The notes beneath the pieces were generated by a model. It was not told the origin of the DNA, ran no database searches, and saw only the letters and a list, made by a program, of their open reading frames with translations. The translations under genes and the position numbers were made by a program. Of a stretch of 64,000 nucleotides of DNA, positions 1 through 64,000 are shown piece after piece. Positions within the stretch are counted from its first letter, which is position 1; every line of letters starts with the position of its first letter. The stretch is from Yuukianura sp. NJ FZ-2021 (lineage: Eukaryota): assembly GCA_046563655.1 (NCBI GenBank), contig CM102288.1, positions 5,642,001 through 5,706,000 on the forward strand. The letters run 5' to 3'.

Positions 1-768
1 GCCAGTTTTCTATGGAAAAATACCAGAAAAGGACCATAGATCGCAAACTCACCTGTCGTGTCAAAGGTCAAATTTTCACATAATTTATTTTAATTGTGAA
101 ATCTATGTTATCACGCTTGCTGAACTCGAATATGATAATTAAAAAATTCAAAAATCGATTCCTAGTTAGTTAATTAATTAAAATCGTTAATTAACATTTC
201 CCTAATTAAGGCTGCAATACAAGCATTAGGGGTGAAATTTGGTTGCTGAAAACGAATTTGACCTTTAAAATGCTGAAAAACCGATTCCTAATTAGTTAAT
301 TAATTAAAATCGTTAATTAACATTTTCCTAATTAACACTGCAATACAAGCATTAGGGGTGAAATTTGGTTGCTGAAAACGAATTTGACCTTTAAAGTGCT
401 GAAAAACCGTTAATTAACATTTTAATTACGATTTAAACGATTTAAACGAATTTAAACGATTTTAATTAATTAACTAATTAGGAATCGGTTTTTCAGCATT
501 TTAAAGGTCAAATTCGTTTTCAGCAACCAAATTTCACCCCTAATGCTTGTATTGCAGCCTTAATTAGGGAAATGTTAATTAACGATTTTAATTAATTAAC
601 TAATTAGGAATCGATTTTTGAATTTTTTAATTATCATATTCGAGTTCAGCAAGCGTGATAACATAGATTTCACAATTAAAATAAATTATTTGAAAATTTG
701 ACCTTTGACACGTTAGGTGAGTTTGCGATCTATGGTCCTTTTTTAGTTTTTTTCCATAGAAATGTGGC
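1..768. mobile_element. Long inverted repeat (fold-back/MITE-like) inside a GH1 intron
   Basis: About 1-313 is the near-perfect reverse complement of about 456-768. The left arm also has an internal tandem duplication of about 127 bp (about 154-280 and 281-408). It probably extends beyond the window start. Confidence 0.8.
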
Positions 769-929
769 AACGTCAAAATCAAGGGAAATGAAAATTTGTA
801 TTGAGCCATTCGGACGATGGTCGTGACCACGACATAGAAAAACGGTAGAAGTTCACCTACGGAAACACATTTTCGAAAAAGATTCTTTTTTGAAAATTTT
901 GAAATTGAAATTCAAAATTTGAAAGTTAC

Positions 930-1523
930 CCCCATTTTCTTGAGTAGTTTGACATCCACTGGGTATCTGTAGTAAGAGTCACAGGCAATGTCGCCCGTAG
1001 TTCCGTCCACCACTGGACTAGGCTCTTGATGTACAAAATCATCCCAAATACTCGGCCCTTTCCCGTCAGCATTCCAACCACCTAAAAACGTATTTCAAAG
1101 TAAGTTTCAAAATTTTGAAACAATTTTAATAGAAGTCAAAAATTATAAACAAATTTTCAAAATTTGTTTATGATTTTTGCCTCTGGCGAAAGCTCTTCTG
1201 TGTTGAACCTTTACCTTCGACTTGATACGCCGACTAAAAATCCAAGAATCAAAAATAGTTTAGTAAATACATTAATTTTTCTTTTAAATTTTTTCAGTTT
1301 TTCATTTTTTTTTTGTTGCAGTTTTTGAAATTTTTTTTTGTTGAAAATTGAACTTTAATGTTACCGTTCCTGCTCCCCATTGGAATCCTGGCGGGAACGT
1401 TCCTTTGAAAAACCTTCCATTGAATTGGTCGCGATACGATTCGTTGTGTCCACAGACACCACGCATGCGCGAAAAACTCGCCTGGACGCACAGGAACAAC
1501 AGCAGGCTGCGCATGTCTGTCAT
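930..1523 (-). CDS. Glycoside hydrolase family 1 (beta-glucosidase/lactase/myrosinase-like), 5' exons only; gene continues left of the window
   Basis: Exons 1523-1365 (signal peptide, FPPGFQWGAGT), 1233-1215 (19-nt micro-exon SAYQVEG) and 1081-930 (GWNADGKGPSIWDDF...GDIACDSYYRYPVDVKLLKKMG) give the GH1 N-terminal signature; GT-AG boundaries keep the frame. Confidence 0.93.
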
Positions 1524-2800
1524 GTCCGAGGTTTAGTCTGACTCTACCTGCTTATGCTCACGACGTACGAATCAAACTGACGATAATCAGTTTTCTAACT
1601 TCAAACTCTGTTCTAAAATTCCTCACATGAACCTTGTTCTAAAAAAAACAGAAAGGTGGAACATAAAACAAAAACACTTTTCTTCACCAGTTCAAAAAGA
1701 AAAGAAATTAAGCACAACCTGTCAATCCAAAATTTTTATAATGTGAACAATAGAGGTTGAATTTTGATTTGGATCACAACCTAATTTTGGAGTAACTGAA
1801 AAAATGAACAGTCGCCCTCAGCTTTTATTCGATTTTTGTCTAAAGGCATTGGAATCTGAAAATATTTCATAGCGTTTAGAATAAGTGCCTTAAGTGATTC
1901 TTATGATAGCATTTACATTTTGCTTTGTGTATTACAACATTGCAGGTTCACTCTGTAGTCGTTTGATGTTTTTCGTAATGTTGTCTGAGCCTTTCCACTT
2001 TAGAACTGACAATTGTGTTACACGTAAGACACTTCTGCTTCAACATTCCGTCCACGACGTGTTGCATGAATTTAGTCCAAACCGGATCTCTGGCTCTCCC
2101 GCACTTCCCGGTTTCTGGCAAGTTATTAGCTTCAAGAGTTTCATCTGCAACGAAAAAAAAATTTCAAAGTAAACCAACCTTTTTTTTAAAGTTCCAACTC
2201 GTTTGACAAAACTTATCGAATCTGTTTCATATTTGTTTCTTTAATTTTTTGTTTAAAATTAAAGTTTATAATTAAAGTTTGTTTAAAATTTTTAATTCAT
2301 ACACTCCCCCACCCCACGCGTGGCTTTGACCAATGATTAAGTTATAAGCCCACGACCCCGCTTCACTACGTTTTTGACTTCCGCGTTGCAATCTATTTTC
2401 CAAATTTGCTTAATTTAAATGTTACATTTTCAAAAATTAGTTACAAAAAAATCTCTACAACTCGCACGCAACCGGTACTTTTTTCAACAACCAATAAATT
2501 GCCATTCTATTTTGCCATCTACTTTCGTGTTTTCTACTAAACACTCTGCGGTAATAAAGTACATAGGTAGAAAAAGTTGTGGAATGATAATTCAAGAAAG
2601 TTTATTTAGCCAAATTATTGTGTTACACAAAAGTAAATGAAAAATTATCAAACATATTTAAGAAAAGTATTCTCCAACTTCTCTGCCATATATTTGATAT
2701 TCTTCTGGCTGCAAGTGCCTCAATTGTCAAAAAAAAGTGAGAGAAAAAACTCATTGAACATTGAAATATTGGAACTGTTCAAGCTGATTTCGATAGAGAT

Positions 2801-4985
2801 TCACTCAATTGTTTCACCGTTTGATTGTTTCTTAGTCTTTGTAGGCAAAACAGTCTTTGACCCACTAATACATGTCGTCCCTTTTTCTTTCTCAGCAATG
2901 TAATCTTTATATTGAACGGGATGACGGCGCTGCAAATGCTTGACCATGTTGATGCAAGTAGCTCCCCGCCCAATTGTACCACGAGAAACTCCCACAGAGC
3001 AAAAGCATTTTGTATACTTGGGATTGTCGGGGGATTCCTTGAAGAAATTCCAGATCGGATTTTTATACTTCCCAGCTACCACCATTGGCGCCTCAACTGC
3101 AATTCAAAATCACAAATACAGTTTTCCATTAGTTTTAAATCACTTCAATTTCATTCTCCACCGAATCTTTAATTGGATTTGGATCGCAACAATACTTTAA
3201 TGTCGAAATTTCCACCCCTGATGTATGTCGTATCTGTTGTAAATTTGTTGAAGTGTGTCCTTTTAGCACTCACTTTATCACCACAGTTGATACACTGTTG
3301 GTATTTTATAGTATTCGCAGTTGATTCTGTAACAGTAATTTCTTCATTGTCAGCCCAAACTGGGTCTTTCATGTAAACGATGCACTGAAGCCTACTTCTT
3401 AAGTTTACAAAAGTTCTGTTCATCACCTAATATACTTCGACAAATTAGTTGATGGAGCGGTGGCCAAGGAGCTTAGCCGCTATACTAATCGTTAACCTTA
3501 ATAGTAGGCGGAGGGTGGGGTGGGGCTTCGTTTCAAACAAGTACGTCTGCTAGTATAGACAGACCAAGGTTGTCACCATAGGTTACACCATACCATAACT
3601 CCGATTTTTTTAAAAACACGAAAAACTACCTTTTGGACGAATTTTGTTTTCCCACATATGAATTCAAGTGGGATTAATTTCACACCCAAATTCCGGTGGC
3701 ATTTAACCATAAACGATAATATTGTTTTTGCCAGATTAAAAGAAAACAGGACTTGTTCACTTATTAGGTAAACGGTAAGATTACTAAAAGAGATAATCGT
3801 TACCTGTAGATGTTTCTGCAGCCGAACCAGCAACCTCCGATTCCTTCTTCAGTGGGACTAAATCGACGGCGAAGTCAGCATGCTTACGCTTGAGATGTCT
3901 GTGGAGAACCGTTATCCCATTTCCTTTCTTTACTTTCAGAACAGTTTGCACCCCGCCTTCATCGCAAAGTTTGCACAGTGCCGACTCCCCATTCTCCTCT
4001 CGCAAGTAATATTTCCAGACCGGAGTTCTGGTAGCAAGCTGGCCCGGTTTCGCTGGTTCCTCAGAGTAGTAATCTACAAACACCATCCTCTCCATGGTGT
4101 AATCCTCAGTGTTCTCTTCTAAATGAATTAAAGGATTTCGGTGTTGAAAGTTTGTCTTCCCTCACTGTTTTACTATAAGTTAAGACATGGGTAGGCTAAA
4201 TACCATTGCTATCCTCCCCATCAGCATCAGCATCTCCAGTACCAATGTCGCCTTCATCCCCAAAGGTATCAAGTGGAACTGGATCCTCTTGTGGGCTAGC
4301 ATCAGAAGCAGATTCTGAATCAGATTCACCTAAAAAAGAAAAGGAACCGTTTATTACAAGATGAGGAAGTGTTCAATATAGAAATTATCAAATCACAAAA
4401 ACAGAAATAGTATCTAAGAAGGTGATCTTACCATGTTCTCGATACCTAGATTTCACTTTCTTTTGACGATCCCTTCTTGCAGAGGCGCTCGAGGCTTTCC
4501 GTTTTGTGGATGATCCTTGTCCGGGTCCGGTACTCTTCAGCGGTTTCTCGGCAGCTTGATCATCATGAATACTCAAATGAATGTCATTTTCCCCATCATC
4601 AGTAAACTTCAGACATAGCCCACTGGCAACCAGATCCGGAATGTTCTTCCAATGGGACAACACATTCTCATGAAGTGCCTGCTCTCGTTCTATCTGCTTC
4701 TTCTGAACTGTGAACATTTCTGCTAGATGAAAAGGAATAAGTCATACGTACCACAATTCTTTAAATAACAAGGTAAACTGTGATATACTAACCATTCCTC
4801 GTAGATAAGATCTGCTGCACGATGCTCATTTTCATGTCCATTTCTGCTCGAAACGTTTTGAGTTCATTTTCGAGTTGTGACACTTTTTCTTGTAATAATT
4901 TAACATCCTGGCGGGTACTTCCGGAATCAGAAATGTTCTCGTCGTTTCGTGTCTTGTCAAAACGATTCGAAGATCTCAAGCTCAT
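2801..4985 (-). CDS. Multi-exon protein with coiled-coil, basic and acidic regions and one or two BED zinc fingers (ZBED-like)
   Basis: Phase-1 exons 4985-4793, 4722-4432, 4329-4204, 4118-3804 (TPVWKYY...ALCKLC...LHRHLKRKH) and 3096-2801 (NPIWNFF...KCFCS...MVKHLQRRH) join in frame at GT-AG sites. Confidence 0.7.
3169..3426 (-). pseudogene. Degenerate BED-finger-like fragment, possibly a hAT-type transposase N-terminus
   Basis: KDPVW...QCINCGDKVSAKRTHF resembles a BED finger with the C-terminal His/Cys part lost. Confidence 0.4.
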
Positions 4986-5188
4986 CGTGCTCGCAACTAA
5001 TGCTTCGTCGGAGACTTCTTCAGTCTGTTATTCGTCTTGTTCTTGCCCTTGTTGTTGTTGCTTCACTTGTCTTTTGTTTTTCCTTTTTGTCAAACTCAAA
5101 AAGGCTAAAATTAAATGGGCCTGACTAATCCTGTGAATCTTCTGAAAACTCTGAACCTTTTGTCTTAAGGTTTGGTTCATACCGCCTA

Positions 5189-7803
5189 TCACCGTACTTC
5201 TATACAAGTTAGAACTGAAATAGGTTGCTTATCATGTTCTGTTCTATGTTTGACTTCATCCGACGATTCTACACCAACGTTGACCTCTGGAAACTCAGCC
5301 GGCGGTGTACGCATTAAAAGAAGTATGCCAATGTGTAGGGCCAAATGACGGCTACTCGTGTTCCTCCTGGGCATCAGTTTAGTCTTTACAACTGTTTTGA
5401 TTGCAATGTATTTAGGGATCAGAACGGATTCCACTATTGCACAACAAAGTGCCAAGAGACAACTAGCCGGGAGTAGTAAAAAGACAAACAATATTCTGGA
5501 GTCCAGGCTCAATTTGTTAGGCCGCCCAATTGGCACACCGTCAGAAAATGTACGTGCAATCTTAGCCTGGTGTCTTGTATCCAAGTAAGAAGAAATACTC
5601 ACACGACTAATCATAATACCAGATTCCGCGAGCCGCCTAAAACTCATTGGTAACGTTAATTTAGCGATTTCACCACCGCCTATTACTTCACTGCCAAATA
5701 CCAAATCATCTGGAAACATTGATTTGTCCAAGAAAAAGTAGAATTGTCTTGACACATTTCTTCCAAAAATTGCTTCAGCTTGATATTCATAGAATTTTTC
5801 GGCGTCAGAAATACTCATGTATGTGGCTTGGATTCCAAATTCCTTTTTACATTCTAAAAAGTTTATAGTATAATTGACATTACATGGCAGGATTCTGAGG
5901 TTCTCAAGAAATTTATACACAGAAGGCTTAGCCTTGCCCTGTTTCATTTTTTTCACTTGTAGACGCATAAGACCAGCCAAGGAATCGTACTGCGTACCAA
6001 GTAAGCGTGTTACGAAATGGTTAAGTGTCTTCAACCACTGAGATTGCGCACGAAGAGTTACGTATTCTAGGCAGGTTTGCCCGTCTTGTACTAATTCTGC
6101 ATCGCCAGCACGCAGTATTGTTTGTAGTCCACTTGGACGGTCACAACAACTCTTGTAGATGTGATACTTGTTAAGCGAATCCACAAACTTATAGTTGCGA
6201 GTTAACGCTTCTTCAATAGATTTCAACTCATATTCTGGAAATGGAAGTGCAAGTGATGTAGTGACAATGCCTTTGTAGCCATTTGTGAGCACTAGAGCCA
6301 TCAACAGAAATGTTACGGTAAATGCTTGTAGCCCTTTGCCTCGTATGCCTGGAACATTGGACAATGATAGGCCGACTTCCAGCAAGGTTGCATAGATAAA
6401 TACTGGTATATGATAAGATACGGCTTTGTACTGAGGGCATACCAAGAAGAATATACAAATGGATAAGAAAGAAATACACATCAAGATCCACGATTTTCTA
6501 ATAAATGGGAGCGTGTAGTCTTCGAATCCAAAACGTACGTCTTCCTGATGACAGGTGAACCCATACATGCGCATCGATGTGAACGGAAACATACGAATCT
6601 CACCAATGAAATTTCCGCGTGAAAACATCGAGAATGCTGCGACTATTGTACCTAAAAAGAAAATTTGCATATCGGTTTTAATGGCATTTCATTCTATGTA
6701 ACTGTACTACCGTAAAACTTCTAATAGACACCCGAGCCTCTATTTATTTTTCGAGCTTGCATTAAAGGCCCGGCTAGTATTGACGACCGGCTTTTATTAA
6801 AAGTTTTACGATATTCAACTAAATTTGGGTGTTGCATTAAAACTAAAAATAGAGATGAACCTTCATTTGGCATATAAGTTATTACAAATAAAGTAATGTT
6901 ACCCGCGTTTTCATAACTGGGACTGGCACTCTGATTGTATGGAGCCAAAACAAACTCACGCAATGATGACATCATAAAGCCAAGGAAACGTGGGGTTTCT
7001 TGCGACAACACCTTCATCGGAATAGTTTTGAAGGCTCGCTTGTGAACACGTTCGAAGTTGAGCAAAACTGGCAGTGCCGTGACATTTAAACCAGAAAAGT
7101 TCAGTATATCAAATCCCGGAACTCCAACCATAATTTCATATTTGCCACTTGTAGCTCTCACACCACATCTCATGTATATCACTCAAACTAGGATTCGACT
7201 CAAAAACAGCTTGTACTGGCCTTTTATAATTGACCCTAAGGTCTGATGCTGATTGGCAGCATTGAAGGTACATGAGTCGATTACAGATTGTAAACGGATG
7301 TTTTGCATGTGGTATGCCATAGCCATATTAAAGTTCACACGTCTAATGTTTCCAAGATTTCGTTCCTGTTTCATGTAAAACGAAGGCTGAAACCAATATA
7401 AATACAGGTAATGGAAAATTTCTAGTTCTTCTACAGCGTTCTGCGGGAAAAATGAAGTAACGCCGATGCAGTTGACAGTTTTCGTTGTGTAGTGAAGGTT
7501 GTCTTGTGCACAAAATGAGGGCGTGGTTGTTTCAGTTACATTGTCTCCCCTACTTACAACGGCACAAGAACTGTTTTCAAACCGTCTCGGTAGATACATT
7601 TTCCCGGGTTGACCTAATGTTAGTGCATGTGAACTGTAGATATTTGTGTAACTCGAGTACATGATCACATGGTTGTAGCAATTTGTCCAACTGCCACCCA
7701 AATACAAATCCAAATTAATTTGCTCAATGAATGCAGACTTGCCGCCTTTTCCAGTAACAAAATTGACAAACAAAATTACGTGTAAAATGATTTCGAATTT
7801 CAT
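5189..7803 (-). pseudogene. Intronless divergent ionotropic receptor (IR)-like gene, disrupted
   Basis: Signal peptide MKFEIILHVILFVNFVTG; IR-like motifs PF..WI...ISF (M1), LTNGYKGIVTTSLALP (M3), LAESGI and KLSLDS plus a final TM. In-frame TGA at 7183-7185; TAG at 6721-6723 followed by a frame change before 6670. Confidence 0.7.
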
Positions 7804-8289
7804 TTTTACATGTAAAATCTGAAAATGTCCGTGCCTCAAACGAGTGTCTCACAAAAATTGGATGGAGAAAGTGTAGATACTTCGACTAGAGCAGAGATGC
7901 TTGTTCGAATTCTAGCACGTCGCAACTACTTTCTTCGCGTTATCATCCAAAACTAATATAGAAATTTTGTTTGATATGTGAGAATACGACTGTAGCTATG
8001 AAATTCAAAAATGGAAGAAAAGTGAGAATGTTCCTTGAATAGTGACAACCTTGCTAACAACTTTCTCGTGAAGCATTTTGAGTGGCGGAATACTTAAATA
8101 TATAAATTATAAATTAAAACTTACAACCTAAAAAGCAACAGTCTTGATCATGTCGTGTGACATGCAATCTTTACCATCATGGCACACGTAAGCCTTCCCT
8201 AATAAATTAATTTTTGCTAAATTTAGATAAAGTAAGACATAAACCAGCGAAATTTTTAACTTTAAAACGAAATTTGGAAAACAAAAATT

Positions 8290-9597
8290 TCAATTGAAAG
8301 TGACGAGGACTTCGTCGATTGGTTTTCGTGTGAGGTCAGGGACAGTGGCGTCCTCTGCCGGGAACCCAACGGGGAACAGCAACAGAAGTTTCTCATTGGC
8401 TGGACGCCCGAGGAGCGCTTTGAGTGGTGGGCCGCAGTTGAGTGGGGTGCTTGTCAAGGTCACCAGGCCAGCATTCTGCAAGTCATTTTCAAAATTTCAG
8501 AATTTCAAAATTAAAAAAGTAAAATTTGAAATTAAATTTTAGTACATGAATTGCTGTGAGGAGTATTCCAGCAGCAATTGCTGTGCTGATTTCGTTGTAG
8601 TAATGAATTTTCTTGGTTCCATCTGGATTGAGTCCATAGGCTTGTTTGAACACCAAGATAAGATAGGGCGCTGTGGTGAGGTATTCTTTAGTCCAGTTGG
8701 TTCTCAGAGGTCGAAGGTCAGTGGTCCACTGGGCACCTCAACATACAAACAGTGACAAGGTCAAATATTAGGTTAAGTTAGCTTAATGTGGAGTTCCGTG
8801 ACCTTTGACCTACCCATTCTGCGAGTATAGTTGACTTGTTCCTCATCCTCAATGATCTGACGGATAGAAGCTTTTAAGTCAGCGTCCCCGACTACCACAA
8901 ACGTCCAAGGTTCAGTATGAGCTCCGCTGGGTCCAGTTGCTAAAAAGAAATAAATATAAAAATATGTATTAATATATTAAATGTTATATAAAAATTATAT
9001 TACCTGCTGTTCTGATTATGTTTTTGATGACTTCGAAAGGCACCGGCTTCGGAGAGTAGTAGCGTAGAGTGCGACGTTTGTTCATTTGTTCGTAGAAAGT
9101 CAATGACCTTTGGATCATTTCTTCTTCTGAGTATTTTGTTGGCAGGTCAAAGGGCACATGCGCAAGGTCTTCTGGCAGAGCACTTGTTAAGTTAAACTGA
9201 ACATTGTCAGGCGTCTCATCATAATCCAAGTCAGCCACTGGGAAAAATCAACAACAAAAATCCTAAAATTCAACTATTTCGGCTTCAGAGAAAACTAAGA
9301 ATAACTATAAAAGTAATGACTTTTTTTAAATTTGAGATTTATATGAGAGTAACATGTAGTTAAAAAAATTGGGTAAGGTTTACATTGGTCTGGAGTCAAA
9401 AATTTCTTGGCGCTGACCTCGTCACTTGCATTCACATTTACAGGGGTAACTTTGTTTTTTGTCACAACAAAAAAGGTGAGTATCGCTTTCAAAAAGTTGA
9501 TTTTGAAGCTGAATTGAAGTAACAAATATGAAAACACAGCCACGAATAGATAACCTCCATAAGACGCCAAAAACGGAAAATGTGTCTCCATGCCCAT
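8290..9597 (-). CDS. IYD: Iodotyrosine deiodinase (nitro-FMN reductase superfamily)
   Basis: Spliced exons give an N-terminal hydrophobic anchor, [61 protein letters not shown] and [16 protein letters not shown]...[23 protein letters not shown], all hallmark IYD motifs. Confidence 0.95.
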
Positions 9598-10425
9598 CAC
9601 AACTTTATAGCTTTTTGAATTCTTTAATTAATAACTCGTTTGTGTCTGAAATTCACGATAGAAATGGCCTCTTGTCTACCAGATGCCTACTTTAAGAGTC
9701 TTTTCTCATTTGACCAAAGCTTAAAAAAGCGAATGTTTTTATCAAACTAATTTTTTGTGTTGTAACAGTTGGTTTCTTTTAGTTTTTAGTGAGTTCAAGT
9801 GGTAGTGACATTTGGCAATGTCTTAATCGTAATGTCAAATATGATGCTACATATAATATCGTCATTGAGGAAATCCCGTTTTGGCTGAGTTTCTTAACCC
9901 AGTCAGAACTTCTCCAAGTTTACTTAACCATGATTTAAGTTAACCATCGATTTAACTAACGCAAACAACTTTTTTTTTGAAAGTTACAAAAATTAAAATT
10001 TCATACCAAATCTTTGCTTACGAGAAAATAAAAAAGCAAAGAAATTAAGCATGAAAAATGTTTTTTTTTTTTTTGCTATTTCTAACAACACCAATTTTTT
10101 CAGAATTGGGTTTCAGTTCTACTGCTGCTAGTTACTACTATTTGAAAGTGAAAAATTAACAGACAAGATATTCGTTTCATAAATGGAATTCGGTCACACT
10201 GAGCTAATCGTAAGTAAGTTATAGGACAAACAAATTCGCAAAAAGAACTCTTGGCTTGCTCAACGAAACCAATAATCAAAACAACTTTTAGAAGAGTTTA
10301 CATAAGCTTACATAGTTACTAGTTAATATAAATTCAAACACAATTCTCTGTTAATTATTAATCGAATATGACGACTCATCTTCTTGCAATCACTTGAAGC
10401 CGTTAGGTTGCCTTTCGTCTTTAAA

Positions 10426-12605
10426 TTAAGTTTCAGAAAGTTTTCGTTTCCTGGAGTCCTTTGTAGCTTCAATTGCCAGAAGAGAAGACGGCCCTGCTTT
10501 AAAAGTTTTTCATTTTTCTTTTTGTGTATGCAGAGTTTTGGAGTAAATTTCATTAGAGAGTAACTCACCATGTAACGATCTGGAAACCTTAGTAGCGATG
10601 CTAATTAATTCTGAGACTTTTGTTGACAACCGATCATCTTTAACGAGTTCTAAAAAGTCCGCCAAATTTTCGCGCGCATACCGTTCCAATTCGGGACTGT
10701 CGGCGACGACAACGTTTTTGCTTTAAGAAAATATAAAAAAAATCAAATTAGAAACTTTTAATTTTGCTAAGACGTTCCTTAGGGAAGTGTGTGGAATTTT
10801 GAAATTATGTAAATTTTGAAAGAGCTTACCCAACAATGTAGTCAATTGTATATGACTTGAGCCTATCAAGTCTATAGGTTATGGCCTGAGTCAGAACCTC
10901 TGCTGCGTTTTCCTGAGTTAAATTCTTAGACAAAATGGACTCAGCAACCGATTTTAATTTGTCCAGGCTGTAAAAATCTGCAATTTGAATAAATTCTGGA
11001 GCCAAGGCTGGAGTGACCACAGTGACGTCATCGGAGTACAAGTACTTCAACATTCCCCTCACAATTTCTGGAGAGAAGTCATCAATTCTAATGCAGTTTG
11101 TTGCCGCTTCGCTCATTGGAGCTTCTAACATGGCCTTGAACACTGGGCTTCGGCCTAGATTAAATTTACAAAAAAAAAACGTTAAATAAAAACTTTAAAT
11201 AAATAAACTTTAAAAAAAAAAATTGTTATGAGAAAGGTCAAACTGCGACGATAATAACAAACTCACCGGCTAGTATCGCTTTGTGAGCTGGAAATGTTTG
11301 CATTCCGGAGCAAATTGAAACGTCAGAAAAAGTGGCATTTTGAAAAATTAAATTCAAATCGGATCTCAACGTAAACGGAGCATTGCTTTCCAGTACTTCT
11401 GATCCATTGCCGGATTGTGGCACTGGACTCCTCATCAAGCGTAACTGGATTCTGAGGTTGCCGTTGTGCAGTAAACATTCCAATCGGTCATTTAGGTCAA
11501 ATGTGAGTTTATGCCACCAAGTTTTGCAACTATCACTAAAGTTGACCGGAGTTTCTTTTTAACACACAAAAATGGTTAAATATGACAACACATGAGTTTT
11601 TACAAAAGTACAACTTAAAACGATACTATAACACCCAAGGTTGCTTAAAGCAAAATTTTGTTTATTTTTTCTTAGCAGGTTGTGCCATAACTCCTGTTTT
11701 AAAAGAAATTGTTGGTTTTGATTTTTTTTTCTTTGCAAAGTTAACCTGGCGTCATGTAAAGCAAATGGGATTTGTACAAAATTTGTTTTTTCGTAATTTT
11801 TTGAAAAAGTGAGTTATGGCAGAACCTGTTACCGCATTTGTATAATTGGGCGCTGTAGCAACTTTGACAACACTTATAGTATTAGGTATTGTAGTATCGT
11901 TTTATTATATACCATATAGTTATATAATACCATAACAGTGAAACTAATAACGCGTTGTTATACGAACCTGGTTGATATCCTTGTTCAAATATTCTACCGT
12001 GCTTATCCAGAAAGTGTATCACGGGTATTTGGATTACCCTACCACACTGATCTGCCAAAGCAAAAAAAAAAACAAAATTTTGCGTATACATTCACTATAT
12101 GTATGCTTATTTTACCATTAATGCAACTTAATGCAACGTTTTCCAAACATAAAAAGTCAGTGAATAGGTATGCATATTATATGTTTTAAACTGTAAGGTA
12201 TTTACCGCTATTTATGTACGTCAACCCTATGTGATCTTCTGAGTTGTCCAAATCAAGAAAAAGCTTCCTAAATAAGTTACAATAATTTTTAAGTAAGTAA
12301 AGAGTAATATGGTAATTCTAAGAAATGAATTATTCATCTTCACCATGACAACTTTTGATCGTCATAGAAACAAGTCGATTCAATTAAAATGCGATGGTTG
12401 GGAATGGTAAAGTCAACACAAGTCCAGACATGTACAAAGTCTTTCGGCTGAGTAACCTAACAGTAATAACACAAAATACAAAGGAAATGTTAAATTAAAT
12501 TTTGAATTTCAAAAATGTTTAACTTTTGTAAATTTGTTGCGAGATTTTGAGTGTTTTAAATTTTAGTTCATGTATAACCTTAGTCCAACTGGCGCTGCTC
12601 ATCAT
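10426..12605 (-). CDS. SPOP/roadkill-like BTB/POZ protein with a divergent N-terminal (MATH-like) region
   Basis: FSDVSICSGMQTFPAHKAILA / RSPVFKAML / IDDFSPEIVRGMLKYLYSD / ADFYSLDKLK / LTQENAAEVL; about 8 exons; last exon ends DSRKRKLSET* (NLS-like). The 5' exon boundaries are less certain. Confidence 0.82.
11616..11904. mobile_element. Intronic MITE-like element with imperfect inverted arms
   Basis: TAAAACGATACTATAACACC pairs with GGTATTGTAGTATCGTTTTA; internal pair CAGGTTGTGCCATAACTC / GAGTTATGGCAGAACCTG. Confidence 0.6.
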
Positions 12606-13257
12606 TGGTTATTTTGTGGGAAAATTAACAAATTGAGTTTTGCAGATAACGTTACACTTAAGATGTATGTATTGTGTTAGTTAACTTTCAATTGCAAACT
12701 GAACAAGAGAAGAGAAACAAGACAGTTTTTTTAGAAAATGGAGCAGAATGATAATAAGTTGAAGGGTCATTCTGAAGTGGCTTAAAAGGATTCTAGGAAC
12801 GGACAGTTTTCCTTTTATTTTTGGATGTTCAATTTTGGTTTTCAAGTTTTGTCTGTGTGATTTTCAAAGCATAGTTTTCAAAACTTAAAGCTTTTCTGAT
12901 TGGGTTTGGCTAAGGAAGCGTACATGCTAAATGATTAGATTTTCAAGTTTTGCGTTTTCTGGTGCACAAATTAACCGGGTTGTCAAAAACATAGTTTTAG
13001 GAACGTAAAAGCTGATGTTGCAGAACTTGTTTCCTCCATACCAGTTTTTTTTATTTAAAAACAAAACAAAGGCATTTTTAGAACGTAAACTTTTTAACTG
13101 GAATAATTTATCGATACACCAAGGTCCTAATTTATTCTTTATAGGAGTGGTCACAAAACAGGTTCTAAGAATACTCTAAAAGTATAATCTTAACAGTGCT
13201 GAAAGGAAAGTTAGCATCGGTGAAATGTTGAAACTGTAACGAAAGTTGTAACCATGT

Positions 13258-14722
13258 CTAGCCCAGAGTTCCTATGACAACGTTAGCCAAATGTCCAAGC
13301 ACCCAAAATCGCGATGACGCCGACAGTTCTTGAGTAACGAAAGTAAGAATCCAAACTATCGCCCTGTCGTACAGCGTTAGCATCGTTTTCAATTGAGGAG
13401 CTTCAACTCCCAGTACAGAGTTAACCATAAAGTACATTATTGAGTTAAGGCGGACTATCGGTATAAATCGGTTAACTGTTGCGTCAACTACTGTGGCTGT
13501 AATCGAGAATGATTCTTTGTTGAAATACTTGATTGCTGGAACCATGATCTCTTCGTATCCTTTTCTCTGTGATTCCGTGTCATTTAGATGCAAAGCGCAG
13601 TTGAATTTGTCGTGAATTCCAAAGAGGCTGCCAACTACTGCCCAGAGATGCATATACGCTTCCATGCCTCGTGTGTCACTGGGGTCAAGCCCAAACCGTT
13701 TTGGTGAAATCGTTAGAATACAGGAAAACGAATAGTGCACTGTAGCCATGTCAAACTGGGTGACTCCAGGAGATGTGTCCAGCAACAGCTTCGTTACGTT
13801 TGGTGATGCTGGAATAGCAGCGGAGTCAGCCAGGAGAGCATTGAGTACTGCTTGACTGTGTTCAGAAAGTGGTTCCGGTGGAATTGGAAAGCTGTGGACC
13901 CTGTGCTGTTCTCCTGACACTTCCATGTGTTTGTTCCGCAATGCTGTCATGAATCTCCGTCCACGCGAATTTTCATCCAGAAGGTCCTCTTGCAAAACTG
14001 AATTCTGAGTGCTCATTGCTCGAGACATTTTTTCCAATGAGTGCTGCCTGGAGTGAAATTTTCCGCTTTTCAGTTCTACTTGAGCAATACGCGGAGGATC
14101 GTAGACAAAGAAATTAAGTGTAGACGAAAGTATCACCGCGTAAAAATTGTTTCTGGAAAAATAAATAAATGTGAGTTCGTTTTTCCTCGCAAAGCCAACA
14201 TATCGAGTGACATCAAGGTTACTCTAGCAAACAAATCGTTTTCCTTTAACAGTTTAGGCAATAAGTTCCGTTTTCAAAAAATGTTGCTACAAACAACTTT
14301 TCCCATGAAGTTGTTTATCGCTATTTTTGTTTACTTACGAGGGAAACGTTTCGACGCGATTTCGAAATTTTGAATTTAAAAATTACAGTCATCTTCTATA
14401 TGTCAAAATAAATTTTTTTTCCCGCAGTTTTGGTGCGAAACTACTGCACAAAATTTTCAGACAGACATAGACAGACAAGATCAACACATAAAGTAGCTTT
14501 CTCTACTCAATAAAACTGTACTGAAAATTCATTTTTTAGTGACCTGGCAAATAGAGCTCCTTCTCTGAGTAGTTCCCGATTTCCCCATCGATCATGTCCA
14601 GTTTCACTGATGTTGTACTCTTGTTTAAGAGTGTAGTTAATTTTGCTACTTTCTGAAATCAATTGGTTGTAAAAATATCCTGGAGCCAATTGGCCGCCAC
14701 TCAGTGCACCTTGCAGCTCCAT
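13258..14722 (-). CDS. MpaB/latex-clearing protein (DUF2236)-like heme oxygenase, tandem copy 1
   Basis: Exons 14722-14544 and 14152-13258; motifs ALRNKH, VTQFDMA and MEAYMHLWAVVGSLFGIHDKFNC match the ER-bound oxygenase MpaB/rubber oxygenase catalytic-domain family. Confidence 0.8.
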
Positions 14723-15345
14723 TGATTATAACCAAATCATAACCTTTATTGGCATAAACGGAACCCAATGAAAGTTTTTTTTTTTTTGCAAACCTGCGAA
14801 AGGCGTCAAGGTTTTTCTCAAGTTTGAACTTTTATTATGTTGCGCCCAGGCAAGGTTCATCACTTAGAAATTTGAATCTGTAAAGTATATAAAAACACTT
14901 TAAAATGGATTCGGAATTCCCAAATTCTGTGCTAAGTTTAAGTATGTGATCAGGATCACGCTGTGATCTGGAAGTTATTGTAAGGTATTCCCACAATATC
15001 ACAGTTTCGGCGATTTTAGTCAGTAGATCAACCATAAAAAATCAACCTGCATAAATTTTTTCTCAAGGTAGCACATAATCCAGTTTGATTCTCAAAAACA
15101 CATAAAAACTTTAAATGTAAAACCAGTTTTTTAGTTTATTTTATGACGAGTGTTGAAATTTTAAGGAAAGAATGGACAAATGGGAACATAGAAAACTTGC
15201 TTGTTATTAAATAGTGAAACTGGTTTGCTACTTTATATTTTCCCGAGTTTGTCTCTCTGTTTGTCTACTGTACATTAACTCTGTAACCACTGAACCGATT
15301 TTGAATTTGTTTTCGTAGATAACCTAACACAAGTTCCAACAATTT

Positions 15346-16796
15346 CTAGCCCAGCGTTCCTATGACAACGTTAGCCAAATGTCCAAGCACCCAAAATCGC
15401 GATGACGCCGACAGTTCTTGAGTAACGAAAGTAAGAATCCAAACTATCGCCCTGTCGTAGAGAGTTAGCGTCGTTTTCAATTGAGGAGCGTCAACTCCCA
15501 GGACAGAGTTAACCATAAAGTACATTATTGAGTTAAGGCTGACTATTGGTATGAATCGGTTAACTGTTGCGTCAACTACTGTGGCTGGAATTGAGAATGA
15601 TTCTTTGTTGAAATACTTGATGGCTGGAACCATGATCTCTTCGTATCCTTTTGTCTGTGACTCCGTATCATTTAGATGCAAAGCGCAGTTGAATTTGTCG
15701 TGAATTCCAAAGAGACTACCAACTACTGCCCAGAGATGCATAAATGCTTCCATGCCTTTTGTATCACTGGGGTCAAGGCCAAACCGTTTTGGTGAAATCT
15801 TTAGAAAACAGGAAAGCGAATAGTGCGCAATAGCCATGTCAAACTGAGTGACTCCAGGAGTTTTGTCCAGCAGCAACTTCGTTACGTTTGGTGATGCTGG
15901 AATGGCAGCGGAGTCATCCAGGAGAGCATTCAGTACTGTTTCAGCGTGTTCAGAAAGTGGTGGCGGCGGAATTGGAAAGCTGTGGACCCTGTGCTGTTCT
16001 CCTGACACTTCCATATGTTTGTTCCGCAGTGCTGTCATGTATCTCCGCCCGCGTGAGTTTTCATCCAGAAGGTCCTCTTGCAAAACTGAATTCAGAGTAC
16101 TCATTGCTCGAGACATTGTTTCCAATGCGTGCTGCCTGGAGTGAAATTTTCCGCTTTTCAGCAGCGCTTGAGCAATATGCGGAGGATCGAACACAAAGAA
16201 ATTAAGTGCAGACGAAAGTATCACCGCGAAGAAATTGTTTCTGTAAAAAAATAAATTTGTTTTTTCTTTCTCGCAAAGCCAAAATATCGAGTAACATCAA
16301 GGTTCCTCTAGCAAACAAACAAACGTTTTCCTTTAACAGTTTCGGCAATAAGTTCGTTTTCAAAAAATGTTGCTACAATCAATTTTTCCCCTGAAGCTGT
16401 TCATCGCTATTTTTTTACTTATGAGGGAAACCTTTCGACGTAATCTCGAAATTTTGAATTTAAAAATTACAGCCATCTTCTGTATGTCAAAAGAAAATTA
16501 TCTACAGTAGTTTCGGTGCGAAACTGCTGTAGAAAATTTTCAGACAGACAGACATCGACACGTAAAGTAGCTTTCTCTACTTTATAAAACTGTACTGCAA
16601 ATTTATTTTTTAGTAACCTGGCAAACAGGGCTCCTTGTCTGAGTAGTTCCCGATTTCCCCATCGATCATGTCCAGTTTCACTTGTGTTGTAGTCCTCCTT
16701 TAGAGTGTAGTTAATTTTGCCACTTTCTGCAATCAATTGGTTGTAAAAATATCCTGGAGCCAAATGGCCGCCACACAGTGTACCTTGCAGCGCCAT
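15346..16796 (-). CDS. MpaB/Lcp (DUF2236)-like oxygenase, tandem copy 2
   Basis: Same two-exon structure and motifs as copy 1 (ALRNKH, TQFDMA, HLWAVVGSLFGI). Confidence 0.8.
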
Positions 16797-17460
16797 TGAT
16801 TTCAACTAAATCGTAACCTTTGTTGCCTTGAACAAATGGAACCCAAATGAAAAATAGTTTTTGCTAACCTGCGAAAGGCGTCAAGGTTTTCCTCAATTTT
16901 GAACTTCTTATATTTTGCTCCCGGGCAGGGTTTAGAAATTAAAAAGAATCTGTATATAAAAACACGTTAAAGTGGATTGGGAATTCCCAAATTCTGTGCT
17001 AAGTTTATGTATGTGATTAGGAAACCATTCCCATAATATCACATTTAAGGCGATTTAAGTCATTATACTAACCATAAAAAAATCAACCTGCATAATTTTT
17101 GCATCAAGGTTAGTATCAGATAAGCCAGTTTGAGTTTCAGGCACGTAAAGAGTTGAAATGGTTTTTTAGTTCAAATTATGACCAGTGTAGAAATTTTAAG
17201 GAAAGACTAATGGAGAGATAAAAAAAGTTGGTGGTTATTAAATAACACAACTAGTTTGCTACTTTATGTTTCCCCCGAGTCTCTATGTCTGTCTGCCTTT
17301 CCGCTGTACACTATCTCTGTATGTCCGCAGTCTACGTAAGGTGTAATGTCAAGGTTGTATAAATCGAAATTTTGTTTATTTTTTCTTAGCATGTTATGCC
17401 ATATAACTTTTAACTTTTATTAACTTTTTTTTTTTACTTTTTTGTTTGTTGTAGCTATTT

Positions 17461-18924
17461 CTAGCCCAGAGTTCCTATGACACCGTTAGCCAAATGGCCA
17501 AGCACCCAAAGTCGATATGACGCCGACAGTTCTTGAGTAACGAAAGTAAGAATCCAAACTATCGCCCTGTCGTACAGCGTTAGCGTCGTTTTCAATTTAG
17601 GAGCTTCAACTCCGAGTACAGAGTTAACCAAATAGTACATAATTGAGTTAAGACGAACTATTGGTACAAATCGGTTAACTGTTGCGTCGACTATTGTTGC
17701 TGGAATTGTGAATGATTCTTTGTTGAAATACTTGATGATTGGAACCATGATGTCGTCATACACTCTTTTCTGTGACTCCGTGTCATGCAGATGCAAAGCA
17801 CAGTTGAATTTGTCGTGAATTCCAAAGAGACTGCCAACTACTGCCCAGAGATGCATAAATGCTTCCATGCCTCGTGTGTCGCTGGGGTCAATACCAAACC
17901 GTTTTGGTGATATCGTTAGCAAACAGGAAAACGAATAGAGTCCTGCAGACAATTCAAACTGCGTGACGCCAGGAGTTCTGTCCAGCAGCAGCTTCGTCAC
18001 GTTTTGGGATACTGGAATGGCGGCAGCATCATCCAGGAGAGCAGCCAGTACTGTTTCACTGTGTTCAGAAAGTGGTGGTGGTGGTACTGGATAGGCATGA
18101 ACTCTATGCTGCTCTTCTAATATTTCCTTGTGTCTGTTTACAAGTGCCGTCATGTATCTCCGCCCACGCGACTTTTCATCCAGAAGATCTTCTTGCAAAA
18201 TTGAATTCAGAGTGCTCATTCCTCGAGCCAGTTTGTGCAATGAGTGCTGCCTGGAGTGAAATTTTCCGCTTATCAGTTCCGCTTGACGACCACGCGGAGC
18301 ATCGACGACCATCAAGCCAATGGCAGCCGAAAGTATCACCGCCACAAAATTGTTCCTGAAAAGAAAAATAGGTTAGAGTTTTCTTCACGGTGAAAAAAAT
18401 CGACTGGAATTTAGTAAACTGCATGGGTTTTCACATAAATTAAGCCAGTCGTAAACCAGAATGTAGAAAAGTAGCGCAAGGTGGCGCTAAAATCTCAAAC
18501 CCCTGCTCACACCAGTACACTATGATGACGATGAGGCATAATGCACCATATTTATAACAGGCAAAAGTTTACTTTGACCCGGAGGGAGGTCACTTAGTGT
18601 CAGATGATATAAACTAAAGTTGTTGATCTCAACGAGATGGAAAGAGACAGACAGACATAAAGTACCGATACATAAAGTAGCTTTTGCTAGTTGCTAAAAC
18701 TGTTTTTATATCTATTTGATATGATAATTTGTATTTAGTAACCTGGCAAACAGAGCTCCTTCTCGGAGGAGATCCGGATTTCCCCAGCGCTCATGTCCGG
18801 TTACACTGATGTTGTACTCTTCTTTTAGAGTGTAATTAATTTTGCCACTTTCTGCAATCAATTGGTTGTAGAAATATCCTGGAGCCAATTGGCCGCTACC
18901 CATCATTGTTCCTTGCAGCTCCAT
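17461..18924 (-). CDS. MpaB/Lcp (DUF2236)-like oxygenase, tandem copy 3
   Basis: Same two-exon structure; ALVNRH, TQFELS, HLWAVVGSLFGI. Confidence 0.8.
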
Positions 18925-19542
18925 TGATTGAAACAAAACCGTAAACTTTTTCGAAAATAAATCCAACTCAAATAAAACTAGTTTTTGCAATCCTGCGAAA
19001 ATCGATGAGGATTTTCCAATTTTCTCAAGTCTGAAATTTTTAGTTGTGCCCAGGATTTTACAATTAAAAATTTTGGAAGGTGTAAATAAAAAAAAACTTT
19101 AAGGAAAGATTTAGAATTCCCAAACGTTGAGTTCAGCTTATTTATTTTATCTTGCTGTGATGCGAAAATCATTTTACGGTATTCCCATAATATTCCAGAA
19201 ATGTCATCGATTTTACTTTTCTACAGTTTCTTTGAATCATTGTGTAAACTAAAAATATCAACCTTGGACTTATATAATAGCATAATAGTTTCGCACAGCA
19301 ATTATTGTAGACTAAAGCTAGCAGATACTCTAGATTGATTCTCAAAACGACGTAAAAACTTGCAATGTAAAAGTTTTTTAATTTAGGTTTTTATGACAAG
19401 TGATGAAATTTCGAATAAAATAAGTAAATATATTTCCTGAAATGGATTTAAACATTTGCAGTTAGGTTGTCACCAACATTAACCGAGTTGTCAATAACTT
19501 CACTTCAATGTTGAACCTGTAACGCAAAAGTTGTAACCATCT

Positions 19543-20860
19543 CTAGCCCAGAGTTCCTATGACTACGTTAGCCAAATGCCCAAACACCCAAAGTCGATAT
19601 GACGCCGACAGTTCTTGAGTAGCGAAAGTGAGAATCCAAACTATCGCTCTGTCGTACAGCGTTAGCGTCGTTTTCAATTGAGGAGCTTCAACTCCGAGTA
19701 CAGAGTTTACCAAATAGTACATAACTGAGTTAAGACGAACTATTGGTATGAATCGGTTAACTGTTGCGTCGACTATTGTGGCTGGAATTGTGAATGATTC
19801 TTTGTTGAAATACTTGATGATTGGAACCATGATGTCGTCATATACTCTTTTCTGTGACTCCGTGTCATCTAAATGCAAAGCACAGTTGAATTTGTCGTGA
19901 ATTCCCAAGAGACTGCCAACTACTGCCCAGAGATGCATAAATGCTTCCAGGCCTCGTGTGTCACTGGGGTCAAGGCCAAATCTTTTTGGTGCAATAGTTA
20001 GTAAACAGGAAAACGAATAGTGTGATCCAGATATATCAAACTGAGTGACTCCAGGAGATTTCTCCAGCAACAACTTCGTTACGTTTTGGGATGCTGGAAT
20101 TGCGGCGGCATCATCCAGGAGAGCATTCAGTACTGTTTCACTGTGTTCTGAAAGTGGTGGCGGTGAAATTGGAAAGCTGTGGACCCTATGCTGTTCTCCA
20201 GACACTTCCATGTGTCGGTTCCGCAATGCTGTCATGAATCTCCGCCCACGTGAGTTTTCGTCCAGAAGATCCTCTTGTAAAACTGAATTCATGGTGCTCA
20301 ATGCTCGAGACAGTTTCTGCAATGAGTGCTGCCTGGCGTGAAATTTTCCGCTGATCAGTTCCGCTTGACGAATACGCGGAGAATCTACGACGAACAAGCC
20401 AATGGCAGCCGAAAGTATCACAGCGAAAAAATTGTTTCTGGAAAAGAAAATTGGCATAGGTTTTAAATAAAAGACGTCAAAATATTGACTAAAACTTAAA
20501 AGACTGCATACATTTTAGGGCACTTAGGGTCACATGGTCACTTAGGGTCACATGCTATACAGAAAAGAAAGGCCAGACAACATTTCTATATAACGGACGA
20601 CCAGACAGACAGACAGACAAGGACTTGAATAAAGTGGCTTTCGCTACTCATAAAACTGAATGCTTTCATGTTTTGAGTTTACAATTATTTTTTAGTAACC
20701 TGGCAAATAGAGCTCCTTCTCTGAGTAGTTCCGGATTTCCCCAGCGATCATGTCCAGTTTCACTGATGTTGTACTCTTGTTTAAGAGTGTAGTTAATTTT
20801 GCTACTTTCTGCAATCAATTGGTTGTAAAAATAACCTGGAGCCAAATGTCCGCTACCCAT
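19543..20860 (-). CDS. MpaB/Lcp (DUF2236)-like oxygenase, tandem copy 4
   Basis: Same structure. The position of the paralogous start codon reads ATT; the next in-frame ATG (MGSG) is at 20860. Confidence 0.75.
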
Positions 20861-21825
20861 TGTCCCATGCAGCTCAATTCATTACAACCAAATCCTGAGG
20901 TGTGTATTAGAAAACAAACGGAACACAAATGAAACTAGTTTTTGCAAAGATACAAAAATCATCAAGGATTTTCTCAAGTTTGATGCTCTAAAGTTGCCCA
21001 AGGAGTATAACAATTAAACATTTAAATTTGTAAAGAGTATATAAAAACACATAAAAAAAAGTCAAAATTCCAAAACGCTGTGTTATGCTTATGTATGAGT
21101 GATCTCCCTGAAATCCGGAAACTATTGTACGGTATTCCCATAACAGTATCGTCAAATTTAAGTTTTCCTACAGTTCATGTCATTCATTACAGTAAACATA
21201 AAAAATCAACCTTGGACGCGCATAATTGTTGACTAAAGGTAATAGCATATACTCCACTTTGATTCTCGAAAGCAAGTCAAAAGTTGAAATGTAAAAGGAG
21301 TTCTTAGTATAAGTAATTATGACGAATTTGGAAATTTTAAGGAAAAACTGGACTAATCCGCACATGAAATGGTAACGCGAAGAACGCTTTTAGTCAACTT
21401 TTATATAAAAATTCACCTGTTGAGATACAACAAAAGTTCAAAAGTGGAATGAAAAATGACCTAAAATGTAATTAATGCAGCAGAATTAATGGAGATTTCT
21501 AAAATATGTATCATTTAAGATTTAAAGTATCTTTTTTGTTTGAAGGTAAGCCACTCCTTTTTCAAGTCAGTCAGTAAGTTCTTAAAACCATTTTGGCATC
21601 CATTTGGCACGATTTAAAATAACTCTGCTTGTGTCTTTATTAAGTTATTTCACTAGAATGTAATAATTGTTATTACATTTAAATAGTTTCTGGCACTAAA
21701 TTATAAACTGCAATTTTTAGGATTCATTGCTACAATAGTGCGAGATGGTGGCACGCTGTACGCATGCTAACTTAACCTTAGACTCAATTATTTTACAGGC
21801 TGCTACTGAATTGAGCGTATTTACC

Positions 21826-22095
21826 TCATCGAAACGTTAACAAAAGACTAATAGTAGTGTTGAGAACAAAATTTGCGTAAGTCTATACACAGAAATCCTA
21901 TTCTGCCATTGTAAAAAATTCACCAACGCTTATTACAATGGGTTGGCAGGATTCTCTATAACGTCTCTCATTCTTAGTACGTGGTAAATTCCTACTGTTT
22001 TGCAAAGTGTAGTAACTCTCAGAGTATACTCTAACATTTACACCTTGACAAACGACAAACCCACTCGTACATGCTATGATATCCACCATTCCTAA
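21826..22095 (-). pseudogene. 3' fragment of a gustatory-receptor-like 7TM gene
   Basis: VNVRVYSESYYTL...SCQPIVISVGEFFTMAE*DFCV*TYANFVLNTTISLLLTFR*: two nonsense codons and no 5' part. Confidence 0.85.
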
Positions 22096-22237
22096 TATGC
22101 GTGGTTTTAAAGGTTTTGCATCACTTTCGTTAAAATTGCTTCTGTTAATTCTACTGGTAGTTACCGTTACATAATTAAAATTAACTATGGGATACGTCCT
22201 GTTTGAAATGTAATAGTTCGAGTACATTCTCTCTCAC

Positions 22238-23483
22238 TCAGCGAAACGTTAACAAGAGACTAACGGTAGTGTTGAGAATAACATTCCCGTATGTTTCGAC
22301 GCAGAAATCCATTTCTGAAATTGTAATAAAATCGCCAACGGTTAACACAACTGGTTGGCACGATTTCCTAAACCTACTCTCATACTTTGTACGTGGTAAA
22401 TTCCTACTGTTTTTTAAAGTGTAGTAACGCTCGGAATATACTCTAATATTTATAGCATGTTGACAAAGGACAAACCCAATGCCAAATATTAGGAGATCCC
22501 CACATGTGAATATGAGTGGTATGACAGGGTTTGCTCGCCAGTTGCTTTTGAATATGGCAAATGTAAATGAAATGATAACAAGTATGTTTCCGCAGTACGC
22601 AATTTGAATCCACCACTTTTGGTTGTCAATGAGAATTGCCATAAAAAGTTGAATTGTTCTGTACAACTGACGAAAGTTGTTCTTCTGTATGTGACTTGCA
22701 TCCGATCTTTCAATTGTGACCATTGTTTTCAACCACTGCTTAAGAGATGTACTAATTAAAAGATTACATAGCAAACTAAATAAACCCCAGAATGCAAAGA
22801 AATTGATGGTTATAGCTGCTACAACGCTCGCCAAACCTGCTGCGATAGTATGGCTTCCAATTAAGAATGACATTACACGAACTGTTAACCCCATCAGGAA
22901 CAAGCCAGTAAAGGCGGCTAAAGTAACCAGTACTGGTATATACAGAAAAGCCGGGTAAGTCGATAATCTGAAAATGTGGACATAGAGGTACACAACGTTG
23001 TCAATCTGTTCATGACAAATATTGTCACCAACGGTTTTGCCTGTTAAGCAAGAAAAATTAGTGTTGTCAAATTAAGTTTTAAGGCAATATTTTTAGTTTC
23101 AAATAGTTTGTACTAGTATATAACTAACGTATGCCGTGCTCAAGTCTGAGGAATCTGTTTAAAAAAGTAATAGCTCTCTTGTAGTCTGCATTCCAAAGTA
23201 GTTCTGAGTAGATCCCACAGCCAAAGCAGACGCCAATTGCAACTTCAGCGGCAAAATGTAAAGGCTGGCTAAGTTCCACTGTGGCTTGTAACGGAATGAA
23301 TAGAGCCAAGATGTACATAGTTATTCGAAGTAATGAAGTAATTAGTTTTACTTTTTTGAGTTTCTTGGGAGAAATCAGTTCCAGCACCCATACTTTTGAT
23401 TTCAAACGGACCAGGTTGTAGGGGCAAATGTTAAAATATTGGCCAAGTTTCAAATACTGGTTGAATTCAATGTAAGCAGACAT
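22238..23483 (-). CDS. Divergent gustatory-receptor-like (7TM chemoreceptor superfamily) protein
   Basis: Exons 23483-23129 and 23040-22238; multiple TM segments; LYRTIQL motif; C-terminal KSCQP..L..G.F...T..LLL GR/OR-superfamily-like motif. Confidence 0.75.
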
Positions 23484-25166
23484 TGTTGTTCAAATTGAAG
23501 TTTGGCAATCTGAGTTCAAAAGAAGTACTCTGTAAGGTATACCTTGTTTTTTTCAACCTGCTTCACAGAATTCCGGGCTCTGACTATTGCTTTTTTGTGG
23601 ATGTAGTGGAGACACTTCTTGAAAAACTGACATTGTCTTTACTTCCCAAGGCTAAACAAATTTAATTATCTGCAGTTAGAAATGGAAAAAATGTCAATAG
23701 TAATTTGGAATTTGTCAGTAAAAATTTTGGTTTTGGAATGTAAAAGCTGACGTGGCCAGAATTCACTTGATCCAACCCATTTAACTCCCAAAACACAAAA
23801 CAGTCATTTTTATAAAAGCTTGAAATTGGAAAATAAAACTTATCAAAATTCCATTTCCTCGTTTTATTTTTTATAGCCGTGGTCGCCAAAATGCTTTTAA
23901 AAGTATATTCATTGAATTTAAACAGGAGTGGCCAATCAACTATTCGAAGTTTCGAATAATTTTTTCCACACTATTCGTTCAACAAAATAGTTATTTACTA
24001 TAATCCCTAACAATTTAATTTTGGTCTACATGTAAGTTTTTGTAATTGTTGTGCAATACTCTACGAGTTTGGTAAAAAAAATCCAACTGTCATTAATGTG
24101 AAAAACAACCGAAATAGACACAGGCTACCCAAATAGTTTGCGACGTTGGTTGCACCTTATCCATTTTATTTAAAAAATTTTTTTCAGTAAGCTTGATGGT
24201 GAGTTTCGACTTGATTCGAAAGAGGAGTGACTTGATTTCCTACAACGAAGAAAAATTGCTTTTAATTGAGAATAGCATTTACGAGATTTAAAATAATTAC
24301 GTTTGGGCAGTTTTTTTTGCAAATAAGAATTTTTGGCAATTTCACTTTGTGAAAAATATGCTGGCTAAGCTCTTCTAACATGAGAGAGAGAGTAACTACT
24401 GGAAAAAATACTGGTGGATTAGTATCTAACTTGGAATCATAGGAAAAATTTCAAAGTTTCATCAATACTCACCGACTACATCAATAAGGAGATTAATTTT
24501 AATATTTTTGTATGGGCGTTGTGATTTTAGAGAAATACTGACTGACATGAAGAAGGCGTTATCGACTGACTATCTAACGAACAACATTAAGAATATTTTT
24601 TGTGCAACTTAAATTAATTACATTTCTTACAGTTGTCTTGAGAACAAAATTCCCATCAGTTGTGGTTACATGAAACTGAAAATTTATTGTAACTACAATA
24701 TAGACTATCTCCGAGCTTCACTTTTTATCTTATTCTCAGCCTTATGTTAGCTGACGTCCGGATTTCCTTTCGTCTAGAGCAAGTGAGATAGCAAACTATA
24801 GTTTGCTTTGTATTCGAAGTCGATTTGTATGTACAATCGAAGATGCATTTGAGTTGTGGAGTGTAAAGGATCTAAATTTGAAAATTAAGTACTTTGTGAT
24901 CATTTGGTCTAAAACAGCATTTCAAAAAACAACAACCATACACTTTAAAAATATCGGCGCGATAACGCTTGAGAGTGGTCGAAATAATAGTTCGAAGTAG
25001 TTGAGCTCTTATCTCCAAAAGGGAGTGGCATCATGTCATATGTTTAAAAATTGTTTCAGTGAATTCTACCTTCAGTTACAGTTACAAAATTATCGCTAGG
25101 TATTACGTCCTGTTTCAGATGAAAATTTTTGAGATATAACAAAAATTTGTTCCAGGATATTCTTTC

Positions 25167-26406
25167 TCAGCGAAAGGTTAGCAAAAGACTAATAGTAGTG
25201 CTGAGAACAAAATTTGCGTAAGTCTCTACACAGAAATCCTTTTCTGCCATTGTAAAAAATTCACCAACGCGTACTACAATAGGTTGGCAGGATTTTCTAA
25301 AACGTCTCTCATACTTAGTACGTGGTAAATTCCTACCGTTTTTTAAAGTGTAGTAACTCTCAGAATTTACTCTAAGATTTACAGCATGTTGACAAAGGAC
25401 AAACCCAATGGCAAATACTATGATATCCACAAATGTGAGTATGAGTGGTATCAAAGGGTTTGCTTGCCAATTGCTTTTGAATCCTGCAAATGAAAATAAA
25501 ATGACAACAAGTATTTCTCCGCAGTAAGCAATTTGAATCCACCACTTCTGCTTGTCATTGAAAATTGCACCAAATACTTGCATTGTTCTGTACAACTGAC
25601 GAAATTCGTTCCTTCTTATGTCACTTGTACAAGATTCTTGAAGTGCAGCGAGTGTTTTCAACCACTGCAGGATGGATGTTAACATTAAAAGAATACAAAG
25701 CATACTAAATACACCCGAGAATTGAACAAAATTGAATCCAAGAGATGCTGCAACGCTTGCTAGAACTACTGCGCTAATATGGCTACCACTTAAAATTGAA
25801 ATTACGCGCACAATTAAGCCCAGAGTGAAAAGGTCAGTTATGGCAGCCAAAATAACTAATATAGGTACATAGATAAAGGCAGAGTAAAACGTTAGTGTGA
25901 AAAGGTGGACATAGAAGTACACAACGTTGTCAATCTGTTCACGACAAATTTTATTGCCAAACATTTTACCTGTTAAACAAAAAAGAAATTAGTGTTTTGA
26001 AATTCAATTTGTAGGAAATATTTTAATCTGAAATAGTTTGTAGTAACTAACGTATGTTGTGCTCAAGTTTGAGGAAACTGTTGAAAAACGTAATGGTTGC
26101 CTTGTAATTTGTATTCCAAAGTAGTTCCGAGTAGATATGAAAGCTTCCGCATGCGCCAAGTCCAATTTCAGCGGCAAAGTTTAATGGCTGGCTACGTTCT
26201 GCTATGGCTTGAAACGGAAGCGCTTGAGCCACGATGTATATAGTTAGGCGAAGTAATGGACAAATTAGTTTTACTTTTTTGAGTAGCTTCTGTGGAACAA
26301 GTTCCATTACCCACTCATTTGATTCCATACGTACCAAATTGTATGGGCAAATCTTAAAATGTTGGCCAAATTTTAGATACTGGCTGAGTTCAGTGTAGGC
26401 AGACAT
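25167..26406 (-). CDS. Divergent gustatory-receptor-like protein (paralog)
   Basis: Two exons with the same intron position and high similarity to 22238-23483 (MSAYTEL...LLLTFR*). Confidence 0.75.
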
Positions 26407-26754
26407 TGTTGTTTGGGTGGCAGTTGGACAATCTGGGTTCAAAAATGAAGATATCTGTGGGAAATACGGTTTTATCCAAGCTGCTTCAAGCAATTCCGAT
26501 ATTAGACTGCTCTTCTTTCCGTATATTATGGAGTCACTTGTTGAAAAACTGAGATGGCCAAACATACATAGGTAATCATAACCTCTAAACTAACTTCATT
26601 ATTTCCTGTCTTAGGTTGAAAAAAAAATGTCATCAACTTTCACCATCTTGTCAATAAGGAAATTAATTTTAAGAATTCGAAAGTATGGCCAGAAAAAACT
26701 TGTAGTTGGAAAAACCCAGTTTAAATTTTTTAAAATTCAAAGACCAATTTCTCT

Positions 26755-27050
26755 TTTTATGGGCATGGTGGCCATAATGGTTCTAAAACTAGTATACTCA
26801 ATACTGAAGACACAGAAAAAGACTTTATTATAAAAGCTCGGAATTGGCAAATTTAATTTATGTAAACTCCAAAGTCTAATACTATTTTTGATGGGCGTGG
26901 TCGCCAAAATGGTTCTAAAGCTATACTGAATAATGAAGACAAAGAAAAGACTTGGTTAGAAAACCGAGAAATTGACGAATTTAATTTAAGTAAACTCCAA
27001 GGTCTAATACTACTTTTGATGGGCGTAGTTGCCAAAATGGTTTTAAGAGT
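26755..27050. repeat. About 128-bp tandem unit (about 2.3 copies) of a dispersed GGGCGTGGTCGCCAAAA-containing repeat
   Basis: Repeated ATGGGCGTGGTCGCCAAAATGGTT...AAACTCCAA.GTCTAATACTA; related copies near 12950-13180, 23700-23910 and 40550-40730. Confidence 0.65.
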
Positions 27051-27338
27051 ATGCTGACTTCAAAAAGGCTTACCCTCGAACGAAAAAGATACTCTTTAGC
27101 GATACTAAATTGTGAAATTATGTCAATTTTCAATTACATAATTTCTAGGAGATTCTTATCAAGTGAAAATTTTGCTCATTTTGTCATTTGTCAACCATGT
27201 CAAAGGCAATTACCAGGCAGATGAGAAGCTACTACTTACATCAATGTCGTAATTATGCTTAATCTTTTTTAAAACGTTATCTTTTGAACATCTCCAAAAA
27301 GTTAAAAATAAAACAAATATGAAAACTTTGTACGAACT

Positions 27339-29926
27339 TTATGACTTTGGTGTATAGGTGGGTGAAATTGGAAAAATTTTGAAAATGGAGAACCTGAAAT
27401 CAAAATTAGAAATATTTTATAACATTTTCAATAAAAGGCGATTATAAAATTTCTTATTAAAACTTTGATTAAAATTCACCGCTTAAGCGTAGGAGTGATC
27501 CACGGTAGTTCATAAGTAACATCACTCTCTAAAACAGTTTCTTCGTCATTCACTTGACCTTGTCCGTGAGCTTGGTTCACGAGTCCCCTCTCTGCAGGGG
27601 TTCCTATATTTTATATAATTTAAATAATTAATATAATATAACTAATTAATTAAACTTACCTGGAATTGTATTGTCCAGGACGAATCCTAGGAAGAAACTG
27701 ACGAACATTCCAGTTTGGAGAAGAATTACTAGGATTTGGTCCACTGTTTCACTGCCTGTTTGAATAGCTTCTGAATTGGCGTCCATCCATTGCGATATTG
27801 TCTAAAAAGCGGTATCAAAATTTTGAAATTCTTTTTGAAATTTGAGTTCAAAATTGTTACCAGTCCAAAGAACACTGAAAATCCAATGACGAAAATGTTT
27901 CTGGAGGAGTTGAGGTCGACGCCTTGGAGATTCGAAAGACCGACGCCAGCGACAGTTGCAAAAACGACGCAGAAGATTCCACCAATGATTGGCTGCGGAA
28001 TGCTCACAAAAATGGCGCCAATTTTGCCAATCAGCGCAAAAGTCAACATAATCCATCCGGAAGCTTGGATGACCTTCCGTGACCCCACTTTTGAAATTCC
28101 AATGGCACCGATGTTCTGTGACCTGAAAATGAGCAACATAAGTAAATAAAACAATAATTTTAATACAATTATAATAATTATTATTATTATTATATTCAAC
28201 ACTTGAAAGTGTTTACAGCGAAGTTGTTCCAGTTCCGGTTCCAAAAACTCCCGCCAAAACGCATCCAACTCCTTCAATGAAAATTCCTCTATTGATGGCA
28301 TGAACTGGAGGTGGACCGGCGCCTATTTTTCCAAACAAAAAATTTCAAAAAATCCAAAAATTTTCAAAATCCAAGTTTTTTGAGAAACCTGAAATTCTGG
28401 CACACGCGTAGTAGTCTCCGATGCTCTCTACGGTTCCAGCGATAACTCCAGCCAGCATTCCCAGAACGGCTCCGATACTTACAGTGGGCATCCCCCATTG
28501 AACTGAAATTTCAATACCAAATTTTGAGTTTGAAAAGAGATTTTCGAAATTTTGAAATAAAATTGTGTAATTACACGGATATGGGATTCTAAACCAAAGA
28601 GTGTTGCCAACAATCTTAGAGTTGTAGTCTACACGGGCTTTGTTTCCAGCAGGAATAACATCCGTCTCTGTCAGAACTAAACACAGAATCCAAGCAACAG
28701 CAATTGCGAGCAAAACCTACAAATAAATAAATATGAATAAATTAATATATTATAATAATGTGTAATTAAAATAAGTTTTTGATTAATACATTTTGAATTG
28801 ACGCACTTACTGGAAAAACTTGGAATACGGGATACCGAATACGAGATTTTGTCGGGCTGTTTGAATCAACGCTAAACGGAATTGGAATCTTCACGTTTTT
28901 ACAGTATTGTGAAAGTAGAATTATTAGCAGAATTGTCCTAAAAATATTGAAAAATCAAAGCATAAAAATAATAATTTATATTATTTTCAATAAATTATAT
29001 AAATTATAGATTAAGCATTTTTTTTTGCACTTACAGAGATGAAATCCACCAGTTTCCGGCACAGTACTTGGCGGAAACTTTAAACAGTGATAAACCAATC
29101 ATCATAATCGCTGGAGCCACTTTTTCAAAAAAAATTATATCAATTCCATGATTTGAACCCATTTACAATCAAACTTAATGTATAATTTGTGACTCTCTGT
29201 TTTACCTGCCATTGGTGTAATGTATTTCAAAATTTTGCCAACAATTCCTAGTTCCAAAAAATTCTTACTAAATTTTTGATTTTTATTTCAATCCCGAAAA
29301 AACCTTAAAAATTTTCAAACCTACCAAAGAATCCTAGGAAAACTTCTACAAGTGAGGCAACAATGATTGCTCCCTGCACTTCCCTCATCCTGACCTGCCA
29401 TAGTTCTTCCCTCTGCATGTCACTGAGCCCTTCAAGGGTCGGGGGGCACTTGAAGTGCGGTTGATTCAGAATGGCAATAGCCACTACAATGAAAGAGAAA
29501 CTCCCGCCCTGGATGATAGGCAGCCTTGTGCCGAAAGTGGATTGGAGCAGCGTCACTGCTCCAGCGATGAACATAATGGAGCTGATCATGTTGGCCTTGT
29601 TGGGGTCATTCTCATCCATGCACAAGAGTGGAGCTAGAATCACTGGAGTGGAAATGGTGGACCCAGCCATGGTGATGTAATGCTAAAATAAATAATATAA
29701 AATAATAAATAGTATAAAATAATAAATAAATAATATTCTAAAAGTAATTTCTTACTTGGAAACCAAGGAGGAAGCTCAAGTACCATGGCGGACTGTCGTC
29801 TATTTCGTAGTACAAAATTTCACGTGGGAATGACGGGTCAATGAGAGACATTCTGCGTGACCTCAACTTGACCTCTGCTTCTGAGCTCCGTCGCGGCCGC
29901 ACTTCTTCTAGTTGAATTTCAGTCAT
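27339..29926 (-). CDS. SLC23 / nucleobase-ascorbate transporter (NAT/NCS2), paralog A
   Basis: [48 protein letters not shown] signature [34 protein letters not shown]; last exon ends [10 protein letters not shown]. Confidence 0.93.
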
Positions 29927-30434
29927 TTCAAAAACTCACTTTCAATTTCCAATGTTTTCAAATTCAGGTTCAATTTTTGAAACTTTTGAAAATTTTTGAA
30001 AATTTTCTGTCAACTGGTGCTCTGGTCAATTCCTATATGTTTCCAGACTCTGACTTTTTAAACAACCTTTTGGAGAATCCTAGTCGAAAGATGAGTTTTT
30101 GGGACACTTTGGCACTGGTGACCTTTGACCTTGATAAAAGTTGAGTCAAACACACACTTTCAAAAATCGGCAGTAAGTTTCATGATTATATGCACAAAGG
30201 CGTGCCAGTGTGGGATTCATTTCACAGACGCCGTGACGTCACTAGTTCTTTTGTATTTCGTGACTGTCACAAATATTTTCATTTTCCAATTTTCCAAAAT
30301 TTTATTCACAACTGGCAAAATCTGAATGAATTCCAACAAGTTTAACTTCCCGTCGATTTTGAACGTGTACATTGGAAATTAACATTAAAAAACAAAATAA
30401 AAAGCGCCTGAGGTGTGTTACATGTTGACGAAAG

Positions 30435-33400
30435 TTAAACTTGACCTTGACCTTCTGATTTTCTGGAAGTTGGCCTTGGTTTGACTCCAAAAGTTGGACA
30501 AATTGGGAACCTTTTGAAACATTTCACTCTGGAAATTCAGAAACAATAATTTAGAATTCAGAATTTTGATATTCCTTAGGAGGACGAGTAGAAAATCCAG
30601 TTGTTTTTGTAAATTTTTCGAAATTTTGAAACTACCGGTGAACAAAATTCATGCCAAAAGGTAAGTCGTAAAAGCGATCTTTGATTCTCCCGGTAGCCCC
30701 AGTCGGATCTGCGTCCAGTTTGTCTTTCCCGCCAAAATGGGAATTCCACGTGATCAGACCACGTTCACTGTCAGTTCCTGATTTTCAAAAAGTGTTCAAA
30801 ACGTTTCGAAATTTGGAAATTTTCCAAAATTCGGAAATTTCTGGATAGGAAACCTGGAATGGTGTTGTCCAGAACGAACCCGAGGAATCCACTGACGAAC
30901 ATGCCTGTCCGCAGTAGAATGACTATGATTTGGTCCACTTCTGTGCTGCCAGTTTGGATCGACGTGGGATTGGCTTCCATCCATTGAGAAATTGTCTGAA
31001 ACATTTTAAATTAGTTTTAATTAAATAATTTATTTAAAGTTATTAATGTCTTATTTAAATGACCTTACAAGTCCAAAGAACAGAGAAAATCCAATGACGA
31101 AAATGTTTCTGGGAGAATTGAGATCCGCTCCTTGTAAATTCGACAATCCAACGCCCGTAACCGTTGCAAACACCACACAGAAAACACCACCTAAAATTTC
31201 CATGAATTTTCAAATTCCATTTTTTCAAAATTTTACGAAATCAAAATTTTGGAAATTTTTGTCAACTGACCAACAATTGGTTCTGGAATGCTGATCAAAA
31301 CAGCACCTACTTTCCCAACGAGCGCACAAAAGAGCATGAGAAACCCCGCTGCTTGGATCACCCTCCGACTGCCCACTTTTGTCACACTGATGGCTCCGAT
31401 GTTCTCACTGTACGAAGTAGTTCCATTACCAGTACCCCAGAGGCCGGCTAAAGGTCAAAGGTCAAGGTCAAAAATCAAAGGTCAAAGGTCATTCGTGATT
31501 TACTCGTGTGCTATAGCCTAAGTTAAATTAAAGGTCAAAGGTCAAGGTTTACCCAAGATACATCCGATTCCTTCAATAAAAATTCCACGGTTGATGGCGT
31601 GGACTGGCGGAGAAGGAGCTCCTGTATTAATCAGAATAATTAATACATTTTAAAATTAATTAATAAATTAAAGGAAATATATTTCAATTTAATTAAAATA
31701 TTAATTAAAATTCAGACCTGAAATTCTGGCGCATGCGTAGTAGTCTCCAATGGACTCAATTGTTCCAGCAATGACGCCAGACAGCATTCCTGTTTTACAT
31801 AATATTATATTATTTAAATACTAAAAATTTTATTTTCTTTATAATTTATATATCATTTTATATCTTTATAGAGTCGACAGTGCAACTCTCTCTGTATGAG
31901 ATTCTAGACTTACCAAAAACTGATCCGACTGTTACTGTTGGAATTCCCCATTGAACTTTAATTTAAAGTAGAGTAATGAATTGATTATTTTAATTAATTT
32001 AGTTAATCATTTTCATTACTCAATTAATTAAGAAAAGGACTTACATGGGTAGGGGATCCTAAACCAAGGCGAGTCATTGATAATGCTGAGCTTGACGTCA
32101 GTTCTTGCTGGGTTTCCTGGCGGGAAGGCATTTGTAACAGTCAAAATCAGGCACAGAATCCACATCAATGCAATAGTTAGCAACACCTTAAAAATTAATG
32201 TTAATTAGTTAACTAAACTAATTAACTTTGCAGTATAGTAAAACTCACTGGGAAAACTTCAAAAACTGGATACGAACCCCACCGCCTTTTCTCCGTTCCT
32301 CGTCCAAATTTTGGAAACGGCATGTGCACTTTGCGTAAATATTGAGTGAACAAAATTATCATCACAATTGTACTAAAAATTGAAGGAAAAGTTAATTAAA
32401 ACATATTTTGAAAAAACGATTAGAAAAATTAGTGAAGTTGGTTACGCTATAGCTATGGCCCAGTTTGTAGAAGCATGATCTGCTGAAACTTTGAAAAGAG
32501 AGAGACCAACCATTGCAATGGCTGGAGCAACTGAAATTACAAAATACATATAAACATATAAACTATTGTAAATGCGAATTATAGTTTCATATAAAGTATG
32601 CATAAATTGCAATAAATAGATTATAAAATTTATCAATGCTAATTTTAACTTAAAAACAAAAAGCACTGTACCTGTCATGGGCGTTATAAAACGGAGTATG
32701 AGACCAATGAGTCCTGGCAAACAAAAAATAAGTTATAAAATAGTATTTCTACCTACAATATAAAACTATAATATAATATAAAAATATTATTGCTAATAAA
32801 TGTAAATACTTGTTTACCTGTGACTCCTACAAAAACTTCGAATACTGCAGATACAATGATGGCTCCCTGGATTTCTCTCATTCTGACCTGCCACAGTTCT
32901 GTTCTTTCAGCGTCTGTCATTCCTTCGAATGTTTCTGGATCTGGACACTGGAACTGCGGAAGACTCAAAATGGCTATAGAAGGAATAAGGAAACTGAAAC
33001 TGCCGCCTTGGATGATAGGCAGTCTAGTACCAAGTGTACTTTGTAGTAAAGTGACCATCCCAGAAACTAATTGCAATCAAAATTTTTTAGTCAAATTTTA
33101 ATCAAACTTTAAGTCAAAAGTTAGCAATTCTTAGCAAACTTGCCAAAGATGATGGTGGAGATGATGTTGGCCTTGTCAGGGTCATCGTCTGCCATGCACA
33201 TGAGTGGAGTCAGGACAAACGGAACTGAAACTGTGGACCCAGCCATGGTCAGGTAGTGCTAGGTTAAATTAATATTCAAGTTTCGTTTTAAATTAAGTCT
33301 TTAATTAAAATTCAACTGCAAGTAAAATGTTATTTAAATTTAAGTTTGGGTTTTACCTGAAATCCAAGGAAGAAAGTGAGGTACCACGGTGGTTTGTCGT

Positions 33401-33609
33401 TGATTTCGTATTGCAAAATTTTTTCACGTTTTGGCTCCAGTGCTTCCGAATTTGTGTACTGTTCATTTCCTGTTCCATTTGTCTCAGAAATTTGGATATC
33501 TACCTGTAGTGTTAAAAAAAAGTTGACAAAAAAAGAAGTTACTAAATTTTTAAAGAATTCATAGATTTTTTTAACCTACCTCGTCAAGTTCCAGCGCTGG
33601 GTTGTCCAT
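30435..33609 (-). CDS. SLC23 / nucleobase-ascorbate transporter, paralog B
   Basis: [73 protein letters not shown]; multi-exon, including one GC-AG intron. Confidence 0.93.
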
Positions 33610-34903
33610 TGCAATTGTAAAGCAAAACGATAAACTTTGAAAAAAAAGAAGGTTCCTTTTAAAATAAAATGTTTTGAAAATCTTGATTAAATTAACAAAA
33701 TAGCGCCGAATCTAAAGTAATTGATTTGTGAGGTACTTATAAACAGGCAGTTTGGAATTTTCAGTTGCTAAACAAATTGGTATTTTTTGCGTAATCACTT
33801 AGCTTTGTAATAAAAAAGAAGAGATTCCTGCACGTTTGCTCATCGAATCTCTGCTTCCATTGCTAAACCCTTACACATTTTGAGCATTTTGTAAATGATT
33901 TCTTCAAAATAATGCAAAATGAGCATGCTTCACAATTTCCGCGAATTTATGCAGACGTTGACAAACCGTGTTAATTTTAAACTTTTAGTCAAAATTTTAA
34001 TATAGTTCAGCTAAAAATTAGCAAAAAGTTAAGCTCAATTTCTCGTTCACTTATACCAATAAAACCAGAATTTTTTCTGCAAGTGCTAAAATATAAAAAA
34101 ATCAAATAAATTTTGTCACGTACCTGTAATAAGATCGGTCTTAACTAATCTCCACGAGTGGAAAACAGAAAACTTAATTCAAATGACTAGCCTGACACTA
34201 AACTAAATTTACTTGTGAAATTTCTCAAATTCCAATTGAAAATTACAGAAGTAATTCTAAAAGTACTTATAACTTGTTGTTTCGAGAACGAAACTAAAAG
34301 TGATTGTTATCTTAGCGAGTGGCTCTTTTACTATACATTGTGTACAACAAAGTACTGATAAAATGTACTAAACGAGATTAGAAACAATTGCCAATGGGAA
34401 AAGTTGGCCCGAGGCAGTAGTCAACAAGTGCTGTGGGACACAATGAATTTGATGAAAACCAAAGTGACACGCGAACCCGTTTGAATCTACTTCAAAAATA
34501 ATCCCACTAAACTTTCAACTTTGTAGTGTCAAATGCTAATCTTCATATCAAACAGGTTTAACCACAAAAAAAATAGAAAGAAAGAGTGATAGTTTTATTT
34601 TTGCATTCTTTTTTCATAAAAATTCGGATGCCTCAAATTCAAATTCAAAACTGAAAAAAAAAATTTCGATTGTACGACTTACTAAAATTGACAATTGTTG
34701 GAAATTTTCTATTGTTTTCTGTTTTATAAAGAACGCGAATTGCTAAATCTGAGAGCATCCTTGAATTCAACATTTCGTCACAACTTTTTTTTTCATTTTC
34801 GCATCACCGTTGTCCCATTAGTTGCTAAAAACCAAAAGACTAATACTAAGTCCTCGACGCGTGCGAATTGATGCTAACTAATTTCAAATTTCACAGATTT
34901 TTG

Positions 34904-35493
34904 TCAACTTTTTTTCTCAAACGAGGAGTAAACCAGTTTTCGCTCTTGCGGCGGAATGGTGATGCCCAAGTACTCTAGAAACCGAGCCACCATGCTCCTG
35001 TACATCGCAGGAAATTTTAGACTGATCGTGTCAATTGACCTTTCGATCCAATCTTGCTGTTGAGCAGTGCATTTTGGACGACATCCACCGAGCAAACTTT
35101 TCAAAATTCGAGCTAAAACAAAAAAAAAATACACAAATCTCTCCTCTATTTTAAAATTGAGTTAAATCTAATTTAATTTCAAAATTAAAACCCAGCAATT
35201 TTATTTTTTTTTATTAACTTACGTTTTGCCCATTTTCCTATAATATCACAAGCTTGACCATAAAATAAACAATGTACAAGATGTTTCACAATTCTTGTGT
35301 TGCTAAAATACGTACTGACGTTGAATCGACTATCAAGGTCAGGTTGGTATCGGGCAGCATAAATGCGCATGTCCGTGTACAAAGTGACCTCTGGACTCAC
35401 GGAAGTGAATCCTTCGGTGACCTTTGACCCAAGGACAAGAACAAACACAAAAAAGATGAGATGCGGGAATGTGTTTGTCCTTGTCCAGCACAT
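34904..35493 (-). CDS. Chemosensory protein (CSP/OS-D/A10 family)
   Basis: Signal peptide; two exons give C-X6-C-X18-C-X3-C (HCLFYGQACDIIGKWAK|PRILKSLLGGCRPKC). Confidence 0.85.
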
Positions 35494-35726
35494 CTCAAAT
35501 TTCCTAACTTACTAAAAACTTAAATAGATTAGTTAAAATAATCAAATTCCATGATTTAGTAAGGCGTAACAATTCGTCATGGAGTTCTGGAGAAAACTGG
35601 CGGAATAAAGCTTAAGTTCGAGTTCATGCGGAAATATAAAAAAGTTGAGAGTTTGAGTAATCAATTAGTGTTATTAAATTTAATTTGTACGGTACGCAAA
35701 TATTTCCAGTTTAAGTGAAGATGTTG

Positions 35727-36377
35727 TCACATTTCGAAAGCTCTGGCCACGCGCAAGCGTTCTTCAAACGGCAGAGTGACACCGTAGTACTCAATGTATC
35801 TTGCAATCACGGCTCGAAAAAGTTCTGGATCAGTCTCAGCAATCAGATTCAAAGCATCAGATAACCAGGATTCCTGTTTTTTAGAACACTTGATACATGG
35901 ACCAAGAAATCCCGTTTTAATTCGGGCTAAAAATGACAAAAAAAAATTAGAAAAAAATTAGTGAGGAAAAAAAAATTATTTGTTTTTGCCAACTCAGCCA
36001 ACTTGTTTTAAAAAACTTACGCTTGGCCCAGCGTCCCACTGAAATCAAAGCAAAATTTTGGAAAAATCAAACCTTAGTTTGGAGTTTCCTCAACTTAACT
36101 AAATTTTCAACTGTGATTAACTAATTAAGGTTGTCATGGTTACGTTACCTATGTCACAAGGTCCACCGTAGAAGAAGCACCGAATTTGGAACCTGACAAG
36201 ATCTCTCGTCCGGAAGTATCTGGCCATTTGGAAGTCTTCATACTCTGGCTGGAACTTCATCTGGTACTTTTTTCCAGAAGGACTCACTTCGTCCATACTA
36301 ATCACGCTGGCACTGGAACTCAACTTGACGCTAATCAAAATCAGCGCCAAAATGGCTGCGACTCCCTTCCACTTCAT
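35727..36377 (-). CDS. Chemosensory protein (CSP/OS-D family), paralog
   Basis: Signal peptide MKWKGVAAIL...; three exons including an 18-nt micro-exon at 36038-36021 (VGRWAK); canonical C-X6-C-X18-C-X2-C. Confidence 0.87.
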
Positions 36378-37282
36378 TGTTAAATCCAAACTGACCGTAG
36401 GAATGTCTATAAAAGAGTGACAACATAGTTAAGGATTTTAAATACTTAAGTTCCGAACTGTGAGAAACAGCGTGGCAAAATATTGCAAAATCCAAGAGAA
36501 ACGGAAGTGATTAAAAAAAAAGTTACAATTGAGTACAGTGGGAATATGGCACATGAAAAATTCATTATCTTTACCAAATCTTCTCATACTAATCTATAGC
36601 AAGATAATCATTAATATAAATTAAAACGTAAAATTAATGTACGAAACAATGGCTAAATATTGTGCAATTGAAGTGATTCAATTTGTTCAGTGCCAAGATC
36701 AATAATTGCTCCAATCCCTTAACTCAAAATTTAGCTTTTCATAGAATTCTATTATGACGAGAAATAAATTGTTTGAAAAGTATTACAAAGAATTGTTTTT
36801 AGAAGAAAAAATAAGTTTTCTAAAAGCGATTTGAACGCGTTTCTGAATTCGATTTATTGATATTATAAGTACACTTCAATGGCAGGTTATGCTACCATTA
36901 ACACTCACTTTAAAACAAAAATCCAAGAAAACTTAACTTTTCTGAATAATTATAAAGCAAAAAGAAATGTTTTAATGCAGGCGTTAGTAATTACTACTCC
37001 GTAAATTGTCTTCGGTAGACGTCAATGTTCATTTTTAACGCCTTTTTCGGATTACTTTAAGTGTAGTAATGGGTTATTTCATTTCTTTTAGCACGAGTCG
37101 TACATACGTTTGGTGGAAATTTTTTTGAAATAATGATTTTGTTGCTCCAAGTGTATGTAAAATATAATTGAACTTTGACTAAATTCGCTTTGATTTTCAT
37201 ATAAATTTAATCTGTCCAATGCACAGAATTGTTCACTTTTCAAAATCCATTTTGAGCAAAAAGAAAACAAACCTCCTGAGCA

Positions 37283-38484
37283 ATGATTTCCTTTACTGAA
37301 TTCAAAATTTACTCAGCCACGTTAGCAATTATATCAAAATCAAAATTCATTCAATTTGAATTTCGAAATGGAATTCTGCTGCAACGGAAATCCATTTGGA
37401 GAAAGTTGTTTTCAGCAATTTTGCAGCTTCTGAACATTTTGTTTTGCATTTTCTATTTGCTTGAAGCTAAAACTAATTTCGAAAAAAGAAGCGCAGGACT
37501 TGGACTTTTGGATTGTTTTTATAGCCTAACTTACCTTGCTGCAATAACGTTTAAGGCAAATATTCAAAAGGAACTGAATCAATTGCTACAATTTGGAAAC
37601 AGTTTGATTCGCTTCAACAAAGTTCTTGGGGTCAAATTTTTCAAACAAGAATTTGTCACGAGAAAAATTTGGAGTGAAATAATATATTTTGCGATATTAT
37701 TTTTTAGTGCCGCTGCAATTGGCAGTGCCGGTTTTCAAATGACATGGTTGAAATGTGGAGGATTTCCATCTGCCATTTTGAATTTTTGCTACTTTATTTG
37801 CACAGTTTTGACTTGTGTATCATTAATGTTGGATTTAAATTTGCACTTTGTCATTATTACTCCTTCAATTACAACTATTGCGTTCTGGCTCAAAAAATCG
37901 TGGTAAGTAAAAAATTTATTCCACAAGACCTTCTCAAATATCCTTACACAGTTTTTCAATAAATATTCTGAACTTGTAAAGAAAAATTTTGAATTTCCTT
38001 CTCCAGTGTGGAGTGGCCTACAATGGATAACAACGAAAAAACGCAGTTACGCAACGAGTGTGTAAAGTTGTACCGAAAAGTGACCATTTTGAATGAAATG
38101 CATAACGCTCTCTTTGGATCCCTTTTTGTTCCCATGGTAAAACTTGGATCAATTTTGGCCTTGTACATTGTCGTATTTGCCGTTGTTCGCCTCAGGGAAA
38201 AACTAGATCCATTCCTATTTTCACTGTTTTTTGTTTACTTGATTCTCCTGGCACTGGTCTTCGTCGCTGGATCACAAGCTATGTCACTGGTCTTCAACAT
38301 TTCAAAACAATTTCATCGGAACATGAGACGCAAAGGTCACGCGGAACTCCAAGTTGACCTCAGATCAATTCCGGTCATCAAATCCAAAATTGGAGGATTC
38401 TATTACATGGAAAGTGAAGCCAAGTTGCCGCTCCTGGACAACCTTGCGCGTGGAATTGCATTTATGCTAGTTACATTTAATTAG
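37283..38484 (+). CDS. Divergent gustatory-receptor-like 7TM protein (different subfamily)
   Basis: Exons 37283-37902 and 38007-38484; multiple TMs; LYRKVTIL motif and C-terminal RSIPVIKSKIGGFY...MLVTF motif. Confidence 0.72.
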
Positions 38485-39049
38485 CTTAATTCGTAATTCA
38501 TTAGTTAACAGGCTTGTCAAAAATATTTAGCAAATATTGTCTTAAAATATCTGTTGGAGCGTTGTTTTTAATATTTAAGGACGTGCGCTATACACCCAAA
38601 AAAACAATAGTCGATACATTTATTAACCAAGGTAACAGCACTTGTGTACATCATAAGTTGGAGATGTAGTTGCAGACATCGGCAAATAGTAGTAATTTGT
38701 TGTCTTGTGGTGTAGTTGATTGACGGTTGTCAAATAAACAAAATTGTGCTTTAGCGTAGGCAAAAACTCAAAAACAATTGCATTCTACATTGCGTAAGCG
38801 CGATTTGAATTTGAAGCTTAAGTATTTCATTGTTATTCAGTGTGCAAAAGAGGATTTCAAAGATTCTACTACACCCTTAACTTTTAGCTCCAAAAAAGAA
38901 GGCATCACTTTATGCTCAAGAAATTGCTTCAGTGAATTCTGCTTGCTGTTACAGTAGCATAATTAACGTTGCATTGTGTGTTTTGTAGTACATTGTGAAT
39001 GGCATGGACATTTTTGAAATATAATAAAAATTTGTTCAGGAAGAGTCTC

Positions 39050-40290
39050 TTAGCGAAACGTCAACAAAAGATCAACGGTTGTGTTAAGAACAAAATTTCC
39101 GTATGTTTCGATACAGAAATCTTGTTCAGAAATTGTAAAAAATTCGCCAACTCTTGCTGCGATTGGTTGACACGATTTCCTAAATGTACTCTCATACTTT
39201 GTACGTGGTAAATTCCGGCTGTTTTTCAAAGTGTAGTAACATTCAGAATATTGCCTAATATTTACGGCTTGTTGAGAAAGGACAAACCCAATGCCAAATA
39301 GCATGATATCCAACGTTGTGAATATGAGTGGTATGACAGGGTTTGCTCGCCAATTGCTCTTGAAAATTGCAAATGTAAATGAAATGACAACAAGTATGTC
39401 TCCGCAGTAAGCAATTTGAATCCACCACTTCTGCTTGTCATTGAAAATTGCATTACATATTTGTACTCTTCTGTACAACTGACGAAATTTGTTCTGCTGT
39501 ATGCCACTTGTACAAGACGCTTGAAGTGTGGCTAGCGTTTTCAACCACTGCTGAGTGAATGTAGTAATTAAAAGAATACAAAGCATACTGAATAAACCCC
39601 AGAATGCAAAAAAATTCATTGTTATAGTTACCACCAAGCTTGCCAGAATTACTGAGCTAACGTTGCTACCAATTAACATTGAAATTACACGCACCATTAA
39701 TCCCATAAAGAACATGTCAGTTAAAGCGGCTAAAGTTGCCAACATTGGTATATAGAGAAACATTGGGTAACACGTTAGTTTGAAATTGTGGACATAAAAG
39801 TACACCACGTTGTCAATTTGTTCACGATAAATTTTGTCACCAAACGTTTTACCTATTAAACAAAGTAATTAGTGTTGTGAAATTCAATTTTAAGGAAATA
39901 TTTTAATCTGAAGTATTTTGTAGTATACGACTAACGTATTTCGTGCTCAAGTTTGAGGAATCTATTAAAGAAGGTAATGGTTGCCTCGCAATCTGTATTC
40001 CAAAGTAGTTCCGTGTAGATATCAAAGCTTAAGCATACGATGAGAGCAACTTCAGCGGCAAAGTTTAAAGGTTGACTACGCTCTGCTATAAGTTGTACCG
40101 GAAACGCGTGAGCGACGATGTACATCGTTATTCGAAGTAATAGACACGCGAGTTTTACTTTTTTGAGTTTCTTGTGTGGAACCAGTTCCATTGCCCACTG
40201 TTTTGATTTCATACGGACCAAATTGTAGGGGCAAATGTTAAAGTATTGACCAAATTTCAAATACTGGCTCAATTCAGCGTAAGCAGACAT
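39050..40290 (-). CDS. Divergent gustatory-receptor-like protein (paralog of the 22238 and 25167 genes)
   Basis: Two exons with the same structure, MSAYAEL...KSCQPIAARVGEFF...LLLTFR*. Confidence 0.75.
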
Positions 40291-41427
40291 TGTTATTTGG
40301 ATAGCAGTTGGGCAATTTGAGTTCAAAAAGAAGTACTCTGTAGGAAACACGTTTTTATCACAACTGCTACAAGGAATTCCGTTGTTAGACTGTTTTCGTT
40401 TATGAATATATCGGAGACACTTCTGGAGAAAGTGACATGGCCGACCATATATTACTTCTAAATCAATCCAATTATTTCCAGTCATCATTTGAGTAATTGC
40501 CATCAACATTCACTAGTCGGTGAATGTAGGAAATAAATAAATAAATAAGGAAATTAATTTTAAGAATTTAAAAGGTGATATGGCCAGAATTCACCCAATT
40601 TAATTTTTTTTAAACAAAAACCCAATTTTTTTTTTAGAAAAGCTTGAAATTGGAAACTTGAATTTAGCGATACCTAATTCCAAGGCCTAATTCCACTTTT
40701 TGGGCGTGGTCGTTAAAACTATTTTAAAATATAGAGACTGACTGACTTGAAAAAGGAGTAGCTTACCTTCGAGTAAAAAAGATACTTTAAATTATTAAGT
40801 TGTGAAATATAAATTAATTACATTTTTAGGGAACTCTTATGAAGTAAATATTTCTCCATTTGCCGTGGACATCAACGGCAATTGGCACACAGAAGAGGGG
40901 TAAAGCTGCTTCTATCTGCAACAATTTCTTAAATACCCTGCTAGTATTCATTATGATTATGGGAAAATCATTTGTTAAAATTGTAGAAACAAATTAAAAT
41001 AATTTATATTTTTAAATTATAATGAATGTGTTTATTAACTTAATATTTTAGGTTTGTGGCCTTAAGGACTAGGGAATTATATAGTTAGTTTGATAAAGGA
41101 AGACCAAGATTCCACACAGTACAAAGTTAATTCCCCTCCATCTTCGTAATTCGGATTTGGACGAATGAGAATCGGAAGCCTTCGAGTGAAAAAGTTGTAA
41201 AATAATAAATTATTAATTAATTAACAATTAGCACACACTGCTTCAGAAGTGTTACAAGCACAAACTCCTGTGCACAGTAGGAAAAAGTCGAAGTTTTGAG
41301 ACAAGAGTTTAAATTGGATTTTCTATCTCAAAACAAAAAATCTTTTCCCACTGTGGTGGGTGTTCTCAAAATTTAGTTTCAACTCCTTTGTTCTAAAACT
41401 TTAGAAAATAAACTGCCAAGTGCTGCT

Positions 41428-44400
41428 CTACTTCTGAACTTCTTGATCCATGAACTCGGTGACATCGGAAGTGAAGACTTTGGGAGCCACAAAGCCACCG
41501 TAGCCCGGTTGGCCCTTGTGATAGAGTCCCACCCCCTTGAGCCACATTGCCGGAGTGGGCCGAACTGGTTGGATGTCAATGAATGGAATGGTGGTCTGAG
41601 CCACATCTTTGGACCTGGAGGTGGGGCCAAACAATAGGAACTGGTCATGGACACTGTCAGGTTGGGATGGCTTCGGAGTCAGAGTGGGCACATCGACATC
41701 GTCAAGGGGCAACTCGAGACGAGGACTACGCTGGTTGTCTGGCGTGTTGTCGTTGCTCACCCAGTGAGAAGTGCTCGGCAGGAGTTGGGCCGTGATGGGA
41801 TTGATTTGTGTAGCCTAGAATTTAAAGAAACAATTAAAATTAATATAATTTAATGAGTAATTAATTAGTTATGTAATTTTGACATGAGTTTTACCTGGAC
41901 CATAAGTCCAAAATGTTCTCCAATTCGATAAAGTCGGACACCGGTGACGACGTAACCTCGCTGGAGCGTAATGTCGTCAAGGTCAAGGGCACGGTGAAAG
42001 AAATCCAGTTTGACCACAACGCTGGACGTTTTTTGTAGCGCTGGAACTGGTTTCCAGTCAGTGCTGCCATCCAGAATGGAACCTCGTTTGGCCGGAACGC
42101 CTTCTTCAATCTAACACAAAAAAAACTTAATCTGGGGTTCCACAAGTCATTTCTCCGAATGAATTGTTACAAAACGAATTCCTCCGAAAAGGAGATTGCT
42201 CCGCATAGTGCGATGCTCTGAAACAGTATTGCCCCGAAACCAATTGCTAATTGGTCCGAAAGTATATAATTATTAAAGTTTTCGGAGCAGTTAATGTTTC
42301 GGAGCAATTTACTTTTCGGATCAATTGGTTTCGGGAAAATGCTGTTTCGGAGCAGTGCACCATTCAGATCAATCCAGCTTTCGGAGCAATTGGTTTTGTA
42401 GCATGTCGGAGCACTTCATTCGGAATAATGACGTGCTACATTATTCAGGTTAAGAATCCAGAAATTAATTTAACTTAATTAATTAATTGTAAACTAACCT
42501 GAAGTTGGAGGACGCCGTTCTTCATGACAAATCTGACTCCAGTGACGATTTTGTTGGCCGTTGTGTTAGCCGTGACCTGGGCCAGCGACAAATGTCGCAC
42601 CGTTGTGGCACTGTTGAAGTCGTCACAGAGACACAAGCAGTTGCTGCAGTGGTACCAGAATCGCCAGTGACTATCGCGACGCTCCGTATGTTTTGAGCAT
42701 GACTCAACTACAGAAAAAGAAAATTAGAAAAATTTTTGAAGATTTTTTAAAACTTTAAAAAAAAAGTAAAATGTTTTGTACTTTTCCCAAGAACCGGCCC
42801 TTTCTTGTAATCAATGTAGTCAAAACGCCTCGGGGGATCGGCTGGACACACTGTTGCATCAGCAGCCACAAATTGGCACTGTATGAAAAAAAATTATAAA
42901 AAAAAATATAGCAATTTCGAAAATCTTTTTAAAAAAAATTTCGAAAAAATTTCAAAAAGTGTATTTTTTATTACATCAATGAGGTCACCAGTGCATCTTC
43001 GCTGCAGAATGCAATTGGCTCCAGTGCATCTGCTCTCCGTGAAAGTGAAATCGGAACAAGATTGTTTGCAGGAACCCTTCGGATGCATGTCCTTTTCATT
43101 TTCAATTACGCCCTGTTCAAAAAATTTCAAAACTTAAAAAAATGTTTTCCAAAGTTTTGAAAATTGAAAATACAAAATCAAAGTAAAGTGAGATACCTGC
43201 AGCAGTTCCTTGAACTCTTCATAAGATTCACCTTCCACGTGGTCTGTTGGATCGCATCTCCAATAGGAAGTAGACGCTGCAGCGATAGCAGTTTTAGCTG
43301 CGCTCAATTTCTCATACGCTTGATTCCGCAGCGATTGCTTAGCAAGACCAACAGCTTCCATGTTTTCCGCAGAAGCTGCAAAAACACACACAAATAATTT
43401 TTTTAACAATTTCAAAAACATGAAAAATTTAAAAATTTTCAAAAACATACAGATGACATTTCAACATTTTTAAAATTACGAGAATCCAATTTGAAACATT
43501 TTCAAAGCATGGAAAATTCAACCTGCACAATTTTTAAAAGAGATTCGACAATTTTTTTTCATTTTGTTCAATTTGACGTCACACAAGGCTCGCATGACGC
43601 TTTTTAGCAGTAGAGATTTCAAAGTTTTTGAATCGATTTTTTCATTCTTTTTGAAAGTTTGGACTAAATTTGATTTCCCTTTTCTGAAAAAGCGTCTGTT
43701 CTTACTTCCATTGAGTGCATCTGACAGCATGTAGGCAAAGTTAAGGATAGTATAAGCTTTGATGTCCAGCGTCAGAAGAGAGACGTAGAAACCGTAGATG
43801 ATGCGCTGCGGTGTTTTTCCACTGTGCAGACACCATCCACTCTCCACAGCTTTCTGGAAAAGAGGAAAAGAACAAAAAATTGACTTTTTGAAAACTTTTT
43901 GGAAATAATAAATCGTGGAAGAATTCTTTTGTGTCCTTGGACTCCGCCTCACATTGATTTCTTGGCCGAGTTCTGCAAAAGCATCTCTCTCTCGGTAGTT
44001 GTATGAGGAAGTGACAGAAGAATGTGCCCGGTCCAGGAGGAAGCTGAGGGTAATGGATCCTTTGGCATCATCAGATTGATAAATTGGACGTAGAATGAGG
44101 TCTGAGACTGTTCCAGCATCAAAGTCCAAGTTCCCTCCGCCCGGTGCAAAAGTTTCTGGCATGTCCTGTAGTAAAACATTTCATTTTGGAGCTTTTTTAT
44201 GATGTAATTGATAAAAGAAGAGAATTGCGCATCTTTTGATGTGTGTCTTACTGGAAACACTTTGAAGTGACCGTAGAGAACATCCACTGGAGCCATCAGA
44301 ACAGAAATCTCAGACCACTTTGACTTCCAATGTGCAGAAACGCTGAAATTAAAATAAATCCGATGTACAAAAGTAGCGACCGCTGGAAGTACAATCTTGA

Positions 44401-46551
44401 AAAGATGGCGCGCAATCGCGAATGTTTGGCCCTCCATTGTAAGCCGTACTGGGCAATACGTAGTTATGCATAGAAAAAAAAAGTTGACCTTTGACCTGGA
44501 AGGAGGTCACTTAGGGTCACGTGAGATACACAAAAGTTGATTCGCCTGATTTTACAACTTTTGCAAAAGTCATTTTCTACGTTACCAGGGATACTGGGTG
44601 ACCCTGACCTTTAACCCGGAAAGAGTTGACCCCCGGGATGACTTTCAACTAGTAAAAACCTCTAGGACCCACGTTTCCGAGCTAACGCCGGCCAGACAGA
44701 CAGACAGACGGACGAACAAGGTTCATACTTAAAGTAGCTTTCACTACTTAATAAAAGACAAAAGAAATGAAAGAAATTTGTGTTATGAGAGTCTAAAGTT
44801 AGAAAATTGCGCAATTACGATGAGTTGACACTTTGAAGTTGTTAATTTTACATAGTACGGAGAATGTGACGTTCGTAGGAAAGAGTCGTGGGAAGCAAAA
44901 CTATAAAACTTTCATCTCCGCAGAATTGTTTAGAATTGCGACTTTGGAATTTTTTGCAACTTACTTTTGGAATTTGAACAGCGACTGAAGAGCTTCTTCG
45001 TACTGTTCCATCTGAAGTTCGCGTTCTACGCGTCCAATTGATGTCGGAATGTCTTTAACTAATCTTCCCAAGTCCTTGAGGATTACTTCCTTCGTCTTCC
45101 CATTTCGATCCAGTTTCTAAAAAATACAATCCAAATAAAGTTAAAAAGAAGTCATAACTTAAACGCTGACCTTTGACCCCGCATGTCATTTCAGAGTAAT
45201 GGTCACATTGACATAATTACGCTTTACGTGATTAGATGCCTAGCATTTTATGGTTTGCTTCATTGTTGAGGAGGCGTGATAGGGCTGCCGCCGTTTTCGT
45301 TTAAAACGAAACACGAAACCGGAATTCCGTTTTCAAAAAATTTTAATACGGTTGTTGAATTTCAATACGGTTTTCACTGCAAAAGGAAACGTAAAACTAC
45401 AAATCCAAAACAGTAAAAAAAGCTAAAAAGCTGTTTTTCATTGTTTTTGTTCTGGTTGTACTGGGATACTGGGAAGTCACATAAAATTAAAAAAAACTCT
45501 TTGACCTACGACATTTATGAATTACTTTATGAGACAGGAATATTTTCGAAAAACAGTTTTCAGCGAAGTTTATGCCATCAAGCATTTTTTCGTTTCGGTT
45601 CCGTTTTTTTAAACTGAAAACGAAACCGAAACGAAACGGTAGGCGGCAACCCTAAATCGTGACAGTATAATGGATCATTAAATTCCGAGTATTAAATGGA
45701 ATGTTTATTTTGATCCAAGTGGAAATTGATCTGTGCCAGGCACTTGATGCAAGCTGAAAACTGTTGGTCTGGAAGCTACATGCAAACAATGGTAATGATA
45801 AAGGAACTTTCTGAATTCTGATTCAATTCATCTGCCTCTAGGATATCTGATATCATACACTGCAGCCACTGACTCACGCATCCTTATGCACAAACACGAC
45901 ACACTTAAATACTTAACAAGCACCACTTTACTACAAGATAACAAGCTACAAAGTTATTTACAAGAATCACGGAATTCATCATTTCAAATTCAGAATGGCC
46001 ATAGTTGGTATTCCTGGCAGGATTTGCACGACTTCCGCTAAATTTTGCACAGTATAACCAACTTCTGGGATGCTACCATAAATTATCAGCAGAGTTGTCA
46101 AAAATATTTATTTTGCGTTCCCCTGCTGTTAATACAAAAATATTCCAATATTTGTTTTATGTTACGAAATATTTTTTTCCACATGTGCTTGATTTTAACT
46201 AAATGTTTGGGCTTTTTAAGAAAATATTTTTATCAATATTTTCGTTGTCGTTAGCACATATTTTTGACAGCCCTCATTATCCGGTATAGAAAAACATGAT
46301 TTTTAGTGGTGAAAGTGTTGGGGCAATTTGAGAATATGATGACGATGAGATTTGACGCATTTAATCAAGTTCTTAACATCAATTAGTGTTAATTAACGAA
46401 TATTTAGATTGTGACTGACCTTGAGCTTTGCCCAGACTCCTTCGACCTTCTCAATGACATCTTCCCTTACATTGTCCACTAGGGCTGAAGTGGCCAAAGA
46501 CGAACAGTAGACCAGTAGACATACAACAATGCATGACTTTCTCAATTCCAT
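41428..46551 (-). CDS. Secreted DUF4803-domain protein
   Basis: Signal peptide MELRKSCIVVCLLVYCSSLA; about 11 exons, the 5' junctions checked in frame; C-terminal DVAQTTIPFIDIQPV...LKGVGLYHKGQPGYGGFVAPKVFT is typical of arthropod DUF4803 proteins. Confidence 0.8.
42141..42435. mobile_element. Intronic MITE with inverted subterminal CTCCGAAA-type arrays
   Basis: GTCATTTCTCCGAATGAA pairs with TTCATTCGGAATAATGAC; the left half repeats (GC)TCCGAAA and the right half repeats TTTCGGAGC. Confidence 0.7.
44481..44756 (+). mobile_element. Dispersed repeat family with CAGA microsatellite and AAAGTAGCTTT end (Helitron/DINE-like non-autonomous element, tentative)
   Basis: GACCTTTGACC...GGTCACTTAG...CAGACAGACAGAC...AAAGTAGCTTT...AATAAAA; partial copies at about 14461-14515, 16541-16592, 18567-18700 and 20516-20657, and reversed at about 15228 and 17260. 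Confidence 0.55.
45280..45654. mobile_element. hAT-type MITE in a DUF4803 intron
   Basis: TIRs TAGGGCTGCCGCC / GGCGGCAACCCTA, subterminal AAACGAAAC repeats, and a degenerate 8-bp TSD (AGGCGTGA / AATCGTGA). Confidence 0.75.
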
Positions 46552-48201
46552 TGTTGCGCCAAAGTTCAAAAACGTCGGATAGGTTAACTGTAGTTAGCTT
46601 TTGTAGCAATTAGCACCAAACACCGTTAGTTCTCTCTCAAGAGTGGATGACTTTTCTTGACGAATGGCAAAGTGGAACTGCCTCCTGGTCCACACTTCAC
46701 AGCCTCTCTATTGTCCTCTCAAGATCCTCTTATCTCCCACTATTCGGAGTGTGAAAGGGACTATCCAGAAGTTGGTCCTTGGCTAGGGTAAGTTTTAGCG
46801 TTGTGGATGACGGCCAAGGTTCAACCTGGCACAACAAAATAACAATAGACTTTCAGAACATAGCTAAAATTTATATACCCTGGGGTCAAATGACCATTGT
46901 TCTTTTCAAACACAAAATACATAGTTGCTCACCTCTTCTGCAATGGCTAAAATGCGTTTTGAGGTGACTCAATCAAAAGTCCAAACAATTTTTTCTTGAT
47001 TCCACCGTCAATGATTCACACAACAATCCACATCTGTGTATGCCCTGCCTTAACTTCAGGAATTTCACAAAAAACTGACAGATGAAAAAATTTGCTAATT
47101 TTAGTCGCGACAAAATTTACAACAAACGATCTCTCAAACACAACTAAAACTCAACTGTTTAGCAATTGAAATTTTAGTACGAGAGTTTGGCCTTGTGAAA
47201 CAGGTGGAGAGACGCCTTCGTTAAAGTTAATGTTTGTGCAAAAACTTTCCTGGAAGGTGGTATTACAAGTAATTGGAAGTCAATTAAAGTAATTGGAACT
47301 GTTAGTTTGTATTATGTACTCAGAATTGGAAAGTGATAAAACCTTTGTTTCCTCAAAGTACTCAAGTATCTCCATTGTGTACTCAAGGGATCCGAAGGGC
47401 ATCAGAAAGTGTTGAGAGAGTTTATAGCAAATACCAAGAGCTATAAAAGGCTGTAGGCTTTTGTAGTCCTTGCTGAAAAGATCAATAACATTTAAGTACT
47501 CCCAGAAAGTCCTAGATGCATCAAGGGCTGACTCAAACCGTCACCTCACACCACCGGCGACAACTTAAGCTATGAATTTGGTCAACTTTAAAATGGGATT
47601 AATAAAAGTATTACAGTAGTAACACTTAAGAATTTAATTGTTCAGAAAATGAGAATTTAATTTGCAAATTAGCAATTAGATTTTTAAAGCTTTTCAAACG
47701 AAAATTCTGTTACAACAAGAATTTGAACTTATTGTCTTAACTTTTTTAAATTGATTTAGCTAGGTGTCAGATTAAGCGCGCCAAATTTCAGGCGCCTTTT
47801 TATTTTTAAATTCTATGGGTAAACAAACCAGAAATTTGTTGGTGTAAGGTTTAACGACCGTAATTGTAGTAACACAGTGTACCCACACCGGCCGGCCATC
47901 TTTAGTGACTGCAATGGATAGCTACAGTGTGGCAACTTATGTTGCCACTTTGAGTTAGGTTAAAGTGGCTACTTCAGTTGGCACTCAAGCGTAGCTACCT
48001 CTTGTTGCTACTAAAAATAGCAGAGTGGCAACACTCATCAGCTACACGTATGTTCGTTAATCCTAACGGCACCCCAAAAATTTGTATCGATCAAACAACT
48101 TTACTTGTCACAACTAACGGGAGGAAGTTTGTTTGTTGGTGGAGTCCGGAGTCTCGTTAATTAACTTGAAAATTAACAATTTACGAAGCCAGAGGAAGTC
48201 A

Positions 48202-51200
48202 ATGGACGTGTCAACCTTGTCCGACTATGGGGACAGACCGCTGGACCACCAATCTTCTCGTAAGCCTCCAGAATCTGTTGATGGCCTCTTCAGAATTCCG
48301 ACTGTTCGTTTAGAACCAAGCGACCGTCGGTTACTTTCATCCACAGTTGAGTCGCTCTTGTCCAGGAACGAGCAATTGGTGCTAAATGCGGCTTCATTTT
48401 GTCGAGATGTTCTCTTAGCAGACTTCCCTCCGGAAACGTTTATTCAGGAATCATCGCTTAGTCAAGTAATGGACAAGTTAATTGATGACTTAACTGGCAT
48501 TCATAATTTCATGCTCCTAACCGCTTTTATTCTCTATCTGTTCAGAGCCTCCTTCAAATCGTCAAGGAATCATGGGAAGATTCTATGATCAATTACGTTG
48601 GATTTCATACCCTCCTAACACTCGCGAATCAGCTGTCAATCAACATTGGGTTTCTAAACTCCAGCGAATTTTACCAGAAGCGCTCCTCCATTCCTAACAG
48701 CTCTCAGGTTTTTATAAACTTTTTAGTTTTCACCAGATGAAATCGCCCAATTTGCAATAAAATCAATTTTTTTAAATAGAACATAAGCTTTCATGATGCT
48801 GACGACGACATGGAATCAAGCCACGTCAGCAGCGAATACTTTCTGAACAGTTATTTCCACCTCATGTCTGGAATTTCTCGATGTGTAACTTACCAACCTG
48901 ACTGTCCTTACCTCTGGTTGCTACTCGAAGCCTACTCGAACGTACTACAAAACTACTTGAATCTCTACAAAAGTTCAAACGTCACTGCCTTGCATGTTAA
49001 TCTAGAAGAAATCCTCCTGGACGTATCTCAAACGTTTCTTCGGAATCTCAGTCAAGTGAATCCCGTAATCGTTGCAACGATAGTGTCATCGCTGTTGTCA
49101 AATTTTCATCGTGACGGTGATTTACCTCATAAACTCTTCACATCAGATGTGAGACGGGCTATCTGGGCCCTTGCAGCCAACACCCAATTGGCCCAATCTT
49201 GCTATGCCCCGGTCAGACAGCACTTCATTGATACTGCCTTGCCATTTGAAGATGATCTCAAGAAAGCAGTAGACGTAAATGAGAATGACACGTCAGTTGA
49301 GATGTTTCGTTCTGCCTCTTGGTGGAAACTGGACGTTATCCATGAGCAGCTAGGGTGGAAGGACAAAGAGAACATGAACAGCACATCTCCAGCATCAGCA
49401 TCTTCAAGTTCAAATCAACTTCCAGAAGATAAGCTGTCTAGAATCTTGTACGGGATACAGAATGCTGTGGATCATGCTACCGTGATCGATGGAATCTGGA
49501 AACTCTGGTTGCATCTTGTTCCACTTATAAGAGTCAACCAATTGGGTGAATTCGACGATATACTTGGATCGTCAACTTCTTGGAGAGAAACTTTCTACCG
49601 ATTTTTGTCTGTTGAACCAACCTCGTCTGAAGATGTTGATCTCTTGAGCAGAGTTTTGGATTTGATTTCGTTCTTGTTACGTTCTACCAAAAAATCGAAA
49701 GTTCTTGGTGATTGGATCTTACCGTTGGTATCTGACAAGAATTCGGCCATGCTGCGACTTATGCTGCATGAATCTTCGGAATGTGTCGCCTCAACATCCA
49801 GCATCTGTTTGACTACTCTCAACGTATCGATCTTCGATCTATTCCTTGGACTTTTAGGACAAGACGACAATTGTAATAAGCTGGGAGAGTTTTTCAACAT
49901 TTGTGGAGAAACGATCAAACTTTCGTACAATTCAGATTTTGGCTCAAAAGGTAAGTTTAAAAAAAAACTGTGAGAATTCGAATACTGAAAAAGCTAACTT
50001 TCGGTTTTTATTTATTTTTTAAATGTAGTAATTCTGCACATCATTTTCAAATCCCTGGCGCATCTCATTCCAACCGAACTTCTAAGAGAGAAACTACTGG
50101 AAACTGCAGAAGTGGCTCTATCACTAGTTGACATCACCTCAGAAGCACTCCTCAGTTTGTTACAAAATACTGCTGATGGATCTTACAGAAACTTGGGAGC
50201 AGTTCGGTACGGAAGTGCTGTGCTTGTCCACTTGTCGGAGATTCTCATGAAGAATCCAGCAGTTCCACCTACCTGGATCTCTCACTGTGCTAAAATCGTT
50301 CCTACTTTGTGGGAAATTGACAATGTTCTAATTCGTGCAGCAGCGCTTCAGGTAGTAACATAGATTCCACATTTCCTCAAGCAAATTCACAAATTCTAGG
50401 TTTTATTACAATTAATTGTTGGAACAGATTTGTGCAAACATTACATTAACCGAAGCAGGCGTCTTCTCCTTGAATTCTCAGCTGGAGCCTCCTTCTCTTC
50501 TGTGGCGACTCTCTTATACGTAAGAAATAAGCACACACTGAGCATTATGCAATAAATAATGTAAAAAATTAGTAAAACTTTTTTATACCAATGTAATTAT
50601 ATTCCTTTTTTGAAGGCGACTGACAGATCCAAGTGAAGCTTCGTTAGTAAAAGAACGAGCAGCGACAGTACTTTTGAATTTAATCGATCATTGGGTTCAG
50701 ATGAAGGTCCTTCTCGCTCCACACACGGACATTCCTAGACTCAAACTTCTCGAAGAAATAGCAGTGCTCATCAAAAGTATTTGCTGGTGTCCAAGCGTTA
50801 CAGAAGTATTGGCAGCATCAGCTGATACTCCGGTGGATCAAGCCAAATCACTTGGGCTTCCTTTCATTACACCAAGTGTACTCTCTCTGGTCACTCCAAT
50901 AATTGTGAGGATGATGCAAACATTTGATGAGGATCAGATCAACGACATCCAGGAAAACTTACCGCTGCTTCGAGACATTTCCATCAAACTGTCGCGGTGA
51001 GTCCTTTTTAAAACAATTTCGAACCAAAATTAAAAAAAAACTTTCAAATTCAAAAAATTTGCTTTTCAATTGCAGGGTCCTTGGTAGTTTTAGTGTCAAG
51101 GAGATGCCGAAGTTGGACGACGAGGAGACTGGGTCGTGGGGTTGTCAGTGCTTGATGTCGCTGGCGAATGCTGCTCAGGCATTGACTTCCACGGTGGAGT

Positions 51201-53227
51201 TGGATCGAACGCTGGCTCTAACGCTGATTGGTGATAGACAAAATCTGTCTACTTTGTTCTCCTACTTTGACATTCCTTTGGCTTCAGCAGGTTAGTTTTG
51301 CCTATAATCTAGCATTCCAATTAACCACTTTACTTTAGTTTTCGTTAAACGTTTTGTGATTTAGATCTGAGGTTGAAGTCCGTTCGAATCGTTTTTGCAT
51401 TGTGGAAAAACGTTTTTGTGCTGCTTTCTACTTTGCTACTGGATTCTGGCCAAAACTTTGAAGATTTAGAGCGATTAATTTGGAATCACCGAGCACAAGT
51501 TTTTGGAAAACTTGTCAAGTGGCTGGAAATGAAAACGCCTGCGACCTACAGAAAATCTGCTCTTGAATTCCTGGATGCTCTCTTGAGCAAAACTTACGAA
51601 TGCAGATACATCCACGGAAGCTTTACAGACACTTTTCTGTGTCAATTTTGTATCCAGGGTGACGAAACTTATGGAATGCTGATTGGAACAGCATTGCTCA
51701 AGTTCCTGGAACAAGCGACTGACATTGAAGAACGAACTTCCATCCTGCTCCGTCTGAATCACCTTTGTCTCCTGTCACCAACTGGCAACAATCATCTCAT
51801 AAGCAGTAAAATTGTTCACAAGATAATAAAGATACTGCGTGACATCGGTGTCCAAGCTGTCGACTTCCAGTGTAACAACAGGAAGGTATGAATTTTTCAG
51901 ATAACAGATTCGATACAAGAAAAGCTGTCTAAATCTAAATAAATGAGTAACATTTATTTAGATTTATTTCATGGTTTTAGAATACCAAATCGCTGGAGCT
52001 GCTCAAATCGCTGTTGCTTCTTCTTACGACGCTGTTTACCAGTAGAGAAGCCAGGACAGCAGCACTAGAACAGCATTTTCCGGATGTTCTGCATACTGTT
52101 TTCAAACTGATCAAAAGTGCTGCTGGACCAGATCAGACTTTGCTGCAAATAACACTAGAGTGTCTAATCAACTTTACGGAGCAGTTTCCTGAAGGATCTC
52201 ATGCCCTGACCTTGACAACTGGACTTGTTGGGGTCACTTCCAGGAAAATTGCAAGTCCAAATTCACTGTACTTGGAGCTGCTGGGAATACTTCAGGAAGA
52301 ACTGGAATCACTGGAAAGAGTGAACAAATCCAGTGGAAACTTAAGAACTATCGATCTCTTGTTGGCCTTTGTGAACAACACTTCGTTCTCAGTCGAATGT
52401 AGAACGATTCTGGCAAAGGTGAGCAAAATTTAGAAAAAAAAAGTTGAATTCCAAAAAATTGTTTTTCAAAAACGAAAATTCTACAACCCTGACCTAACTT
52501 TGTTGAAACTTCCTTAGGGAAAAGTACTGAATTTCATCACAAAATTTCATCAGACTGAAATCAAGAAATGGGGATGGAAGTATCCCAACCTGAAGACGCA
52601 TTTGCTCAAGATTCTAGTCCAACTCACGATCTCATCGGATATTCAACTGTTTCTTACCAAGCAGGTACTTGCACCACTGATTAATTGTTAAGATGTTAAG
52701 TTAATTAGTTTTGGATTCTATTTCTTGCAAAGGTTCCAGAGTGCGTTACTATTCTCATTGCACTTTCGAAAATCGAAACCAGTCCAAACCGTCTCTACGC
52801 ACTTCAGATTCTGCGCAACTTAAGTTTTCATCCTGGAAATCGGGCACGACTTTTGCATGAAGGTTAGAAATGAATTCAAATCAAAAGCTGAAAAAAGAAG
52901 TGGGAATAATTGAGATTGTATTTTGGTCTAGCCGAATTCCTGACGACTTTGGCCGAATGTTTGAGTGACAGTGACAGCCTGGAGGAATTGGAATGTGCTG
53001 CAGTGACGCTTTGGAGTGTGACGGCAAACTCTGAAAAAGGAAAAGTCGCTGCAAAAAGAGCGATATGCGTAACTGCTCTTGGGAGGGCTTTGAAAAATCT
53101 AAAAGCAAGTCAAAGTTCACTAGAAACTGGAGATCCTTCAACAGAAAGCACCGCTGCGCTTATTACATTGTTACAAAAGGTGGCAAATGTACAAATAAGC
53201 GACAACCAGAGAAATGTTATAACATAA
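48202..53227 (+). CDS. RTTN: Rotatin / Ana3 centriole protein (short form)
   Basis: SDRRLLSSTVESLLS...DVLLADFPPETFIQ resembles rotatin DRHVLSS.ESSL...DFPAEIFLQ; C-terminal AAVTLWSVTANSEKGK resembles rotatin AASALWAL..N.QKAK; ARM-like helical exons in between. Confidence 0.8.
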
Positions 53228-53594
53228 TCTTCAATAATTTTGCATCTTACTATAAATAAAATTAGTCTCTTGATTAATCACGATTACGATTAATTATGAT
53301 ATTTACATGTGCAAAGAATCTGTGAACGGCAGCCGCTTGTCGGTCAAAACTTATGAGTACTTTTTTCTCTTTTGAAAAGTGGACCTTTTTTTTCGGAAAA
53401 TTTTGATTTTGACCTGGAAATTCTTTATGCATATGGGGCATTCTTATGTCAAACTCAATTATGTCAAATTTTTTTTTAGAGTTAGAAACAGGTCAAGTAA
53501 AATCCAGGTTGAAGAGTTAACAATTCCAGACAAATTTTATAATCGTTTTAGTAGTACTGGTGAGAGCTCTTTTTGTCAAATCCAGCATTTAAAA

Positions 53595-53858
53595 ATGAAT
53601 TTAGTCCTTATCGTTGCTATTTTAACTTTGGTTGCAAAAACATGCCATAGTTTTCCGGCTCAACTACCAGGTTGAAATATACATTAACACAAGTTAAATC
53701 ACTTTAATTAATTAGTAATACTAAAACTAAAAGATCATGTTTTAATTATTAGAGTCAAATGAGGCTGAAACTGAGGCGCAGGGCACGAGAAGGTTATGGA
53801 ACATGGTAAAAATTTGGCCAAAGGAAATTATTTACGATGATTTTAAAAGTGATATCGG
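53595..53858 (+). other. Two-exon fragment of a secreted-protein gene, possibly an astacin-like N-terminus
   Basis: MNLVLIVAILTLVAKTCHS signal peptide, GT-AG intron 53671-53752, then ESNEAETEAQGTRRLWNMVKIWPKEIIY; no catalytic exons follow. Confidence 0.45.
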
Positions 53859-53930
53859 TAAACACTTGTTTCGTATTTCCATTTTAATACTCTTTGTTTA
53901 TATTTTCATGAAAATATAGTTTTTTAATAA

Positions 53931-54219
53931 TCTGAAAAAGGAAAAGTCGCTGCGAAACGAGCTATCTGCGTAACTGCTCTTAGGAAGGCTTTGAAAAATC
54001 TAAAAGCAAATCAAAGTTCACTAGAAACTGGAGATCCTTCAACAGAAATCACCGCTTCGCTTATTAAATTGCTAAAAAAAGTCGCTAATGTACAAATAAG
54101 CGACAACCAGAGAAACGTTATATCATAATCTTCAATAATTTTGCACCTTGTTATAAATAAAATTAATCTCTTGATTAATTAAGATTACGATTAAAGTAAT
54201 ATTCCATGTGTAAGGAATC
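53931..54219 (+). repeat. Duplicate of the rotatin 3' end and 3' UTR
   Basis: Colinear with about 53030-53320 (TCTGAAAAAGGAAAAGTCGCTGC...GACAACCAGAGAAA...TAATCTTCAATAATTTTGCA...AATAAA), with scattered substitutions. Confidence 0.92.
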
Positions 54220-54236
54220 ACATGGACTGAAAAGTG

Positions 54237-55014
54237 TCAAGGCTGAACATTTTTGGCCGCTTCCAGGAGTTCCGGCGGAATATTGTCGGATCCAAAGTTA
54301 ACCAAGGTGGGGTCGTAGGGAGTTCCCTTGAACGGAGATCCTTCAGCATCCCATGCCTTTTTCAAAATGGCTTCAACATCCTGTAACGAAACAGTATGTT
54401 GTACAAGTGTTTGAAGTTAGAGTTTACGTTAACCGACTCATCCAATAAGTACCAACCCGAGCATTTGATGAAAGTCCTTGCTTTTTCTGTTCGTCTTTCC
54501 ACATGAATTCTTGGACTTTCATCTGTTCCTCCTGTCCCAGTTCCTCCATGGGAATGGTTGCTTCAATTGATGCTGGATCGATAGGCTCTTCATTGTCGAG
54601 TAATGCTGTCCACCACCTAAGTTTGAAAATGGTTCAGTAATTGACTATACTTTGGAAACATGGGCAATATAAATGTCTTGGATAAGCTTAAGTTACCGTT
54701 CCTTGGCTTTTTGAATGAATATTGTGATTGACTCTCCAGGGACGAGATTCCAGTAACACTCGTCCTTGTCAACAGGAAATGTAAAGTTTCCAGAGACAAT
54801 AGGTTGCGCCGTTGCTGGTTGTGCGGATAATCTGACATTTAAGGAGTCAGATTTGATGATCACCTGGAGATCTCTTCCTTTTCGGATATCTTTGCCTACG
54901 GGAATGTTGACATCCAAGTCTTTAATCGTTTGAGTAATTCGTAGTTGAGCTTCCATTGTAGTTGTCAGAGCACTTCCCAGCTTTCGAAGCTCCACTTTTC
55001 AGTTCGTCTGTCAT
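54237..55014 (-). pseudogene. NUDCD3: NudC domain-containing protein 3-like (CS/p23 domain plus NudC C-terminus) with a frameshift
   Basis: SDNYNG....NY then TQTIKDLDV in a different frame; CS domain; WTALL..EEPID; LKKAWDAEGSPFKGTPYDP matches the NUDCD3 C-terminus. Confidence 0.75.
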
Positions 55015-55973
55015 TTTCAATTCCAATATTGTTTACATCAGTCATCAGTCTCTAAAATAGAAAGGAAGCCAAGATGTCAAAGGTTAGACTTATGATTAGC
55101 AATGTTTTGAATTAGCTAACAGCCTTCTGCTTTTCAAGTGTTTAATTAAGTGTAATCTAATTACGTTCAGATTATCCAATTACGGATTTAAATTGTTTCT
55201 TGATTTGTGAGGTCAGCTGTTGTTTGTTTATATTTACACCGAGTCAAGAATTTCGGGATGAAGTAAGGATTAAGGTACCTCATTGCATAGGCACTCATCG
55301 TTGCCAGTGGCGATTCTTAGTCGATACAATATGTAACCAGCACACGAGTGGCAACTTAGAGTGGTAACATAAGTTGCCACACATTGTCGCCACCCATTTG
55401 TAGCAGGAAAATGGAAACTCTAGCTAATGTGACGTTCGTTAGACCTTATCGTAACCAAAATTTCGTTGAAGGCGCAGACGTAGCGTTGCTTTGGTGCTTC
55501 GTGGCGCTTAATTTTAAAGTTCGCTAATAAAAGCCTGTTCTTTGTCTCTTTGTGTCTGTTTTTCTCAAATTTTCAACATGCCATTTTGGCATCGTTGCAT
55601 GTATGGGAAGCACAGCGCATGAGACAGCGGGAAATCATGAAATGATACGACCATCTTTGAATTTCGAAAAAAATTATTCGTATACGTATGTGTACCTATG
55701 TTAGTGTTGGGTATGTCGAAACTAACGCAAAACGCAAACAAGTCATTGTGGACTTTACTAATCTGGTTCCTGAAGGGCATCAATAGGGCGAAAGATTGGT
55801 GAGGTGACCACTGTTTTTTTTAGCTTCACGACAAATATTGAAACTGATAAAAATTTTAACGTTTCAAGTAGGTCATTGAACACAGAACTTATAAATAAGT
55901 GACACACAGCTTTTAATTTAAGTTGTTCCTGGTGAGAGTCAATTTCAGACTTCAGAAATTCAGTTTCAGAACG

Positions 55974-58020
55974 ATGTACCTGAAAGTTGGAGTTTTTGTT
56001 TTGTTAGCGATTACTTTTGCCCATGGAGTTCCAGTGTTCAGAAAATCTGGAATTTCAAATGCTGTTCAAAACGTTTTGACTCAAGGCGGTGAAGATCCAG
56101 ATCCAGTCATTCGTCAACAGCGTGACTTTGTCAAACTCGTAAGTGCAATTTTGAAATGTTGTACGAAGTGCAATTGAGTTCATATAGTGTATGCATATTT
56201 TTTTCCTTTTATCTTATATTCTTTTTTATCTTTTTATCTTATTATCTTGTTTTTTATCTTAGATGTTGAAAGACGCATGGGCTGACTACGTGCAATACGC
56301 CTGGGGTGAAAATGAACTGAAGCCTGTGTCCAAGACAGGTCAATCCGGAGGGATATTCGGTGACACCAAAATTGGAGCTACAATTGTGGACAGCTTGGAC
56401 TCTCTGTACATTGCAGAGTTGACGGAAGAGTACGCAGCGGCAAGGGAATGGGTCAATTCCAACCTAGACTTTGAAGGAATCGTAAGTTCCTGACAGCATA
56501 AAGGTCAAAGGTCAAGCAGAGGTCAAGTTGAGGTCAAAGGTTAACTTTTTGGATAACTTGGTTCCAGGATGCTGATGTGTCTGTGTTTGAAGTAAATATC
56601 CGGTTCGTCGGAGGACTGCTCAGTGCCTATGCTCTGACAGGTGACGCAATGTACAAGGACAAGGCTCTACAAATTGCAACCAAACTACTGCCAGCATTTG
56701 ACTCCCCGACTGGAATCCCGTATGGGTACATTAACCTCCTCACTGGGGTAAGGCCAAAGGTCAAAGGTCAATTTTGGCATGATAACTAACATGATGTGCT
56801 TTCGTAGGCACCGGTCAACCCAAATGAAAATTCGAATTTGGCGGAACTCGGAACGCTTCATTTGGAATTCCACTATTTGTCTGAGATCACAGGAAATCCG
56901 ATTTTCGGTGAAAAAGTTGACATTGTCCGACAAGTATTAGTCGAAGCAGACAAACCAAACGGATTGTACTGGAACTACATCAGTCCCATCACTGGACAAT
57001 TCACTAACGGTAAATTTCTAAAAAATTTCAAATTTAGCTTAAAGTTTCAAAATTTTGAAAATGCAAAGGAATCAAGAATTGACGTAAACGGGCAGATTTC
57101 CACTCGAATCTGACCCTACGAAATGCAACGTCGATTTACCAATTTTCCAACAATTTTCTTTTCATAAACCGCTTCTGAATTTGAGTTTTAAAAAATTCAT
57201 TTCGTTCTCCTTTTTTTTAATCTGTGTTCTAATTTGTTCAAAACTTTTCTAAACAGAATACGTCACTCTCGGAGGTGGAGGTGACTCTTTCTACGAGTAC
57301 TTGCTGAAGGCTTCTATCATGTTCAACGATGCGCAGGCGCGTGAGATGTACGACGCAGCCATGGACGCCTTCATAGCCAACGACCTTCTCCGAACTTCGC
57401 AACCAAGTCACTTGTTATTTGCTGCCGACAAAGTTGGAGACGAAATCCAGAACAAGATGGGTCATTTGGCCTGTTTTGCCGGTGGAATGTTCGCGCTCGG
57501 AGCCACCACGACTCCGGCGGGGCAAGTTGCCACCAATCCGGAACGGGATATTGAAATTGGCAAGAACTTGACCAATACTTGTCACGAATCGTACGTCCGA
57601 GCGGCATCTCAAGTCGGACCGGAACTGTTTCGGTTCAATGAAACTCTCGGACTGGAAGCGACCACAGACATTGCTGGAGAAAAGTGGTACGGCCTCAGAC
57701 CGGAAGTGATTGAAAGTTACTTCGTCCTGTACCGAATCACAGGAGAGGCAAAGTACCGTGACTGGGCATGGGCGGCGGCACAAGCGATTCAAGCAGCCAC
57801 CAAGGTGGAGCCGGGGCGGGGCTACTCTGGAATCAAAGATGTTTACGACACGACGGAGACACCACAATTTGATGACGTTCAGCAAACATTTTTCTTGGCG
57901 GAGACGCTGAAATATTTGTACTTGATTTTCAGCACGAACGATTTGGTCAGTTTAGACCAATGGGCGTTCAATACAGAATGCCACCCACTGCCAATCAGAG
58001 CAACGAATTCACTGTACTAA
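55974..58020 (+). CDS. Class I alpha-1,2-mannosidase (GH47)
   Basis: AWADYVQYAWGENELKP, GATIVDSLD, SVFEVNIRFVGGLLSAY, AELGTLHLEF, GDSFYEYLLK, HLACFAGG, LRPEVIES, QTFFLAETLKYLYL, FNTECHPLP; five exons. Confidence 0.95.
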
Positions 58021-58202
58021 ATTTTTCAAAAAAAGGACTTTGAAAGCGAAAAAAAAAATTCTTCGAACAACTTTTTCGTTAGCATCATGAATGGCTTTGT
58101 GATTTTTCATCAAAAAAAATTCGTCCCAGTTTCTAGTTTTGACGTAAAACTTTTTGTTTTGAAAATTAAAACTTGATTTTGATCAAGGAGACTACTACAG
58201 CA

Positions 58203-58342
58203 GGCATCATCATGTCATTTTTTAATTATCATCATCATCATTTTAATCATCATCGCATGCATCATCATCACATTTTAGGCATCATCGCATCATCATTCAT
58301 CAATCAGTTTTTAATCATCATCGCCTAACCTCCATCATCATC
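58203..58342. repeat. Degenerate (CAT)n microsatellite
   Basis: Interrupted CATCATCAT runs. Confidence 0.8.
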
Positions 58343-59071
58343 GGAATTTTCAAGCTAGTGAAAACGGATTTTAGAATTGAATCAGTTTGTTATAGCAACT
58401 AATTTAAAAAAAAAAGACAAGAGTGGAAATAAACAAACCAAGTTTGCAAATATTGGAGCATACAAAAAAAAAATTTTTTTTTAAAGTTGTTGGTCAAAAT
58501 TTATCAAAATTTTGAAAAATCAAAAGCACATTCAAAATGGTGATGCTTCCATTTTATGTAATTGACTCTCGAATCCGTTCTGGCTACTTTTTGAACAAAA
58601 GTTCTCCAAAACCTCCAAATTCATCATCCACTGAAAATTATCCAACCAATTGGAACTCATTACTCTCTTGTTCAATTTCCAAATTCACCACAGCCTGCAT
58701 CACTTCTCTTCAAGGTCAAGGTCAACAATCGCTAGAAACGAGCGCTTGCGTTCAAGATTCTCTGGAAGTTGCTACGAACAGGCCGTCTGAAGCGGAAAAT
58801 TTCAAAAATTGGAAACCGAACGGACACGCGGAATCTTCGCGCCAAAAATTCCGCCTCCAGCAATCTACTGTCAACTGGAACAAAGTCGGAATGGGAGCCA
58901 TTTTTGTATCGAAGTTTTGTTTTCGCTAAAGGCTAACCTCGTTTGATGCAAAATTCCAATTGGAAAATTTCAAGAGTAAAAGCAAAATCTGAAAATTGCA
59001 AAGCTTCATGAAGACTCGAGTCCAGTTTTTCAATATCAGTCAAAAAATATTACGTCCTTCAAAATTTCCAA

Positions 59072-59132
59072 TTCTTTTGATATAAATTGTATTCCTTTGA
59101 TATAAATTGTATTCTTTTGATATAGATTGTAT
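59072..59132. repeat. About 20-21-bp tandem repeat, three copies
   Basis: TTC(T/C)TTTGATATAAATTGTA repeated three times. Confidence 0.8.
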
Positions 59133-59182
59133 TTTATTGTGTTTTATAAATTTGTGAACAAAAAATTCCACTTAATATACAT

Positions 59183-59307
59183 TTTATAAACAAAAAGTTA
59201 AAGGGTCAATTTTGGGCATAGTGGCATTAGCCTCTTATTAGAGGTGTCAAAATTTCGGTTTTCCGACATACCCGTTTCTGTTGTGGTCCAAAATCATGTC
59301 AACTCCT
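59183..59307 (-). pseudogene. Degenerate copy of the GMC oxidoreductase 3' end
   Basis: CATAGTGGCATT..CTCTT...AGAGGTGT.AAAATTTCGGT...TCCAAAATCATGTCA.CTCC aligns with about 63590-63715. Confidence 0.75.
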
Positions 59308-59900
59308 TGGATTTTTATTGCTAACGGTTTTTGTGTCATTTTGGAGCTTTACATGCAAGTAAACATACAAATGACGGGATGATGGGAAATGAGATGGAGA
59401 TGGTAACGCTTATCACAATGTCAAATTCAACATCTTGACAACAGAACAGCAGACTCCTGCAGTTGCATGGAGTTACTTCAAGTGAAGTTTGGTATCGATG
59501 ACTCATTTGTTCTTTAAACTGCAGTAAATTTCAGAATAAGATTTCGTGTAGAAGGTTGGCAATGGCATGAACTCAACAGCACAAATTATAAAGCTGCTGT
59601 TTATTGTAGCATGTATAGCATATCCATAATCAGAGGAAAGATGGAAGCATAGTTTAACATTTTGTGTAAGTTTATTATTCCAATAATGATTACGTTTGCT
59701 TTACCACCAAACTTTGATTTCGGAAATATTGCTGACTTAACTAAATCTGCAGCCTCTTTTCTTTAGCTGTGTCCGGAACCTAGTGAAATCACAATCCGTT
59801 TCAGTTGAACCACTTCTGGCAGTTTTCTGAAAAAAACTTTTCAAGAAAAGTTTTTTAATACAAATTATTCAAAACACTCCAGAGATTTTGTGTTACTAAA

Positions 59901-62900
59901 ATGCCTAAGCATTTTCCGGAGGCATTTTCCAATGCCAAAACACTGTCAAATTCCGGAACAAGATCAACTTCAACACGGTGAGTAACTTCATCGTGTACTT
60001 TTTAGTTCAAATTTGTCGAATTGTTATCGTTGAATCTCTTAAGTTCGGATTTGGCTAAAAAATTACAATCGTGGGTTAATACTTTTGAGAAAAAAAAATT
60101 TTTTTTTGCTTTTTCCTAACGTGATGGTTTTTAGTGTGCTAAGGATTTGCCAGCGGAAACCCAGTCTTCCAACTGTTTTCAATTTTTTTCAAAATTTCAA
60201 AAAAAAATCTCAATTTTTTTTTTAGAATTTCTTTCAAACTTGAAAAAAAAATAGAGAAAAGTTGAAAATTGAGTCTCCGTTGGGAAATTCCTACTCAAGC
60301 AAACTATAAACCATCAATTTATGAAGAATTTTTTTTTTTTTTAAATTCCTAAACTCACTAGTAATTTTTTTCTGGATTTTTTTTTCAGTCCTGTCGTGTT
60401 CGTCCAAGATGACGAAATTCCAACCTGTTCAAGACGCTTACAAAGCATGCACTTATCTTCCAATTCACTAGCACCTCCAAAATGCACTGCCATCTACGTG
60501 AGCAACCTCCATCCTTCTGTGGCAGAACATAGTTTGAATTACATATTCCAGAAATTTGGCAACATCAAATCAAGTTGTATTGCTCGGGACAAAATTTCAA
60601 GAAAATCTCTTGGATACGGAATCGTCCATTTTGAAAATCCTTCATCAGTTGGCGAAGCCATTGAAAAGTGCAGCGGCTTGATATTCAAAGAGCAGCAAAT
60701 CAAAGTCCAAGAATACCAAACTCCTGAGGAGCGTGAAAAAGCCCGCCCTTTTACAAACTTATACGTCAAGAACTTCCTTGGCGCCTTTTTTCAAGATGAT
60801 GAATTGGTCGATCTGTTCCGTCCTTATGGAACAATCACCTCATCAAAACTTGAGCGCGATGAGAATGGCATTCTAAAAGGATTTGGATTTGTTTGCTTTC
60901 AAAATCCAGAAGATGCTTTGGATGCTTTGACAAATCTGGACGGTCGCCCACTTTCCAATGGTAAACGACTCTACGTGGCCAAACATTTGACTAAAGAAAA
61001 GCGCCAAGGGTCAAGCTTTTCATCGCCTCATGCTATGCACAATGGGTTGATTGTGCCAACTTACGCTCGTACGCCTAGGCATTCAAATTTAGCATTGGGA
61101 ACTACAGCTCCAGTCACACCCGTGACAATAGTGTCACACAACAACAATTCTAAACAGAACGCCAATACAACTGTTGCTCGGAGAGGAGTTGCCATGGCTT
61201 CAAGTTCTTCAAATTTCGCGCCTCACGCGCGTACCATGGCTACTACAGCCGCAACGTACCAGCGTGCCGCTGCTTCGGTTTCCACGAGTTCGCGCCGCTG
61301 GAGAAATAACATTTACGTCAAAAATCTTCGTGGATTCATCGATACCGACCGTGAACTTCTCCATGCCTTTAATCGGTTTGGCAAGATTCTGTCGTGCGTC
61401 GTGGTGAAAAACGAAGCCGGGATTTCGAAGGGCTTCGGATTCGTGTGTTTTGAAAATCCCCTCCACGCCCAAACTGCCATAAGAGTAATGCATTTGTCGC
61501 AATTATCAAATGGGAAATTGCTGTACTGTGGAGAGGCACAAAAGAAGGAAGAGCGGCAAGTGGAACTGAGGAACAAGTTTCGACTGGACGCTGTGGCTGC
61601 TTGTTCAAATCGAATTCAGCAAGGAGCAATACTGAGAGGGGGTGCTAGACTCGGAAATTTACGTAGAGATGCAAGTGATTTATGCAACATTTGCTACATG
61701 GAGAACAACCCGTCCGATTGTGTCATGTTTGACTGCTGTCATGTTAATTGCAAAAGTTGCTTAACTGATTGGTTTACGGTGTTAATTAATGAACGCCAAG
61801 TCAACTCTATCCTATGCTTGGGTGAGAACTGTGACATGGAAATCAGTCCTGCTTTGATCAAGACCCTGGTCGGTCCGGAGTTGTACAAAAGTTACGACAG
61901 GATTTTGCTGGAAAACTTTTTGGCGACTCAATCTGATATTGTAAGAAAACAAGAAAAGGAATGAAAAACTGAATGAAATGTTTTTCCATATGGGGGGAGA
62001 TCACCAGCAAAAATATCTGAAAAAATCTGCAACGAAAAAAAATTTCTAAGCCGACTATATTTTTTTTACAGCAATCGAAAAGTCGTTGCAGAAAAATGTC
62101 AACGTAGAAAAAAAAAGTAGGTATGCAAAGATAGTTGACGGAAATAAAATTAAGTTGTTGCAATTTTGTATTGCTGAAAAAAAAACGGGCTGAAATTTTA
62201 CTCCCTTGAATTTTAAGTCCGTCTCAAAATTATTTTCTTCGACTTTTGTTTAGAGTTGCTGTAATTTTGTATTAACTCAATTTTATTTCCGCCGACTTTT
62301 TTCTGTAAGTAATTCTTTGCTTCGTTCACTTTTTTTTTCCCGTAGACTTTTCAGTTGCTGTAAAGAAATGAAGTCGATGTAAAAAAAATTTGTTTCGTTG
62401 CAGACTGGTTTAAATATTTCTGCTGGTGGTCTCCTCCATATTTCAAACTTTTTTTTTGATGAAATATAGGCTTTGTTTACTCAAAAAGTATGTTTTTTTC
62501 TGTAGATGATTTCATTCATTTTAAGTATTTCTATGTTATAGGTCCATTGCCCTACGCCAGGTTGTGATGCTTTCATCGAACTAGACTTTTCGGAGCCAAC
62601 GCGTGGTCACTGTGACCTTTGTGACCTCACTTTTTGCACTAACTGCAACGATCCATACCATGGCAACGGTCCTTGTGACGAATTTGAAAATGAAACGGAA
62701 CGTCAAATAATCCTGACACAGTATGCCCAAGGGTCTTCCGCAACTAAGCAGAAGTTGGAACAGAGATATGGGAAGCAGAAATTAGAAAAAGGACTGGAAT
62801 CGAATCTGACAAAGACATTTTTGGCCACAAACTGCAAGAAATGCCCAAATTGCAAAGCAAATATTGAGGTAATAGCAACACAATTTAATGCTAACTTGCA

Positions 62901-63106
62901 AATTCTTAAAAAATTACGGGAAAAATTAACCAAAGAAATTTGTCGGTTTCCAGAAAAATGGCGGGTGCAATCATATGGAATGCTTCAAATGCAAGATTCA
63001 TTTTTGCTGGAAATGCCTCATGGTGTCAACCCGAGATGGCGTGTATGCTCACTTTCGAAACCCCCTTGCTGCTGGGACTAGTACTGCCTGCACTATGATG
63101 GCTTAA
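59901..63106 (+). CDS. Chimeric protein: three PABP-like RRMs plus an RNF14-like RBR (RING1-IBR-RING2) E3 ubiquitin ligase, about 702 aa
   Basis: Exons 59901-59977, 60389-61940, 62542-62868 and 62954-63106 join in frame. RRMs: [53 protein letters not shown]1 CNIC...[18 protein letters not shown]...[15 protein letters not shown]2 [30 protein letters not shown]. Confidence 0.9.
61988..62441. mobile_element. MITE with long imperfect TIRs in intron 2 of the RRM-RBR gene
   Basis: ATATGGGGGGAGATCACCAGCAAAAATAT...TCTGCAACGAAA pairs with TTTCGTTGCAGA...ATATTTCTGCTGGTGGTCTCCTCCATAT; TA at both flanks. Confidence 0.75.
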
Positions 63107-63615
63107 CTACGATATTCCACAGCGATGTTCACTTTTCCAACTAAGATTAATATTTATATATTAATATTATTAATACGTATTAACATATATTAATATCTGC
63201 TGCTCATATGATCAGCAAATGCATGCGAATCAAATCATACACTGATCTAACAACATTTTTTGTTGAAATACGTAAAACATGGACTACGCACGAAGTCCAA
63301 GTTTTTTGAGTAACACTTCAAAATATTTTGTGCTTCAAAATTTCAAATTTTTTGATGAGGATGAACAGCAGTTGGGTTGTAAATAAAATTTCCTAAGGTT
63401 TATTAACCTCGGATCCACTATAGTAGTTGATATTTGTGCTAAGAATTGAACCATTATTTATTACAAAGTGGTCCTTATCCAATGATTTTTCGGATTTTTA
63501 TGATAAAGTTACTGTAACAGCATCACTCTCGTAAAATATGAATTCAAAAAGCGTTCTTCTATTTGAAATGTTATGTTTAAATTATACTTAGAAACAAGAA
63601 ATTAACGGTAGATTT

Positions 63616-63984
63616 TTACACATAGTGGCATTGGGCTCTTAGAGGTGTGAAAATTTCGGTCTTCCTGCAAACCAGTTTGTGTTGTGCCCAGTGATCCAAA
63701 ATCATGTCAGCTCCTTTCTCTCCAATCATAATCGCTGGAGCATTTGTATTTCCGTTGACAATCACCGGCATGATGGAAGCATCTATCACTCGGAGTCCTT
63801 TCACCCCCAGCACTCTGAATTTTTCGAAATTTCCAAGTTCCAAATATTAAAAATCACAGATTTTCAGAGAAATCACATTTTTTAAAAATATTTGAAAAAT
63901 GGCCAAAGTTTACCTCAATTTCGAATCAACGACAGTCGACTTGTCACTTTCCTTCCCCATGGCACATGTACCTACTGGATGCCT
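63616..63984 (-). CDS. GMC oxidoreductase (glucose dehydrogenase-like), last two exons; gene continues right of the window
   Basis: HPVGTCAMG...VVDSKLR | [38 protein letters not shown]: the GMC C-terminal signature with the catalytic His and Asn. Confidence 0.95.
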
Positions 63985-64000
63985 ATGGAAAACCAAAAAT

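Follow-up and report, generated by a model that had tools for sequence, protein, structure and literature searches.

The 64-kb window, by which we mean the whole stretch of DNA analysed here, contains one copy of a gene on the forward strand at positions 59901-63106, whose four exons form an open frame of 702 codons with a single stop at its end. All three introns have GT..AG ends, and the phases are compatible across the exons. The product combines an array of three RRM domains with the RING1, IBR and RING2 domains of an RBR-type ubiquitin ligase (Table 1).

Table 1. Features of the gene in window coordinates (L001, related environmental contig; X4, one of four sequencing runs)
Feature	Position	Strand	Description
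Exon 1	59901-59977	+	ATG start and first 25 2/3 codons; donor ACG|GTGAGT; phase fits exon 2
Exon 2	60389-61940	+	acceptor TTTTTTTCAG; single unbroken frame with N-terminal motif, RRMa, RRMb, linker, RRMc and RING1
N-terminal motif	60408-60440	+	11 residues; kept in L001 as DDGQRPTCSRYL
RRMa	60483-60746	+	residues 58-145; PABP-RRM1-like; RNP2 IYVSNL, RNP1 LGYGIVHF
RRMb	60750-61019	+	residues 147-236; PABP-RRM3-like; canonical RNP2 LYVKNF, RNP1 KGFGFVCF
Linker	61020-61301	+	about 94 residues, low complexity, Ser/Thr/Ala-rich; alignment gaps, not conserved with L001
RRMc	61302-61580	+	residues 331-423; PABP-RRM3-like, including 15-residue trailing helix
RING1	61683-61832	+	C-x2-C ... C-x-H ... 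C-x2-C ... C ... C; presumed E2-binding domain
Intron 2	61941-62541	+	601 nt, GT..AG; same position in L001
Exon 3	62542-62868	+	IBR, helical linker with LEQRYGK, first RING2 Cys pair
IBR	62545-62676	+	Pfam IBR on exon 3, E 2.5e-8, 34.3 bits (cutoff 24.3)
LEQRYGK	62755-62775	+	IBR-RING2 helical linker
RING2 first Cys pair	from 62833	+	exon 3
Intron 3	62869-62953	+	85 nt, GT..AG; spliced in X4 contig
Exon 4	62954-63106	+	remaining RING2, catalytic Cys codon, RNF14-like tail, TAA stop
Catalytic Cys codon	62966-62968	+	GGC*NHM motif in RING2
YAHFRNP tail	63044-63064	+	RNF14-like, exon 4

Four sequencing runs (X1-X4), all from one sample of one study, were used to assess the gene model; the library type of X4 is not on record. 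In one X4 contig (record 30) 61940 is joined to 62542 and ~62868 to 62954, in both cases with GT..AG ends, and this contig continues into the 3' UTR. Together with the Pfam matches to exons 3 and 4, these two joined junctions bear out the sequence-only reading, which had placed IBR and RING2 in two in-frame exons. X4 contigs extend the 3' UTR to at least 63234 and, with a contig over 59817-59970, the transcribed sequence 5' of the ATG to at least 59817. No joint between exon 1 and exon 2 was seen in the X4 contigs, and exon 1 is therefore the least certain part of the model; the conservation of the N-terminal motif upstream of the first methionine within exon 2 argues for a translation start in exon 1. 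As the X4 contigs are without cover over 61556-61672, in the linker between RRMc and RING1, and over 60035-60736, the RRMs and RING1 are found on no single transcript-like contig. The RRMc-RING1 linker, across which the sequence-only reading had asked for reads, is spanned by DNA contigs of X1 (4680 nt; possibly the source) and of X3 (61538-61706).

Ten of the 12 coding variants observed in the four runs are synonymous, and the pattern of polymorphism looks purifying. The gene is real, spliced across exons 2-3-4 and under selective constraint. For a pseudogene of chimeric origin, a misassembly or merged gene models nothing but the rarity of the architecture speaks; such an explanation has next to no probability, and we rejected it on several grounds: the third RRM and RING1 share one ORF in an uninterrupted exon, as had been pointed out from the sequence, DNA contigs come from several runs, a spliced contig exists, synonymous variants predominate, and the same fusion with the same junction recurs both in L001 and among the deposited proteins of mites.

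The catalytic module was analysed by Pfam searches with the exon products and by alignment. RING1 has only a sub-threshold match to zf-RING_2 (18.7 bits, cutoff 27.3), and exon 4 matches IBR_1 (E 3.1e-8, 33.8 bits, cutoff 27) and also passes the cutoff of IBR_2. In an alignment with 15 relatives all Cys/His columns of RING1, IBR and RING2 as well as the catalytic cysteine are intact in the window protein, which upholds what had been said of them earlier, and all eight ligand columns of RING1 are conserved both in the family and in the RNF14 rows. The alignment thus contains RING1, IBR and RING2 in this order and with full sets of zinc ligands, the features that define the RBR class. The cysteine of the GGCNHM motif aligns to the cysteine column of the G-C-N-K-M motif in RNF14-type rows, the equivalent catalytic residue of human RNF14 being Cys417 according to the accessible part of a preprint on RNF14 (10.1101/2022.03.21.485216). 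By these features the protein is predicted to be an E3 that would transfer ubiquitin in a thioester-dependent manner.

RNF14/ARA54, whose yeast counterpart is Itt1, has in common with the window protein the RING1-IBR-RING2 arrangement, the catalytic cysteine in a G-C-N-x-M context, the E-x-R-Y-G-K motif and the tail [PV]-Y-x-H-F. A profile search with the IBR exon returned 313 proteins at E <= 1e-3, RNF14-type proteins among them. Among the best 150 of these 313, 69 contain an RWD domain, three contain RRM_1 and no other accessory domain is recurrent, and LExRYGK and PYxHF are consensus features across the same 150, in keeping with the earlier view of LEQRYGK and Y.HF..P as RNF14 characters. 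When the IBR exon was used by itself in a word-indexed search for homologues, none of the 49 candidates was significant; a PDB sequence search with this exon yielded weak matches to the IBRs of parkin, ARIH2 and ARIH1 (9.7-15.1 bits, E 0.2 to 10), and not a single RBR chain of RNF14. In an RBR tree (49 rows, 259 columns), constructed without a non-RNF14 RBR outgroup and with an assumed root, the proteins combining RRMs and RBR form one clade (support 100/99). A split with support of 99/96 sets this clade, the RNF14 proteins of Leptotrombidium deliense, Halotydeus and Tetranychus, and three unnamed rows apart from 34 further RNF14-like rows; the mite RNF14 proteins grouping with the clade are RWD-bearing. 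Both the tree and the frequency of RWD among the nearest relatives speak for the RNF14-type assignment made from the sequence. On this sequence evidence the family is a small, fast-diverging set of paralogues derived from acariform mite RNF14.

The window protein differs from RNF14 in that it contains three RRMs instead of the RWD domain and belongs to a lineage-restricted paralogue family. At a threshold of E <= 0.1 the Pfam searches found neither RWD (PF05773) in the product of exon 2 nor MLLE/PABP (PF00658) in the exon products, and at E <= 0.01 no family at all in the product of exon 1; the absence of both RWD and MLLE had been noted before. The accessible part of the RNF14 report proposes that the ligase is targeted by contact of its RWD with GCN1 at stalled ribosomes, and that its pathway clears translation factors trapped there (10.1101/2022.03.21.485216). 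GCN1-dependent recruitment to stalled ribosomes is unlikely for a protein without RWD. L. deliense has retained an RWD-type RNF14 (RWS23207.1) next to its members of the family, which are therefore paralogues and not a replacement. This coexistence, in combination with the missing RWD through which GCN1 would be bound, makes it very improbable that the gene is the organism's sole RNF14 orthologue, with RRMs merely added and still acting in the GCN1/RNF25 pathway, even though the RNF14-like RBR core and tail would suit such a role.

Within the exon 2 product, Pfam RRM_1 was matched three times (E 2.1e-44). The best matches of the RRMs outside the family are all PABPs, and the best PDB matches are Pab1/PABPC1, with RRMa-RRMb collinear with RRM1-2 of PABPC1 in 1cvj (E 1.3e-22), in keeping with the PABP-type assignment of the sequence-only reading. 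The PABP origin of the RRMs is based on this ranking of matches; the RRM tree, which is limited to rows from PABPs and the family, assigns RRM types and is no proof of a PABP origin as opposed to other RRM families. RRMa carries PABP RRM1 signatures, and in the tree it is placed on the RRM1/2 side. RRMb is part of the group of RRM3 and RRM4 (support 97) but not of the RRM4 clade (99), and RRMc has the same placement. Against the individual domains of eight PABPs, RRMc scored best with RRM3 in seven (58-73 bits versus 44-51 for RRM4), the exception being yeast Pab1 (P0088; RRM4 47.4, RRM3 42.9), and its C-terminal helix AQKK..RQ.EL..KF follows the PABP RRM3 pattern. The array thus reads RRM1-like, RRM3-like, linker, RRM3-like, and neither the tree nor the alignment contains an equivalent of RRM2 or RRM4 in it. 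Compared with cytoplasmic PABP (PABPC1/Pab1), which the RRMs resemble in their best matches, in the RRM1 signatures of RRMa and in the RRM3 helix of RRMc, the window protein has three RRMs rather than four, lacks MLLE and carries the 94-residue linker inside the array. This linker is predicted to be disordered; the corresponding region of the mite protein P0202 holds an additional RRM.

Since equivalents of RRM2 and RRM4 are missing, the RRMs are not a straight PABP copy, and the composition of the array would fit internal duplication and loss better. The proposal that a PABP retrocopy had been inserted into an RNF14 duplicate consequently finds no support, and the intron-free RRM block taken by itself is weak evidence for a retrocopy.

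The RRM1-RRM2 pair, which confers poly(A) specificity on PABP, is not intact in the window protein, and RRM3-type domains of PABP have a lower poly(A) specificity, which makes poly(A) targeting uncertain. RNA binding by the RRMs is predicted from their motifs, and recruitment of the protein to poly(A) would be one conceivable outcome. At position 5 of RNP1, where PABP RRM1 is mostly aromatic (Y and S in the two PABP rows aligned), RRMa has Ile in the window and Val in L001, and in the trombidid paralogues the first RRM is degenerate, as in FLGHGTVVY. PABP RRMs have protein partners as well, eIF4G and PAIPs among them, and in the mite protein P0131 the RBR is intact while the RRMs are eroded. 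These observations would agree with RRMs that mainly dock proteins or mimic PABP, by contacting PABP partners, ribosomal proteins or translation factors, and with a ligase that, like RNF14, is directed by contacts to proteins. We consider this unlikely, as RRMb and RRMc have the canonical aromatic residues of RNP1 and RNP2, the usual signature of RNA binding, both in the window and in L001, and the last RRM keeps canonical RNP1 and RNP2 in every RRM-bearing paralogue.

L001 encodes an orthologue, the protein P0001, which is 45% identical to the window protein and has the same exon plan; its frame, introns and domains are all preserved. Identity amounts to 45% over 509 aligned positions for exon 2 and to 56% for exon 3, and the counterpart of intron 3 lies at the same codon with GC..AG ends. 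No combination of ATG and donor on L001 gives the phase required by the acceptor at 267/268; the first exon is thus probably located elsewhere, and the analysis of L001 starts at exon 2. Members of the family are also found in two trombidid mites, L. deliense (P0132, RWS23071.1; P0281, 614 aa; P0131; P0130) and Dinothrombium tinctorium (P0202, 701 aa; P0121/P0271, the latter RWS00351.1; P0123), deposited under automatic names such as "RNF14-like" or, for P0202, "polyadenylate-binding protein 7-like". P0132, P0281, P0202 and P0271 are 28-42% identical to the window protein and combine one to four RRMs with an RNF14-type RBR. The P0131 and P0001 models read through at the position of intron 2, and the deposited models P0122 and P0121 end at intron 3 or read through it. 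P0123 and P0130 are deposited with zero RRMs; such models may be partial, or the RRMs may be dispensable. The window protein fits the family in having PABP-like RRMs directly upstream of an RNF14-type RBR, introns at the shared positions after RING1 and inside RING2, and a place in the one clade, and as far as searched the family is confined to these two mites, the environmental contig and the window.

The presence of several divergent paralogues per trombidid genome, an RRM number varying from 0 to 4 per model, long terminal branches and the restriction to one lineage could point to a fast-evolving conflict or defence factor, an RNA-sensing E3 directed against viral or transposon RNPs rather than serving housekeeping surveillance. 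The window gene itself is at odds with this in its purifying polymorphism and in being single copy within the 64 kb, and we regard such a role as quite unlikely.

Our preferred reading, to which we assign a probability of roughly 60%, is that the gene is functional and that its 702-residue product is an RBR E3 of the RNF14 lineage in which RWD has been exchanged for three PABP-derived RRMs, and which is tethered to RNA and ubiquitinates proteins on mRNPs or ribosomes independently of GCN1. RING1 would bind the charged E2, and ubiquitin would pass to the RING2 cysteine of the GGCNHM motif and from there to the substrate. The RRMs, mainly the two with canonical RNP motifs, would anchor the enzyme on single-stranded, probably A-rich mRNA, and this tethering would allow proteins on mRNPs or translating ribosomes to be ubiquitinated with no need for GCN1. 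RNA-guided ubiquitination is a reasonable inference from the domain composition; the RNA specificity and the substrates named here for the predicted enzyme are putative. A more far-reaching and rather doubtful variant would have RNF14 rewired such that the RRMs make the ligase not only recruited but also activated by single-stranded or A-rich RNA, with RNA binding relieving autoinhibition, and such that proteins stuck on mRNA are marked independently of GCN1. If this RNA-recruited and RNA-activated form were true, the protein would be the first RNA-guided ubiquitin ligase of the RBR class, its targets would be trapped factors, RNA-protein crosslinks or viral RNPs, and it would constitute a branch of translation surveillance or defence.

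An RNF14 catalytic module kept under selection beside PABP-type RRMs amounts to a natural domain-swap experiment. It suggests that another targeting module is able to redirect the RNF14 core, and it makes the protein a candidate RBR ligase with direct RNA recognition. Ligases linking RNA fate to ubiquitination are known in simpler form: CNOT4 combines RING and RRM, and MKRN1 is a PABP-associated ligase. RRM-bearing RING-type RNA-binding ubiquitin ligases (RBULs) exist in human, according to the accessible part of one report (PMC5707401). They share with the window protein the concept of coupling an E3 to an RNA-binding domain, but as simple RING E3s they lack a catalytic cysteine, whereas the window protein joins RRMs to an RBR of the thioester-forming class. 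In the accessible parts of the literature, PMC6275457, PMC5707401 and PMC2904391 among them, we found no description of an RBR-type enzyme with RRMs, nor of this protein or the mite family, although the latter might figure in the supplementary orthogroup tables that accompany the trombidid genome paper. The notion that the architecture is undescribed accordingly holds for the literature covered but not for databases: GenBank has contained homologues ever since the genomes of the trombidid mites were deposited, so that the advance lies in recognising the family rather than in any new sequence.

RBR cores are joined to RNA-related domains elsewhere, as in the 'Helicase' RBR subfamily (DEAH11-type) described in the accessible part of a further report (PMC2904391). 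The ESM Atlas contains a cluster of ~70 fungal proteins with IBR and RRM_1 as well as other fungal clusters with IBR and zf-CCCH or with IBR and KH_DEAH11, all with scores <0.9 and to be taken as leads only. No fusion of the fungal or DEAH11 type is among the best 150 of the 313 RBR relatives; as far as seen these fusions are not derived from RNF14, and any such fusion would be of independent origin.

ORF listing and inspection of the sequence yielded a four-exon gene on the forward strand at 59901-63106, whose exons, spliced in silico, give a frame of 702 codons with one terminal stop. Pfam places three RRM_1 domains in the exon 2 product (E 2.1e-44), an IBR match in the exon 3 product (E 2.5e-8) and IBR_1 and IBR_2 matches in that of exon 4 (E 3.1e-8); for RING1 the RING match stays below threshold. 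When the protein is aligned with 15 relatives, it proves to have kept the catalytic Cys of GGCNHM and all Cys/His ligand columns of RING1, IBR and RING2, and the coordinates and motifs named in the sequence-only reading all proved correct against sequence, Pfam and alignment. Neither RWD, the usual N-terminal domain of RNF14, nor MLLE, the C-terminal domain of poly(A)-binding proteins (PABPs), gave a Pfam match in the protein at E ≤ 0.1. The protein fits the definition of an RBR ligase; it does not carry the RWD expected of RNF14, though it groups with RNF14, nor the four RRMs plus MLLE that characterize a PABP.

Features of the gene and of its surroundings in the window
Feature	Position	Strand	Remarks
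Exon 1	59901-59977	+	ATG start; consensus donor ACG|GTGAGT
A/T-rich segment of intron 1	60081-60213		
Exon 2	60389-61940	+	pyrimidine-rich acceptor before; single uninterrupted frame, 517 codons; holds all three RRMs and RING1
Exon 3	62542-62868	+	preceded by phase 0 GT..AG intron
Exon 4	62954-63106	+	preceded by phase 0 GT..AG intron; stop TAA
Catalytic Cys codon	62966-62968	+	RING2, GGCNHM
Glycosyl hydrolase family 47 (alpha-mannosidase) exon	57253-58020	+	upstream flank; Pfam E 2.4e-80
GMC oxidoreductase C-terminal exon	63616-63846	-	downstream flank; E 4.8e-10
Xanthine/uracil permease fragment	27729-28322	-	
Tandem paralogous ORFs	13258-14223, 15346-16296, 17461-18372, 19543-20514	-	
Hydrophobic-protein genes	22238-23071, 25167-25988, 39050-39868	-	
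ORFs upstream of hydrophobic-protein genes	26047-26589, 39931-40509		

Four public sequencing runs, designated X1 to X4, cover this stretch; they come from a single sample of a single study and none is recorded as RNA. A 4680-nt DNA contig of X1, from which the assembly possibly derives, covers the entire gene, and a separate DNA contig of X3 covers the linker between the third RRM (RRMc) and RING1 (61538-61706), so that the proposed fusion of the two halves holds across this linker in run contigs. Contigs of X4, a run of unrecorded library type, sit on exons; one of 801 nt joins 61940 to 62542 and ~62868 to 62954, reaching 63234, and both joints, those of exons 2-3 and 3-4, have GT..AG ends. 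This contig looks like spliced mRNA, and the joined form was not seen in runs X1-X3; alternatively, it may be a processed DNA copy located elsewhere in the genome. Twelve variants fall within the coding sequence across the runs; 10 of them are synonymous third-position changes and two are protein-changing (D469A, M700L), a pattern typical of genes under purifying selection. A dispersed short repeat probably accounts for the A/T-rich segment of intron 1: many run contigs from elsewhere match this segment alone and then diverge, and the read table records loose ends, a skip of 81 nt and a high summed depth there.

In a search of 5.8 billion proteins with the exon 2 product, P0001 (45% identity over 509 positions) was the sole match with the same RRM-RING arrangement among the matches listed; nearly all of the other 119 are PABPs, together with two unnamed multi-RRM proteins. 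P0001 is encoded by a 2810-nt metagenome contig, L001, whose gene follows the plan of that in the window: RRMs and RING1 share one exon, introns follow RING1 and interrupt RING2 at the same codons, the IBR exon is 56% identical, and the RING2 exon encodes GGCNHM. The RING2 intron of L001 (2253-2330, 78 nt) has GC..AG instead of GT..AG boundaries; it stays in frame and contains a single stop codon. A search of 1.84 billion representatives with a profile of the two IBR exons retrieved 313 proteins at E ≤ 1e-3. Among the best 150 of these 313, Pfam detects RWD in 69 (23 in the first 40, 46 in the remaining 110), RRM_1 in three (two and one, respectively) and no other recurrent accessory domain; many of the remaining matches are short fragments. 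The RRM-bearing matches and their close kin all come from two trombidid mites, Leptotrombidium deliense (RWS23071.1, P0132; RWS21940.1, P0131; RWS21779.1, P0130; and a 614-residue paralogue, P0281) and Dinothrombium tinctorium (RWS00385.1/RWS00351.1, P0121/P0271; RWS01806.1, P0123; and the 701-residue P0202, with four RRMs and the deposited name 'polyadenylate-binding protein 7-like'). When the alignment of this RRM-RBR family served as the query of a second word-indexed search, the best three matches were P0132, P0202 and P0281, followed by 117 PABPs, with no further members among the matches listed. Public protein models of the family are partly wrong or truncated, because introns are read through or the model stops at one: P0131 and P0001 read through the post-RING1 intron, with extra residues after ..DDI/..DDV, P0121 and P0131 run into the RING2 intron after ..NIE, and the database model P0122 ends there.

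A quick tree built from 95 RBR regions united the nine RRM-RBR rows and P0130 in one clade (SH-aLRT 99). A careful tree (49 rows, 259 columns), built from RNF14-type RBRs only, with an assumed root and bootstrap values not fully settled, supports the family clade at 100/99 and places the window protein and L001 as a pair (100/99) sister to all trombidid paralogues (100/98). In this tree a 99/96 branch unites the family with RWD-bearing RNF14 of L. deliense, Halotydeus destructor and Tetranychus urticae and with three unnamed rows; on its opposite side lie 34 RNF14-like proteins, the named ones including nematode, nemertean and lobster sequences. This grouping, together with the frequency of RWD among the best 150 profile matches, bears out the earlier assignment of the RBR half to the RNF14 type; in a rough outside comparison, parkin, ARIH2 and ARIH1 from the PDB score only 9.7-15.1 bits against the window IBR exon. 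Provided that the root lies among other animals, the family would have arisen by duplication of an acariform mite RNF14, and it is a paralogue, since L. deliense retains an RWD-type RNF14 (RWS23207.1) as well. From the nearest relatives we infer a mite affinity of the source organism.

For the RRM part, the best matches outside the family are PABPs throughout the protein searches, and a PDB search is led by yeast Pab1 (E 1.6e-59) and human PABPC1 RRM1-2 (1cvj, E 1.3e-22), ahead of HuC, HuD and PUF60, in agreement with the PABP-type character first read from the sequence. In the PDB search alignment the first and second RRMs (RRMa, RRMb) are collinear with PABP RRM1-RRM2. Scored singly, RRMa matches PABP RRM1 and RRM2 about equally, RRMb matches RRM3 and RRM4 about equally, and RRMc scores highest against RRM3. 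A tree of 57 RRM domains places RRMa on the RRM1/RRM2 side; its starred RRM3+RRM4 group (97) takes in RRMb, RRMc and the additional RRMs of P0202, all of which lie outside the RRM4 clade (99). In the alignment RRMa carries the RRM1 signatures ..YV.NLHPSV.E and RD.I.R.SLGY, and RRMc those of RRM3 (FTN-type start, trailing AQKK..RQ.EL..KF helix). Single-domain scores, tree and signatures thus point to an array of an RRM1-like domain, an RRM3-like domain, a variable linker of 94 residues and another RRM3-like domain. Such an array is unlike a simple truncated PABP copy and lends no support to the PABP retrocopy that had been suggested as its origin. Canonical RNP2 and RNP1 motifs ([IL]YVKN[FL], KGFGFVCF) are present in RRMb and RRMc; position 5 of RNP1 in RRMa is Ile (Val in L001), and in the trombidid paralogues the domain corresponding to RRMa is degenerate.

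In RNF14, itself an RBR, Cys417 is catalytic and the N-terminal RWD has been proposed as the domain that binds GCN1 on stalled ribosomes (10.1101/2022.03.21.485216). By domain logic and this published work, RING1 would recruit a charged E2, ubiquitin would pass to the RING2 Cys and thence to substrate, and the RRMs would provide targeting in place of RWD-GCN1. The most likely reading, to which we assign a probability of roughly 0.45-0.5, is that single-stranded RNA is bound by RRMb and RRMc at least, which would position the ligase on mRNPs or on translating ribosomes; specificity for poly(A) appears doubtful, since the RRM1-RRM2 unit is not preserved. Alternatively, the RRMs may dock proteins, or the family may have a conflict or defence role, with which the variation in RRM number and the several divergent paralogues in each trombidid genome would be consistent.

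Under the RNA-binding reading, the window protein is conceptually a putative RNA-binding ubiquitin ligase (RBUL), a class exemplified by CNOT4 and MKRN1. Human RING-type RBULs with RRMs have been described (PMC5707401); these are plain RING E3s, whereas the window protein is an RBR. An RBR joined to an RNA-related module is found in the helicase RBR subfamily (PMC2904391). The ESM Atlas rows for P0132, whose scores of 0.80-0.82 make them leads only, include a fungal cluster with IBR and RRM_1 (70 members, RRM_1 in 74%, commonest phylum Basidiomycota) and other fungal clusters with IBR and zf-CCCH or KH_DEAH11, all probably independent fusions of RBRs with RNA domains. As RBRs joined to RNA-related modules occur elsewhere, the RRM-RBR combination as such is probably not unique; an RNF14-type core with PABP-type RRMs is confined to the mite-centred family within the databases searched. 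Literature searches found no description of this family, and RRM, IBR, RING and polyadenylate do not occur in the main text of the trombidid genome paper (PMC6275457); the relatives' sequences are already public under automatic names. An unnamed 941-aa JGI protein, P0157 (cluster members P0402 and P0403), is an RWD-bearing RNF14-type protein with a cold-shock domain between RWD and RBR (PF00313, E 8.6e-7, 29.2 bits, cutoff 27); it would provide a second example of an RNF14-type ligase with a nucleic-acid-binding module.

Elsewhere in the window, the four tandem ORFs encode very similar products of ~300-320 aa, for which the sole Pfam hint is a weak MPAB_Lcp_cat match (E 0.0036, below cutoff), and appear to form a lineage-specific tandem gene array. 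At least three paralogous genes encode hydrophobic, multi-pass-looking products, of which the one scanned, from 22238-23071, has no Pfam match; judged by composition, they may be lineage-specific chemoreceptor-like genes.
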